From Nodosilinea sp. LVE1205-7 (GTDB taxonomy: Bacteria > Cyanobacteriota > Cyanobacteriia > Phormidesmidales > Phormidesmidaceae): 64,000 bases of DNA. Below are positions 1 through 64,000 of the stretch, piece by piece. The stretch lies in NCBI GenBank assembly GCA_041879365.1, contig CP089923.1:1399095-1463094 (forward strand), given 5' to 3'. Position 1 is the first letter of the stretch, and every line of letters begins with the position of its first letter. The position numbers were made by a program, and so were the translations under genes. The notes below the pieces were generated by a model, which was given only the letters and a program-made list of their open reading frames with translations, was not told the DNA's origin and made no database searches.

Positions 1-138
1 CAGCGCTTTATTCAACGCTTTGAGCAGGTGGAAGCCGCCCTGGACAAGCCCCTCAGCGACTATAGTGGGGCCGAATTAGAAGCCCTCTGGCAAGCGGCCA
101 AGGCTACCCTGGGTCAGGGTAGCAGTCAAGACTCCTAG
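1..138 (+). CDS. C-terminal fragment of a MazG-like nucleoside triphosphate pyrophosphohydrolase (partial, runs off window start)
   Basis: Frame-1 translation ...EQVEAALDKPLSDYSGAELEALWQAAKATLGQGSSQDS* resembles a MazG C-terminus; no start codon inside the window. Confidence 0.4.
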   Translation, partial: QRFIQRFEQVEAALDKPLSDYSGAELEALWQAAKATLGQGSSQDS

Positions 139-168
139 GGCATCCCAACTAGAACCCTTACATACCCC

Positions 169-1161
169 ATGGTTACCCCGATTACCTATAGTCCGGCCTA
201 TACCCTGGTACCCACCTACGAGTGCTTTAACCGCTGTACCTACTGTAATTTTCGGGTCGATCTGGGCCAGGCAGGCTGGATCGATGGGGCTCAGGCCCGC
301 TCCCAAATTGAAATAGCCCAGAGCCAGGGGGTGATAGAGGTTTTAATCATGAGTGGGGAGGTGGCCCCCCATAGCCCCCAACGGCAGGACTGGTTTAACC
401 ATATTTATCAACTCTGTGAATTGGTCCTGGAGGTCGGCCTTATACCTCATACCAATGTCGGCCCCCTATCCCACCAGGAGATGGCTCGATTGCAACAGGT
501 AAATGGGTCCATGGGGCTGATGCTGGAGCAGCTAACCCCCGATCTTTTACAAACGGTGCACCGCCACGCCCCCAGCAAACATCCCCAGGTGCGACTACAA
601 CAGTTGGCTCAAGCCGGAGAGCTACAGATTCCCTTTACCACGGGGCTACTGCTGGGTCTGGGGGAGACAGAGGCGGATTGGCGAGACGCCCTGGTGGCGA
701 TCGCTAATCTGCACCAGCGCTACGGCCACATCCAGGAGGTAATTCTCCAACCCCATAGCCCTGGCCAGCGGCAGCTTCACCCCGGTCAACCACTGGCGAC
801 CCAGCAGTTACTCCAGGCCCTGAACCTGGCCAGGGAGCATTTGCCCGCCGCCATTACCCTCCAGGTGCCCCCCAACCTGATCGACCAGTCCAGCCTACTG
901 GCGGCGCTGGCGGCGGGTGCCCGCGACCTGGGGGGGCTGAGTCCGGTGGATGAGGTGAATCCTGACTATAACCACCCCCAACCGGCCCACCTGGCCAGGA
1001 CGATCGCCCCAGCGGGCTGGCAACTCCAACCCCGGTTGCCGGTTTATCCCCAGTACGACGATTGGCTGCCCCCGGCCCTGAGATCGCCGGTGCGGGACTG
1101 GCGGCGGCGACTAACCCAAGCACAGGATTTGCAACCAGCGGCGCTTCCGCTAAGATGCTGA
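169..1161 (+). CDS. cofG: 7,8-didemethyl-8-hydroxy-5-deazariboflavin (FO) synthase subunit CofG, radical SAM
   Basis: 330 aa ORF with the radical SAM CxxxCxxC motif (ECFNRCTYCNF) near the N-terminus and CofG-like downstream conservation. Confidence 0.75.
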   Translation: MVTPITYSPAYTLVPTYECFNRCTYCNFRVDLGQAGWIDGAQARSQIEIAQSQGVIEVLIMSGEVAPHSPQRQDWFNHIYQLCELVLEVGLIPHTNVGPLSHQEMARLQQVNGSMGLMLEQLTPDLLQTVHRHAPSKHPQVRLQQLAQAGELQIPFTTGLLLGLGETEADWRDALVAIANLHQRYGHIQEVILQPHSPGQRQLHPGQPLATQQLLQALNLAREHLPAAITLQVPPNLIDQSSLLAALAAGARDLGGLSPVDEVNPDYNHPQPAHLARTIAPAGWQLQPRLPVYPQYDDWLPPALRSPVRDWRRRLTQAQDLQPAALPLRC

Positions 1162-1186
1162 CACAGTCATTTAGGGGGACGACGCC

Positions 1187-1288
1187 ATGGAGAAAACCAA
1201 CCCCCAGACCTGTCCGGTCTGCGGTGTAAAAATTTTAGTGGGCACCGTGGGGGGATTGGGTCCTGTTTGCCGCTGGCCCCCCTGGTAA
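1187..1288 (+). CDS. Possible small (33 aa) zinc-ribbon-like peptide immediately after cofG
   Basis: ATG 6 bp after a GGGGGA purine tract; MEKTNPQTCPVCGVKILVGTVGGLGPVCRWPPW*. Contains a C6 run, so the true length is uncertain (one extra C would give an ~89 aa product). Confidence 0.2.
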   Translation: MEKTNPQTCPVCGVKILVGTVGGLGPVCRWPPW

Positions 1289-1424
1289 CCGCGCCCGGCT
1301 CTACGATCGGGTGTGTCGCTACGTCACCAGGCCCGACTGCATTAACAAAAATGTTGGCGACCAATCTCCTCCAGCCCCCCGACTATAATCAAAGAGTGAT
1401 AAAAAACCAGGCAGAGTTGCTGCT

Positions 1425-1889
1425 GTGAATTTTCCTATGCAAATTCCTTTGTGTCTGCGTCCCAGCCTTTCCATCGCCGCTAGCCTGATTATGGTGACCG
1501 CCGCCACAGCCACGGCTCAGGCCCAAACCCGGCTCTATTCACCCATTTCTCTGACCACCTCGCGGCAAATTGACGATACCCTCAGTTCTCAAGATATTCC
1601 TACCGGATCCGGTGGCTTTTCTCGGGATTACATTGTCACCCTTAGCGCCGGAGACCAGGTGGCGATCGATGCGACCTCCGACGACTTTGATACCCTGGTT
1701 ACCCTGATCAATAAAGATGGGGTTACCGTTGGAGAAAACGACGATGGCTCCGATGGCAGTACAAATTCCCTATTATTTGTTCGTATTACCGAGTCGGGTG
1801 CCTATACGGTGAGGGTCAGCGCCTACGCTGGTGGCACTAATACGGGTAAATTTAAGCTCAAGGTGGCCCGTTTGAGAGAAGTACCCTAG
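1425..1889 (+). CDS. Secreted hypothetical protein with a pre-peptidase C-terminal (PPC)-like beta domain
   Basis: N-terminal signal peptide (LIMVTAATATAQA), then Gly/Asp-rich beta-sandwich-like sequence (TVGENDDGSDGSTNSLLFVRITESGAYTVRVSAY). Confidence 0.5.
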   Translation: MNFPMQIPLCLRPSLSIAASLIMVTAATATAQAQTRLYSPISLTTSRQIDDTLSSQDIPTGSGGFSRDYIVTLSAGDQVAIDATSDDFDTLVTLINKDGVTVGENDDGSDGSTNSLLFVRITESGAYTVRVSAYAGGTNTGKFKLKVARLREVP

Positions 1890-1983
1890 GCAAGGTAAAA
1901 CAAAAATTAAGAAAATTTGCCTGGGGAGCTTGCCATGGGTGACTCTAGCTTGTTATTTTAGTGAAGCGCTAGTTTTATCCCTT

Positions 1984-2056
<73 letters not shown>

Positions 2057-2073
2057 TTTAGATAAGATCAAGT

Positions 2074-2937
2074 ATGGATCCTATTCTTGCCTCACATACC
2101 TCCCATCCTTCTTTTACTTTTGAGGCGGTGATTCTCAATCATCAGGGAGACATTGTCAGGCGAAACCAGGGTGAAGCCCCCTACCGGCGAGTTACCCTGG
2201 CTCAGGATTTAATTTTAGATTTGGTGTGGGTGCCTGGCGGTACTTTTATGATGGGTACCCCAAGCCATGAACCGGTCCTGGGGGAGGGTTCTAAGTATTA
2301 TCACAGCCTCTTTAATGGGGAACGGCCTCAGCATCAGGTAACCGTGGCCGGTTTTTGGCTGGGTAAGTATGCGGTTACCCAGGCCCAGTATCGGGCTGTG
2401 ATGGGGGAAAATCCATCCCACTTTCAGGACGACAGCCGACCGGTAGAGCAGGTGAACTGGGATGAGGCCATGGAATTCTGCGATCGCCTTTCCGATGCCA
2501 CCGGTCAACCCTACACCCTGCCCAGCGAAGCCCAGTGGGAATACGCGGCTCGAGCGGGGGGCACCACTCCCTTTCACCAGGGTGAGACCATTACCACCGC
2601 TTTAGCTAACTACAACGGCGCTCAGGCCTACGGCTCGGGCCCCCCAGGCATCTATCGGCAAGCCACCAATCCGGTGGGCTGCTTTCCTCCCAACGACTTT
2701 GGTCTCTACGACCTGCACGGCAATGTGTGGGAATGGTGCCTTGATACCTACCACGAAGACTATGAAAACGCCCCCACCGATGGCAGTGCCTGGACCCAGG
2801 CCGGGTCTCCTGACTATCGCATGATCCGGGGTGGCTCCTGGTACTGCTATCCCCACTTTTGCCGCTCCGCCTCCCGAGACCACGAGCTACGTGACACCCG
2901 CATGAGTAACTTTGGTTTTCGAGTGGCGGGTGCCTAG
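2074..2937 (+). CDS. Formylglycine-generating enzyme (SUMF1/FGE-sulfatase) family protein
   Basis: C-terminal hallmark RMIRGGSWYCYPHFCRSASRDHE...FGFRVA plus WEYAARAG and NDFGLYDLHGNVWEW motifs. Confidence 0.8.
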   Translation: MDPILASHTSHPSFTFEAVILNHQGDIVRRNQGEAPYRRVTLAQDLILDLVWVPGGTFMMGTPSHEPVLGEGSKYYHSLFNGERPQHQVTVAGFWLGKYAVTQAQYRAVMGENPSHFQDDSRPVEQVNWDEAMEFCDRLSDATGQPYTLPSEAQWEYAARAGGTTPFHQGETITTALANYNGAQAYGSGPPGIYRQATNPVGCFPPNDFGLYDLHGNVWEWCLDTYHEDYENAPTDGSAWTQAGSPDYRMIRGGSWYCYPHFCRSASRDHELRDTRMSNFGFRVAGA

Positions 2938-2943
2938 GGAAGT

Positions 2944-3300
2944 TTATTCCACCACTTCGTATTCAAGCATCTGCTCTCCTTCCCTATCGGTATAGCTACG
3001 GTAGGCAATGCCAGTCTCATCGCCATCGGACCAACTGGCCTTACCGGTACACTTAAGCTCCCCATCGGTTTTGGAAACCTGGGTGGGTTCGTATATTTTG
3101 ACCAGGGCAAAGCCTCTGGAGGCGCGGTCTTTTTCTGTCATTTCCACCACCTGGTCCCGAAGGGAATCGCAGGTGTGGGATACCTGCTGAATCGATTTGC
3201 AACTGGCTAGCCAGCAAACCGCAGCCCCCGACAATAGCAAGGTGGCTTTTTGAGATATTGGCTTGAGACCAATTTTTTGAGACCAATAAAAGCAAACCAT
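2944..3300 (-). CDS. Small putative lipoprotein (hypothetical)
   Basis: Minus-strand ORF; choosing the internal Met (MVCFYWSQKIG...) gives a signal/lipobox-like LLLSGAAVCWLASC followed by a hydrophilic 80 aa body. Start uncertain. Confidence 0.35.
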   Translation of the reverse strand: MVCFYWSQKIGLKPISQKATLLLSGAAVCWLASCKSIQQVSHTCDSLRDQVVEMTEKDRASRGFALVKIYEPTQVSKTDGELKCTGKASWSDGDETGIAYRSYTDREGEQMLEYEVVE

Positions 3301-3420
3301 AGTTATTTTTTTAATGTTAAGCATTAAGAACAGTAACATGCCGGGGGTTTTCCCCGGCATCCGTAGGACTACCGATAACGGCGGGCTGGTACCCAGGGCC
3401 AAAGTTTCAGGCGGCGGCAA

Positions 3421-3516
3421 GGGGACAGAGGGGCTGGGGGATTCAAAGTCCCTCTTCCAAGGCGGGAGAGGGACTTTGGGTGAGGGCTACAAAAGCGGAA
3501 TGTACCCGGAGCGATG
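3421..3516. repeat. Degenerate partial copy of MITE family D (TIR GGGTGCATCCCA...)
   Basis: Shares GGGCTGGGGGAT, CCAAGGCGGGAGAGG and GGGTGAGGGCTACAAAAG(C/T)GG(A/G)ATG(T/C)ACC with the element nested at 36457-36596 (inverted orientation). Confidence 0.35.
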
Positions 3517-3612
3517 GGGCAGTCTGGGTCCATAGCGGGCTTTTAAATCGAGGCGCTACGCGCCAGGGAGAGGGTAATCGGTTGGGAAATTAAGGGTAAA
3601 AGGGCTAGAGGG

Positions 3613-4580
3613 TTACCCAAGAGTCCTGGGCGGCACACTCACAACTCGAAAACCGATGGAGGTGGTGCGGACGTCGGGGATGCCGTAGGTCCGAGAGGCG
3701 GAGCGACAAGCCCAGGGAAGGTCGCGCCAAGAACCGCCGCGTAGGATCCGATATTTGTCTTTCTCATGTTTTGGCGCAAAAACATAAGAACCGCCGCTTA
3801 GCATCCGGAGTGTGTTTTTTCTGCCTCGGCATCAACCCAGGCGCTACCATCAGCCGGTGCGCCTTCGTAGTTGTCGTGGAAGTGATCCAGGCACCACTCA
3901 GAAACGTTGCCGTGCATATCGTAGAGGCCAAAGCCATTAGGGGGGAAGATTCCCACATCGGTGGTTTGCGCTCGGAATGCTCCCCTTGGTCCCTGACCAT
4001 AGAACCCTGGATAGGTTAGGCTCTCGTAGTACTCCAAGTCGCTGCCCCGATAATTAGCCAGATCGGTGGTAATTGTATCGCCAAAATAAAAGGGCGTGGT
4101 GGTACCGGCCCGACAAGCGTATTCCCACTGGGCTTCGCTGGGCAGGGTGTAGGGTTGGCCTAGTCTTTGAGATAGGCGATCGCAAAATTCCACTGCATCG
4201 TTCCAGGAAACACTTTCCACTGGGCGTTTATCCCCCTTGAAGTGGGCAGGGTTGTTGCCCATGATGGCCTGATATTGAGCCTGGGTGACGGGGTATTTAC
4301 CCAGGGCAAAGGCTGTCAGGGTGACGGAGTGGCGGGGCAGTTCTCGGGCAAACCACTCTTTGTACTTCTCTTCCCCAACCTGACGGATCAGTTCCGCCTT
4401 TTCCGCCTCGGTTTGGCCCATCATAAAGCTGCCGCCAGGAATCGCCACCATATCCAGGGTGACGCCCTGGCCCAGGTCCAGGGTTTGGTAGGGGGCGCTG
4501 GCCTGTTTACGGTTGATGATCTGCCCCTGGGGGTTAACGGTCACCACCTCAAAGCTAAACAGTACTGCTTTCTCCACCAT
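3613..4580 (-). CDS. Second FGE/SUMF1-family paralog, apparently frameshifted at a T6 run (about 3814-3819)
   Basis: ORFs 3798-4580 and 3613-3804 together give an FGE domain (…WEYACRAG…NGFGLYDMHGNVSEW… / RILRGGSWRDLPWACRSASR…FRVV). Lengthening A6 to A7 on the coding strand restores AEAEKNTLRMLSGGSY. Confidence 0.7.
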
Positions 4581-5089
4581 ATTTCCTCCTCGATTAAGGC
4601 CAGCTCCATCCCTCCCTCAGGATAGCTGATCCCTCGGTGGTCGTCGCCGGAAGAACCCTCCAGTCCCACCGCCGAGGCATCGACCAGGAGTCCAGGAATC
4701 AGGAGTTGGGTGGCTACCCCCGCTGTTGTGGCCCCTGATTACCCAGGGGCCGCCATCTCACCATTAACCCTGCCAAAACTCCTGATCAATCTAGATCTTA
4801 ATCCCGTGTTACCTTAAATAGGGGTTTCTAGCCTGATCAGGCCAGTCCTGGGCAAGGTCAAGGATATGGTCAGGTGGGTGGCATGGCCCGGTTTCTTGAG
4901 CCAGTTGCTTGAACTGGTGGCTTGAAAATGGGTAAGTGGTGATTGCTCCAGTTCTGTTGTCATAGCTACCGGTAACGGGGTGCAGATGAGCCGGACTCTC
5001 TGGCTTTAAGGGTCCACAGGTTTCCTCCGCCATTCATCCCCGGCTAAATTTAGCCTTTCCTTGCTTGTTGGAATAATAGAGGTCTTGAA

Positions 5090-5535
5090 ATGTCTATTCG
5101 CCTTTATGTTGGAAACCTATCCAGGGATTTGCAACGCCAGGACTTTGAGAATGTGTTTGTTGCCTACAACGATGATCTGGTTTCGGTGAAGCTGATCGCG
5201 GATAAAAAAACCGGCAAATGCAGGGGCTTTGGCTTTGTAACGGTAAAAACCGAAGAGAAAGCTGATGAAATTGTGGCTCAACTCAATGGTTATGTCCTGG
5301 AAGATACTCCTTTAAAAGTTGAAAAAGCTCTCCCCGAACCAAGCCAGAGGGAGAAGCAGAAGAAGTTGAAACCAACCCCATTGTCCCTGTCAATGGTAAA
5401 CGGGCCAGGGGCAATGGCCGTAAGCCCTCCTCTACCGATCAGTCCAGCAGTGTTGTGGTCCAGCCCGATCCACGGTGGGCCGATAAACTGGAGCAGTTGA
5501 AGGCTATGCTGGCGGCTCAAGCCACCTCTAGCTAG
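5090..5535 (+). CDS. rbp: RRM-type RNA-binding protein (cyanobacterial Rbp, type II with the C-terminal PDPRWADKL motif), frameshifted at a C4 run (about 5332-5335)
   Basis: N-terminal RNP motifs (LYVGNL, RGFGFV). C-terminal 60 aa read in frame 1 (…QPDPRWADKLEQLKAMLAAQATSS*); C4 to C5 joins the frames. Confidence 0.75.
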
Positions 5536-5545
5536 GGCTTAAACT

Positions 5546-6001
5546 TTAACTTTGGTTTTCGGCTATTTGTCTAATCCGCTGCAACTGGGCTTCCATGTCT
5601 TTGCGAGTCCAGTGGGCAGCAAAATATTTGAAGCCCACCTCGACGATGGGCTGGGCAATGGTAAATTCAAACCGATTGGTTAATTGGGTGCCAGCGTCGG
5701 TGGCGTGCCATTGCCAGCGGTCCTGACCCCGGAAAAATCCCTCAAACTGCCAGGTAATCAGGTTTGGCAATCGCTCAATGACGGTGCTGATCAGGGTTGG
5801 TTGCCAGATTGGTATGGCAATGATAAATCGGCTTTGGGCACCGGGCTCGGTAGACCAATCTTCTACAGGCTCACAGCGCAGGGCAGGGTTAAGCCAGCGA
5901 TGCATTATGGCCAGATTGGTGATGCAATGTTCCACAACCCCTGGACTAGCGGCGATGGTAATACATTGAAGAAACTCATGGTTATTCTTCATAGTTTTCA
6001 A
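5546..6001 (-). CDS. SRPBCC (START/polyketide cyclase-like) superfamily hypothetical protein
   Basis: 151 aa minus-strand ORF with alternating beta/helix-grip-like composition; weak family assignment made by eye. Confidence 0.45.
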   Translation of the reverse strand: MKTMKNNHEFLQCITIAASPGVVEHCITNLAIMHRWLNPALRCEPVEDWSTEPGAQSRFIIAIPIWQPTLISTVIERLPNLITWQFEGFFRGQDRWQWHATDAGTQLTNRFEFTIAQPIVEVGFKYFAAHWTRKDMEAQLQRIRQIAENQS

Positions 6002-6124
6002 TTGCTAATATTTAAATTGCCAACAGCAGGTAGCCTTAACTAAGGGTGCTCTTCAAGTATTGCCTGATTTGTCCCCAGAGCTTGGGGCCAACCTTGATAT
6101 CAACCACCCGTAACCTGAAAAGGT

Positions 6125-8312
6125 ATGGCTATGGCTGTTCCACCCCAGGATCCAACTTCCCCTAACTACACCGATCCAGCCTACTACATTAATCGGGAGT
6201 CGAGCTGGCTGGAGTTTAACCGTCGAGTCCTGTGGGAAGGGCTTGATCGCCGCACTCCGTTGTTGGAAGCCCTGAAGTTTTTGGCGATCTTTAGCATTAA
6301 CCTGGACGAATACTTTATGGTGCGGGTAGCCGCCATCAAACAGCAAATCGGGGCCCAGGTCAATTCCCTCTCCGCCGATGGACTCAGCCCGCTACAGCAG
6401 CTTGCCCTAATTGGTCAAACTCTGCGGCCTATGATTAACCAGCAACACCAGGGCTTTTTCCGTCGTTTGCGGCCACAAATGGCGGGCCATGGCATCCATC
6501 TGGTTACCTACGGTGAACTGAGCCCCGATCAACGTCAGTTTATGGGGACCTACTTTGAGGAACAAATTTTTCCAGTTTTAACCCCGCTTATTGTTGATGC
6601 CGATCATCCTTTTCCCTACGTTTCTAACCTGAGCTTAAACCTGGTGGTAATTCTTAAGAGATCGCCAGACCGGTGGATCCCAGATTGCCCGGGTCAAAAT
6701 ACCCAAAGTTTTACCCCGGTTCATTACCCTGCCAGAACCCCTCTCTAGCCAACTCGATCCTCCCTGTCACTGGCTTGGAGTGCCCCTGGAGGAGGTGATC
6801 GCTCACCATCTTCAGACTTTGTTCCCGACCCTAGAGGTGCAGGGACACTACCTATTTCGCCTTACCCGTAACGCCGATTTAGTGGTGGCAGAAGCTGAAG
6901 CCGAAGATTTGATGTTAGCGATCGAGCAAGAACTCCGGAAACGCCCTCTAGGGGGATCGGCAGTGCGGTTAGAACTTCAACGCCACACCCCTAGGGCAAT
7001 TCGGATCCTGCTAAGGCGGGCCCTGGACCTGGAACCCCAGGACATTTATGCAATTGATGGTTGGCTGGGGCTGGGGGATTTAATCGCCCTCACCAGTCTA
7101 GCGATACCAAGCTTAAAGGATCCACCCTGGCTGCCGACCATTCCCCCAACCCTGGAAAAATTACCCCATCTAGTTGAGGAAGACAATAATTACCCCTCAC
7201 AGCAGGCAGAAACTTTTTTTGCCCTGGTGCGTCGCCAGGACCAGCTATTCCACCATCCTTATCATTCCTTTGTGGCCACTGTACAGCGGTTTATTATCCA
7301 GGCCGCCTATGATCCCCAGGTACTGGCCATTAAAATGACCCTTTATCGTATCGCTGGCGGCTCTCCCATCCTCAAAGCCCTGGTGGGGGCGGCGGCCAGG
7401 GGTAAGCAGGTAACGGTGCTGGTAGAACTTAAGGCTCGCTTTGGCGAAGAAAACAATATTAACTGGGCTCGCCACCTGGAACAGGCGGGTGTCCATGTTG
7501 TTTACGGTTTGATCGGCCTTAAAACCCATGCCAAGATGGTTATGGTGGTGCGCCGTGAGGGTGATACCATTACCCGTTACTGTCATTTAGGGACGGGGGA
7601 CTACAATGCTGAAACCGCCTCTGTTTATACCGATTTAAGCCTGCTTAGCGCCCAACCTGAGCTCGGATCGGACCTGACTGAGCTATTTAACTATCTCACC
7701 GGCTATTCTCGCCAGCGCAGTTATCGACAACTGTTAGTCGCCCCCCTAACCCTGCGCCAGAGCCTGGAGAACTTAATCCAGGGGGAAATAGAGCGGGTTC
7801 AACGGGGAGAAAAGGGCCAGATTATCGCCAAAATGAATACCCTGGTTGATCCAGACCTGATTGCCAGACTTTACCAGGCTTCTGCTGCCGGGGTCTCGAT
7901 TGATTTAATTGTGCGAGGAACTTGCTGCCTCCGCCCTGGTCTGGCCAACATCAGCGAGAACATTCGGGTCATCAGCATTGTTGGTCGCTTTTTAGAACAT
8001 TCCCGGATCCTTTACTTTAGGCGCGGGGGTGATGAAATTTTTTGGCTGGGCAGTGGAGACTGGACCGCCAGTAATTTAGATCGCCGGGTAGAAGTGCTGG
8101 TGCCGGTTCGCGATCGCAACCTTCAGGCCGAACTCCGATTGATTTTAGATCTGGCTCTGGCAGATCATCGTCACGCCTGGGATTTGGCTGCTGACGGTAG
8201 TTACCATCAGCGCCAACCAGCCCCCCAAACCAGCCCCTGCGACTCTCAACTCAGTCTGATCAACCGGGCCAGTCACCTAACCGTTGGAATCGACCCACGG
8301 CACCAGAGGTAA
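6125..8312 (+). CDS. ppk: Polyphosphate kinase 1, split into two ORFs by a frameshift near 6650-6700
   Basis: N-terminal ORF (…YYINRESSWLEFNRRVLWEGLDRRTPLLEALKFLAIFSINLDEYFMVRVA…) and C-terminal ORF (…QIARVKIPKVLPRFITLPE…HAKMVMVVRREGD…) together make about 720 aa of PPK1. The two HKD-like phospholipase D motifs are present. Confidence 0.9.
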
Positions 8313-9154
8313 AACAAGGCTAAAAGTCCGCTTAAAAAGCACAAACCAGTCAGACCCGCCAGAGGGTTGCCCTGAAGTCCGGTGACCCAGGTGGGCACCT
8401 GCCCCGTTGGCCGGGTTAGATGACTAACGTTCAAAACATAGTAGATCCACACCAGACCACTATGGAGACCAATCGGTAAACCCAGGCTGGTTTCTCCTGG
8501 CTGGGTGGGGAACCGCACCCGACGGGCCCGAACCAGAGTCATACCCAAGAGGGCCAGACCTAAAAATTGGGGCCAGGTGGCTAGAACCTGTTCTAAGGGC
8601 TTAATGAAGTGGGCCAGGGCAAAGATAAAACCGTTGGTAGCCAGGGCCAACCCAGGGGAAAAACCTTGCTCTAACTCTCGCAGCAACCATCCCCGAAACA
8701 GTAGTTCCTCTGCCCAGCCCACCGCAAGGGCCGTAACCGCCCCACTAAGGACAATGGGAGCCAGGAAGCCGGGGTTGAAAGCCTCTGGATTCAGCACTAA
8801 CCAGCCGGCAACCAACTCTATCAACACCATTGTGGCCAGGCTGAGGCTACCGATCAGGGCCCCTACCCCCAGGGCTGCCCAGAGCCTAACCGGTTTAATC
8901 AAGCCAAATTGACGCCAGACAGAAGAGCTTTGGTGGAGGCGACGTTCCCAAGGAGGCAATAGCAATACAAAAACCAGGTACAACAGTAACATCGGCAGCA
9001 GATCGCCACCTGGCAAGCGCCCCTGGGCCGATAGTCGGTAAAGGGGCCAGGCTACAGGAAACCAGAGAACCAGCACCATAGCCAGGAAAAATCCTATGCG
9101 GAGCAGGGGCGATCGCCTCAAGTAGGTTAGCCAATCCGACAGCATTTTATTCAT
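8273..9154 (-). CDS. CPBP family intramembrane glutamic endopeptidase (CAAX protease/Abi-like)
   Basis: Polytopic membrane protein with the EELLFRG motif and a downstream FALAHF motif. Confidence 0.8.
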   Translation of the reverse strand: MNKMLSDWLTYLRRSPLLRIGFFLAMVLVLWFPVAWPLYRLSAQGRLPGGDLLPMLLLYLVFVLLLPPWERRLHQSSSVWRQFGLIKPVRLWAALGVGALIGSLSLATMVLIELVAGWLVLNPEAFNPGFLAPIVLSGAVTALAVGWAEELLFRGWLLRELEQGFSPGLALATNGFIFALAHFIKPLEQVLATWPQFLGLALLGMTLVRARRVRFPTQPGETSLGLPIGLHSGLVWIYYVLNVSHLTRPTGQVPTWVTGLQGNPLAGLTGLCFLSGLLALFYLWCRGSIPTVR

Positions 9155-9171
9155 CCAGCATTTTATTCATC
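9140..9171. repeat. Perfect 16 bp tandem duplication (CAGCATTTTATTCATC x2) spanning the clpS stop and the CPBP-protease start
   Basis: On the minus strand this reads GATGAATAAAATGCTG twice; the first copy holds the clpS TAA and the second holds the ATG of the downstream gene. Confidence 0.7.
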
Positions 9172-9450
9172 GGGCTCAATAGTACTGGTCAAACCCAGAC
9201 TCCCCAGCCCCTCACTATAGAATTCTGCGGGTTCAAGGGCGCAGGTAATAACCAGGGCGACCCCAGCACTATGGGCTTGCATCATAATATCTACTGCCTG
9301 GGGAGTGGTTAGACTGGGTACCACCTTCAGCAAAGACTCGACGACGTATTCCATCGAGTTAAAGTCGTCGTTATGGAGGAGTACCCGGTAACGGGGAGCA
9401 GGCTTGCGAAGAGTAGACGTTGAACTTCGATCAATCGTTTCAATCGACAC
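9163..9450 (-). CDS. clpS: ATP-dependent Clp protease adaptor ClpS
   Basis: 95 aa; RYRVLLHNDDFNSMEYVVESLLKVVP…AVDIMMQAHSAGVALV is the canonical ClpS core. Confidence 0.9.
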   Translation of the reverse strand: MSIETIDRSSTSTLRKPAPRYRVLLHNDDFNSMEYVVESLLKVVPSLTTPQAVDIMMQAHSAGVALVITCALEPAEFYSEGLGSLGLTSTIEPDE

Positions 9451-10061
9451 AGCAATACCTCGTTTTGAAGAAGGAATGGGAAAGGGCCAGGAACCTTTGG
9501 CCAGGGCCTGCCTGTGTACTCCAGATCAACCTGACCATCTGATGGATCTTACCCAGGGAAGCGCGGTTTGGCTACCCAGCCCAGGCTCGCCTCTGGAGAA
9601 TCAAATCCCCCGATAGCCAGGCTATAGTGACTGCAACTACCGAGGTCGTAACTTAAGGTTGTAAGATGACAAAATGCTTCATAATTTAGAAGGTTTTTGT
9701 AAACTTTTTGTAAAGCCATCTTTGACAATGAAGTGCTATGGAAGTCCTGGTGGAAAATCATTCACAGCTAAATGTTTTTTTGCAGGTCTAAATTCCTGTT
9801 TGTTCACTGTTCTGGGGCATGAATAAGGGGCTTAAGTGGTTTTGGCTAAAAACCTGTCACTTTTGATACAAGAGAGCGATGAGATTCTGGTTATTTTAGG
9901 CAAAAGTGCTGAGGGACAGTCTTCAAAATTTACATTCCCATCAAGATTCTATGCAGCTATGGTGGTTAGCCCCAGCCCTGGTCAAAAACTACTCTTATAC
10001 TGAGGCATATTCCTTCTTTAATTTTTTTAGATTTTGGTTTCAAACTAGGAGTTTATCAGCT

Positions 10062-10391
10062 ATGCAAGCCGTCACTGAATCCATGGCAGTTATTCAGCCC
10101 CAGGGCTCTCTCAACGCCTCTAATGCTCAAGATTTTCAATCCATTTTACTAGAGCGCATTCAAGCAGAAGCCGCATCGGGTTTGCTGGTGGATATGAGTC
10201 GTCTGGAGTCTTTAGACAGTTCAGGCTTAATTTCTTTGATTGCAGCCTTTAAGCAGGCTCGTCTATTGGGTAAGAACTTCTATCTGTGCTCTGTGCCTCC
10301 TGCGATCCGGATTGTTTTTGAATTAACTCAATTAGATCAGGCCTTTGAAATCTTAGATGAAAGCTCCGCTTCTCTGCCGGTAGCCGCCTAG
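10062..10391 (+). CDS. STAS-domain anti-sigma factor antagonist (SpoIIAA-like)
   Basis: Start chosen at the ATG preceded by CTAGGAG; the domain (…QGSLNASNAQDFQSILLERIQ…DMSRLESLDSSGLISLIAAFKQARLLGKNFYLCSVPPAIRIVFELTQLDQAFEI) matches the STAS fold. Confidence 0.7.
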   Translation: MQAVTESMAVIQPQGSLNASNAQDFQSILLERIQAEAASGLLVDMSRLESLDSSGLISLIAAFKQARLLGKNFYLCSVPPAIRIVFELTQLDQAFEILDESSASLPVAA

Positions 10392-10623
10392 GCTGGTGTC
10401 AGCACAGGCTATGGCTGGCTAGCTTAATTAAATTCATTGAGTTCAGAAATGAACTGGGGCGCTGATTAAGGTTGCAGGTTCAAAGTTGCAGACTCCGCCC
10501 TAGATTCCATGAATGCAGTTCAACTCAACTGCTTAGGTAGCCTAACGGTCTATTGCCGCTGATTAATCTTGAGTTCGCTATAGTAAGTAGGGTAATTCTA
10601 ATCTGACTGCGGGGGCAGCCCCT

Positions 10624-13310
10624 GTGACCCTATCTCTCGATTCTTTGCTAACGCCAGAGATTCTCAAGCCAGCTCGCTATCTCGGTAACGAGTTGGGAGC
10701 GGTCCATAAGCCCTGGTCCTCAGCTCTGGTGCGCTGGGTTCTTACCTACCCGGAAATATACGAGGTAGGGGCTTCTAATTTAGGTCATATCATTCTCTAT
10801 AACATTCTTAATAGCCAGCCCCGCCAGCTGTGCGATCGCGCCTATCTACCGGCCCCTGACCTGGCCGCTAAGCTCAGACAGTCCCAAACCCCCCTATTTG
10901 CGGTTGAGTCTCGTCACCCCCTGGTAGCCTTCGACATTGTCGGTTTCAGTTTAAGTTACGAATTGGGTGCCACCAATATTCTAGAAATGCTTTCTCTGGC
11001 GGGCATTCCTCTAACCTGGCAAGAACGGGCTCAGTCTCAGTTAGAAGGGACCCCACCCTGGCCCCTAATTTTCGCCGGTGGCCAAACCGCCACCTCCAAT
11101 CCCGAGCCCTACGCTGATTTCTTCGACTTTATCGCCCTAGGCGATGGTGAGGAGCTACTGCCTGAAATCGGCCTGGTTGTGGAGGAAGGTAAGGCCGCTG
11201 GATTAAGTCGGGAAGCCCTACTGCTGGATCTGGCTCAAGTACCCGGAGTCTACGTACCCCAGTTTTATACTCTAAGGGATGACGGGTCAGTGCAACCCCA
11301 TCGATCAGATGTGCCTGAGCGAATCCTGCGCCGGGTAGCCACCCCGATGCCAGCCTATGCCATGGGTTTGGTTCCCTACGTGGAAACGGTCCACGATCGC
11401 CTGACAGTGGAAATCCGACGGGGATGCACCCGGGGCTGTCGCTTTTGCCAGCCTGGGATGCTTACCCGGCCAGCCCGGGATGTAGAACCAGAGGCGGTGG
11501 TAGAAGCCATTGAAACTGGCATGGGTAAAACTGGCTATAACGAGTTTTCCCTACTTTCCCTCAGTTGTTCCGACTACCTGGCTTTGCCAGCGGTGGGAGT
11601 AGAAATTAAAAATCGTTTGAAAGACGAAAATATTTCCCTATCCCTACCCAGTCAGCGGGTAGACCGCTTCGATGAAAATATTGCCCATATTGTCGGCGGT
11701 ACCCGTCTAACCGGGCTGACCTTTGCCCCTGAAGCCGGTACCCAGCGTCTGCGAGACATTATTAATAAGGGGCTAACCAACGAAGAATTACTGCGGGGCG
11801 TTAGTACAGCCTACCAACAGGGATGGGATCGGGTTAAGCTCTACTTTATGATTGGCCTGCCAGGAGAAACGGAAGAGGATGTCCTTGGTATTGGGGAAAC
11901 AGTTCGATGGCTGCGCCAGTCTTGCTATATCAAGGGACGGAAGCCGCTTTCCTTTAACATCACCATTTCCAACTTCACGCCCAAACCCCATACCCCTTTC
12001 CAATGGCATTCCGTTTCTACCCAAGCATTTCAACATAAGCAAACCCTGCTGCGGTCCGCCTTTAAAGGCGCGGGCTGGGCTAAGGTGAACTTTACCGATG
12101 TGCGGATTTCCGCCATGGAAGATTTCGTTGGCCGTGGCGATCGCCGGTTGGCGGTGGTGGTACGACGAGCTTGGGAATTGGGAGCTGGTATGGATGCCTG
12201 GTGGGAAAGCCTGGATACCGCCTTTCAAGCCTGGTCCCAGGCCATCGATGAGGCGGGCTTAAGCTGGAAATATCGTCAGGTAGACCAGGGTGAATGGCAG
12301 GGTAGCGCCGATCAATCCTGGCCCGATCTGGCGGCTCCCCTACCCTGGGATCACCTCGACACCGGAATTGATAAAACCTGGCTACAGCAAGATTTACAGC
12401 GAGCTCTGGAGGCGATTACCGTACCCGACTGTTCCTTTGAGGGTTGTTCCCACTGTGGGGTGTGTGGGCCTGACCTGGGCCACAACCAGGTCATCCCGCC
12501 GCCCCCGATTCCGGTTTTTATCGGTCACGGTCAGCCCGATCACACCAGGGTGCAGCGCCTCCGCCTCACCCTGGGCAAGTTGGGATCCATGGCCCTGGTT
12601 AGTCACCTCGATTTAATGCGCCTCTTCGATCGCGCCCTGCGTCGAGCCAGCCTACCCATTTCCTTTACCGGCGGTTTTCACCCCGGTCCCCGAGTATCGC
12701 CAGCTAATGCTCTGCCCTTGGGGGTAACCAGCACGGCAGAGGTAGTTGACTTTGAGCTAAAACAGCCTATCGATCCAGAGGCTTTCCGCCAGCGGCTGGC
12801 GGCCCAACTGCCCGATGAAATTCCCCTGTATGGGGTGGTAGAGGTGCCCCTAGATAGCCCCTCCGCCACTAAAGTGCTGGAACAGGCTGAGTACTATCTG
12901 CGGCTAGCTGCCGATAGTCACCCCCATGCCTGCCCCCCTGGCAGGATTGGGTTACCGGTTTGCTGGCCAGGGAGACCCTGACCTGGGTGAAGCAGACTAA
13001 ATCCGGTCGATCTCAAACCATTGACCTGCGCCCCCTGCTTTATGCCATGGACATTGTTACCGTGGCCCCCTGGCCTGTACCGGCCCTGGCCCCCGAGCTC
13101 CAGGAAGTGGTGATCCGATGCCTGGGCAGTTGTCGCAATGACGGCAACTTACTACGTCCTGATCAGATCGCCTGGATGCTGGAGCAGGTGGCTGGAGAGC
13201 CTCTAATCATTCGCCATCGCCACCGTTCCCGACTGGTTCTGAGGGAACCCTCCAGACAGCAGGTTAACTGTGCGGGGCCAGAGACTGCCAGCCAAACCCC
13301 GCCCCCGTAA
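10624..13310 (+). CDS. B12-binding-domain radical SAM protein fused to a DUF2344 (TIGR03960/TIGR03936-like) C-terminal domain; frameshift at a C6 run (12933-12938)
   Basis: Radical SAM core CTRGCRFCQ plus an upstream B12-binding-like region. The C-terminal DUF2344-like part continues in ORF 12960-13310 (…LARETLTWVKQTKSGRSQTIDLRPLLYAMD…); C6 to C7 restores ACPPWQDWVTGLLARE. Confidence 0.8.
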
Positions 13311-13338
13311 CTGAAGGAGCCGATAGAAAAGCTAGATC

Positions 13339-14019
13339 TTGGATATGCCAATACTGAATGCCAATCAATCCTTTTTCCCAGAAGGGGGGCAATTAGCCCA
13401 GAACTGGCGGCTCGCCCTGGTCCTCATCCTGGCTTTGGTTCCGGGCCTTGTCACCCCCGCCAGGGCCGTGGGGCTACCCGGTAGCCAGGACTGTCTGCCC
13501 CCCAACCCAACCCAACCCAGCCAGGAGGCGGGGGGCTGTTGCCCGAGGGACCTTCTAGGCAGTACCTTCATGACAGCCCCCCCCCAGGTTTTGCCAGGGC
13601 TTTGTCAGTTGTTACGGCTACCAACCGATAGTCGGTCCGAAGCGGATCGGTTCCATCGTCTGGTAGACCCCACCTCCATCACCAGAAACAGTTCTCCGTC
13701 GGCAGCAGGTACAACCTGGCCTAGCCTCTGGTGGAACCAGGACTCGGTTCCTCCTCAGTTGGGGGGGCAGCGCCTGGTTGAGGGCTGGGTAACCTATCGT
13801 CTGCAAACTAGCCAGATACAGGTGATGGACCTGATGGTTAATTCCCAGGTGTGGCAAGGATTAACCTTGCTAGAACGCTATGGAGTTTTACAAAGCTTTG
13901 GCAATGGGGCTCAGCAGTTTGGTTACCAATTACGTTTGCTAGAAAGTAATGGCTATACGGCCCAGCTGTTAGGATTGTACGCTTGTTTTGCCAGCACCTC
14001 TTCCCCCAGTGGTCTGTGA
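13339..14019 (+). CDS. Hypothetical secreted protein
   Basis: Signal-peptide-like N-terminus (WRLALVLILALVPGLVTPARA). Contains a C9 run (13577-13585), so the internal frame is unreliable. Confidence 0.3.
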   Translation: MDMPILNANQSFFPEGGQLAQNWRLALVLILALVPGLVTPARAVGLPGSQDCLPPNPTQPSQEAGGCCPRDLLGSTFMTAPPQVLPGLCQLLRLPTDSRSEADRFHRLVDPTSITRNSSPSAAGTTWPSLWWNQDSVPPQLGGQRLVEGWVTYRLQTSQIQVMDLMVNSQVWQGLTLLERYGVLQSFGNGAQQFGYQLRLLESNGYTAQLLGLYACFASTSSPSGL

Positions 14020-14187
14020 TGCCAGTTTAGATACCATTCGTCTGGGACAGTTACAACAAGAAGCCTTTCCTGATTATCCTGCCAGTCCAGAAAAACCCTG
14101 AGGTTATGGGGCTGGATAGGGGAAGCATGAATTGATAGTGAGGTGGTTTTCCAGGGTATTCTGGTTCAACGGATAGGATTAGGGTAA

Positions 14188-14822
14188 ATGGTTCAAGTAG
14201 ACGTATCCGGTTATCTGGCGGCCCTGCAGGCGGGAGAGTTGGTCAGTTTTCCTACCGATACCGTACCGGCCCTGGCTGCCCGTCCCGAGGCTGGTGAGCG
14301 CATCTACCAAATTAAACAGCGTAGTAGCACCAAGCCCCTAATTCTGATGGCCGCCAGCCTGGAACCCTTACTACCCTACCTGGCCGGGCAGGAGGCAGAG
14401 CTGGAGATTTGGAGGGCAGTAGTCCAAGGTTACTGGCCAGGCGCTCTGACCCTGGTATTGCCGGCTAGCGATCGCCTACCTGCCGCTATCAACCCCATGG
14501 GTACGGGAAGTTTGGGCCTCCGGGTACCGGCCCATCCCCTGGCTCGTTATATTCTGGAACGTAGCGGTCCTCTGGCTACCACCAGTGTGAATCGGTCCGG
14601 TAGTCCACCCTTGCAAACCATGGCAGATATTCAAGCCCAGTTTCCCCAAGTGTTCACCCTAACTGGGGAGGCAATTACCGAAATCTATGCTGACCTGGCC
14701 ACCGATCCCCCGATCAGAGCCGCCCCCAGGGTTCGGGCCAGCCTTCTACCGTTGTGGCCTGGCAGGGGCATAAATGGCAGGTGTTACGGCAGGGATTGGT
14801 TCACTTAGAGATCAGGTCATGA
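14188..14822 (+). CDS. tsaC: L-threonylcarbamoyladenylate synthase (YrdC/Sua5 family), frameshifted in a C5 run near 14712-14731
   Basis: YrdC domain (…SFPTDTVPALAARPE…KPLILMAAS…LGLRVPAHPLARYILERSGPLATTSVNRSGSPP…). Adding one C gives a YrdC-like C-terminus GSGQPSTVVAWQGHKWQVLRQGLVHLEIRS* ending at a TGA that overlaps the next ATG. Confidence 0.7.
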
Positions 14823-15578
14823 CAGAACAATCCACACCCCAGTCCCTAATCCCTGCATCGACTGAGATTCGATATCCAGAGCCTACAACTGGCCTGCGAT
14901 CGCCTAACTCAGCAGGGGCGCTTTCTGGCGGGTTTTCTAGGCACTGCCTCCCACGAGTTACGGGCTCCCATTAGCCAGATTCTCAGCTTGCACCAGCTAA
15001 TTCTAGAAGACCTGTGCGAAAGTCCCACAGAAGAACGGGAATTTATCGCCCAGGCTAATCAGGCGATGATCAAGGTGTTGCACAACCTGGATCTATTAAT
15101 TCGTCTATCTAAGCTAGAGATCGGCGCCCTTCAACCCCAGTTCAAACCCCTGGAAATTGGCTTACTGCTGACGGAGGTCCAACAGTTGACCACCATGAAA
15201 TGCACCAATCGTTATTGCCAGCTCACCCTGATCGGGGCTGATTCCGACGTTTTGGTCTATGGTGATTGGTCCTGGCTCCAGCAGGTATTAATTTTGCTGA
15301 TTGAGGGGGCTTTAGCGGCTGGTAGTGAAGCGCTTCAGCTAACCTTAGAGAGCTTTAAGGATAAGGATGACCCGGTGCAGATCCAGGTCCAGTGCAATCG
15401 CCCCCTGGCAAATTGGCAAGTTCCCCCACCCTCCGAAAAAACTTATCCGGCAGATTTCTCAGCCAGTTTTTATTATCAAATAGTAGCCCGTATGGCCGTG
15501 CCCTTGGGCCTTAACCTGGAGTTAAGGGAGGCCGAAGCAGGACAGGGCACCGTAGTAGTCTTACAATTTCCTGGCTAA
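14819..15578 (+). CDS. Histidine-kinase-like protein with an H-box but no recognisable ATPase (N/G1/G2) motifs; N-terminal frame uncertain
   Basis: ATG at 14819 overlaps the tsaC stop (ATGA). The H-box GFLGTASHELRAPISQI lies in the +1 frame relative to that ATG, so an indel is implied. The C-terminal 150 aa lacks DxGxG/GxGxG. Confidence 0.45.
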
Positions 15579-15636
15579 GGTTGTAGCCATGGCTGAGGGA
15601 AAATGCTGGTCTAACAAAATGCTGGTCTAACAAATA

Positions 15637-15661
15637 GGGGGCACCCCGATAGGATGCCCCC
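15637..15661 (-). terminator. GC-rich hairpin (GGGGGCA…TGCCCCC) between convergent genes; likely urtA terminator
   Basis: 7 bp G/C stem with an 11 nt loop, followed on the minus strand by a T-rich TATTTGTT. Directly preceded by a perfect 16 bp tandem duplication AAATGCTGGTCTAACA x2 (15601-15632). Confidence 0.4.
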
Positions 15662-15713
15662 TGACCTAGAATCAACTGCTCCCCATCCCTTCAAGGAGAA
15701 GAGCTAGGTCAAA

Positions 15714-17011
15714 CTAGATCTTATATTTGCCACCCTTGGCTGGGTCAGACCAGTCACAGGCGTAACCCTTAGTATCTGGAACATACTGGTTCCAGGGTTG
15801 GGGATCAACAGGACCAGGAGTAGCCCAAACGATATCGAACAGACCGTCATCCCTGACCTGGCCAATACGCACGGTCTTAGAAATATGGTGGTTGGGGAAC
15901 AGCTTCACCGGACCCTCTGGGGCAGCAAAGGACTGACCGATGGCAGCAGCCCGCACGGGCTCGAGGTCGAAGGTACCAGCCTTTTCTACAGCCTGCTTCC
16001 AAAGGTAAACCATGATGTAGGCAGCTTCCATGGGGTCATTGGTAACCCGGTCAGCCCCGTATTCTGCTTTAAAGTCTGCTACCCACTTTTTGTTTTCGGG
16101 AGTTTCTACGGTCTGGAAGTAGTTCCAGGAAGCGTAGTGACCCTTCAAAAACTCCTTACCAATCTGACGAACTTCTTCCTCAGCAATACTCACCGACATG
16201 GTGGGGTACTTATCAGGGGTTAGGCCCGCCCCTTGAAGCTGCTTAAAGAAGGCTACGTTGCTATCACCGTTGAGGCTATTGAAGATTACACCACCCTTGG
16301 GTAGGGCTGCCTTGATCTTGGTGATGATGGGGGTAACTTCTGTGTTGCCCAGGGGCAGGTAGTCTTCCCCAACGGTTTTGCCACCCTTGGCCTTCAACTG
16401 TTCTTTGATAATGGTGTTGGCAGTCCGGGGAAGACGTAGTCAGAACCCACCAGGAAAAATTCCTTGCCTTTATTCTTGAGCAGCCAGTCTACGGCGGGCT
16501 CAATCTGCTGGTTAGGAGCGGCTCCAGTGTAGAAAATATTCTTAGAACACTCTTGCCCTTCGTATTGCACTGGATACCACAGCATGTGGTTCTTAGATTC
16601 GAAGACAGGGAGCACAGCCTTACGACTGGCAGAGGTCCAGCAGCCAAAGATGGTTGCTACCTTGTCCTGGTCAATGAGCTTACCAGCCTTCTCAGCAAAG
16701 GTAGGCCAATCGGAGGCTCCATCTTCCTTGATAGGCTCGATTTTCTTCCCGAGCACTCCACCAGCTGCATTGATTTCCTTAATGGCCAGTAGCTCAGCAT
16801 CCACCACGGTGGTTTCACTGATGGCCATGGTGCCGCTGAGGGAATGGAGGATACCCACTTTAACGGTATCACCACCACTAGCCGCCTTATCTGTACTGCT
16901 GCTTTCTGGGGTAGTGGTAGTTGGGCTACCACAGGCCTTTAACAGCATAGAGGTCCCTAAGGTCGCAGACCCGTAAACCAAGAACTTACGTCGATTAAAT
17001 CGAGTTACCAT
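15714..17011 (-). CDS. urtA: Urea ABC transporter substrate-binding protein UrtA, split by a G4 run (16427-16430) that should be G5
   Basis: N-terminal ORF (signal peptide, …[17 protein letters not shown]…GSDYVFP) and C-terminal ORF (…[19 protein letters not shown]…[19 protein letters not shown]). Restoring one C gives the UrtA-conserved [23 protein letters not shown]. Confidence 0.9.
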
Positions 17012-17131
17012 TCAAGCTCGCTCCTGACTCAATAAAATGAGGTAATTTACCGGAAAAATGGCGAAATTCGCCAATCATAGAATTCACTCAACCTCCAGAA
17101 TGGATATTAGAGGTTGTATGGGTGGCTAAGT

Positions 17132-17145
17132 GTATCGTAGGTTAC
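17132..17145. promoter_or_regulatory. Candidate NtcA binding site GTA-N8-TAC upstream of urtA
   Basis: GTATCGTAGGTTAC lies 121 bp upstream of the urtA start. A TAATAT -10-like hexamer lies 22 bp downstream on the urtA strand, the spacing typical of NtcA-activated promoters. Confidence 0.5.
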
Positions 17146-17202
17146 AGATTTTCCCGATCTTCATTTATTTTTCTTCTCCTGGCCCAAATTTTCCTGGCCA
17201 AG

Positions 17203-17814
17203 TCATCGAGCCTGGGGATCGCCATGGTAGCGGATAAAATCAATCACAGCGGTTAAACCCTCCTGGGTTTTCAGGTTGGTAAAGCCAAAGGGGCGATCGC
17301 CCCTCATTTTGCGAGCATCTTGATCCATGACTGCAAGGCTAGCCCCCACCAGGGGAGCCAGGTCGATTTTATTAATCACCAGAAAGTCAGATTTGGTGAT
17401 TCCGGGCCCTCCCTTACGGGGAATTTTGTCTCCCGCCGCAACGTCAATGACGTAAAGGGTAAGGTCTACCAATTCAGGACTGAAGGTAGAGGCCAGATTG
17501 TCGCCACCACTCTCTACAAAGACAAAATCCAGGGGATCAAAGCGGGTCTCCAGGGTTTCAATCGCCACCAGATTCATCGAGGCATCTTCCCGAATGGCGG
17601 TATGGGGACAGCCTCCCGTTTCCACTCCAATGATGCGATCGGGGCTAAGGGCCTGACTACGCACCAGAAACTGGGCATCTTCCTGGGTGTAAATATCGTT
17701 GGTAACTACGGCAATCGAATAGCGATCGCGCAGACCCTTGCAGAGATGATCCACCAGGGCAGTTTTGCCTGACCCCACGGGTCCGGCAACGCCAACTCGA
17801 AAAGGATGGGGCAT
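17203..17814 (-). CDS. ureG: Urease accessory GTPase UreG
   Basis: 203 aa; P-loop GPVGSGKT plus [18 protein letters not shown] and ESGGDNL motifs. Confidence 0.95.
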
Positions 17815-17826
17815 GGATGAATGGGG

Positions 17827-19347
17827 CTAAACAGCTGTCTTTAGGCTATCGATCTTACGGTTGAATAAATCAATAAAGATCATGATGACTCGCTTGGGGC
17901 GGGTTCTAATGTTAGCACTCAAGGCCATGCCGGATTGTAATTTGATCGATCGCCCCTGAATGTTAATGGACTGCTGGTCTAGGGTAACATCGGCGGGAAA
18001 GCGATACTGGGGATGAATCTGGTCAGGGGGTAGGGCATCGGAACCGATGTGGGTCAGGGTACCCTTAACATCTCCAAATTCACTGTAGGGAAAGGAATCA
18101 ATACGGACATCGGCCTTCATACCCTCCTTCACAAAGCCAATATCGCGGTTAGTAATAAACACCTTGGCCACCAGGGCATCGGTGGGTACAATTTCCATAA
18201 TCGGTTCGGTAGAGTTGGCCACGTAGCCGGGCTGGTTCGCCTTCAAATTAAACACCACGCCACTGACTGGGGCCTTGAGTTCCTGGTATTGTAATTTCTG
18301 CCGCAGCTCTGTAATCTGGCTATCCAATTCTTGCAGCCGTTTTTCGTTTTCCAGCATAGTTTTAGTGATCTGGCTATCGATGGTGGCAATTTCATTGTTG
18401 TTGGCACCAATACGCTTTTGCAGATCGTCTTGGGAGGCGATCTGGGTGTTACGGAATTTTTCCCGAGCCTGGGCGATCGCCAGTTGCAGGCGCTGCTCCT
18501 CCTGAATCAGCCGATTCAATTCGGTGCGCCGGTTGTTAACCTCCTGCTTTTGCTGTAGGTAGGGAATTGCACCAATCGCCCCCCGCTCCGCCAGGGGGCC
18601 AATGCGCACCAAAATTTCCTGATTCACCTCCAGGGCTTCTCGAGCATTGGCTCGCTGTACCTGGGTTTGGACCAGCTGGCGATCTAGTTGGTTTACTTCC
18701 AGGTTGGCAATACTCAGGCGAGAGGTAAGTTCCTGGCTGGCGGCGGCGAGGCGATCGCGCTGGGCGACAGATAGCTGGGTGATCCCCTGCCGATCTCCCC
18801 CAACTGGGTCCGATAGAGGGCATTCTCCGCCACCAGGGCAGCCCGGTTACTGGTCAGTTGAACAATTTCTGGGGCGATATCCATGGGGGCTCTAACCTGG
18901 TCTTGATTGGCTAGTTGGGAACGATAGAAGTCATTTTCCTGAGTTAATTTACGTCGAATACTTTCCAGGGAAGTTAGTTGGGCCTGGGTGGCTTCAGGAT
19001 TCGAGGGTGATCAGGCGATCGCCAGCCTGGACAGCCTGACCTTCTTTGACAAACACCTGCTGCACCACCCCTCCCACGGGAGCCTGAACTGGCTGGACTA
19101 GGCCCTTGGGCTCCAATTTACCCTGGGCCGGTACCGCTTCTTCAAACTTAGCCAGGCAAGACCAGGCTACGGTTACTACGGTTACCCCAACAATACTCCA
19201 CACCACCGCTCGCGACCAATGGGAAGCCTGACGTAGGATTACGGGTTTATCAAAGACTTCACCAGAACGGGAGGACTGGGTGGAAATAATCACATTGTCA
19301 GCATCGGGAGAAGTCTGGCCAGGGGAAGAAGTCACCATAGGATCCAT
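17827..19347 (-). CDS. HlyD-family type I secretion periplasmic adaptor (membrane fusion protein), two frameshifts (C5 run 18797-18801 and near 18990-19000)
   Basis: N-terminal TM plus GDRLITLES, central coiled coil, and a C-terminal beta domain (…VKGTLTHIGSDALPPD…). The three ORF pieces join when single bases are restored. Confidence 0.8.
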
Positions 19348-19410
19348 CCGAAGGGGAAATATTGCTCAAGTCTCAAGGCAAACAGGGATCGTCAGCTAGC
19401 CTAAATCATC

Positions 19411-22391
19411 CTAAACCATGGCTGACTGCTGTTGGTAAAGGGTGTAGTAGCGACCTTGTAAGGCCATCAAGTGATCATGGCTGCCTAATTCCACCACCGA
19501 TCCCTGATCCATCACTAGAATCTGGTCGGCGTGCTTAATGGTGTTGAGACGGTGGGTAATAAAAAACACTGTGCGGTTCTCCGCCCAGTGCATCAGGTTG
19601 ATTGACACCTGGTGCTCGGTATCATAGTCGAGGGCACTGGTGGCTTCGTCCAGGATCAATAATCGGGGGTTTTGCAGAATGGTACGGGCAATGGCAATCC
19701 GTTGTCGCTGCCCTCCTGAGAGGGTAGAGCCTCGCTCTCCGACGCGGGTATTGTAACCCAGGGGCAACTCCATAATGAAATCGTGGCAACAGGCAATTTT
19801 AGCGGCCTCAATAATCGCACCCGCCTCAGCCCCAGAATTAGTCAGGGCAATATTCTCCTGAATCGTGCCCTCAAACAGCAAGCTATCTTGAGGGACGATA
19901 CCGATCTGCTGCCGCAGAGAATGGAGCTCCACCTTACTAATGTCGTAATGATCGATTAAAATTCGACCCGATTCTACTTCGTAAAGGCGAGGTAGTAGCT
20001 TCATCAGGGTACTTTTTCCCGACCCACTCTGACCGACAACACCCACAAAACTACCCGGGGAAAATCGAGGGAAACATTAATTAACTGCATGGGGCCACTG
20101 GGAGCAAAGCGAAAAGCCACATTCTCAAAACTCACCCGGCCCTCAATTTCTGGCATGGGTATTTGCTTAACATCCTCCAGGTTGGTTTCCTGAGGATAGT
20201 CAATAATGTCGGACAGGCGTTCCAGGGATAGGGCCGTCTCCTGAAAGTTTTGCCATAGCTGGGCTAGCCGTAAAATGGGGGCAGTGACGTAGCCTGAAAT
20301 AATGCGAAAGGCAATCAACTGGCCCAGGGTAAGGTCTCCCTTCAACACCAGGTAGGCCCCTACCCAAAGCACCAGCAGGGCTGACAGCTTATTTAGAAAA
20401 TTACTGGTGGAATTAGCTGTAGTTGAGGTGAGGACATTTTGAAAGCCCGCACTAACGTACTCGGCGTAGCGCTCTTGCCACTTCCAGCGAGTTCGTAGTT
20501 CAATATTCTGGGCTTTGACGGTTTGAATTCCAGAGAGAGACTCCACCAGCAGAGCCTGGGTAGCAGCGTTGCGTTCGGCCTTGACCCGTAACTGTCGCTG
20601 CACAATCGGGGCCACCAGAATGGTTAGCACCACAAACAGGGGGACGGTTGCCAGGGCCACCAGGGTAAGCAGCCAGCTATAGATGAACATGACGACGATG
20701 TACACCAGGGAAAATACCGCATCTAACACCACAGTCAGGGCGGTGCCCGTCAGGAATTGGCGAATATTTTCCAGCTCGTTGATCCGGCTGGACAGCTCTC
20801 CCACCGGACGGCGATCAAAATAACGTAGGGGTAAGCGAAATAGGTGATCGATAATTTCCGTACCCAGGGCCATATCGATGCGGTTAGTCGTATCGACAAA
20901 CAGGTAGGTGCGTAAGCTGGTTAGCAGGGCTTCAAAGATCGCCACAATCACCAGCAAAATCCCCAACACCTGTAGAGTATCGATACTGTTTTGAACAATC
21001 ACCTTATCAATAATGATTTGAATAATCAGGGGATTGGCCAGACCGAATAACTGCACAAAAAAGGAGGCGACAAAAACCTCTAACAATACCCAGCGATACT
21101 TTTGAAGGAAGGGCCAGAACCATTCCAACCCAAATCGTTGCCGGGGAGTTTCTCGGGTGGGCTCCAGCAACAACACCTCTCCCCAATCGCCCCAGGTCTC
21201 TGCAAAGCTAGCAGGGGTTCGACGAATCAAACCAACCTCTGGATCGCCCAGAATATAGCCCTTTTCCGAGGTTTCGTAGAGAACCGCGAAGCCTTCCTGC
21301 CAGCTAATTAAACAAGGGGTGGGGAGGCGATCAAAGGCCTGGGCTGGTACCTGCACCAACTGGGTTTTCAGACCGATCATTTCCGCCAGGGAGCCACAAA
21401 CTGGCAGGGACAGGCGGCCCATGCGTTCCTGTTGATTAGTCAGAATGCGGCGAATTACATCTTTGCGAAAAGGTATTTTAAACTGCTGGCTAACCATGTC
21501 GAAGCAGGCCAGGGGGTTATCCACGGGGCCTCGACCACGGGCATAGGGGTAGCTGTGGCTGCGATCGGAGGCCGGCGCGGAGGCCGTCAGAAGGGCTTCG
21601 CTAGCATAGGGAACGTCGCTAACGTCAAGGGAAACCCTAGGCTCTGGGGCAACCACCGGGGCAACCACCGAGGCAACCACCGAGGCAAAGGTTGCCGCCA
21701 GAACTGCCGGGGTCAGTCCCAGTAAACGTGCTCCCTGGGGACTGAGCACTTCCATAGTGAAAGACTGATCCAAGGGTAGGGTTGAGCCCACCGGCCAATT
21801 GAGCACCGTCCCACCGCTTAAAATCCAGGTGAGCTGGGAATCCAGGTGACTCAGGTTGCAGCTTCCCTCAGGCAGGGTAACCAGGGTGGATTCCTGGCAT
21901 AACCGCTGGGCCCTGGCTTTCAGATCTCCCAGGTCGAGGGCCTGATCTTTAGCGTGTTGACTGAGCAAATCGAAGGCTTCAATCAGGTAGATTTGATCGC
22001 GAATAGCCCGACCAAAGGCGGGATAATCCTGGAGATATTGGAGAAAGGTATAGGCAGGTAGGTTGAGGGCCACCACTTCACTAGAGGCGATCGCCGTTTC
22101 ACAGGGCAGCCCTCGCACCAGGCTAACGGCTCCAACCAGATTTCCCTCCCCCAGACGCTCAAGGGTAAGGGGCTGTTGACTACGAGGATCTTGACCTAAT
22201 AAGCGTACCTGACCTTCTAGAATGACCAGAACCTGCTGACTTAATACCTCTCGCAGAGCTAGAGGTTGACCAACTCGATAACGGAAGAGCTGGGCAGTTT
22301 GCAGCAACTGACTTAGGGCTGACGGCGACAGACTGTCAAAGGGATGCAGCCTGGCCAAGGTGGAGGACAGAGAAGGAGGAGTTTGAACCAT
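19411..22391 (-). CDS. Peptidase-C39 / cyclic-nucleotide-binding-domain ABC exporter (bacteriocin/HetC-like T1SS ABC transporter); frameshift at a G4 run (20057-20060)
   Basis: N-terminal cNMP-binding domains, a C39-like region (NPLACFDMVSQQFKIPF), six TM helices, then an NBD with Walker A GQSGSGKST, signature LSGGQRQR and Walker B LILDEAT. Start placed at the internal Met (MVQTPP…) so the gene does not overlap tRNA-Val. Confidence 0.85.
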
Positions 22392-22403
22392 CGGAGAAAA
22401 AAA

Positions 22404-22476
<73 letters not shown>

Positions 22477-22700
22477 CCGAAAATGGTTTGAAAAGCCCTG
22501 TAACAGTTTTAATTCACATCTTGGCTTTTAACCATATTCTTGATTTTCTAGATATTAGCAGGTTTCTGGCACCTGGCTAAAATATAGATCAATCTGGCTC
22601 GCTTCTTTGGCTACCATCCCTTGCCCGATGTTAAAGCCGCCCTGGTGACCGCTATTAGTTATGCCATTAGCCTATGTTACCTTCTATAAGGTTTTCAATT

Positions 22701-22854
22701 GGTTGACTGACAAAACTCTCAACGCTGGCGGCTAGAAGCCGCGCCTAGACAGGCAAAACCCGCCTACGCGGGTTATGGATCAGTCGGCGAAGGCCGACTT
22801 TGTCTGGATAGCAGCGGTTTGAACCGCCCTAAGCTAATGTTTTGTCAGTCAACC
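22701..22854. mobile_element. MITE family A copy 1 (TIR GGTTGACTGACAAAAC)
   Basis: 154 bp with 16 bp perfect terminal inverted repeats. The interior holds three short palindromic hairpins (AACCCGCCTACGCGGGTT, AGTCGGCGAAGGCCGACT, GCGGTTTGAACCGC). A second copy lies inverted at 36677-36818. Confidence 0.6.
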
Positions 22855-22906
22855 AGGGTTTTTAATCAAACGTGAATTTCCCCCGGCAAAACGGGCGACA
22901 GCAACC

Positions 22907-24610
22907 ATGTCATATTCATCTAAACCATTGGCTAAGCCTTGGGTAACCACCTTCGACGAGTTTGTGCAATTGGCAGATTATTCTCTGATGGATACTTTGA
23001 ATGCCGATCCTGATGCCACGGTCGATGGTGATGATCATCGGGCCCGCCAGGTTTTTTCTGGTCATTTCGTACCTGTGACACCCACGCCGCTTGCAGAACC
23101 AGAATATGTAGCCCATAGCAGCACTTTTTTTAAGGAACTTGGGTTGAGCGATGATCTGGTGCTGAATGAAAAATTTCGCCAGGTATTTTCTGGTGATCTG
23201 TCTGTGGTCCATGGGCCGATGCGTCAGGTTGGCTGGGTGACGGGTTATGCGCTGTCGATTTATGGCACCGAATATACTCAACAATGTCCCTTCGGCACGG
23301 GTAATGGTTATGGCGATGGTCGGGCCATATCGGTGTTTGAAGGAATCATCAATGGCCAGCGCTGGGAAATGCAATTGAAAGGGGGTGGCCCAACGCCCTA
23401 TTGCCGGGGTGCCGATGGGCGCGCCGTGCTCCGTTCAAGTGTGCGCGAGTTTCTGGCGCAAGACTATATGCAGGCGTTAGGTGTTCCCACATCGCGCTCT
23501 TTGACACTGTATGTTTCTAAATCTGAGACCGTTGCCCGGCCTTGGTATTCTCAAGACTCCCACTCCATCGACCCTGATATTTTGGTGGACAATCCTGTGG
23601 CCATTTCAACTCGCGTTGCACCATCCTTTCTGCGGGTTGGTCAGCTAGAGTTATTTGCCCGTCGCGCTCGCCGTGATGCTCATCCAAAAGCATTAGAAGA
23701 GTTGAGCATGATAGTATCCCATTTAATTGAGCGAGAATACAAAAGCGATATTGATCAAACCCTTGGTTTTGCAGATCAATTAGTTGAGTTGGCTAAGTTA
23801 TTTCGCCAGCGTCTTACGACCCTGGTGGCCAATTGGCTACGGGTTGGTTACTGCCAGGGTAATTTTAATAGTGACAACTGCGCTGCTGGTGGCTTTACTC
23901 TCGACTATGGACCATTTGGGTTTTGTGAAATTTTATACCCTTGGTTTCAACCTTGGACTGGCGGCGGCAAACACTTTTCCTTCTTCAATCAGCCCATCGC
24001 AGCAGAGGCAAATTATCATATGTTTTGGCAATCTGTAAGACCATTACTTGCAGAAGATGCTGAAGCTTTAGAACCGTTCGACCAAGTACGCCGTGGCTTT
24101 GCAGAAGCAATGCAGGAACAAGTTCAAAAAATGTGGGCGGCCAAACTTGGCTTACCTGAATTTAACCCAACGCTATTTAAGGGATTAATGGAGTTAATGA
24201 CCCAATCGGAGATAGATTACACTATCTTCTTTCGAGAGTTATCCCATATACCAGACGATATCTCACCATTGAAAAAAAGCTTCTATGGTAAAACGTCGCC
24301 CCAACTCGATGAACAATGGCAATCTTGGTTAAAAAGCTGGCGTGACCTCGCCCTTAACCACGGCAATTTGGCTGAGATATCAACAAAGATGAAACAGACT
24401 AACCCCAAATACGCATGGCGAGAGTGGTTGGTCGTCCCTGCCTATCAACAAGCCATGCAGGGTAACTACAGGTTAGTTAAAGAGTTGCAAGACGTACTGA
24501 GCTATCCCTATGATGAGCAATCCCAGGAAGTAGAAGATAAATACTATCGCCTAAAACCCAAGGCGTTTTCTAACCTTGGTGGCGTCTCGTACTATAGCTG
24601 TTCATCGTGA
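22907..24610 (+). CDS. selO: Protein adenylyltransferase SelO (YdiU/UPF0061 family)
   Basis: 567 aa; the conserved block [41 protein letters not shown] and the overall length match SelO. Confidence 0.85.
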
Positions 24611-24779
24611 TCAGTGTGTTCTAGACTAAGGGGTAATCCTTTTAGGACAAGGTGCGATCGCTGGTGCTGTCGGGGGCGATCGCTACACCAGCGATGCAGA
24701 GCCATCAGGTTTTGCTCTCCAACCTTTGAGCCGAGGGGGGTTGGGGGAGTCTTGACCGGCCTTGGGGTGAGGGATAGGG

Positions 24780-25600
24780 AGCCTGGTCACTTACTATCGA
24801 TGGTTGGTGATTTATCAGGGGTAGGATGGGCAAAGGGCCTGAGCCCGTGCCCATCACCTGAGAGTGATCAGGCCAGGTTAAACCCTGACCTGGAGCTGGG
24901 CAGATCCTGGCTGCGATCGCGGGTGGCGGGGGTGCGATCGCAGTTGGTCGCTGGCTAGGGGGTATTGTTGGGCCTTGATGCTTAAGTTGGGGGTGGAAGG
25001 GTGGTAAGGTCTAATCTATTACGGGCAAGGGCTCCTGATCACTGATTACTGACCCCTGATTACTGTTTTTCTTACCGGGGGAATGGCGATTTCCCCCGGA
25101 CCCCCTCGCCCAGGGCGTGCCGCCGCCCTGGACCCGACGGAAGGGGTTAAAGGGTGGGCCGCCGATCGCGCTTCGCTTTGCTCTCAGCCTGTAGACCCCG
25201 GTTGCTTGAGGAGAAGCTTCCTATGGGTGGGAATCTGGGTGGTGCGGGCTCCTGATCACTGACTACTGATTCCTGACCACTCACTTCGCTTTGCTCTCAG
25301 CCTGTAGACCTGGGGAGGGGGCTACAGGCGCAGGGCGGATAGAGAAGTCTATCTAAGGGTGAGGGAGTTGGTGGCCAGGGCTTCTGACTACTGACCACTG
25401 ATTCCTGACCACTCACTTCATCGCGCTTCGTATTGCTCTCAGCTTGTAGACCTCTGCTGCTTAAGCAGGAATTTTGTCAGGGTGAGATAGGGGGTAGAGG
25501 GGACTCCTGATGACTGACCGCTGAAACGCTTGCGAATCGCTTGCTGACTGAGGGAGAGGGCTGCAAAACCGGATGCACCCAGACGTTCTCGCCAAAGCGA
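24780..25600. repeat. Left block of a composite repeat region: element A (~105 bp), double-hairpin element B, then ~130-150 bp satellite-like units containing STRR-like heptamer tracts
   Basis: 24812-24916 is repeated verbatim at 28421-28525. 25076-25200 (CCGGGGGAATGGCGATTTCCCCCGG…CCCAGGGCG…CGCCCTGG) is repeated at 28705-28830. The units CTCAGCCTGTAGACC–TGGGGAGGGGGCTACAGG–…–CTGACTACTGACCACTGATTCCTGACCACTCACTTC recur at 27660-27840 and 28830-29060. Confidence 0.6.
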
Positions 25601-25759
25601 TAGTTGCATTATGTCACTGACAGTGCCTAGCCTGTAGCAGTCTGGCAACAGTTACATCCAGGCCAGTGCGGCCGTCCTGGTCAAGTTTTTTAACTGCGCT
25701 GCCAAACCCATGGGTTTTCGAGATAGAGTACCCACCAGTGTCTAGCGCTTTTCCAGAAC

Positions 25760-27419
25760 ATGTTCAAACGCCATTCCTTCTGCCGTTTAGCAATTTTATC
25801 ACTGTCTGGAGTTCTGTTGGGTTCAGCCCTGGGGGCTCCAGGCTTAAGGGCAGAGGTAACCGTACTAGACAAAGCAGTCAGTCCAGCACTGCAGTCCCGG
25901 GTAAGTCCGATGGTGTCACCGGTACCCTTGCCGAGGCAGGCCCGTCGCTTTTCTCCTCCGAGTGGCGAAGAGAAGGCTGCCCAGTGGTTTGAAGCCCATC
26001 GCCAGCGTCCCACCTTGCTGCGGGCCTTCGTTCAGCGCATGCCAAAGGGCGGCGATATCCACAGCCATCTAAGTGGAGCAGTCTATGCCGAAGATTACCT
26101 GCGGTGGGCGGCGGCAGATGGATACTGTGTCGCCCCCCAGGGACCTGCCTTGGTGAAACCCAGCGCTTGCGGGCAGGATAGCAGTTACTTCCCAGCCTCT
26201 GAACTCTTCAACCGCACCGCTACCTACAATGCTCTGATTAACCTATGGTCTACCCGCAACCTACCCTTTGCCGGGCAGTCAGGCCATGATCGAATTTTTC
26301 GAGGCCTTCGCTGGTTTTTCTGACATCTCCTCAGAGTTGGCTCGTCAGGACGATATGGTAGCTTCCGTGGCTAATCGAGCCGCCAAGCAACACATTGCCT
26401 ACCTGGAACTGATGATGACCGTGAAGGGAAGTGAGGTGCGTCAGCTGGGCCGGACCGTAGGCTGGCAGGATAACTTTACCCAGATGCAGCGGCAGTTGAT
26501 GCAGGGCGGCCTGATGAATTTAGTGGCTGTCGGCGCTCAGGAGATGACGAAGCTTGAGGAACAGGTGGCTCAGAACCTGGGTTGTGGTACGGCGGCAGCT
26601 CAGCCAGGCTGTGGGGTGACGGTGCGGTATTTGCAGCAAACAACCCGTACCAAGGCTCCAGAGGAAGTGTTTGCCCAGTTTGTCTACGCCTTTGAGTTAG
26701 CCAAGGCCAGTGCCCAGGTGGTGGGTATCAATCTGGTGGCCCCAGAGGATCATCCGATTGCCCTGCGGGACTACACCCTGCAGATGGAAATGCTGGAGTT
26801 TCTGAAGAAGCAGTCTCCTGAGGTGAAGGTTTCCCTCCATGCCGGTGAGCTGGCGTTGGGTCTGGTGCCACCGGAGGAAATGACCTTTCACATCCGTCAG
26901 GCCGTAGAGCTAGCTCAGGCCAGCCGTATCGGCCATGGAGTCGCCATTCTCCACGAGCAGAACCCCTTTGAACTGATGGCGGAGATGGCTAAACGGGGGG
27001 TGTTGGTGGAAATTTGTTTGACCAGTAATGAGGTGATTCTTAATGTTGAGAAGGAGGAACATCCCTTTTTGGAGTACCAAGCCGCCGGTGTACCCCTGAC
27101 CCTGGCTTCCGATGATGAGGGCATATCCCGGATTGACCTGAGTAATGAGTACTTGCTTGCCGCCCTGCGCTACGACCTGCGCTACCCAGAGCTGAAAAAG
27201 CTGGTCCGCAACAGTTTGGAGCATAGCTTTCTGGAGGGGGATAGTCTGTGGCAATCGCCCCAGTTCGCTGCCGTGACAGCGGTCTGTGCCAAGGATGAGC
27301 CTGGGACTCAGGCCCTTTCTCCTGGCTGTGCTAGCTTTCTGGCCCAGAGCGATCGGGCCCGGGTCCAGTGGCAGTTAGAAAGGGACTTTGCTGAGTTTGA
27401 GAACCTCTCCTGGTTCTAA
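25760..27419 (+). CDS. Adenosine deaminase family protein with an N-terminal signal peptide (secreted/periplasmic ADA-like); frameshift at a T5 run (26295-26299)
   Basis: Signal peptide LAILSLSGVLLGSALGAPGLRA. The metal-binding motif GGDIHSHLSGAV, SLHAGE, a later GHG and the C-terminal half match the adenosine/AMP deaminase fold. T5 to T6 gives the continuous read HDRIFFEAFAGF. Confidence 0.8.
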
Positions 27420-27483
27420 GGATGGCTGCTTAGTGGTGCGGAAAAGTCCTGAAAGTACTGATATTCGGGAGAGTGATTAGAAT

Positions 27484-27628
27484 TTTGTGTAAACCCTGGT
27501 TTTGGCAACTAAAAATCAATGGTTTCAGCCTGATCTGGCAATGTTTTCTGAACACTCCCGCTGGTTCCCATTTTGCTATCCTGTTTCCAGGACGTTTCAA
27601 TTTCTAACTAAATCCCCGTTTACACAAA
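27484..27628. mobile_element. MITE family B copy 1 (TIR TTTTGTGTAAAC)
   Basis: 145 bp bounded by TTTTGTGTAAAC / GTTTACACAAAA. A near-identical copy at 36386-36676 carries a nested insertion. Confidence 0.5.
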
Positions 27629-27644
27629 AATCCGAACAGTCCCC

Positions 27645-27840
27645 TTCTGATTACTGACCACTGATTCCTGACCACTCACTTCATCGCGCCTCTCAGCTTG
27701 TAGACCTGGGGAGGGGGCTACAGGCACAGGGCGCAGGACGCAAGGCGGATAGAGAAGTCTATCTAAGGGTGAGGGAGTTGGTGGCCAGGGCTTCTGACTA
27801 CTGACCACTGATAACTGACCACTCACTTCGCTGATTACGG
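27645..27840. repeat. One satellite-like unit with heptamer (STRR-like) tracts, same family as in the flanking blocks
   Basis: …CTGATTACTGACCACTGATTCCTGACCACTCACTTC…CTCAGCTTGTAGACCTGGGGAGGGGGCTACAGG…GGATAGAGAAGTCTATCTAAGGGTGAGGGAGTTGGTGGCCAGGG…. Confidence 0.55.
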
Positions 27841-27845
27841 TTTTT

Positions 27846-27860
27846 AGGGCAATTTGCCCT
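27846..27860. promoter_or_regulatory. 15 bp perfect palindrome AGGGCAATTTGCCCT at the head of the tandem-repeat locus
   Basis: AGGGCAA-T-TTGCCCT. A related AGGGCACCTTTGCCCT occurs at 63538-63553. Confidence 0.3.
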
Positions 27861-27878
27861 AAAAACCTTAAGGTTTCA

Positions 27879-28070
27879 TCTATGCATATGTCGATCACCA
27901 TTAAGCACATTCTAAACACACGCGTGCAACTGTTGTTGTAGTCTATGTGCATAAAGAGCACCATTGAGCGCATCCTAAACACAGGGTGTGATCGTTAAAA
28001 ATGCGCCAAAAACCACTGTTTTGATCTATGTGTATGGCGATCACCATTGAGTGCATGCTAAACACAGGCC
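27879..28070. repeat. Three tandem copies of a ~64-82 bp repeat (TCTATG…GATCACCATT(A/G)AG(C/T)(A/G)CAT(T/C/G)CTAAACACA…)
   Basis: Copies start at 27879, 27943 and 28025. The 3' end of each copy (…CACAGG(G/C)(T/C)TGTGATCG…) seeds the following 21 bp array. Confidence 0.6.
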
Positions 28071-28343
28071 TGTGATCGATGTTTGCACGCCTGTGATCGT
28101 TATACACACCCGTGTGATCGATGTGCGCAGCGGTGTGATCGTTATACACAGGCGTGTGATCGATATGCGCACGGGTGTGATCGTTAAGCACAGCCGTGTG
28201 ATCGATATGCGCAGCGGTGTGATCGGTATGTACAGCCGTGTGATCGATGGTTGCAGGGGTGTGATCGTTAAACACACCCCTGTGATCGCTGTTGGCGGAG
28301 GTGAAATCGGTGTGTACAGCCCTGCGATCGCGGTTGGTCACCG
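28071..28343. repeat. Array of 13 perfectly phased 21 bp direct repeats, consensus TGTGATCG(A/T)T(A/G)T(G/A)C(G/A)CA(G/C)(C/G)(C/G)G
   Basis: Unit starts at 28071 + 21n (n = 0-12). Units alternate between two sub-types (…CGATGTGCGCAGCGG / …CGTTATACACAGGCG), giving a 42 bp super-period. Four adjacent units (28092-28175) read TGTGATCGTTATACACA or TGTGATCGATGTGCGCA, resembling CRP-family TGTGA-N6-TCACA sites. Confidence 0.85.
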
Positions 28344-28379
28344 TCTGAGGAGTGTTGTTCTGCCTCAATGCTGAGCTTG

Positions 28380-29110
28380 GGGGTAAAAGCTTAGATACAG
28401 AGGTCTCCTAATCACAGCGGGGTAGGATGGGCAAAGGGCCTGAGCCCGTGCCCATCACCTGAGAGTGATCAGGCCAGGTTAAACCCTGACCTGGAGCTGG
28501 GCAGATCCTGGCTGCGATCGCTATGGGCCGGGGGGACATGGATGAAGCCATGGGGGAGACTACTCTTCCCGGCCCCCCATAGGGTGTTGTCTGGCTTTGA
28601 GCTTGAAGGGTGGATGCTTGAGGAGCAGCTTCCTGTGGGTGAAAATCTGCGTGTTAAGAGCTCCTGATCGCTGATTACTGACTACTGGATTACTATTTCT
28701 TTTGCCGGGGGAATGGCGATTTCCCCCGGACCCCCTCGCCCAGGGCGTTCCGCCGCCCTGGACCCGACGGAAGGGGTTAAAGGGTGGGTGGCCGATTGCG
28801 CTTCGCATTGGTCTCAGCTTGTAGGCCTGGGGGAGGGGGCTACAGGCGCAGGGCGCAGGGCGGATAGAGAAGTCTATCTAAGGGTGAGGGAGTTGGTGGC
28901 CAGGGCTTCTGACTACTGACGACTGATAACTGACTGCTGATTCCTGACCACTCACTTCATCGCCCTTCGCTTTGATCTCAGCCTGTAGACCTGGGGGAGG
29001 GGGCTACAGGCGCAGGGCGCAAGGCGGATAGAGAAGTCTATCTAACGGTGAGGGGGTCGGTGGCCAGGGATTCACCCTATAGAACCCGCGACTAGGATCG
29101 AGCTAAGGGC
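28380..29110. repeat. Right block of the composite repeat region (element A, spacer, element B, two satellite units); direct repeat of 24780-25450
   Basis: 28421-28525 is identical to 24812-24916. 28705-28830 matches 25076-25200. 28830-29060 holds two units of the CTCAGC(C/T)TGTAGACC…GGCTACAGG…CACTCACTTC family. Confidence 0.6.
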
Positions 29111-29480
29111 AATGGTTGGGGGGCTAGTTATATTGGGCCGGACACCAGTTGATCAGATGCCCAGTTCTTACTCAAGAATGACGCATCCATGAGCAAACCC
29201 GTACCATTGCTAAAGAAATCTTGAGTTACAGAGCAGCCAGGGCGCGGGGGTATTTATACTGAAACTTTCCACCTAAGATCCCCTATTCGGCATTTAGGCT
29301 GAATTTTTTCCACCTAAGATCCCTCCAGGGGTGTTTAGGCGGACAGATTTCCACCTAAGATTCCCTATAGGGGTATTAGACGGAAAATTTCCCTCTATTT
29401 AGTAGTTGGACTGAATTGGCAACAGTGATTTTGAGAAAACTGCTGGATTTAAACCAAAGCCAAGGGAGAACGTTTAGCTT

Positions 29481-30891
29481 ATGTCTTTTGGAAAGTTTGT
29501 CTTTATCCTCCTATTTTTCACGATTTTCGATCTTCCTACCAAAGCATTTGCCGCAGAACAGCCCGTCGCGAATCTTTCACGCATTTAACCAAAAATACAG
29601 TGAGGTTGACGACTTTGTTTGTACGCTTGCTGAGCAAGGGTATTCCCACATACAAATCTCACCCGCACAACAATCGAATCCTAACAACGTCAATTCTAAT
29701 CCAAATGCCCCTGTGAATGTATGGGCAGGGCGTTATCAGCCTGTTAGCTATAGGGTGATTGACGGATTAGGATCTGAGCAAGACTTAAAGACTCTAACTG
29801 ATAAAGCCCATAGCTGTAAGATTAAGGTGATTGCCGACGTGGTTTTTAATCACATGGCGAGCATGAATCAATATAGCTCTCTAACTAACTTCCCTGACTT
29901 TCCCGATCCAAATGCTAGAGATGTCAGGAAAAATGGGTCAACCTATTTTCACAAGCAATGTGACATCAACTACAATGATGGTAACAGATCCACGGAAGTA
30001 AATTGTTGGTTGGGAGGTGCTCTTCCCGATCTCAATCAAAACAATTCAACTGTTAAGCAGGTTCAGAAAGCGCATTTGCAGAAGCTGCTGGATCTGGGGA
30101 TTGATGGCTTTCGGTTTGATGCCGCTAAACATATGCCGCCAGAAGCTATTCAAGAGTACATTAGCTACATTAATCAAGCGAGTAATAATCAGGCATGGAA
30201 TTATCTTGAGGTGATTGAAGATAATGATACGAGTGCGACCAACTATAATTTCATTGCTGCTGTAGAAGACTTTGTTCTCTATAGCTCAATGAAAAATGCA
30301 TTTACCTTTGGTGGGGATCTGCGATCATTACGAGTCCCCGTTGCCATTAACGATTCACGTAGCGTAGTATTTGGGCGAAACCATGACCAGATTAAACGTT
30401 TGAATGATGACGCTCTAAATGCCTACGATGATGAAACAGATTCTTATCTGGCGACGGCTTATGTGTTGGCTAGGCAGCAGGGCACTCCATTAATATTTGG
30501 ACCAGACAATTTAGTTCCTTATATTCCTGCTGGAGTCAAGTTTCGTCGGATCATGCATGAGAGAGGGAAGGAAGGTCGTAACGTAAAAGATAATGTTTTG
30601 CAGGTACCTGATAGTAAAACCGTCTTAATGATGGAACGGGGTAGCGAAGGATTCTTTGTTGTTAATAAGGGATTGGATAAATTTAATGTTCAGGTTATGG
30701 ACTTGACGCTCACTAATTTAGAGGGGTGTTACAGAGAACTACGAAATAACTTTACCGTCGCAATTGAGAGGAGGGCTAACAATAAGAAGTTTGTCACTCG
30801 GTGGGGAACGTGGGATCGCGGTGGGATGGAAGTTCAAGGTCGAGATGCAATATACTTCATTCGTGAACCATTTAATCAATGTGCGAAATAA
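29481..30891 (+). CDS. Secreted alpha-amylase family (GH13) protein; signal peptide is in a different frame from the catalytic domain
   Basis: GH13 conserved regions DVVFNHM and GFRFDAAKHM are present. A signal peptide MSFGKFVFILLFFTIFDLPTKAFAAEQ (29481-) reads in the +1 frame relative to the main ORF (29416-30891), so an indel near 29560 is implied. Confidence 0.7.
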
Positions 30892-31300
30892 ATAGCTGTG
30901 TTATGGCGGCTCCTGGACTAATGAGGTGTGGCCAGCCCCTTACTAGTAAGGATTTCGCGCTGGAGGATGTACCTCACTCGGACAAGAACTGCTATATAAC
31001 CAGCCGCCCAACACTGCGCTGCAACGGACGAAATCGAGTCTTGATGAGAATGCCAAAATTACTTGCTGCCGTTGAGCTTCACCGTTAGACCGCTGAATTG
31101 TCGGTTGGAGCAGTACTTGAAGCTTATCTGTTTGTTAAACTGTTTCAGTGTTCGATTGCGGAGTGTGCGAAAGTTCTTGTTTGAAACATAAAGTCTAACT
31201 ACTAAACGTTATCAATTAAGCACGTCTTAAATTCTTAAGTCTCCCAAGCACTTTAGCTAGCAATCAAAGTTAATGTTTAACGAACCTAGAAAAACTTTAG

Positions 31301-32695
31301 ATGCTTATGTATAAAGCCCTTCCAACAATCATATTTTTAAGTTCTGTTACTGCTGTGTTGTCTCTTATTGTATGGTTGTTGGGCACATGGCTTAAATTTA
31401 ATTATTTAACATCCTTACTAATCTTCACTGGCTTATTTTTGCTCATCCTATACTCTGTAGGCTCAATCAGAATAATTAATCAAGGAAACGAAGGTTTAAT
31501 AGAGCGGTTAGGGCGTTATCATCGCAAACTTGTACCGGGTTTGAACTTTATTATTCCATTTATGGACACGATTGTTTTAGAAGAAAGCACTCGTGAGAGA
31601 GTTTTTGATATAACTCCACATCTGACTATCACAAAAGATGGGGTTCCTCTAGAAATAGGTGTTGTTGTTTTTTGGCGAATCCTACAACTTGAAAGGACTT
31701 ATTATAGCATTGAGGATATTGAGGAGGGCTTAAGAAATATTATAGTTAATTCTCTTCGATTTAAAGTTGGCAGATTTGAATTGGAAAAAGTATTTTCTTT
31801 GAGAGATGACATAAGTTATAGTCTTTTAGCAATCTTAGATGATGCCACTGCTACTTGGGGAATTAAAATTACACGTATCGAAGTAGGAGATATTCTTCTC
31901 GCCAAAGCAGTGTTAGGTGAAAATTCCGACACCATTGAATTCAGCTTCCACAATGGGATCGATTGGGAAGCTTTTAGATATTCATTCAACTTGACGATTG
32001 AAAATGAAGGAGTGGAACTCAGCATTCAAGGTATAGAAGATAGAGGTGATGGAGTCCTTGTAGTTAAAGTTAGGGTTCCTTCTAACGTAAATAAAGCACA
32101 AATTTACAAAGACTTTACTACAAATTATGAAACAGCTTTTAAGGAATTGGAAGCTAGATACAGTGCTGAATTAAAAGCTAAGGAAGGTGAGATTGCAATC
32201 TACCGTGAACAAAGTTCAAGTATGTGGACGGTAATAAATTCATTGGCAAACCGACCTATAAATGTACAAGCAATTGCAAAAGCTATGAACGAAAGTACGG
32301 ATCAGAGTCAAAATATCAACATTGGTGGCAATGTCACTGGATCAACTATCAATTTGGGGGAAATCAGTGGTAGTGTTTCAAATACAGTTGCTCAATTGCC
32401 AAGTTCTCCAGATCCCAATCAACCTGGTGTAAAGGAACTACTGAGTCAGCTCCAAGAGATTATTGAGCAAGAGAAAGAACTATCATCTGAAGACAAAGCA
32501 GATCTGTTGGAGCAAGTTAAAGCTTTGGCAGAAGTGCAACAAGCTCCTGAGCAAAACCAGAAAGAAGGATTGGCACGGAAAGCCAAAAAGATGTTTGAAG
32601 CGACTTTGAAGAGTTTACCTGAAACTGCCAAAATTGTAGATGCTAGTGCTAAATTACTGCCTATGATCTTAAAGTTGCTAGGATTGCCAGTATAA
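31301..32695 (+). CDS. SPFH/band-7 (stomatin/prohibitin-like) membrane protein with a ~150 aa C-terminal extension
   Basis: Two N-terminal TM helices, then an SPFH core (…IINQGNEGLIERLGRYHRKLVPGLNFIIPFMDTIVLEESTRERVFDITPH…). The extension (NINIGGNVTGSTINLGEISGSVSN…KADLLEQVKALAEVQQ…KKMFEATLKSLPETAKIVDASAKLLPMILKLLGL) resembles N-terminal adaptor domains of cyanobacterial STAND/CHAT-type proteins. Confidence 0.75.
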   Translation: MLMYKALPTIIFLSSVTAVLSLIVWLLGTWLKFNYLTSLLIFTGLFLLILYSVGSIRIINQGNEGLIERLGRYHRKLVPGLNFIIPFMDTIVLEESTRERVFDITPHLTITKDGVPLEIGVVVFWRILQLERTYYSIEDIEEGLRNIIVNSLRFKVGRFELEKVFSLRDDISYSLLAILDDATATWGIKITRIEVGDILLAKAVLGENSDTIEFSFHNGIDWEAFRYSFNLTIENEGVELSIQGIEDRGDGVLVVKVRVPSNVNKAQIYKDFTTNYETAFKELEARYSAELKAKEGEIAIYREQSSSMWTVINSLANRPINVQAIAKAMNESTDQSQNINIGGNVTGSTINLGEISGSVSNTVAQLPSSPDPNQPGVKELLSQLQEIIEQEKELSSEDKADLLEQVKALAEVQQAPEQNQKEGLARKAKKMFEATLKSLPETAKIVDASAKLLPMILKLLGLPV

Positions 32696-32882
32696 GAAGT
32701 TTTTGAAGTTGTCATAGTCAATTAGGTTAAGTGCGCGGTCTAACAATTCAAATGCAGCGGACAGACTGAAATGCTTTCTGCTTCGTTTCGAGTCCTATGC
32801 TGCCGCTGATTTGAGCCGTTAGCAATCCACGGCGCTTCACACCTTCAGGGTGAAAGTAACTAGCTCTCGCCAATAAGTATAT

Positions 32883-34433
32883 ATGCTCATCATGTATAAC
32901 TCAGACAATTCAAGAGATAGAGCACTAGTAAGTACAATCTTCTCTGGAAAAGTGAAGTCTATGGTTAATCAATTAAGAGAGATGAACTATCAACACAGGG
33001 AGCTATACAGCCGTATTCAGGCATTTTCTTTAGATCAACCAAATACTCAGTTATTGTTTCACAAGCGATTGGCTAGGGATAATGGTTGGTCGATAGGCTA
33101 TGCTCAGAGAGTGATTGAGGAATATAAAAAGTTTGTATTTCTAGCTGTTGCAGCAGGTCATCCTGTCACGCCATCCGATCAAGTTGATCAAGTTTGGCAT
33201 TTGCATTTGACTTATACACGATCGTACTGGCAAGAGTTCTGCCCCAAAATTTTGCAGACCACATTACATCATGATCCAACTCGTGGAGGTTCATCCGAGC
33301 AATTAAAATTTGACAACTGGTATAGCAAAACACTAGAGAGTTACCAACAGTTTTTTGGACAGATTCCTCCAATTGACATTTGGCCCAAACCTAAAGACCG
33401 ATTTGGGCGCGATTTACATTTTATCCGGATCAACACTCAAGAAAATTGGGTTTTGACAAAACCCAATTTCAAAATCTCCTTCAAACCACAACTGCAACAA
33501 GGAGTAACCTTTTCCTTTTTATTTGTGCTTGCGCTTGTTGTAACTAGCTGTCAAGTAATCTCCCAAATTCCTAACCCAATCAATTTTACAGGTTCGGAAT
33601 TTTTAACGTTCTATATTTCGATAGCAGTGATAGGAATTGCTTTGGCTACCTGGCTACGTTTTTCTCTTCGCTTGCCTAACGGGATCACAAATAAACACCC
33701 TGATTTAAATGCTTACGAGATAGCTTTCTTAGCTGGCGGCAATAATCGCATGATTATGACTGCGATCACCAGTTTAGTAAAACAAGGCTATGTAGAGGTA
33801 GCAAAAGAAAAACTACCATCTTTTATTGGTAGCATAACGCAAAGAAAACTGGCTTTGAGAACAAGTATTGATAATATTACTGACCCTGTAGAAAAGGCAG
33901 TTGCACAAAATATTTTCACAACTGATGGAGGAATTGAACAGGTCTTGCAGAAATCCACAGTAGTGGAGGATAGTATTCGCTCCCGCCTACAACAATTGAG
34001 CTTGTTTCTAAGTAATGATCAGGCAGTCAAAGCACAACTTTATCCATCGTTGATTGTACTTATTCTCTTAGGGCTAGGCTTATGTAAAGTATTTGTCGGA
34101 ATTTCTCGCGATAAGCCAGTTGGTTTTCTTTTGATGTGTATGTGGGTGCTTCTAGTTTTGGGATCAAGGTTTTTTGTAAAACCATATCGTAGCCGTTATG
34201 GAGATCGCATTTTTAATGATTTAACAAATCGCTCACAAGACTTAAAAACAGCCAATAGCAGCGATTCTAAGCTTCCACTTGCGGTTGCGTTGTTTGGAGC
34301 AACAGTTCTGACAGCCGATAGTGCTTTAGCAGATTTGCATCAAATGTTGGTTTCTACAGCTGGTGGTGGCGGCGATGGCGGCGATGGTGGCGGTTGCGGT
34401 GGTGGCGGTTGTGGTGGATGCGGTGGTGGTTGA
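32883..34433 (+). CDS. Fusion of a DUF1399 (glycine-rich-domain protein, GRDP-like) N-terminal domain with a TIGR04222-like membrane domain ending in a Gly/Cys tail
   Basis: The N-terminus (LFHKRLARDNGWSIGYAQRVIEEYKKFVFLAVAAGHPVTPSDQVDQVWHLHLTYTRSYW) matches the DUF1399 core. Several TM helices follow, and the gene ends AGGGGDGGDGGGCGGGGCGGCGGG*. Confidence 0.55.
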   Translation: MLIMYNSDNSRDRALVSTIFSGKVKSMVNQLREMNYQHRELYSRIQAFSLDQPNTQLLFHKRLARDNGWSIGYAQRVIEEYKKFVFLAVAAGHPVTPSDQVDQVWHLHLTYTRSYWQEFCPKILQTTLHHDPTRGGSSEQLKFDNWYSKTLESYQQFFGQIPPIDIWPKPKDRFGRDLHFIRINTQENWVLTKPNFKISFKPQLQQGVTFSFLFVLALVVTSCQVISQIPNPINFTGSEFLTFYISIAVIGIALATWLRFSLRLPNGITNKHPDLNAYEIAFLAGGNNRMIMTAITSLVKQGYVEVAKEKLPSFIGSITQRKLALRTSIDNITDPVEKAVAQNIFTTDGGIEQVLQKSTVVEDSIRSRLQQLSLFLSNDQAVKAQLYPSLIVLILLGLGLCKVFVGISRDKPVGFLLMCMWVLLVLGSRFFVKPYRSRYGDRIFNDLTNRSQDLKTANSSDSKLPLAVALFGATVLTADSALADLHQMLVSTAGGGGDGGDGGGCGGGGCGGCGGG

Positions 34434-34906
34434 TTGAAAACCGTCTAACATTCGCTTGGAGCGGACTGACGAAAATCCTTAGTTTATTGTAGAGATTGTT
34501 AGCAGCCTCTCAAGTGGAGCGTTACCCACGAAGGTCCGCCTAAAGTCATGGGGAGACAGGCCCGCGATCGCCCACCGAACGGGGGTATTGACTGCCTTAA
34601 CTGGGATATTGGCCGAGGAGCAGCGATCGCCCCACCAATACAGCTCCTGGGGCTAGGGCTATTGCCAAGACTTAGCCCCACGGCACCGGAGATCGCAGCA
34701 GAACCCCCCGCCACCCATGAGTCACCCCACACAGCGGATACCTTCGGCCCCCTCAGACCTGGTCACCTTAAACTCACCTGAAGGCCGCACAGCCCTGCTG
34801 GATCACTGGTTGACGCTGTGGCTAGAGCGCCTGAACAACACGCCTTCTCTACCCAGCCCTTTATCGATGCTGCCCAGCAACGCCTCTGGGAACTAGCAGA
34901 GTAAAG

Positions 34907-36189
34907 TGTACCCCGTTGTCTAGACAGTTAGGGTAGGAATTTAAAGTAGAGTCGCCATTTAGTTCATTTTCTTTCTCTACGTCTCTTTTTTACATCACTA
35001 TCCTCCTGCTTACTGAAGTAGACACTGGCTGGCGGCCTATAGTTCAGTGACTGGTGTAGCCGCTCCTGGTTATAAAACCGAAAATAACGCTCCAGATTCT
35101 CAATGGCACTTGAAACACTGTCGTAGTCTTTGAGGTAGACCTCTTCGTACTTGACGGTACGCCACAGCCGTTCCACGAAAATGTTATCAAAAGCCCGGCC
35201 CTTGCCGTCTTGAGAAATTTGGATCGCTCGCCCCTCTAACGCCCCTGTAAAGGCCAGGCTGGTAAATTGACTGCCCTGATCTGAGTTAAAGATCGTAGGC
35301 TGACTGACCTGCAGCGCCTCCTCCAGGGCCACCAAACAAAAATGCACATCCATGGTATTCGATAGCTGCCAGGACAGTACATAACGGCTGTACCAGTCCA
35401 TCACCGCTACCAAATACACAAACCCATTCGCCAGCCGAATATAGGTAATATCCGTGCTCCACACCAGATCGGGGCGGTCAATACACAGCCCCCTCAGCAA
35501 GTAGGGATACCGGCGAGCGTTGTCCCCAGCTATCGTTGTCCGGGGCTTCGGATAGATCGCCTGAATCCCCATCTGACGCATGATCCGCGCCACCCGCTTA
35601 TGATTGACCGCCTCGCCCTGTTGTCTCAACCAGGCGGTCATTCGGCGCACCCCGTAAAACGGCGTCGCCGTGTATTGTTCGTCTATTCGTTCCATCAGAT
35701 GTAACTCGTAAGGGTCAATCGCCACTGGTTCGTAGTACCAGCTAGACCGCGCCAGCTCTAGTAACTCACATTGTCGACGGATACTCAGCTGAGGATGCTC
35801 TGGCTCCACCAGCCGTCGTTTATTCGCCAGCGGTAAGGCCAGATTTTTTTTCAACCAGTCCACTTCTACCTTCAGTTGACCGATTTGTTGATAAAGTTGG
35901 GCGGTTAGCTCTTCCTGGTCTTTACGGCCCTGGGCTCGCCGTGACGAAAAAATGCCAGGAAGCTCATCGAGCACCTGCTTCTTCCATTGGTTGATCTGGC
36001 TGGCATGGACGCCATACTCACTCGATAGTTCGTTCACAGTTTTTAGCCCCTTGATGGCCTCTAGAGCCACCTTAGCCTTGAAGTCCGCACCATGTCGCTT
36101 GCGCTGCATTTCCCTGTTGATCTCCGTATAGCTACTGAATTGCTGGGCAGCGACTCTATCTTATTTCCCTGTACAGTTTCCGGGGTACA
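34907..36189 (-). mobile_element. IS3-family insertion sequence (1283 bp) with terminal inverted repeats TGTACCCCG…
   Basis: The left end TGTACCCCGTTG… matches the reverse complement of the right end …CCGGGGTACA, and both ends carry AGAGTCGC. Encodes an OrfAB-type transposase. Confidence 0.8.
34964..36109 (-). CDS. IS3-family transposase (HTH OrfA part fused in-frame to the DDE integrase-core OrfB part)
   Basis: 381 aa: HTH region (…ALEAIKGLKTVNELSSEYGVHASQINQWKK…), leucine-zipper-like segment, then an rve/DDE core (…WSTDITYIRL…NSDQGSQFTS…). An A8 run (35855-35862) sits exactly where IS3 elements carry their -1 frameshift window. Confidence 0.85.
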   Translation of the reverse strand: MQRKRHGADFKAKVALEAIKGLKTVNELSSEYGVHASQINQWKKQVLDELPGIFSSRRAQGRKDQEELTAQLYQQIGQLKVEVDWLKKNLALPLANKRRLVEPEHPQLSIRRQCELLELARSSWYYEPVAIDPYELHLMERIDEQYTATPFYGVRRMTAWLRQQGEAVNHKRVARIMRQMGIQAIYPKPRTTIAGDNARRYPYLLRGLCIDRPDLVWSTDITYIRLANGFVYLVAVMDWYSRYVLSWQLSNTMDVHFCLVALEEALQVSQPTIFNSDQGSQFTSLAFTGALEGRAIQISQDGKGRAFDNIFVERLWRTVKYEEVYLKDYDSVSSAIENLERYFRFYNQERLHQSLNYRPPASVYFSKQEDSDVKKRRRERK

Positions 36190-36385
36190 TCATAGAGGAA
36201 GACGCTCTGGAATTGGGTGCAGCGGACTACGATTACGTCCGATCGTGGATATCAGAGTCGCTAGAGAGGCGGCACCTGGCCCAAACCTACAACGACGACA
36301 AAAAACGCGTCCAACGGAAGGCGGTGAGCCACCGATGACGCGAGTTGTCTCTTATTTCAAGACCTTCGGTGGAGAGTGATCAGAA

Positions 36386-36676
36386 TTTTGTGTAAACCCT
36401 GGTTTTGGCAACCAGAAATCAATGATTTCAGCCTGATCTGGCAATGTTTTCTGAACGGGTGCATCCCACTTTTGTAGCCCTCACCCTAAATCCCTCTCCC
36501 AAGGCGGGAGAGGAATTTAGAATCCGGCTCCCCTTCTCCCAAAAAGGGAGAAGGGGCTGGGGGATGAGGGCAAACTTGCAAAACTGGGATGCACTCTTCT
36601 GAACACTCCCGCTGTTTCCCATTTTGCTATCCTGTTTCCAGGACGTTTCAATTTCTGACCAAATCCCCGTTTACCT
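36386..36676. mobile_element. MITE family B copy 2, carrying a nested 140 bp insertion and truncated at its right TIR by MITE A copy 2
   Basis: Collinear with 27484-27628 except for the inserted block 36457-36596. The right end stops at GTTTAC, where MITE A (GGTTGACTGACAAAAC) begins. Confidence 0.5.
36457..36596. mobile_element. MITE family D nested inside MITE B, flanked by an 8 bp target-site duplication TTCTGAAC
   Basis: TTCTGAAC occurs once in the uninterrupted copy 1 (…GTTTTCTGAACACTCCCG…) and twice here (36449-36456 and 36597-36604), flanking an element with TIRs GGGTGCATCCCA…TGGGATGCACTC. Confidence 0.6.
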
Positions 36677-36818
36677 GGTTGACTGACAAAACATTGACTT
36701 ACGGCGGTTCAAACCGCTGCTATCCAGACGAAGTCGGCCTTTGCCGACTGACCCAAAACCCGCGTAGGCGGGTTTTGCCTGTCTAGGCGCGGCCAGCGTT
36801 GAGAGTTTTGTCAGAAAT
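36677..36818. mobile_element. MITE family A copy 2 (inverted relative to copy 1; distal TIR partly truncated)
   Basis: The reverse complement aligns over about 140 bp with 22701-22854, with a ~10 bp indel. The left TIR GGTTGACTGACAAAAC is intact; the right end is GTTTTGTCAGAAATGG. Confidence 0.6.
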
Positions 36819-36966
36819 GGCTCAAGGACCCCAAGGGGCGCACCCTCAGCCCAGAAGACATTGCCCATTACCAGCCTATGGTTGTCGCCCTGCAAGAAAC
36901 CATCCGACTAATGCAGCAAATTGACGAAGCTATCCCAGGATTCCCGATTACTTAGGAGGCATCCCT

Positions 36967-37581
36967 ATGACTAGACCTGCCATTCTCCAGCCCGGACAGT
37001 CCTACACTTTTAGGCAATACTTTGAGATGGCCTACGAGCCAGAAGATATTCTGGCAGAGTTTGGCTACACCCTGAATCGATCGATTCTATCTTTGCCCCA
37101 ATCCGCCGCAGACCTCGATCGGCTTGACAATCTTAAAACTCGTATTCAAGAAAGCCTCCCCTACATCAGTCTTACGAGTGAAGCTGCCCGCCGCGAACTG
37201 CTCATTGCTCCTTTGCTACTCGACGTGGTGCATTACACCCGTGCCCAACTCCGCATCGAATATCCCCTCACCGTTACAGAACAGCTTAAAGGTTCTCTCG
37301 ATTATTACCTCTACTCGGTTGGCAAATTGCTAGTCATTGAAGCAAAAAATGCCGACTTAGCCAAAGGCTTTACCCAGCTTGCCGTTGAACTCATCGCTCT
37401 CGACAAATGGATAGACAGCGAACAACCGATTCTGCAAGGAGCCGTTTCCACAGGCGATATCTGGCAATTTGGCGTCTTACACCGAGAGCAAAAGCAAATT
37501 CAACAGGGTTTTACCCTCTACCGGGTTCCCGATGATCTAGAGAGCCTGATTCGCATCCTGATCAAGATTTTGGAGCCATAA
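36967..37581 (+). CDS. Hypothetical protein, possibly PD-(D/E)XK nuclease-like
   Basis: 204 aa. The motif …LDVVHYT…KLLVIEAKNADLAK… resembles a D…(D/E)xK nuclease core. Weak assignment. Confidence 0.4.
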   Translation: MTRPAILQPGQSYTFRQYFEMAYEPEDILAEFGYTLNRSILSLPQSAADLDRLDNLKTRIQESLPYISLTSEAARRELLIAPLLLDVVHYTRAQLRIEYPLTVTEQLKGSLDYYLYSVGKLLVIEAKNADLAKGFTQLAVELIALDKWIDSEQPILQGAVSTGDIWQFGVLHREQKQIQQGFTLYRVPDDLESLIRILIKILEP

Positions 37582-37819
37582 AACTACCATGCCCAGAGCC
37601 GCCATTATTAGCCCGATCAGTCCTACACCTTTGGCGACGAACTATAGCAGATTTCATTCGGGCGAAGTGCGATGTGAACACCCCCTGCCCCCTTGCCAAG
37701 GCTACGGTGTACAGCGTCAAACCCCTACAGTTAGGCGCTGGGGGGTAGGATTGAGCAATGGGGTGTCTCACTCTATGGAAAACCGCTATATACCTGAGCC
37801 CTTTTCAAATAACCCCTAA

Positions 37820-37891
37820 AGCCGATGGCGGGATTTGAACCCGCGACCGCTCGATTACGAATCGAGTGCTCTACCACTGAGCCACATCGGC
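37820..37891 (-). tRNA. tRNA-Thr (anticodon CGT)
   Basis: Reverse complement GCCGATGTGGCTCAGTGGTAGAGCACTCGATTCGTAATCGAGCGGTCGCGGGTTCAAATCCCGCCATCGGCT; anticodon loop TTCGTAA. Confidence 0.85.
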
Positions 37892-37898
37892 AAACCCG

Positions 37899-38037
37899 CT
37901 TAGAGGTTGTTTGAAGAGTCAAAAAGAATATCAGACTATACCTAGAGAGTCGGATAATCATCGCAAAATTCCGTATTTTAGCGACCCCTTGGCGGCGAAC
38001 TATACCTGGGACAACCCCCTTCAAACAACCTCTTAAG
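37899..38037. mobile_element. MITE family C copy 1 (TIR CTTAGAGGTTGTTTGAAG), 8 bp from the 5' end of tRNA-Thr
   Basis: 139 bp; CTTAGAGGTTGTTTGAAG…CTTCAAACAACCTCTTAAG are 18/19 bp near-perfect terminal inverted repeats. Related copies at 57640-57776 and 58386-58523. Confidence 0.6.
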
Positions 38038-38198
38038 ATAGTATAACAACAGCGCCGGACCAGGACATCAGGCAATTCCTGAAGCCAGCTTGATAGCCTT
38101 AGCCCTGGGTAGGTCAGCATGGTTACCCAATATTCCCTTTAGCAATTAGCCTGGCCTCAGGGCTCTAGCTAAGTTTTATATCCTGTAGAGCCAATTCT

Positions 38199-38465
38199 AT
38201 GCCAGCGGATCCTTCCAAATCATCCAACTCCAACCTTAGACCAGAACAGTATGCTCGTTTAAAGGCGGAAGCCAGGGCTCCCTACCGGGGGCTACGCAAG
38301 GTAATTTACGCCACCGCTGGAGCCTCAGGGGCGATCGGTGCCCTAATTATGATTACTCGCTTAATGGCAGGAGCCGAGGTCGGTACCACCCTTACCAACT
38401 TGGGTATTCAGGCGGTGGTTTTACTGGTAGTTATCGGGTTATTTCGTCTGGAAAGTCGTCCCTAA
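38199..38465 (+). CDS. Small membrane protein (DUF3493-like, conserved in cyanobacteria and plastids)
   Basis: 88 aa with two hydrophobic segments and a Lys/Arg-rich N-terminus. Family assignment is from memory of the motif AGASGAIGALI. Confidence 0.45.
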   Translation: MPADPSKSSNSNLRPEQYARLKAEARAPYRGLRKVIYATAGASGAIGALIMITRLMAGAEVGTTLTNLGIQAVVLLVVIGLFRLESRP

Positions 38466-38836
38466 GCTGCGAACTTACCGCAGTAATTGCTTCACAGTGT
38501 TGATCATATCTTCAGGGTGAAAGGGCTTACTAATGTAAGCATCAGCCCCTTGTTTCAAACCCCAATAGTGATCATGCTCCTCGCCCTTAGAGGAACACAG
38601 AATCACCGGTATAGTTTTGGTCGTTACATTTTTTTCAACCAGCGACAAAGTTCATAACCGTTCATATTGGGCATGACAATATCGAGCACCACCAAGTCCG
38701 GTGGTTGCACCTCAATCATGGCCTGGGCTTCAGCCCCATCCCTGGCTTCTACAACGGTTAGGCCAGCTTTGGTTAACAGCCCTGAAATCATTTCTCGCAA
38801 GGTTGAACTATCGTCGACAATTAACACCGTACTCAT
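38466..38836 (-). CDS. Single-domain response regulator (CheY-like receiver); frameshift at a T7 run (38629-38635)
   Basis: MSTVLIVDDSSTLREMISGLL…DLVVLDIVMPNMNGYELCRWLKK, then in the other frame NVTTKTIPVILCSSKGEEHDHYWGLKQGADAYISKPF…; A7 to A8 on the coding strand joins them. The phospho-acceptor Asp context (VVLDIVMP) and the conserved K (YISKPF) are present. Confidence 0.75.
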
Positions 38837-39234
38837 CACCTGCGCCTCCCCAGAGGATGAACCAGAGGATATTTCCCCCAGACTTGTTGCTACTAAAATC
38901 AACTTACGCAAACTCTAACAGGAGAGTCATCCGTAGTTCAACTCAAATACCAGGGTCCAGGGGTAAAGACCTCGCCATCAGAAGGCGGTAGCAAGTCCAA
39001 AACAGGAGACAATGGAACCATCGCTTGGCGCAGAACCCTGGAAACAGGGTTAACCAGGCAGGCTGGGATCGCTGGCCTGAAAAATGGCCCTGCCTGAGAA
39101 AACAGCCACAAGCACGGCCTGGAGTGACTTTCTGGTTTACCTCCGGCTGGGGCTACCCATATCCAGAATGGAATTAATTCTAGTTGCCATTCCTAAGCGG
39201 TTTTTAATTATCTATTTCTGGTATCTTTCCATCC

Positions 39235-41025
39235 ATGGTTTCCAGTTCCTCTCTCCATCCACTCGAGCGCTTGCTACGCTATGGCCGCCGCTATCGCTAT
39301 CGAATCTGGCAGGCCAGTCTATGCTCGGTGCTAAATAAAACCTTTGACCTGGCACCCCCCGTCTTGATTGGCCTGGCCGTAGATGTTGTGGTTAAGCAGC
39401 AAAATTCCTGGATTGCCGGATGGGGAGTGAGTTCAATTGCCGCTCAGTTTACTGTGCTAGCGGTCCTAACCCTGGTGATCTGGGGTTTAGAGTCTTTATT
39501 TGAATACGCCTACGATGTGTTGTGGCGTAATCTGGCCCAATCTATTCAAAAGGATTTGCGTATTGATGCCTATGCCCACTTGCAAGGCTTGGATATGGTT
39601 TATTTTGAGGATCGCAGTAGTGGTCGGCTGATGGCCATTTTGAATGATGACATCAACCAACTAGAGCGGTTTCTAGACCGGGGTGCCAATGAGGTTTTGC
39701 AGGTCATTACAACGGTGATTTTGATCGGAGGTGCCTTTTTCCTGCTAGCACCAGGGGTGGCCTGGTGGGCCATGCTGCCCATGCCCTTAATTATCTGGGG
39801 GCGATCGCCTTTCAACGCCTGCTGGCCCCTCGCTACGCTCAGGTGCGAGAGCAGGTAGGCTTACTCAACGGTCGGCTGGCCAATAATTTGGCTGGCATGA
39901 TGACCATTAAAAGTTTTACCGCTGAGAATTACGAAATTGAGCGGGTCAGTGCAGAAAGCGAAGCCTACCGCCTCAGTAACCAGCGAGCGATCGCCTTAAG
40001 TGCCCTATTTATCCCCCTGATTCGGGTGTTAATTTTATTTGGCTTTACCGCCACCCTAGTTTACGGGGGCCTGGCTACGGTAGCTGGCCATCTAGCGGTG
40101 GGTACCTACAGTGTACTGGTATTCATTACCCAGCGGTTGCTCTGGCCCCTTACCCGGTTAGGGGAAACCCTGGATCAATATCAACGGGCTATGGCTTCAA
40201 CCCAGCGGGTTTTAGATCTACTGGATACCCCCATAGCCATTTGCCCTGGTCAACAGCGCCTGGCTGCCAGCCAGATTCAGGGCAACATTCAGTTCGAGGC
40301 GGTGAGCTTTACCTACCCCAATCGAGAGCCTGTTATTCAGCGTTTAAATCTATCTATACCAGCCGGGCAAACCATTGCCATTGTGGGGTCAACGGGGTCT
40401 GGCAAAAGTACCCTGGTAAAGCTGCTGTTGCGTTTTTATGAGGTTGGTGAGGGTCGGATTACTCTAGATGGCCTGGATATTAGAGACCTTAACCCTGAGG
40501 ACCTCCGGCGGGCGATTGGCCTGGTCAGTCAGGATGTGTTTTTATTCCACGGCACCGTGGCGGAAAATATTGCCTACGGTAGCTTTGCGGCCAGTCCTGA
40601 AGCGATCGCTTGGGCGGCCCAAATGGCAGAGGCTGACGGGTTTATTCAGGCCTTACCTCAGGGCTACCATACCCTGGTGGGGGAGCGGGGTCAAAAGCTT
40701 TCGGGAGGGCAGCGCCAGCGGCTGGCGATCGCCCGGGCTATTCTCAAAAACCCGCCGATTCTGGTCCTGGATGAGGCCACCTCGGCGGTGGATAACGAAA
40801 CCGAGGCGGCGATCCAGCGATCCCTGAGAAAAAATCACCCAAAACCGTACTACCATTGCCATTGCCCATCGCCTTTCCACCGTCCGTAATGCTCACTGCA
40901 TTTACGTTATGGAAGCAGGTCAGCTGGTGGAAGCCGGTACCCACGAAGAGCTCCTGACCCAGCAGGGACTCTATGCCAGCCTGTGGCAAATTCAAATGGG
41001 AGGACGGGCCGGTAAGCAATTCTAG
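39235..41025 (+). CDS. ABC exporter, fused permease and ATPase (MsbA/type-1 exporter-like); two frameshifts (G5 run 39796-39800; A6 run near 40832)
   Basis: Six-TM domain followed by an NBD with Walker [10 protein letters not shown], signature [14 protein letters not shown] and Walker [13 protein letters not shown]. The C-terminus (…[35 protein letters not shown]…) is read in another frame. Confidence 0.85.
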
Positions 41026-41924
41026 CGCAGGGAAAACCGCCGTACCGCCAGCAAACTACCCATCAACCCCACCAGGGTGCCAAGACCAATTAAGGCTCCA
41101 GGTAAAATAATTAACTGCTGGGGAGTAAGACTCAACCCCTGGGCTAGAAACTGAATAAAATCGGCCTGCTGAACCGCCAGTTCTGCTAAAAACCGCTGAA
41201 TTGCAAACAGCAGGCCCCAGGCCAGGGTAGCCCCGACAATTCCGAAAACAGCACCCTGCAGAATAAAGGGGAGATAAATCCATACCTGGGTAGCCCCCAC
41301 CAGTTGCATAACCTCTATTTCTCGACGGCGAGCCAGCACAATCAGGCGGATGGTGGTGGTAATAACGGCGGTGGCAGTCAGGGTTAAAATTCCAATCACA
41401 AAGGCGCTAGTCCAGCGTAGACCAGCGTTAATCTGTGCTAAACGAATCACCGCTTCGTTAATGTAGCGCACCTCGTCGATTCCCTTCACCTGCTGAAGTT
41501 GGCTGGCGATAGCGGGCACGGCACGGGCATTCCTGGCCTTAACCTTGAGCTCATCCACCAGGGGATTCCCCTTCAGTTGGGTAGTGGCCGCCTCAATATT
41601 GGAAACGCCTAAGTCTTTGACCAGGCTAGCCCAGGCTTCTTCCTTGCTCACCGGAGTCACTGCCACCACATCGGGAATGGTTTCTACCATGGTTTTTAAA
41701 TCGGCGGACTGAAAACCGGTTTCTAAATAGGCCGATACTTCTAACTGGCTGCCAAATTGGTTTAATAATCGTTCAAGTTGCCAGGTTGACTGCAAACTAA
41801 TGCCAAATAAAAATAACAGCACTGTAATGGTGCTGATGGCGGCCCAATTCATCCATCCTCCCCGCCGTAGCCCCAATAGGGTTTCTCGCAACAGGTAGTC
41901 AAACTGGGTAAAAAGCTTCAGCAT
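41022..41924 (-). CDS. ftsX: Cell-division ABC transporter permease FtsX-like
   Basis: 300 aa: N-terminal TM, large periplasmic loop, three C-terminal TMs, consistent with FtsX topology. Confidence 0.8.
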
Positions 41925-42188
41925 AGTGACTGGGATGGGGTCTGGTACAGCTATTTAGTAGACCTTAGCATCGATCCACTGACTTCCTGGGGCTGCTTGA
42001 GTTTTAACTCCTGCCGTCCCTTGAGGGGTTGCCAAATCTATGCCACGAAATACTGGGGCATAGTCTTGAACAGAATGGTACAGTTTATTGGCTGGATTAG
42101 CGATCTGTTCAGCAAAAACCTGCCAGGTGGTTTAGGCGATAGTTCTCCAGCTAGGATAACTCCAGCTATCTGTAGGGGTGACCCACCT

Positions 42189-42866
42189 ATGGTCCTAGTC
42201 AGTACTAACTCTGTTTTAATTTCTCCAGGCTTACCAACGGTCTGGCCCCGGTTTAGTCAGCCTCTAAAACTGGGAGTTCTGGCCTCTGGCCGGGGCACCA
42301 ACCTGGAGGCGATCGCGGCTTCAATTCAGCGCCAGGAACTGCACGCCACCATCCAGGTGGTGATTTACAACAACCCTGGGGCCGGAGTCGTTGACCGGGC
42401 CGATCGCCTGGGATTGCCCAGGGTGTTGCTGAACCACCGCCACTATCCCAGCCGTGAAGCCCTGGATCTAGAGATTATTCAAACCTTGCAAAATTATCAG
42501 GTGAATTGGGTGATCATGGCCGGTTGGATGCGCTGTGTCACCCAGGTCTTGATTGAGGCCTTTCCCCGCCAGATTTTGAACATTCACCCCAGTCTACTAC
42601 CCAGTTTTCCAGGTACCCACGCCATCGATCAGGCCCTCACTGCGGGGGTAAAACTATCGGGGTGTACGGTACACCACGTCGAGTTACAGGTGGATAGTGG
42701 CCCAATTATTATGCAGGCGGTGGTGCCGGTGCAGCCGCAAGACAGCGTAGAAACCCTGCAAGCTCGAATTCAAACCCAGGAATACTGTATTTACCCTGCG
42801 GCCATTGCCCTGGCCGCCCTGGAAAAGGCTAATCCTGTTGATGGGAAAACTGGTAAGCCCCAATGA
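42189..42866 (+). CDS. purN: Phosphoribosylglycinamide formyltransferase PurN
   Basis: LKLGVLASGRGTNL, the formyl-transferase motif NIHPSLLPSFPG, and HHVELQVDSGPII are present. Start taken at the internal ATG (42189), giving about 225 aa. Confidence 0.85.
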   Translation: MVLVSTNSVLISPGLPTVWPRFSQPLKLGVLASGRGTNLEAIAASIQRQELHATIQVVIYNNPGAGVVDRADRLGLPRVLLNHRHYPSREALDLEIIQTLQNYQVNWVIMAGWMRCVTQVLIEAFPRQILNIHPSLLPSFPGTHAIDQALTAGVKLSGCTVHHVELQVDSGPIIMQAVVPVQPQDSVETLQARIQTQEYCIYPAAIALAALEKANPVDGKTGKPQ

Positions 42867-43659
42867 AAGCCAGGGCAACCGCCACCGCCAGTAACACCGG
42901 TGGACTATACCAGGGAAAATCCGCCAGAGGTTTATAGGCAGCAGCCCGCAAGCCCAGGGTGGTATAGGTTAGGGGTAAGAGATAAACAATGGTTTTCAAG
43001 GCCGCGGGTAACGGGGTAGGGTCAAAGAAAGTACCCCCCAGAAAGGACATGGGTACAATTAAAAAATTATTAAATAACCCCACACTTTCTAGAGACTTGA
43101 CATTGAGTCCTACGATTACTCCCAGGCCTGCAAACACCGCACAGTTCAGCACCACTAGCACCAAAAACAGGGGATTGACGAAATTCCAAATTTTATGGGT
43201 AAACACGATCGCCACTAAAATTACCGTAGAGGCCGTCATGAGGCCCCGGACAATACCCGCCAGCATCTTACCCAGGTGCAGCGCCAGGGGATGGACCGGA
43301 TAAAGCAGCATTTCTTCAAAGGTTTTGGTAAACAGGCGATCGCCGCAAATGGAAAAGGTAGTGCCGCCAAAGCTAATCACCATAGAGGAGAGGGCCACCA
43401 TCCCCGGCAGAATAAATTCCAGGTAGGTGTCCCCTGCCGAGGGGGTGGCCACCTGGTCGATGGCGCTGCCTAAACCCAGGCCGAAGGCCAAAATATAGAT
43501 CAGGGGCGATACTAACCCCGATGCGGCCACCTGGGGAATGCGTACCCGCAGATTTAACCAGTCGCCCCAGAAAACCGTCAGGGTATCGGCCCAGAGATTA
43601 CGCTGGGGTAAATGTATCTGGAAAGATTGACCTGACTTGAGAATTGCTTTCATTACCAT
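42829..43659 (-). CDS. ABC-2 type transporter permease
   Basis: Six predicted TM helices with the ABC-2 family layout; start chosen at the internal Met (MVMKAILKS…). Confidence 0.65.
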   Translation of the reverse strand: MVMKAILKSGQSFQIHLPQRNLWADTLTVFWGDWLNLRVRIPQVAASGLVSPLIYILAFGLGLGSAIDQVATPSAGDTYLEFILPGMVALSSMVISFGGTTFSICGDRLFTKTFEEMLLYPVHPLALHLGKMLAGIVRGLMTASTVILVAIVFTHKIWNFVNPLFLVLVVLNCAVFAGLGVIVGLNVKSLESVGLFNNFLIVPMSFLGGTFFDPTPLPAALKTIVYLLPLTYTTLGLRAAAYKPLADFPWYSPPVLLAVAVALAFIGAYQFSHQQD

Positions 43660-43782
43660 CGCCGATCGCTTACTGAAATCTTTCTTTACAAATCCTGGTT
43701 TATCTAGTGTAAGGCCTGGAGAGGAAAGTTCGGCAACCCACACCTACTAAAGAATTGTCGGCATCCCCGGTGGTTGGCTAAA

Positions 43783-43809
43783 TTAGCACTCAGGGGATGA
43801 GAGTGCTAA
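43783..43809. promoter_or_regulatory. CIRCE operator (HrcA binding site) upstream of groES
   Basis: Perfect TTAGCACTC-N9-GAGTGCTAA, 53 bp upstream of the groES ATG. Confidence 0.9.
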
Positions 43810-43861
43810 TTTTCATCCATCTCCTATCCATGCCAATTATCTAGAGTTTTGGAGGAAAACT

Positions 43862-44173
43862 ATGGCCGCTGTTACCCTGAGTGCGTCAACGGTAAAGCCC
43901 CTGGGCGATCGCATCCTGGTGAAGGTGAGCGAAGCCGAAGAGAAAACCGCTGGCGGCATTCTCCTACCCGATACCGCCAAGGAAAAGCCCCAGGTCGGGG
44001 AAGTGGTGCAGGTGGGACCTGGCAAACGCAACGATGATGGCGCTTACCAGGGGCTAGAGGTGAAGGTGGGCGATCGGGTGCTCTATTCCAAGTACGCTGG
44101 CACCGATATCAAACTCGGTAGCGAAGAATACGTACTGCTGCGGGAGTCCGATATTCTGGCAGCCCTGGCTTGA
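43862..44173 (+). CDS. groES: Co-chaperonin GroES
   Basis: 103 aa; [10 protein letters not shown]…TAGGILLPD…VGPG…. Confidence 0.95.
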
Positions 44174-44243
44174 TGCTCGGCGCTAACTACCACCGTTTTG
44201 TCTGAACTAACGACGACCACACAACTATTAAGGAGAGCAATAA

Positions 44244-45884
<1,641 letters not shown>

Positions 45885-46193
45885 CCAATCGGTGCTGATC
45901 GGTCATGGAGTGTTTGTCAGGTCCCTGAGAGGTTGTTGGGCCTTAAGTCCCGACCCTATAGCAACGACAAGGACCTCCCTCCTGTCACCACTGTTATAAC
46001 CAGAACCCCTATCCAGAGTCCTGGCTATAACTCATCCACTCCGTCCTTAGAGATGCCGGTCAAGACCTCATAGCAAGATATTTTCTGGCTACCTGGTAAC
46101 AGGTAGCTTTTTTTAGCCTCTCAAATTTTAATTGCTTGCTGAGCTAACCTACTGATCTGTAAATTTAGTCTTTATTTATTTAAAACAGACAAT

Positions 46194-46221
46194 AAAAGAG
46201 GGGTAAGACCCCTCTTTTATT
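46194..46221 (+). terminator. Rho-independent terminator downstream of groEL
   Basis: AGAGGGG-TAAGA-CCCCTCT hairpin (7 bp stem) followed by TTTATT. Confidence 0.6.
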
Positions 46222-46400
46222 GGTTTATTTAGTCCTAAAAAAATCAATTTTAAGAGTTTTAATACATCACCGATTACTTGTCAAGAGTGTGAGAGCCCAA
46301 TAGCTAAAGTTAATATTCACAGCTAATCTATTCACCATCGGTCGGGGAAAAAACCCATACTGAATGACCCCCTATTCTGTAGCTGGAACCACTTTATACT

Positions 46401-46790
46401 ATGAAAGACTTTACCCCCTGGTCTCCTGGTAGAACGATTGAACTAAATCGTTTCGATGCTTTAGTAGTGGTGATTGTCACTACCCTTTTAGCCATGATTG
46501 CTGCCCCTAATCGCTCTACTTCCTTTTACCCTCAACAGGTAGATACCTGGTCAGGACGAGGGATAGAAAATCTTTATTCAATTCCCCAAAATCCTGGCCG
46601 CTCAGGACAACAAGTAGAAATTAGATCGGCTAAACCTGTTTTTTCCCTTGCCCAGGGAAACTTAAAGCCTGCGCCAACCATGGTGGCTAATTCCCCCTAT
46701 GGTGCTCGCCCCTATATTGCCCAGTGGAGTTACTATTTGACCGATGACCAACCCCGTAGTCAAGCCACGGAAGCTGGTGCAGTACTCTAA
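46401..46790 (+). CDS. Hypothetical protein
   Basis: 129 aa ORF with one hydrophobic segment near the N-terminus; no family recognised. Confidence 0.35.
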   Translation: MKDFTPWSPGRTIELNRFDALVVVIVTTLLAMIAAPNRSTSFYPQQVDTWSGRGIENLYSIPQNPGRSGQQVEIRSAKPVFSLAQGNLKPAPTMVANSPYGARPYIAQWSYYLTDDQPRSQATEAGAVL

Positions 46791-46909
46791 AAGGGCAAAC
46801 CTAAGGCCTCAAGCAATCACCAACCTACACACCAGGACTATAGCCCTGGTGCCATCCCATAGAGGGATAAACAGAACTGGGTGCAACGATAATCACACGC
46901 CATAGGCAG

Positions 46910-49900
46910 CTAAGCCGCCTCAGATTCCCCCAGTTCGGTTAGAAACTCCAGAGCTCTAGCAATATAGGTGGCGCACTGACTCGGGGACAGTTGATAAAAG
47001 CCCTGCCAGGCAGCCGCCTTATCGCTTTCATAGGTAGATGCCCGCTGGGGCTGGTGGTCTAGCCAACCTATACGGACGGCATGGCCAATCAACACATCCA
47101 GGTAGAGATAATCTTCGAAGTAGAGGTCGGGATTAACCTTGAAAATTTCTCCCATCTCCCGTAGTGCCTCCAAATTGACATGGCGGTATTCAGGGGCTTC
47201 AATCTTGCTCAACAAATGGGTAATACGACGCTCGAAGTTTTGCTCACCAGGGGTCATCTCGGACAGAATAGAGGCGCTATCCAGCCGGTTTTTACGGTCT
47301 AGCTTGTTACCAATTACAATCCCTTTGCAGTGTTTGAGTACCTCCCACAATTGGGTATAAAACTCTGGGGGAATGCGAGTGATTTCCCCGTCGATTACCC
47401 GCTTGCGCCACCAATCCTGGGGGCTGGTGATGGCTTCCGGCGGAGATTTTTCGACTTCGGCTGGCAGCACCTCCCAATTGATATCGCTGAGGGGCTTTAC
47501 CCGCAAAGATTCCCGTTGAAAAATCGATTGGTTGAGTCCACTAAACCCGGCCAGTACCTGACGCAGGCGAGTTTTGAGTTCAAAGGGGCTGAGACTGAGC
47601 AGCTCCCCGTAGGCTTCATCCTGGGGAAGCTGGCGTTCTCGGGCCAGTTCGCTGGTCAGGAGCAGCAGCAGGTAGCCTACCCTTAGGGTGAGAAGACCCT
47701 TGAACAGGCTGGGCTCAGCTTTCATCAGCAGGCTCAGGTCAATCAAGACCTCCTGGGTGAGGACATGGTCGCGCACATCGTCACCGCAGAAGGTACGAAT
47801 TTTCTCAATAATTTCTCCATGGGCCATGGGTTCCGTAATCAGAGAGGCTTCACTGTAGGCCTTGCCCACGGAAATTTGCTTCTGTCGAACCAGTAACTCT
47901 GTCACCGCATCCGATAGACTGATATCGGTTTTTTCCAGTAGACCGGCTGTGCGCCGCAGAATATCCCACTGTTCTAGCTGACTGGCCTTAGCGTAGATTT
48001 CATCCAGCAGATCGGTGACCGTTACCCGTCGCTGGGGACCCCCCAGACCTGTATCAAAACCCAGACCTTTGAGGTGCTTGAGGGTGCTGAGCAACTCCAC
48101 CTGGACGTAGACATTATTAGAGGCCTGGAGCTGGGCCAGCAGGCGCTCCAGGTTAGTTTCTCGCTCCAGGTCAAATTCTTCTACCACAGATAACGGCCCA
48201 TCCCGATTGGGCTCAAAGCCCAGGTAGGCAGTCCAGGGGGAAGGATAGATAATGGCGCTACTACCCAATTGGTAGCTGTTGAGATTATCTACTCGCTCCA
48301 GGCTGGTGGTTATGATCAGCTGGTGTAGGGGGGCTAGTTTAACCGGTACATGGTCACAACGTCCCGTCATGAGTTCCTGCATCAGTGCCAACAAGGGAGA
48401 TTCATGGATGGGCTTATGGCCTAGTTGGAACATAGCGTGGCTGAGGAGCAAAACCACCGTAGGGCGACCCGGTTCCCGCCAGTGGTCGTAGATGTAGGCC
48501 AATTCGCTGCGGATTTGGGCCACCAGAAAATGGTAGTCGAGGGTGAGATAAAATCGCTCTTGATCAAGAAAGGAGGGCAGAAATACGACCTGATGGTCTT
48601 GAATACGAAAAATACGAGAGGTGGTTAAGCTGCGCAGGCGACGGATAGGGCGTCCACTCAGACTTAGGGTGGGATTTTTACCAATTTCGGCATAAATAGC
48701 CGATAGCTCAGTGGCTGAAAAGACCTGAATAGGCGCAATTTCTGCCGGAGTTTGGGTGGTTAGTCCGTAGGTGCTGAGTTCTTCCCGCAGGGCCTTATCT
48801 TCTGCCAGCAAAGCTAACTGCAGCACCGGGTAGCGTTGTTCTCCCACCAAATGGTGGCGGCCCAGGGGTCTCAGATCCTCGGGTTTAAGCAGGCCATCGT
48901 CGAGCAGTTGGCCCAACAGGTAAAGGCTCTGGGCCCAGACCAGGGGAAGGTTGTCGTTGGGCTGGCGGTTTTGACTACCAGGTTGCTGGCGTTCCAGCTC
49001 TAGCTTATCGGCGGGGACGTAGTAGAGTTCGGGTAAGAGGGCCTGACCCCCATGATCGATCGCCAGGTCCGCCAGACGCTCTCGATAGTCGGCAATGGCA
49101 TCGCGATCGCCACTAAATAAACTATCCAGCCAGAGGTAGGTAAAAAATAGGGGCCACTCACACTCGATATGCTCGAATTGTTTTAACTCCTCCGGTTCGT
49201 AGTGCAGGCGACTGGTGTCTTCAATTACGGTCTGGTGGCCATCCCGCAAAAACCGCTTACAGCCATAGCGGCCCTGGAGTTTATCGATAATTTTCTGGCG
49301 GGTCTGGCGCACCACATCGGCACTCTCTATGGCGAAGGCCGGAAAGCCAATCACACTCAGCAAGGCCCCATCCACCTCCTTGGAGCCAGACTCACGAGGC
49401 AGGAGGGATTCCAGGGTAATTCGGGCTCGAGCGATTTCGTCAGGCAGAACATGAATCATGGAAGCCTGGCCTCCCCGCATACCAAACAGGTTCATTCCCC
49501 GCATGGCTTCCAGGGCAGCCTTAGCCATGCCTACGGAACTGGCGTTCAGCTCTGGCTTACCGTGGTTAATTTTGTTGCCCCGCTCCCAAATCCCGTAGTC
49601 GGGAGTCCGGTAGGCGCGACCAATGTAGTACACCAGGTTCTGGACAAAATTAACTTCGTCCAAGGTATAAATAATTTGCAACCCAGAGGCGGTCATCTGA
49701 GCCAGCATCAGCAGAAACACAGAGGTGGCGTCGATTTGTAGATGCCCCCATTCTCCGTCTCCTACCACGGGGGTACCGGTGGCGGTGTCATACTTGGCGT
49801 GGAGGGCTGCCAGGGGGTCCTGCCGTTCTTTAAAGCGCTCGACTTTAGAGGCTTGCCGCAGCATGGCCAGGAGTAATCCCCGCATTAGTTTGACTACGCT

Positions 49901-50191
49901 TTGTTCCAGCTCTACGGTGCGGCCCTGGTCGTCATCCAGGCGGCGATAGGCTAGGGCCAGCCCCCACACCGCCAGAATGCTGTAGACATTGTCTCGCACC
50001 CAGGCATCGGTGTAGTTGCCGTGGCTATTCACTGCCGTGCTAGCGGGCATTAAACCACTGACGGGATGCTGGCGCACCAGAATGGTGGTTTTGATCTGGC
50101 GATAGTAGCGGTCAAGCTGGGCTTGCAGTGAGGAGAGGGACATAGGCAGATAAGCAGGGGAATTTCTACAGTATGGGACTGAGATGATCAA
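46910..50191 (-). CDS. Large GH15 (glucoamylase)-like domain protein, phosphorylase-kinase alpha/beta-like
   Basis: 1093 aa. The N-terminal region (…NYTDAWVRDNVYSILAVWGLALAY…LQIDATSVFLLMLAQM…GIWERGNKINHG…) matches the (alpha/alpha)6 GH15-like fold seen in the phosphorylase kinase A/B family. Confidence 0.65.
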   Translation of the reverse strand: MIISVPYCRNSPAYLPMSLSSLQAQLDRYYRQIKTTILVRQHPVSGLMPASTAVNSHGNYTDAWVRDNVYSILAVWGLALAYRRLDDDQGRTVELEQSVVKLMRGLLLAMLRQASKVERFKERQDPLAALHAKYDTATGTPVVGDGEWGHLQIDATSVFLLMLAQMTASGLQIIYTLDEVNFVQNLVYYIGRAYRTPDYGIWERGNKINHGKPELNASSVGMAKAALEAMRGMNLFGMRGGQASMIHVLPDEIARARITLESLLPRESGSKEVDGALLSVIGFPAFAIESADVVRQTRQKIIDKLQGRYGCKRFLRDGHQTVIEDTSRLHYEPEELKQFEHIECEWPLFFTYLWLDSLFSGDRDAIADYRERLADLAIDHGGQALLPELYYVPADKLELERQQPGSQNRQPNDNLPLVWAQSLYLLGQLLDDGLLKPEDLRPLGRHHLVGEQRYPVLQLALLAEDKALREELSTYGLTTQTPAEIAPIQVFSATELSAIYAEIGKNPTLSLSGRPIRRLRSLTTSRIFRIQDHQVVFLPSFLDQERFYLTLDYHFLVAQIRSELAYIYDHWREPGRPTVVLLLSHAMFQLGHKPIHESPLLALMQELMTGRCDHVPVKLAPLHQLIITTSLERVDNLNSYQLGSSAIIYPSPWTAYLGFEPNRDGPLSVVEEFDLERETNLERLLAQLQASNNVYVQVELLSTLKHLKGLGFDTGLGGPQRRVTVTDLLDEIYAKASQLEQWDILRRTAGLLEKTDISLSDAVTELLVRQKQISVGKAYSEASLITEPMAHGEIIEKIRTFCGDDVRDHVLTQEVLIDLSLLMKAEPSLFKGLLTLRVGYLLLLLTSELARERQLPQDEAYGELLSLSPFELKTRLRQVLAGFSGLNQSIFQRESLRVKPLSDINWEVLPAEVEKSPPEAITSPQDWWRKRVIDGEITRIPPEFYTQLWEVLKHCKGIVIGNKLDRKNRLDSASILSEMTPGEQNFERRITHLLSKIEAPEYRHVNLEALREMGEIFKVNPDLYFEDYLYLDVLIGHAVRIGWLDHQPQRASTYESDKAAAWQGFYQLSPSQCATYIARALEFLTELGESEAA

Positions 50192-51408
50192 TCAGGCGAT
50201 CGCACTCTTCCAGGGTGTTGTAGTGCACCATACTAACCCGAACTACTCCCTGGTGGGCCAGTAACCCCAAAGCCTCGATCAATCGCGGGGCATAGAAGTG
50301 GCCAGAGCGTAGACCAATCCTCTGGCTATCCAGATAGGGCGGTATTTGATCGCTCCCCAAGCCGTCTACCACAAAGGAAAGGGTGGGGACGCGTTGGCTG
50401 CCGTCGGCACTTGTAGAACCGATTACCCGTACCCCCGACCTGGAGTTCAGAAAGCTCAATAGGCGTTCCGCCAGTTGAGCTTCGTGGGCCTCAATCAGGG
50501 CAAAGGCCTGGCTCAGCTGATCCGCTGGAGTCGCCCCAGTTGCCGTTCCCCAGTGGTGCTGGGCCAGGTTTTGTAAATATTCCGTGATCGCCACCAGGCT
50601 GTAGCTCAACTCGTAACAGGGCCCCCCGGGCTGAAACTTGTAGGGAATGGTACTGGCGGCGATGAAATCGTGATTGTAGCCCGGTAAGGCCAGCAGGCGA
50701 TCGCGCTTACCGTACAGCAGGGCAATGTGGGGACCGTAGACCTTATAGAGACTAAAGCTATAGAAATCCACATCCAGCGCCTGGACATCCACCTGACGGT
50801 GGGGGGCAAAGGCTACCCCATCGACACAAACTAAGGCTCCTTGGGCATGGACGAGATCGGCAATGGCCCGAATTGGGTTGAGGTTACCCAACACGTTAGA
50901 GGTATGGGTAAGGGTAACCAGGCGGGTACGGGGAGTCAGCAGAGCCTCTCAGATCGGCCAGATCTAGCTCAAAGCTGGTGGGGTTAAGGGCCCAGGTCTT
51001 AATCACAATACCCATGCAGGCTAGAGATCGCCAGGGACTCAGGTTAGCCTCGTGGTCCGTATTGGTAACGATAATTTCGTCCCCCACCGCCAGGGTAGCC
51101 CCCAAACACTGGGCCAGCATGCGCAGCAAAGCTGAGGTACTGGATCCCAGTATCACCTCATCAGGGTTAGCAGCATTAATCAGGGTGGCCATGGCCTGGG
51201 TGCCGGCGGCAACCCGTTCCGCCGCCAGTTGAGACAGGGCGTAGGAGGCCCCTAATTGAACATTAGAGCCGTAGAGAAATTCCCCAATCCGATCCACCAC
51301 GCCCCTGAGCACCTGGGAGCCGCCAGCATTGTCAAAAAAGGTCCAGCCCCGTTCCAGGGCAGGAAACTGCTGACGTACATAATTAAGGTCGAGGGAAGGA
51401 GTGGCCAT
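50166..51408 (-). CDS. Class V aminotransferase-fold PLP enzyme (cysteine desulfurase / selenocysteine lyase-like), frameshift near 50905-50920
   Basis: The N-terminal ORF (…VTNTDHEANLSPW…) and C-terminal ORF (…VDGVAFAPHRQVDVQALDVDFYSFSLYKVYGPH…, PLP-Lys context SLYK) join if one base is removed from CTGAGAGG, giving DLADLEALLTPRTRLVTLTHTSNVLGNLNP. Confidence 0.7.
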
Positions 51409-51434
51409 TCTGCCTGTGGGGTAGCCTTACCATT

Positions 51435-52349
51435 TTAATGGAACGGGGCCGGGTTACTACCATCGCTGGCTGACCAATCCCGCACCGCCCGTAGTCCCGC
51501 TTCTATGCCTCGGGGATGGTAGCCTAGGGCTAGAGCCCGTTGGTTATCGGTAGAGACATCGGCGGGCCGGCGGGCCGGCATGGTTACATCCCGTTGATAG
51601 CAGGGCGTCAGCAGATCCTGGGGGAAACCAAAGACCGCCGCCATGCGCAAACCAAACTCATAGCGGCTGATGCGCTCGGGTCCTCCTAGATGAACTAGAT
51701 CTACTCCAGCTTTCAGGGCTAACAGCAGACCATCGGCCACATCTTCGACATAGGCGGGACTGCGAAATTCGTCCACAAACAGGGACAGGGGCTGGCCTGC
51801 GGCTAAGGTCTGCAAAAAGCCTTGAAGAAAGGATCCGGCCCTGGGGGTGGCAGGTCCGTAAAGCAGGGGTAACCGACAAATGGTGGGACAGGGATGGAGG
51901 GTCTGAATCCGCTGTTCTGCCTCTAACTTGTGCTGACCATAAATGTTAATGGGGTGGGGGGTACTGACTTCTGAGTAGGGAGCGTCCTCGCCATCAAAAA
52001 CCTGCTCGGTGGAGGTAAATACAAAGGGAATCGAGTGCTGGCCACACAATTCCGCCAGTCTACAGGAAGCGATGACGTTAATAGCGTAGGACTGGTGGGG
52101 GTCCTGTTCACATTGATTGGGCTGGGCGATCGCGGCGGTATGAATCACCGCCCTGGGGTTGAGCTGCCTCAACCAGGCCCCGATTTGATCGCGATCGCTC
52201 AAATCAACTGAGGTCATGGCAACTCCTGGTTGCGCGACTGGATGACGATGGTAAGTACCATGTACCAGCCCTCTAGTACTGGCCATACGGCTCAGATGCC
52301 AGCCCAGAAAGCCACTGGCACCGGTAACCAGTAAGGGGCGATCGCCCAC
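51435..52349 (-). CDS. NAD(P)-dependent epimerase/dehydratase (SDR, RmlD/dTDP-4-dehydrorhamnose reductase-like)
   Basis: Rossmann motif VTGASGFLG at the N-terminus and an SDR YxxxK-type catalytic dyad in YGQHK. Confidence 0.6.
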   Translation of the reverse strand: MGDRPLLVTGASGFLGWHLSRMASTRGLVHGTYHRHPVAQPGVAMTSVDLSDRDQIGAWLRQLNPRAVIHTAAIAQPNQCEQDPHQSYAINVIASCRLAELCGQHSIPFVFTSTEQVFDGEDAPYSEVSTPHPINIYGQHKLEAEQRIQTLHPCPTICRLPLLYGPATPRAGSFLQGFLQTLAAGQPLSLFVDEFRSPAYVEDVADGLLLALKAGVDLVHLGGPERISRYEFGLRMAAVFGFPQDLLTPCYQRDVTMPARRPADVSTDNQRALALGYHPRGIEAGLRAVRDWSASDGSNPAPFH

Positions 52350-52473
52350 ACCTTTAAACTCTCTATGGCCATAGGAACCCTGGATTTACCTGATGTCTAA
52401 CCCTTCTAACCAGAGCCCTATATTAGGCGGATTACCATCCCCTGGTTAACAGATCAGATCGAGTCCTTAACCT

Positions 52474-53814
52474 TCAGCGGGTTGACCTGGGCTGGTGATC
52501 GCTGACCACCTGGGGAGGAGGAAAGGGCATCACTAAAATCTTATCGACCCTGGGACCATCCATATCCATAACTTCAAAGCGTAGTCCCTCCCACTCAAAG
52601 TGTTCGCCGGATTGGGGAATATAACCCAGGTAGTGCATGATAAATCCTCCCAGGGTGTGGAAGTTGCCGGTTTCCTCCTCAGGTAGGGTACGCTTTCTAA
52701 ATAAATCCTTGAGGTCATTAATATCAAGGGAGCCGTCCAACAACCAGGAACCATCCTCCCGCTGAATGACCAGGGGCTCCTCTTGATCTTCTACGGAAGG
52801 TAAATCGCCCACAATGGCCTCCATCAAGTCATTCAGAGTGACTAATCCCTCAATACCCCCATACTCATCAATCACCAGGGCGATGTGAATACCGGTTTGC
52901 TTGAACTGTTCTATGATGCTCAGGGCCCGGGCATTTTCAGCCACATAAAGGGGGGGCTGGGTAAGGGTTTCCAGGTCAAAGGCTTGGGCCGATAGTTGAG
53001 CCACTAAGATATTACTGCCCCGAATAATACCCACACAGTCATCCAGGCTGCCCCGTCCTACCGGAAAACGAGAGTGGTTACTGGTCATCACCTCTTGGAG
53101 AGTTTCCGCCAGGGTAGCTTGGGTATCTAGCCAGGTGATTTCCGTACGAGGAGTCATCATGGCCTTGATGGGGCGATCGCCCAGGCGAAATACCCGTTCT
53201 ACCATTTCATGTTCCGCCTCCTCAAACATGCCTGATTCTGCCCCTTGCCGAATCAAAACCTTAATTTCTTCCTCAGTAATATCAGGTTCTTGAGAAGCCT
53301 CAATCGCCATAATTTTTAGCAAGGTATCGGTAGAAAGACCAAGAATATGAACAAAGGGAGCGGTCAATCGAGCCAGATATCGCATCGGCGGAGCAACGAT
53401 GCAGGCAATTTGTTCCGGGTCATTGAGGGCAATACGTTTGGGTACCAGTTCTCCCACCACCAGGGAAAGATAGGTAATAATCGATACTACAACCCCGACG
53501 CTAATCCCTTCGCTGTAGGGCTCTAGAGCTGGAATGCCATCGAGAAGAGGTTTCAGTCTCTGGGCAATGGTTGCTCCTCCCACCGCCCCACTAAGAATGC
53601 CAATCAGGGTAATACCTATTTGTACTGTGGCCAAAAAATTATTGGGGGAGTTGGCCAGCTTTAAAGCAACATGGGCCCGATGATTTCCCCGATCTACCAA
53701 CTGCTCTAATCGAACTTTGCGGGCCGATACCACTGCAATTTCTGATCCTGAAAAGATGCCGTTTGCAATAATGAGTAAAAAGATGATCAGAATTTCAGAA
53801 TAAATTGATGCCAT
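52474..53814 (-). CDS. HlyC/CorC (CNNM) family transporter: DUF21 membrane domain, CBS pair and CorC_HlyC domain
   Basis: 446 aa with an N-terminal 4-TM DUF21, two CBS motifs and a C-terminal transporter-associated domain. Confidence 0.8.
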   Translation of the reverse strand: MASIYSEILIIFLLIIANGIFSGSEIAVVSARKVRLEQLVDRGNHRAHVALKLANSPNNFLATVQIGITLIGILSGAVGGATIAQRLKPLLDGIPALEPYSEGISVGVVVSIITYLSLVVGELVPKRIALNDPEQIACIVAPPMRYLARLTAPFVHILGLSTDTLLKIMAIEASQEPDITEEEIKVLIRQGAESGMFEEAEHEMVERVFRLGDRPIKAMMTPRTEITWLDTQATLAETLQEVMTSNHSRFPVGRGSLDDCVGIIRGSNILVAQLSAQAFDLETLTQPPLYVAENARALSIIEQFKQTGIHIALVIDEYGGIEGLVTLNDLMEAIVGDLPSVEDQEEPLVIQREDGSWLLDGSLDINDLKDLFRKRTLPEEETGNFHTLGGFIMHYLGYIPQSGEHFEWEGLRFEVMDMDGPRVDKILVMPFPPPQVVSDHQPRSTR

Positions 53815-53894
53815 GGAGTCAATTAGAAGGATAAAAAGCTTGGCAATAGCCTAGAGTATAAAGCCTAAAATCCTGATCCCCAGGTTAGTTATGG

Positions 53895-54296
53895 TTAATC
53901 ATCCTGCAGTAGCTCTGTGAGTTTAATGATCAACATTGCCATTTCGGGATTACTCTGGGCCAATCGCTGACTGCGGCTCTGGAAAGCTTCACCAATTTCC
54001 GTGGCTTGTAGCAGATAACGGGTTTGACCAATCAATTCTGTAGCTCGCTCAATAGCCTGGGGTTGCTTAGCCATCAGTACCTCATCAATTTGAACAATGA
54101 GTTGGGAAATCGGGCGCAGCCAACTAAACTGCTCATGGTGTAACACCAGATGCAAATATTCCCCCTTAGTAGCAATGGGAGCATAAATGGCTTCGTAGTG
54201 GTCCTTCTCCGCCTCCATCAAAATTCTATGGGACTTTAAGAGCAGAGGACGTAGTTCCCTCAATCTACCAAAGGCAGGATCAACGGCAGGAATCAT
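53895..54296 (-). CDS. Hypothetical protein
   Basis: 133 aa ORF with helical composition; no family recognised. Confidence 0.35.
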   Translation of the reverse strand: MIPAVDPAFGRLRELRPLLLKSHRILMEAEKDHYEAIYAPIATKGEYLHLVLHHEQFSWLRPISQLIVQIDEVLMAKQPQAIERATELIGQTRYLLQATEIGEAFQSRSQRLAQSNPEMAMLIIKLTELLQDD

Positions 54297-54310
54297 AACG
54301 GTTTCGTAAA

Positions 54311-55156
54311 TTAAAGTCGTCTCAATAAACTTTGCCCATGGGTATCAGTGCCACAGGTGGTGAAGAGATTATACTGATGGGCCAGGTCAATGGCCACCGG
54401 TGTGGATCTGGCACAGGGTTGCCAGCAGTCTGGATTACTATAGGCATAGTAGGCCTCAATGCCATCGATGCCAGCCGCAGCGGCCTGGGCAACCGTTGTT
54501 TCTATGTCTAGGCGATAGCGGCCTGGGTGGGCCAGCACCGCTAGTCCTCCTGCGGTTTGAATAGCCTTAATCACCTGCCTGGCGGAATGTAGATCCTTTC
54601 TGCATCCATAATTTTGTAAGTAGGTATCTAGGGCTGCGTGACCAGGGTAAAAACCGTAGCCTAAAATGTGAACTTCTAGATCTTCTAAAAGGGCTGTAAT
54701 TTCTATGCCGGTGAACAGTCGGGGCACCCTATCACCCAACGGATGATGGTGAACCGATCGCCGCAGGAGGGTAGGATGATGCCAGCGCCAATCCTCCAAC
54801 CAGGCTTTAGCCTGGTTAAACCCCTGCAAGGTGTGGTGATCGGTAATAGCAAAGGCCTGTAAACCAATATCGATGACTTGCTCCATTAAGGCTGATGGGG
54901 TTAATCTTCCATCGGAGCAAACCGTATGCATGTGGAAGTTATAGGTGCGTGGGCAACTGGTCCAATCTACAGATTCAAAGATTTGACTCAAAATCTGAGC
55001 TTCGCCCGTTATCTTGCGTTGAGTCAGCGATGGAGAATCTGGCGTAGGAGCCATGGGTTTAGAGAGGTAATTGGGTTTAGAAGATACTGGATCAAAGCAG
55101 TTCTGGCACAGCCGAAGCAATATTAGCCAGGTGGGTAGGGCAACTATATCAGCCAC
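54311..55156 (-). CDS. PHP-domain metal-dependent phosphoesterase
   Basis: The His cluster YNFHMHTVCSDG…AITDHHT…HILG…LAHP fits the PHP (polymerase and histidinol phosphatase) fold. The true start may be an internal Met. Confidence 0.65.
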   Translation of the reverse strand: MADIVALPTWLILLRLCQNCFDPVSSKPNYLSKPMAPTPDSPSLTQRKITGEAQILSQIFESVDWTSCPRTYNFHMHTVCSDGRLTPSALMEQVIDIGLQAFAITDHHTLQGFNQAKAWLEDWRWHHPTLLRRSVHHHPLGDRVPRLFTGIEITALLEDLEVHILGYGFYPGHAALDTYLQNYGCRKDLHSARQVIKAIQTAGGLAVLAHPGRYRLDIETTVAQAAAAGIDGIEAYYAYSNPDCWQPCARSTPVAIDLAHQYNLFTTCGTDTHGQSLLRRL

Positions 55157-55413
55157 CAGCCTCGGTACATTTTACTGGTTCCCCACCAGAGTTTTAGCAA
55201 CCCCAAGTATCTAAGAATTGCCCATCACTCCTGTGGTCCATCCCAATCATTGCCCCAGCTATCATTAAAATAATAATTCTAAATAATAAATTCAGTCCAT
55301 GGTGCTGATTAATAACAGATTAGGGTTGAAAAAAGTAGGAACAGCCATAGACCTGGGTGGAATCGCCCTGGTTCCCTATAATGGGGGCTGATTCCCCTAG
55401 TTAGTACCTACCT

Positions 55414-56978
<1,565 letters not shown>

Positions 56979-56987
56979 GTACCCCAC

Positions 56988-57245
56988 CTAGACTTGCTTA
57001 AGCCGTTGCCAATCTTCTGGTGTGTAGGTTTTCAAGGCCAGGGCATGGATAGCGGCAGAGGACATGGCCTCTCCTACTGCCCCGTAAACTAACTGATGTT
57101 GCTGCACCAGGCTCCGGCCCCCAAAGGCCGAGGAAACTACCACAACCTGATAATGATCGCCACCACCGGTTAAATCGTCTACCTGAACATCGGCATCGGG
57201 TAGATGGGTTTTAATCATAGCCACCACCTGGTCTGGACTAATCAT
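56988..57245 (-). CDS. BolA family protein
   Basis: Start at the internal Met (MISPDQVV…), 85 aa. Motifs [12 protein letters not shown] and [11 protein letters not shown] are characteristic of BolA. Confidence 0.7.
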
Positions 57246-57532
57246 GGGTATGGGTCTCCCTAAAAATTCTCTTAAAGGCAGTAAATACAAACATGGGTAG
57301 TATAACTTTCCCCAGCCCTCAATTGTCTGGGGGGTTGTTTAGAGGCATTAAGTGCTACCGTTCCCATTCAGGTCATTAGTTAAGGGGCACTGCATAGCAA
57401 TAACTCCGTCGCCAAACTATCTAGGGAAATCTTGTCTATCCTTTGCCAGTGTGTTTTATTCTTATATAGTTGAGTACAGTTGAGAATCGGAGCATATCCC
57501 TCTTGAGTCCGATTTATGACTGGATAGTCTCT

Positions 57533-57614
57533 GCGGATGTGGTGGAACTGGTAGACACGCACGCTTGAGGGGCGTGTGGCTTATGCCTTGCGAGTTCGAG
57601 TCTCGCCATCCGCA
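57533..57614 (+). tRNA. tRNA-Leu (anticodon GAG), long variable arm
   Basis: GCGGATGTGGTGGAACTGGTAGACACGCACGCTTGAGGGGCGTGTGGCTTATGCCTTGCGAGTTCGAGTCTCGCCATCCGCA; anticodon stem CACGC/GCGTG with loop TTGAGGG. Confidence 0.85.
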
Positions 57615-57639
57615 TTGTCATAATTGGTGAAGGATAATC

Positions 57640-57776
57640 CTTAGAGGTTGTTTTAAAGGGTTGTCCCAGGTATAGCTTGCCGTCAGGATAATCACCGCAA
57701 AATTTTGAATTTTGCCATTATCCTTCTCCATAGGTATAGTCTGGGATTCTCTTTGGCCTTTAAGCAACCCCTTAAA
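57640..57776. mobile_element. MITE family C copy 2 (inverted, right TIR degenerate), 25 bp downstream of tRNA-Leu
   Basis: Left TIR CTTAGAGGTTGTTTTAAAG. The interior matches the reverse complement of copy 1 (GGGTTGTCCCAGGTATAG…CAAAATT…ATAGGTATAGTCTG). Confidence 0.45.
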
Positions 57777-57825
57777 CGAGGTGGGATCAGCTCGACCGAT
57801 CCCACCTAATTTTAAACACCCAGTC

Positions 57826-58227
57826 TCAGTCCTGGTCAGGCTGAAACTCAAGAGCGGCAGAGTTAATACAGTAGCGCTGCCCCGTAGGAGCTGGACCATC
57901 ATTGAATACATGGCCCAGGTGAGCATCACAACGGGCACAGAGAACCTCTGTCCGGGTCATAAAATGGCTCATATCTCTCTTGGTTGCGAGGTTTTCAGCC
58001 TGAGCCGGACTCCAAAAACTGGGCCAACCCGTACCCGAGTCAAATTTGGTTGCAGAAGAAAAAAGTTCGGCACCACAGCACACGCATTTATAGGTGCCGA
58101 CCGTCTTATGATCGTGATAGGCTCCGGTAAAGGCTCTTTCCGTACCGTGCTTACGGGTTACCTGATATTGTTCAGGAGTGAGTTGCTGCTGCCATTCCTG
58201 GTCAGTTTTTGTGACTTTTTCCGACAT
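57826..58227 (-). CDS. msrB: Peptide-methionine (R)-S-oxide reductase MsrB
   Basis: 133 aa with both Zn-binding CxxC pairs (CVCCG…CARCDAH) and the catalytic [11 protein letters not shown] region. Confidence 0.9.
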
Positions 58228-58385
58228 AAATCTTAACCTGCCAATTCTTTCTCCATCATAGATGAATTATGGCGTTGGGTAGAACCCTAGGGTGTCGCTG
58301 AGGCGGTCAACTAGATAGCTGCCCACCAGGCTGGCTAGTACTTTAGGAGCCAGCCAGTCTGCCCTAGCCAGACCGGGTGAGCAGC

Positions 58386-58523
58386 CTTAGAGGTTGTTTG
58401 AAAGGGGTTGCGCCCAGTATGGTTCGTCTCCAGAAAGCCACCCAAATAGTGGATTTTCGGAGGCTGTTCGACTCCCTGGGTATAGTTTCAGGCTTTCCTT
58501 GGTTTTTCAGACAACCTCTTAAA
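58386..58523. mobile_element. MITE family C copy 3
   Basis: CTTAGAGGTTGTTTGAAAG…TTCAGACAACCTCTTAAAG terminal inverted repeats; ~138 bp. Confidence 0.55.
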
Positions 58524-58568
58524 GGGTATGAGCCAGGGTTTGCTGCATTCCCTATTAGTCACCGTTAC

Positions 58569-59498
58569 TTAGGGAGTATTGGATAGGGGAGCACCGCTTA
58601 AAGGGGAAAAACCAGGTGTTTGCCCAGATAATTCTGGCCCAGTACCGCCAGTCGACAGGGGTAAGACTTGATTTTTAACTCCCTGGGTGGAAACCTCTGC
58701 TCCAGTTAGGGTGGTCATATTCTCCCCTGGGTTCCTGACCTGGGAAAGTAGTTTAGAGCCGGCAGCCGCCTGGCTGTTTAGTTCTTGAGTATGGAAGCTA
58801 TCGGAGCCATTGGAGGGTCTAGCTAAGGGCGTCAAAGGCGATGCTATCCCCTGGCCAAGGCTATAGCTTTGGTGTTGGGAAGCAGGAACTTGAGGCGGCA
58901 GCACTGTAGGGATAACCGCTGGGACCGAAGCTGCTGCCAGGGGTAGGTCGGAGGACAGGGGCTGGGGCGTGGCTGGAGCGGGCTTCAAAGCTGCTGGAGC
59001 GGGCCCTGCAGCGGTACGAGTCACCGCTGTCCTTCCATGTAAAGCACTTACCGCTGGCACAACAGGGGTAACTACGGCCCGATCCACTCGATTCAGGCTT
59101 TGCGGTAGTCTAGCTATGGTCAGGCTTTGAATTTTGGTCGGTGGATTAGGAACGACTACCGATCGCGACTGCATCATAGTTTCCCGTTCCTGGCGCAGTT
59201 GTTTTAGCCGGGCTTTGACCAGAGCATCGGTAGAAGAAGTATTCTGGGAGCTGATAAAATTTACTTGTTTACCCAGGCGAAGGGGGAATCGCAGTTCTGG
59301 TGTAGTAGCAGAACCCGAGGAAACCCTGGCTACCTTAGCGTTGGGTTTAACCTGGGATGCCCCCTGATCAGCACTAGCGGAGGAATCGACCTCGGGGGCT
59401 TGAGGTTTGTAGTGGTTCCAGGCTGTCAGCGTCAGCAAGCCGCCGCAGGAGGCCAGCGTACAAATACGAATGGTGGAATTGTTCATGGTTTTGATCAA
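58569..59498 (-). CDS. Hypothetical secreted Pro/Ala/Ser-rich protein
   Basis: Signal-peptide/lipobox-like N-terminus (ICTLASCGGLLTLTA), then a low-complexity Pro/Ala/Ser/Thr-rich body. Confidence 0.4.
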   Translation of the reverse strand: MIKTMNNSTIRICTLASCGGLLTLTAWNHYKPQAPEVDSSASADQGASQVKPNAKVARVSSGSATTPELRFPLRLGKQVNFISSQNTSSTDALVKARLKQLRQERETMMQSRSVVVPNPPTKIQSLTIARLPQSLNRVDRAVVTPVVPAVSALHGRTAVTRTAAGPAPAALKPAPATPQPLSSDLPLAAASVPAVIPTVLPPQVPASQHQSYSLGQGIASPLTPLARPSNGSDSFHTQELNSQAAAGSKLLSQVRNPGENMTTLTGAEVSTQGVKNQVLPLSTGGTGPELSGQTPGFSPLSGAPLSNTP

Positions 59499-59636
59499 AT
59501 TGCTTTTATCGTTTATCAGACTGACTGCGTATTAATAATAAATACAGAGATATTTGAAGCCGTCAGAATAATTTGGCCTCACAAGTGTGAAAACTTTCTA
59601 TAAATATGGTTCCCAGCTTTGCAGATATAATCCCCA

Positions 59637-60525
59637 TTGATACTCATGAATGGTGAACTAGCAGCCTTAGGGGCCGCCTTTCTATGGGCTGCCGCTACCA
59701 TGATGTTTGGTCAATTGGGGCAGTTTCTATCACCCCTGCTACTGAACCTGACTAAGGGGACGATCGCGAGCGGTTTAATACTGCTAACCCTGGTCCTGGT
59801 GGAGGGTCCCCCCACCGGCCTAGCGCCCAGGCCCATACTTTTACTCATCTTGAGCGGCATGGTAGGCATCGGTCTAGGGGATACCGCCTACTTTACCGCC
59901 ATTAACCGAATTGGAGCCCGGCAGGCCCTATTACTAGAAACCCTGGCTCCAGCCATAGCTGCTGGGCTAGCTTGGATCCTATTAGGAGAAAATATTAGTC
60001 TGCGCTCCTGGACCGGCATACTCTTTACCCTGGCAGGGGTGAGTTGGGTGATCAGCCAGCGGCTATCCTCACCTCAAACCACTACCTGGCAATGGAATTG
60101 GGGCCTTGTTTACGGAATTCTGGCCGCGCTGGGCCAGGCCACTGGAGCAGTCCTATCCAGGGCGGCCCTGGCCCACAGTGCGATTAATCCCCTGTGGAGT
60201 TCCCTTTTACGACTGAGCGGTGGGGGAGTTTTGATTCTGGTAATTCTGGTTGGAAAGGGGGACTCAGGAATCAGATCAAGCCATTACAGAACTCGAGGGT
60301 CCTGGCCATGGTGGGATTGGCAGCCCTACTGGGCACCTACCTGGCAATTTACTTACAGCAATTTGCCTTGCAGCATAGTGCTGCCGGTATCGCCCAGGCT
60401 CTAACGGGCACCAGTCCTCTATTTATATTGCCGATGGCGGCGGCCCTGGGGACCGGATCACTGGCCGTACAGTAGTCGGAGTCGGCCTGGCCCTGGTGGG
60501 TATATTTCTGCTGTTTCAGCCCTAG
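59637..60525 (+). CDS. EamA/DMT-superfamily transporter, two homopolymer frameshifts (G5 run near 60257; G4 run near 60445)
   Basis: Ten-TM DMT-like hydrophobicity pattern. Restoring one G at each site gives the continuous read …VGKGGLRNQIKPLQNSRVLAMVGLAALLGTYLA…AALGDRITGRTVVGVGLALVGIFLLFQP*. Confidence 0.65.
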
Positions 60526-60558
60526 GGAGAGCCTCACTTAGGCAGCCCCATTGACCTG

Positions 60559-61892
60559 CTAAAAGACGAACTGTAAAACCACCTGACAGCTTTTCTCCTG
60601 GGAATTAAGAGGTTGAGGATTAATCTGAATCTGGCGAATGAATTCCCGAAAGAAAAAACGCCGTTCAGCTTCCGAGAGATTTAACCAGAATTGGGGAATA
60701 GCCACCGACTGGGAAAGTTCTTGCAAATTAACTGGAGGCAGTTGGGCCCGCCGCTGTTCAAGCTGGGCAATTTCTCCCTGAAGTTTATAACGGCGCAGAG
60801 CAGCCGTATCTGGATCCAGCACTCCTTCTTGAACTAAGCCGGATAACTGTTGGAGAACCCCCTGGCGTTGCTGAATTTGGGTTTGGATCTCGGTGGCAGG
60901 GGTAACCGGGGCCCCACTCTGGGGGAACGGTTGTAATTGGGCCACGGCCTGGGGTAGATCGTGACAGATTTGTTCAATGATAGCGTTGAGGGCCCGATCG
61001 TAGGGAATGGCCCGACAGCGGGGAGAATGGGGACAATTGGTTGGCCTCAAGTAAAGGTAGGCCTGACTCTGACCCCGTCGGGTAGTAGTAGTAATGGTGA
61101 GTCTTCCCCCACAGGTCTGACAATAAACTAATCCCGCCAGGGATCGGGCAGCCCCTGCTGTTCGAGAGGGTAACTGACTGTTGCGGCGCAGTAGGCGATC
61201 AATCTGAGCGGCTTCCTCGCGACTAATAATGGCTGTATGGGTATCACGAATGACTTGGCCATCCTGGTATTGCAGGTCTCCCCGATAGACCGCATGGGTG
61301 AGCCAGCGACGGCCCGTAGAAACGGCGATGCGTTTGCCAAAACGATGATCCACAAATCGCACGGCACCGCGCAGTGATCCGTAGAGTAAAAACTCGTTAA
61401 CAAAGGCGGTAATCACCGGGGCGGTAGTGCGATCGACAAGGTAACGATCCTGGCCACGGCGATAACCGTAGGGAGCTTTACCAGGGGAGGTAGGGCCTGC
61501 AAACGATTACGGGCATGTCCAGTACGTAGTTGGCGGCGGCGCAGGCGATCGGGTAAGCTAGCCAGGGCCTGTAAACTACCAGCGGCATCAGGAATCTGCT
61601 GTGTCAGGTCGATCGCTTCTGAGGCGACACTCACAACTTGACTACCCATGGCTTGCAGGGTCTGGCAACGGGCTTCGATCTCAGCCAGGTTATCTCCCAG
61701 GGAGTCCAATCCTGCCACCAGGATCAAGTCGGCAGGATGCTCCTGGTTGTCCGCAATCAGCTGGGCCAATTGGGGACGGTAGCTGGGTTCGGCAGGTAGC
61801 CAGGTATCCTGGTAGAGTCGTTCCAGGGTATAACCCCAGGCTGGGGAGGGCGGTTGGCCGCACTCCAGGTAGTAATAGGCAACCACACGCAT
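60559..61892 (-). CDS. Serine-recombinase-family protein (resolvase-like N-domain, recombinase domain, Zn ribbon, coiled coil) lacking the canonical catalytic Ser; frameshift at a G4 run (61485-61488)
   Basis: The N-domain begins MRVVAYYYLECGQ where resolvases have …Y.RVST.Q. Downstream motifs (…GKAPYGYRRGQDRYLVD…VYCQTCGGRL…) match large serine recombinases. One added C on the coding strand joins ORFs 61413-62138 and 60559-61416. Confidence 0.6.
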
Positions 61893-62016
61893 AGGCTCAA
61901 ATGCCTGGTAAAGAGACTTTGGTAAGGCCAGAAAGGAGTGATCGGGATTGTATATCAACAAGTACCCCACTCTCCCATCACCATGGCAAGATAGGGGGTA
62001 GAGTAGGGGGCTTCTG

Positions 62017-62978
62017 GTGCAGATTACATTTCTCGGAACCAGTTCTGGCGTACCCACCCGGTCTCGCAACGTCTCCAGCGTGGCTCTGCGGTTACCCCAG
62101 CGGGGGGAAGTATGGCTGTTTGACTGCGGCGAAGGCACCCAGCACCAGTTTTTGCGTAGCGAGTTTAAGTCCAGTCAGATTCGTCGTATTTTCATCACCC
62201 ATATGCACGGCGACCATATTTTTGGGCTGATGGGGTTACTGGCCAGTTGCGGACTGGCGGGTAATCGACAGCAGTGTATCGATATCTATGGTCCCAAACC
62301 CCTGGGTGATTATTTGCAGGCCTGTCGGCGGTATTCCCACACCCACTTCACCCTCCCTATTCAGGTCCATGGGGTAGAACCTGGGGTAGTTTTTGAGGAT
62401 CGAGAATATCGAGTCCTATGCGATCGCCTGGAGCACCGGATTCCCGCCTACGGCTATCGGGTAGAAGAACGGGATCGACCTGGTCACTTCGATGTTAAAC
62501 GGGCAGAGGCCCTGGGCATTCCCCCGGTCCCATCTATGGTCAGCTGAAGCAGGGACTACAGGTGACCCTACCTAATGGTCGAAAGGTCAAGGGTACCGAT
62601 CTCTGTGGGCCTGACCTGGTAGGTCGCAAACTGGTGTACTGTACCGATACGATTTATTGCGATCGCTCCGTTGCCCTGGCCCACCAAGCCGATGTCTTAA
62701 TTCACGAAGCCACCTTTGCCCACCAGGATGCTGGACTGGCCTACGAGCGTCTGCATTCCACCTCTACCATGGCAGCCCAGGTAGCCCTTGGGGCCCAGGT
62801 GAGACAGCTCATTATGACCCACTTTAGTCCCCGCTATGCCCCCGGCAACAACGTTCAACTAAGCGATCTACTGACGGAAGCCCAGGCAATTTTCCCCAGT
62901 ACCACCATGGCCTACGACTTTATGATCTACAACATTTTACGCCAGGAGGAAAAAACTGCCCTGTCTTCGGCTTCGTAG
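62017..62978 (+). CDS. rnz: Ribonuclease Z (tRNA 3' processing endoribonuclease), frameshift near 62526-62530
   Basis: Metallo-beta-lactamase His motif ITHMHGDH and the rest of the RNase Z fold are present. The C-terminal half continues in ORF 62562-62978; one added G gives [19 protein letters not shown]. Confidence 0.85.
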
Positions 62979-63421
62979 GTACTTCTGGAGGCTGGGACTG
63001 ATTGACCTTGAATACGGCTAAGACGTTGCCGAACCTGACTAAGCTGACGTTGGTCATCAACGGCACCACGGGGAACCGGAATGTCTTGATTAGGCCAGGT
63101 CAACAGATCATGACAAGGACAGGGAAAGGAATTTAATCCTAAGGTGGGGATAGACACCGGCATCGTGCAGCGGGCACAGTCCTGCACATCCCAGGCGGAG
63201 GAAAGCATGGCGGCGATGGTCTGAATGGTGCCCTTGAGGTAGCAATCCTGACCCTGGGTAACCATGATTTGATCCCAGCAATCTTCAAAGTCCTGGCTGT
63301 AGTTGCCCTGAAAAAAAACTGGGGAGGGCAAATAATCACCGCGATCGCCAGATAGTACCACAGGCTTACCCAACTGAAACCAATGGGCTAAAAAGTCCCG
63401 AACCTGAGCTTCAGATGCCAT
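62927..63421 (-). CDS. Hypothetical Cys-rich (Zn-binding-like) protein
   Basis: 164 aa with Cys clusters DCWDQ…DCYLKG…CARCTMPV…FPCPCHDL; no family recognised. Confidence 0.4.
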
Positions 63422-63705
63422 AGTTGTATACCGTAGGTGAGGAGAGGATTTCTATCTATGGCCCCATCCTAGCCTTTTTAATAACTGCCGGGCTCCATCT
63501 GTATCGATTCTTTCTAAAGTCTCCAGGTTTGGGCCTTAGGGCACCTTTGCCCTGAATCGGCAGGTTAAAATCAATTATAGAATTTTGGTCATAGCCCTGG
63601 GGACCTGGACCTGGTTAACGGATCAACTCCCAGATCTGGCTAGCCCTCCTTTCTGTCCCTTATCCGCAGCTACAGCTTCAGGAATTCCTTAATTTTCTCC
63701 ATCCA

Positions 63706-64000
63706 TGAGTGAAAACACCGTCACCGTCAATCGAGCTGAACTGGAAGCCTTGAACGATCAACTATCGAAACGTTTTATCAAGCTTGATCCAGGAGGCTAC
63801 TTTCTCATTTATCTGGATCAGCAGCAGGGATTAATTTGTGCCAAACATTTTACTAATACCATTAACGATCTGGGTCTGGCCTGTGATCCGGCCACCGGCC
63901 TACCCCTACCGGTACGGGGCAAGGTTCAACGGCAAGCGACTCTGATCTATAGTGGGCGAACTGCCAAGGAGCTTTGCATCGCTATTTTTGAAAACCCTCA
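63706..64000 (+). CDS. Hypothetical protein (N-terminal fragment, runs off window end)
   Basis: ATG at 63706 and an open frame to the window edge (MSENTVTVNRAELEALNDQLSKRFIKLDPGGYFLIYLDQQQGLICAKHF…). Confidence 0.4.

What the first reader, a model, noticed from the sequence alone, without database searches (positions are those of the whole stretch)
31075..34500. Each island gene is followed by a related 40-110 bp element beginning GTCTAAC and ending GTTAGCA/GTTAGAC: a cassette-like (attC-reminiscent) organisation
Downstream of the amylase (31084-31125: CCGTTAGACCGCTGAATTGTCGG… inside an AAGCTTCA…TGAAGCTT hairpin), downstream of the SPFH gene (32737-32832: GGTCTAACAATTCAAATGCAGCGGACAGACTGAAATGC…GCCGTTAGCA), and downstream of the DUF1399 gene (34441-34505: CCGTCTAACATTCGCTTGGAGCGGACTGACGAAAATCC…GATTGTTAGCA) the same motif set recurs: GTCTAACA-TTC, GCGGAC-GAC-GAAA, then a terminal GTTAGCA. 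Conserved ends with a variable middle, one per gene, is how integron attC sites and other site-specific-recombination cassettes look. GTCTAAC and GTTAGAC also fit the RYYYAAC / GTTRRRY core and inverse-core patterns. No integrase is in the window and the palindromy is imperfect, so this is a tentative lead.
Basis: seen in the sequence. Interest (0 to 1): 0.55.

Follow-up and report, generated by a model that had tools for sequence, protein, structure and literature searches.

The report
Integrase-less integron cassette array (cyanobacterium)
The three repeated elements are genuine integron attC recombination sites of the published cyanobacterial type; they mark a three-gene cassette array that keeps an attI-like end but has no integrase gene nearby, which is a known kind of element and not a new one.

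Summary
There are exactly three 85-87 nt elements, all on the + strand and each downstream of one gene of the AT-rich island: 31006-31090, 32738-32824 and 34443-34527. They match the published cyanobacterial attC model of Ghaly et al. 2021. The p7 filter HMM I rebuilt from that paper's supplement gives E-values of 3e-12, 2e-11 and 1e-5, with the next hit at E=4. A covariance model I built only from 63 attC sites of other cyanobacteria scores them at 53-62 bits (E about 1e-11 to 1e-13) and finds nothing else in 64 kb. Box layout, unpaired spacer and two bulged bases at positions 16 and 23 copy the classical attC geometry. Sites matching the same pattern lie next to intI in other cyanobacteria. 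Cassette 3 with its attC recurs at 97% identity in another array, and identity ends at the canonical G|TT crossover. Upstream, 29244-29411 resembles the intI-proximal (attI-side) repeats of complete cyanobacterial integrons. No intI or remnant lies within about 39 kb on either side. Verdict: a CALIN, most likely an integron remnant, in Nodosilinea sp. LVE1205-7. It is a new member of a known kind, of low to moderate interest.

The parts
29244..29411 (+). attI-like region. It contains three 41-bp tandem imperfect palindromes (29266-29388, unit TTTCCACCTAAGAT...TTTAGGCGGA) plus partial units on each side. It ends in the core-type box GTTGGAC (29405-29411), with the inferred crossover at G29405|T29406.
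   Evidence: Tandem repeats were found (D3). The intI-to-first-cassette regions of five complete cyanobacterial integrons (L008, L012, L027, L055, L118) each give their best hit in the whole window here, with E from 1.7e-5 to 0.56. The same architecture is visible. Function as attI is inferred, not shown.
29406..31084 (+). Cassette 1 (1,679 bp, GC 43%): GH13 alpha-amylase-family gene (29416/29482-30891) plus attC1.
   Evidence: Protein family matches are. Boundaries come from the R' boxes. The circularised R' (GTTGGAC) pairs 6/7 with R'' against 5/7 in the array. The left boundary is the least certain.
31006..31090 (+). attC1: R'' GCCCAAC, R' GTTAGAC, bulged G and A.
   Evidence: The rebuilt published profile gives 42.9 bits, E 3.4e-12. 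Independent CM R1 gives 53.4 bits, E 2.9e-11, full length. 15 of 20 model pairs form. The arms are nearly identical to an attC of Leptolyngbya sp. JSC-1 (L080:4216-4301). The fold is thermodynamically weak.
31085..32818 (+). Cassette 2 (1,734 bp, GC 37%): SPFH/Band-7 (HflK/C-like) protein gene (31307-32695) plus attC2. The cassette is mosaic: a 5' leader shared with a Nodosilinea LEGE 07298 cassette, and a 31200-32745 unit shared with metagenome contigs L140 and L141.
   Evidence: Protein family matches are. Similarity to L090 begins exactly at G|TTAGAC. The circularised R' (GTTAGAC) pairs 7/7 with R'' GTCTAAC against 5/7 in the array.
32738..32824 (+). attC2: R'' GTCTAAC, R' GTTAGCA. It is the best-folding site, a bulged hairpin on both strands.
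   Evidence: The published profile gives 40.4 bits, E 1.9e-11. CM R1 gives 61.9 bits, E 1.8e-13, against 15.7 bits on the opposite strand. The MFE fold equals the consensus structure, z -3.1 and -2.5. Copies 89-90% identical occur in metagenome arrays L137 and L130.
32819..34521 (+). Cassette 3 (1,703 bp, GC 41%): TIGR04222 / UCP032817-like membrane protein gene (32883 or 32961 to 34433) plus attC3.
   Evidence: Protein family matches are. The same gene plus attC occurs at 97% nt identity in another attC array (L144), with identity ending after GTTA of R'.
34443..34527 (+). attC3: the last site of the array. R'' GTCTAAC, R' GTTACCC, followed by host-like GC-rich DNA. It carries one mismatch in the L stem (CCTCTC where L144 has CCGCTC).
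   Evidence: The published profile gives 22.1 bits, E 9.9e-6. CM R1 gives 53.3 bits, E 3.2e-11, against 68.3 bits for the L144 copy. The MFE fold does not reproduce the hairpin, so the site is weakened.
34907..36189 (-). IS3-family insertion sequence 380 bp beyond the end of the array. It is a neighbour, not part of the cassette system.
   Evidence: NCBIfam transpos_IS3 gives 321.6 bits. Pfam finds rve and HTH_21. Terminal inverted repeats are read from the sequence (I7, 49).

Best explanation
The island at about 29.24-34.53 kb is the cassette end of a chromosomal integron in the filamentous cyanobacterium Nodosilinea sp. LVE1205-7. It consists of an attI-like region followed by three co-oriented gene cassettes (amylase-family, SPFH, TIGR04222 membrane protein), each ending in an attC site of the cyanobacterial type. 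The integron-integrase gene is missing, so by IntegronFinder's definition the locus is a CALIN.

Mechanism, from established knowledge of integrons and not shown here: the bottom strand of each attC folds into a hairpin with R and L boxes, an unpaired central spacer and two extrahelical bases. IntI recognises that shape and cuts at the conserved AAC, which is G|TT on the top strand of R'. attC x attC recombination excises a cassette as a circle, and attI x attC recombination inserts it.

Inference: the cassettes were assembled by such reactions, probably in or from lower-GC cyanobacteria. intI was later lost from the attI side. The array is now static unless an IntI encoded elsewhere in the genome acts in trans. 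attC2 looks competent, attC1 is weaker, and attC3 is damaged.
For: - Fit to the published model. The consensus of the Ghaly 2021 'Cyanobacteria' attC model is GcCUAAC AAgUC GcU G cAGCGG A Cggg ... gccG CCGCUg AgC UuaGuC GUUAGgC, and all three elements fit it. Its rebuilt p7 profile hits only them.
- Independent model. CM R1, built from 63 attC of other cyanobacteria, gives 61.9, 53.4 and 53.3 bits, full length, + strand only; the next hit has E=4.
- Structure is supported by covariation in the family. 87.9% of cells pair against 73.9% when shuffled and 24-45% when slid, and 188 cells change on both sides. A sequence-only alignment of 144 sites gives the same picture.
- The unpaired positions 16 and 23 are those of the EHBs G16 and T23 of attCaadA7 (PMC5027507).
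- Link to IntI. The pattern TAAC..TGNANCGGA..CCGNTNA..CGTTAG gave at least 120 loci, about half of them cyanobacterial. Ten of them carry an IntI with about 50% identity to IntI1 within 8 kb, divergently placed upstream of the sites.
- Mobility. Cassette 3 plus attC3 recurs in array L144, with identity ending at R' GTTA. Similarity of the start of cassette 2 to an L090 cassette begins exactly at G|TTAGAC. R' of circularised cassettes 1 and 2 pairs better with their own R''.
- The attI-like region is supported.
- Foreign composition: cassettes are 37-43% GC against 53% in the flanks.
- No IntI was found: Pfam on 30 ORFs, tblastn with IntI1 and five cyanobacterial IntI, and no PF00589 or attC in 10 kb beyond each end.
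Against: - No recombinase is present, so current activity is unproven.
- attC1 and attC3 do not fold better than shuffled sequence.
- R' of attC2 (GTTAGCA) and of attC3 (GTTACCC) depart from GTTRRRY.
- The full published CM with its 61-bit cut-off, and IntegronFinder's attC model, could not be run.
- The attI assignment rests on weak sequence similarity (best E 1.7e-5). Similar repeats also occur inside an array (L091) and in loci without intI within 8 kb.
- Two cassettes are not shared as canonical units. The SPFH unit shared with L140 runs from one GTCTAAC to R'' of attC2, not R' to R'. The 5' leader of cassette 3 differs from that in L144.
- At about 1.7 kb the cassettes are longer than, from my recollection, is typical.
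Confidence: 0.85

Rival explanations
1. The array is a CALIN made de novo by an IntI encoded elsewhere in the genome, which inserted cassettes at a secondary chromosomal GTT/GNT site. On this reading no integron platform ever stood here.
For: No intI or remnant was found within about 39 kb on either side. CALINs made in this way are one of the origins discussed by Cury et al. 2016 (PMC4889954). The array ends directly in host-like DNA at G|TTACCC.
Against: The 170 bp upstream of cassette 1 are the best match in the window to the intI-proximal regions of five complete cyanobacterial integrons. That region shares the low GC of the island. This is not expected for a random secondary site.
Confidence: 0.12
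2. The array is a working part of a split integron. An intact intI/attI platform lies elsewhere on the 3.79-Mb chromosome, and it exchanges cassettes with this array in trans.
For: Half of CALINs are in replicons that also encode IntI (PMC4889954). attC2 is structurally intact. Cassettes 2 and 3 have 97-98% identical copies in other contexts, which implies recent mobility. Another Nodosilinea genome carries intI next to this attC type (L012).
Against: The rest of the genome could not be searched with these tools. attC3 carries a stem mismatch relative to its L144 twin. The IntI ORF in L012 itself looks interrupted: only a 202-aa ORF was recovered.
Confidence: 0.3
3. The elements are lineage-specific REP-like repeats or intrinsic terminators that happen to follow these genes.
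For: They are hairpins placed just after stop codons.
Against: There are only three copies in 64 kb plus 20 kb of flanks, all inside the AT-rich island, and none after core genes. They have no T-tract, and the terminator scan does not call them. The conserved bulges and strand asymmetry (62 against 16 bits) are attC features. The family is associated with IntI in other genomes.
Confidence: 0.02
4. The elements are miniature inverted-repeat transposable elements (MITEs) with GTCTAAC/GTTAGAC termini.
For: They have terminal inverted 7-mers and a uniform size of about 86 nt.
Against: There are no target-site duplications and no dispersed identical copies. The three sites belong to three different arm subtypes, each shared with other genera. 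Covariation preserves the pairing, not the sequence.
Confidence: 0.01

Closest known systems
Cyanobacterial chromosomal integron attC sites (taxon-specific covariance model 'Cyanobacteria' of Ghaly et al. 2021, Commun Biol, PMC8352920)
   Same: Length is 85-87 nt against a model length of 87. The consensus boxes, the 5-6 nt unpaired spacers, the unpaired G16 and A23, and the L-stem sequence cAGCGG/CCGCUg all agree. The model's own sequence profile hits all three sites.
   Different: attC1 has R'' GCCCAAC where the model prefers U at position 4. attC3 has a G-to-T change in the L' stem and an R' of GTTACCC. The full CM score against the 61-bit cut-off was not computed.
CALIN, cluster of attC sites lacking an integron-integrase (Cury et al. 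2016, IntegronFinder, PMC4889954)
   Same: There are at least two attC sites on one strand, less than 4 kb apart, and no intI nearby. The array is small (83% of CALINs have fewer than six sites). The cassettes are not resistance genes. An IS lies close by.
   Different: This one keeps a recognisable attI-side region. It therefore looks like an integron that lost intI and not like a stray cluster. Most CALINs have no recognisable intI pseudogene, and none is seen here either.
Classical mobile-integron attC, for example attCaadA7 (Nivina et al. 2016, PMC5027507)
   Same: Geometry is the same: a 7-nt R box, 5-nt spacer, 3 bp, an extrahelical base at 16, 6 bp, an extrahelical base at 23, then stem and variable loop. 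The first 12 nt of attC2 (GTCTAACAATTC) are, from my memory of the aadA7 sequence, the same as in attCaadA7.
   Different: The first extrahelical base on the bottom strand would be C (top-strand G16), not G. The host is a cyanobacterium. The cassettes are about 1.7 kb and carry no resistance genes.
attI sites with accessory integrase-binding direct repeats (attI1 with DR1/DR2; own knowledge)
   Same: Direct repeats carrying core-site-like words (TTAGGC/TTAGAC) lie immediately upstream of the G|TT junction with the first cassette.
   Different: Here there are three to four 41-bp units, each itself an imperfect palindrome. IntI binding is untested. Similar units also occur away from intI in some loci.

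Membership tests
Integron attC site | Terminal inverted boxes: R'' (RYYYAAC) at the 5' end and R' (GTTRRRY) at the 3' end on the top strand. | tested here: met
   The boxes are attC1 GCCCAAC/GTTAGAC, attC2 GTCTAAC/GTTAGCA and attC3 GTCTAAC/GTTACCC. The invariant AAC and GTT are present in all three. The last 2-3 positions of R' deviate in attC2 and attC3, as expected for chimeric R' boxes whose last six bases belong to whatever follows.
Integron attC site | Imperfect hairpin: L''/L' stem, unpaired central spacer and variable terminal loop. | tested here: met
   15, 17 and 15 of 20 consensus pairs form in attC1, attC2 and attC3. The MFE fold of attC2 equals the consensus. The stability of attC1 and attC3 is no better than that of shuffled sequence.
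Integron attC site | Extrahelical bases on the R''/L'' arm that make the two strands unequal. | tested here: met
   Unpaired G at position 16 and A at position 23 occur in all three sites and in 139/144 and 143/144 family members. These are the positions of G16 and T23 in attCaadA7. CM scores are 62 bits on the + strand against 16 bits on the - strand for attC2.
Integron attC site | Score above threshold with a curated attC covariance model (IntegronFinder attc_4, or the Ghaly 2021 CM with a 61-bit cut-off). | tested here: inconclusive
   Only the p7 filter HMM of the Ghaly CM could be rebuilt and run. It gave 42.9, 40.4 and 22.1 bits, E 3e-12 to 1e-5. My own CM gave 53-62 bits. The curated full models could not be run with these tools.
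Integron attC site | One site per cassette, downstream of and co-oriented with the ORF, in an array. | tested here: met
   There are three ORFs and three sites, all on the + strand. The sites start 115, 43 and 10 nt after the stop codons.
Integron attC site | Cassette boundary at G|TT of R': the same cassette is found in other arrays with identity ending at that point. | tested here: met
   For cassette 3 against L144, identity ends after GTTA. For the start of cassette 2 against L090, similarity begins at G|TTAGAC. Exceptions: the SPFH unit shared with L140 ends at R'' instead, and the 5' leader of cassette 3 differs from L144.
Integron attC site | Recombined by an integron integrase as folded single-stranded DNA. 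| not testable with these tools
   This needs an in vivo or in vitro recombination assay.
Complete integron | An intI gene (tyrosine recombinase with the IntI-specific insertion) adjacent to the array. | tested here: not met
   No Phage_integrase hit was found in 30 ORFs. tblastn with IntI1 gave best E 0.46, and with five cyanobacterial IntI best E 0.51, with none at 27-29.4 kb. No PF00589 appears among gene kb beyond either end.
Complete integron | An attI site at the integrase-proximal end of the array. | tested here: inconclusive
   Region 29244-29411 is the top hit in the window for the intI-proximal regions of five complete cyanobacterial integrons, and it ends in GTTGGAC. No cyanobacterial attI has been defined experimentally to my knowledge, and I found no paper on it.
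Complete integron | A cassette promoter Pc upstream of the array. | tested here: inconclusive
   The consensus scan finds no more promoter-like sites than in shuffled sequence, and none in 29100-29480. Cyanobacterial promoters may not fit the scan.
CALIN | At least two attC sites clustered (less than 4 kb apart) with no intI nearby. | tested here: met
   There are three sites 1.65-1.62 kb apart, and no intI within about 39 kb on either side.
REP element / intrinsic terminator | Many copies after unrelated core genes; for terminators, a GC-rich stem followed by a T-run. | tested here: not met
   No copies occur outside the island in 64 kb plus 20 kb of flanks. The terminator scan does not call them.

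The most novel reading that the evidence does not exclude
Two things are not explained by the textbook cassette model.

(1) Cyanobacterial integrons may carry an undescribed kind of attI region: three to four tandem units of about 40 bp. Each unit is an imperfect palindrome of core-site-like words (TTTCnGnnTAA...TTAGRCnGAAA), which may act as a multi-site IntI landing pad or as a regulatory array. This region survives here without intI.

(2) The cassettes are mosaics whose recent exchange points are not all at R'. The 98%-identical SPFH unit is bounded by GTCTAAC on both sides, that is by R''-type boxes. The leader of cassette 3 has been swapped. This hints at top-strand or R''-side recombination, or at a leader-exchange process.
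Probability: 0.25. Interest if true: 0.5.

Novelty: new member of a known kind. Interest (0 to 1): 0.27.

Why it matters
It shows that a reader working from raw sequence alone can spot a cassette array. It also adds a documented example of an integrase-less integron remnant in a filamentous cyanobacterium (Nodosilinea), carrying non-resistance cargo: an amylase-family enzyme, an SPFH protein and a TIGR04222 membrane protein.

Integrons, CALINs and the cyanobacterial attC type are all already described, so the find itself is ordinary. The side observations could be useful starting points for work on how non-proteobacterial integrons recognise attI and how cassettes are remodelled. These are the conserved tandem palindromes on the attI side and the cassettes with non-canonical exchange points.

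Tried and rejected
- Rfam at gathering threshold found only four tRNAs and no family for the elements or for the 41-bp repeats.
- My first crude RYYYAAC...GTTRR scan with duplex energies ranked attC2 first but mixed in many coding-sequence false positives, so I dropped it in favour of profiles.
- A fixed-spacing pattern missed all three sites because of 1-nt indels in the spacer.
- Exact-protein look-ups of the SPFH gene, the third gene and the IS transposase failed because my start codons or the sequence differ from the gene calls.
- The metagenome scan did not contain the source genome, so other attC sites or an intI of the same genome could not be found that way.
- The cassette proteins have no homologues in the 133 attC loci collected.
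- PADLOC gives no defence-system assignment for cassettes 2 and 3, and only a generic GlgB-like hit for the amylase.
- There is no synteny between this locus and the integron of Nodosilinea FACHB-131, so in-situ loss of intI could not be shown by comparison.
- A possible extra half-attC just after attC1 (CCGCTGAATTGTCGGTTGGAG) scores below every threshold. It is better explained as the conserved 5' end of cassette 2, which it shares with L090.
- The 15-nt inverted repeat 29398-29412 / 31192-31206 is by my estimate about what chance gives in 8 kb, and is recorded only as unexplained.

Full report
**What is in the sequence.** The window looks like a cyanobacterial chromosome: GC is about 53% and HIP1 GCGATCGC sites are visible. 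Between about 29.2 and 34.5 kb, GC drops to 33-45%. This island holds three genes on the + strand:
- a GH13 alpha-amylase-family protein (29416-30891);
- an SPFH/Band-7 protein (31307-32695);
- a TIGR04222 / UCP032817-like membrane protein (32883 or 32961 to 34433).

An IS3-family insertion sequence lies just beyond, at 34907-36189. The host can be named. A 100% identical amylase is recorded on a 3,787,723-bp NCBI contig of 'Nodosilinea sp. LVE1205-7'. The same DNA is JGI 3300045937 contig Ga0496538_1457.

**Checking the observation.** Element 2 (32738-32824) folds on both strands into a long hairpin with two single-base bulges (z -3.1 and -2.5).

The decisive comparison came from the literature. 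Cury et al. 2016 report integrons in Cyanobacteria and define CALINs (PMC4889954). Ghaly et al. 2021 built a taxon-specific attC covariance model for Cyanobacteria from 51 sites, and the model file is in their Supplementary Data 1 (PMC8352920). The listed cut-off appears to be 61 bits. The model is 87 positions long. Its consensus is GcCUAAC AAgUC GcU G cAGCGG A Cggg [loop] gccG CCGCUg AgC UuaGuC GUUAGgC, with positions 16 (G) and 23 (A) unpaired. That is exactly the pattern in the window.

I retyped the model's p7 filter HMM and ran nhmmer without filters on both strands of the window. There were three hits:

| Site | Coordinates | Bits | E-value |
|---|---|---|---|
| attC1 | 31007-31090 | 42.9 | 3.4e-12 |
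| attC2 | 32738-32822 | 40.4 | 1.9e-11 |
| attC3 | 34444-34524 | 22.1 | 9.9e-6 |

All three are on the + strand, and the next hit has E=4.4. So the elements are real, number exactly three, and are 85-87 nt long.

**Independent, structure-aware test.** A pattern taken from the conserved positions (TAACN{7,8}TGNANCGGAN{29,59}CCGNTNANNNNNNNCGTTAG) has no chance matches in shuffles of the window. By my own estimate only a few such hits are expected by chance. About half of the loci are cyanobacteria (Nodosilinea, Leptolyngbya, Microcystis, Nostoc, Pseudanabaena and others). The rest are Acidobacteriota, Planctomycetota and Proteobacteria.

The published profile found 217 sites in these loci, usually several per locus on one strand. 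From these I took 63 full-length sites of cyanobacterial loci only, with none from the window. I aligned them with MAFFT (A1), imposed the published pairing, and counted pairs:
- 87.9% of cells pair, against 73.9% after shuffling partners and 24-45% when the partner is slid by one to three columns;
- 13 of 20 pairs have changes on both sides, in 188 cells;
- the covariation score is 0.375 against 0.120 when shuffled.

A sequence-only HMM alignment of 144 sites gave the same picture. The pattern itself fixed some columns, but the covarying pairs (14:91, 15:90, 18:88, 20:86, 25:82, 26:81) were not fixed by it.

The covariance model built from A1 (R1) was run with filters off:

| Site | Coordinates | Bits | E-value |
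|---|---|---|---|
| attC2 | 32738-32824 | 61.9 | 1.8e-13 |
| attC1 | 31006-31090 | 53.4 | 2.9e-11 |
| attC3 | 34443-34527 | 53.3 | 3.2e-11 |

All three matches are full length. The reverse strand of attC2 scores only 15.7 bits, and nothing else scores below E=4. No site exists in the 10 kb beyond either end of the window. Each of the three sites belongs to a different arm subtype that recurs in other genera: attC1 resembles Leptolyngbya JSC-1 L080:4216, attC2 resembles L027, L008 and L103, and attC3 resembles L014:5755 and L091:531.

**Why these are attC sites and not merely hairpins.**
- The layout is a 7-nt R box, a 5-6 nt unpaired spacer, 3 bp, a bulge at 16, 6 bp, a bulge at 23, then stem and loop. 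This is the layout of classical attC sites. Nivina et al. 2016 name the extrahelical bases of attCaadA7 G16 and T23 (PMC5027507). The cyanobacterial top-strand G16/A23 give bottom-strand C16/T23.
- In ten of the pattern-selected loci an IntI homologue lies within the 8-kb locus. It shows 48-59% identity to IntI1 over nearly its full length, with E from 1e-84 to 1e-114. In the five cyanobacterial loci I inspected it lies upstream of the sites and is divergently oriented. These include Nodosilinea sp. FACHB-131 (L012), Microcystis aeruginosa (L027) and Pseudanabaenales (L118).
- The cassette boundaries behave canonically. Cassette 3 with its attC recurs at 97% nucleotide identity in a different array on metagenome contig L144. 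That contig has GC 56%, four attC sites on one strand, and toxin-antitoxin-like cassettes upstream. Identity runs through the whole attC and stops right after GTTA of R'.
- The first 48 nt of cassette 2 are about 85% identical to the start of a cassette in Nodosilinea sp. LEGE 07298. The similarity begins exactly at G|TTAGAC even though the preceding attC arms differ.
- When cassettes 1 and 2 are circularised on paper, their R' boxes pair better with their own R'' (6/7 and 7/7 against 5/7 in the array). Cassette 3 is unchanged at 5/7.
- Sites 89-90% identical to attC2 occur in low-GC metagenome arrays next to unrelated genes.

**The 5' end of the array.** Upstream of the amylase gene lie three 41-bp tandem repeats (29266-29388; D3; absent elsewhere in the window). 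Each is an imperfect palindrome (TTTCCACCTAAGAT ... TTTAGGCGGA). They are followed by a core-type box, GTTGGAC, at 29405-29411. In five complete cyanobacterial integrons, the stretch between intI and the first cassette has the same look: units of about 40 bp of the form TTTCnGnnTAA...TTAGRCnGAAA, ending in GTTAGCC, GTTGGAC or GTTAGAC.

I used each of those five stretches as a single-sequence nhmmer query against the whole window. Every one found its best hit inside 29244-29407, with E of 1.7e-5, 6e-4, 0.011, 0.079 and 0.56. I therefore read 29244-29411 as the attI side of an integron.

That reading is an inference, for three reasons. No cyanobacterial attI has been characterised that I could find. 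Similar units also occur just after an attC inside an array (L091). They also occur upstream of arrays in loci with no intI within 8 kb.

**The missing integrase.**
- Pfam scans of 30 ORFs found no tyrosine recombinase.
- tblastn of IntI1 gave best E 0.46. Five cyanobacterial IntI proteins gave best E 0.51 and no hit at all at 27-29.4 kb.
- The gene calls for 10 kb beyond each window end list no PF00589.
- The only recombinase-like genes are the IS3 transposase and fragments of a serine recombinase at about 60.5-62.1 kb.

Immediately left of the attI-like region, GC rises. A host repeat family begins there: 28419-29073 is 73-83% identical to 24818-25453 and is related to 27647-27819. Loss of intI by deletion next to such repeats is plausible but not shown. 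The integron of Nodosilinea FACHB-131 is at a different locus, so no direct comparison was possible.

**How it most likely works.**
- *Established:* the elements are attC sites by sequence profile, structure, covariation, context and boundary behaviour. The locus meets the CALIN definition.
- *From established integron biology (PMC5027507, PMC4889954):* IntI binds the folded bottom strand, guided by the extrahelical bases, and exchanges strands at AAC/G|TT. Cassettes are excised as circles and inserted at attI.
- *Inferred:* these three cassettes were assembled that way. Their low GC and their relatives point to lower-GC cyanobacteria as sources: cassette 3 is 74-75% identical to widespread Microcystis genes, and the nearest amylase homologue with context is an ordinary chromosomal gene without attC in L145. 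The platform then lost intI. The array can now change only if an IntI is supplied in trans.

attC2 looks fully competent. attC1 forms only the 9-bp bulged L stem, with weak energy. attC3 carries a G-to-T change in the L' stem relative to its twin in L144 (53.3 against 68.3 bits) and does not fold canonically. The assembly shows many split genes, so a sequencing error cannot be excluded. No convincing promoter precedes the array. Expression is therefore open.

**What does not fit neatly.**
- The SPFH gene has 98.4% identical copies on two short metagenome contigs (L140, L141). The shared segment is window 31200-32745. It starts right after a GTCTAAC at 31193-31199 and ends just after the GTCTAAC(A) that is R'' of attC2. 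In L140 it continues into a different, half-missing attC. The unit is thus flanked by direct GTCTAAC repeats, not by R' boxes.
- The 65-nt leader of cassette 3 is unrelated to the leader in L144.

The cassettes are therefore mosaics. Whether the cause is R''-side (top-strand) recombination, insertion into an ORF-less cassette, or ordinary homologous exchange is unresolved.

**Comparison with known systems, and verdict.** The elements are members of the cyanobacterial attC family and the locus is a CALIN / integrase-less integron remnant. It fails the definition of a complete integron because intI is absent. The REP, terminator and MITE readings are rejected: there are no copies outside the island, no T-runs, no target duplications, and covariation preserves the structure and not the sequence. 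The finding is correct in spirit and is a good catch from raw sequence, but it belongs to a known kind. Interest is low to moderate, and rests mainly on the attI-side repeats and the non-canonical exchange points.

Noticed in passing
window 29244-29411; L012 5140-5330, L118 3380-3600, L008 2500-2800, L027 6770-6925, L055 1890-2090: Tandem imperfect palindromes of about 40 bp (TTTCnGnnTAA...TTAGRCnGAAA) lie between intI and the first cassette in five complete cyanobacterial integrons. They also survive here without intI. This may be an undescribed attI architecture or a regulatory array.
   Followed up: partly
window 31193-31199 and 32738-32745; L140 138-1684, L141 27-1573: The SPFH gene unit is shared at 98.4% identity with two metagenome contigs, but only over 31200-32745. 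It is bounded on both sides in the window by GTCTAAC (R''-type boxes), not by R'. In L140 it is followed by a different, half-missing attC.
   Followed up: partly
window 32819-32883 vs L144 7859-7927: The 5' leader of cassette 3 is unrelated to the leader of the otherwise 97%-identical cassette in L144. The breakpoint lies just upstream of the ATG at 32883.
   Followed up: partly
window 29398-29412 and 31192-31206: A 15-nt inverted repeat (14/15) links the attI/cassette-1 junction (TTTAGTAG|TTGGACT) with the GTCTAAC at the left end of the SPFH unit. By my estimate, one such match in 8 kb is about what chance would give.
   Followed up: partly
window 24818-25453, 27647-27819, 28419-29073 (with internal 115-nt direct repeat 28795-28909 / 28959-29073): A GC-rich non-coding host repeat family has three copies around the adenosine deaminase gene. 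The last copy abuts the left edge of the island and might have mediated a deletion.
   Followed up: partly
window 34907-36189: An IS3-family insertion sequence with a fused 381-aa transposase ORF and imperfect terminal inverted repeats of about 40 bp. It appears to interrupt a small host ORF 380 bp after the last attC.
   Followed up: partly
L123 and L125 (source contig around the window), e.g. window 6125-8312, 55414-56978: Many genes of the source assembly are split into pieces: UPF0182 into four, polyphosphate kinase into two, HetR into two, and a class II tRNA synthetase into two. This suggests indel errors of a long-read MAG, or pseudogenes. Single-base details such as the attC3 mismatch need caution.
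   Followed up: no
window 31900-32695 (C-terminal half of the SPFH protein): The C-terminal 55% of the SPFH cassette protein is about 60% identical to a region of many cyanobacterial pentapeptide-repeat proteins, so the protein is a domain fusion.
   Followed up: no
window 34353-34432: The third cassette gene ends in a Gly/Cys-rich tail encoded by overlapping GGTGGYGGC-type tandem repeats (D1).
   Followed up: no
window 60559-62138: Fragments of a large serine recombinase (Resolvase, Recombinase, Zn_ribbon_recom) lie in two adjacent ORFs on the - strand. They are unrelated to integron integrases.
   Followed up: no
L012 5321-6326: The IntI ORF next to the attC in Nodosilinea sp. FACHB-131 appears interrupted. 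Only a 202-aa ORF was recovered around a tblastn match that spans aa 15-329.
   Followed up: no
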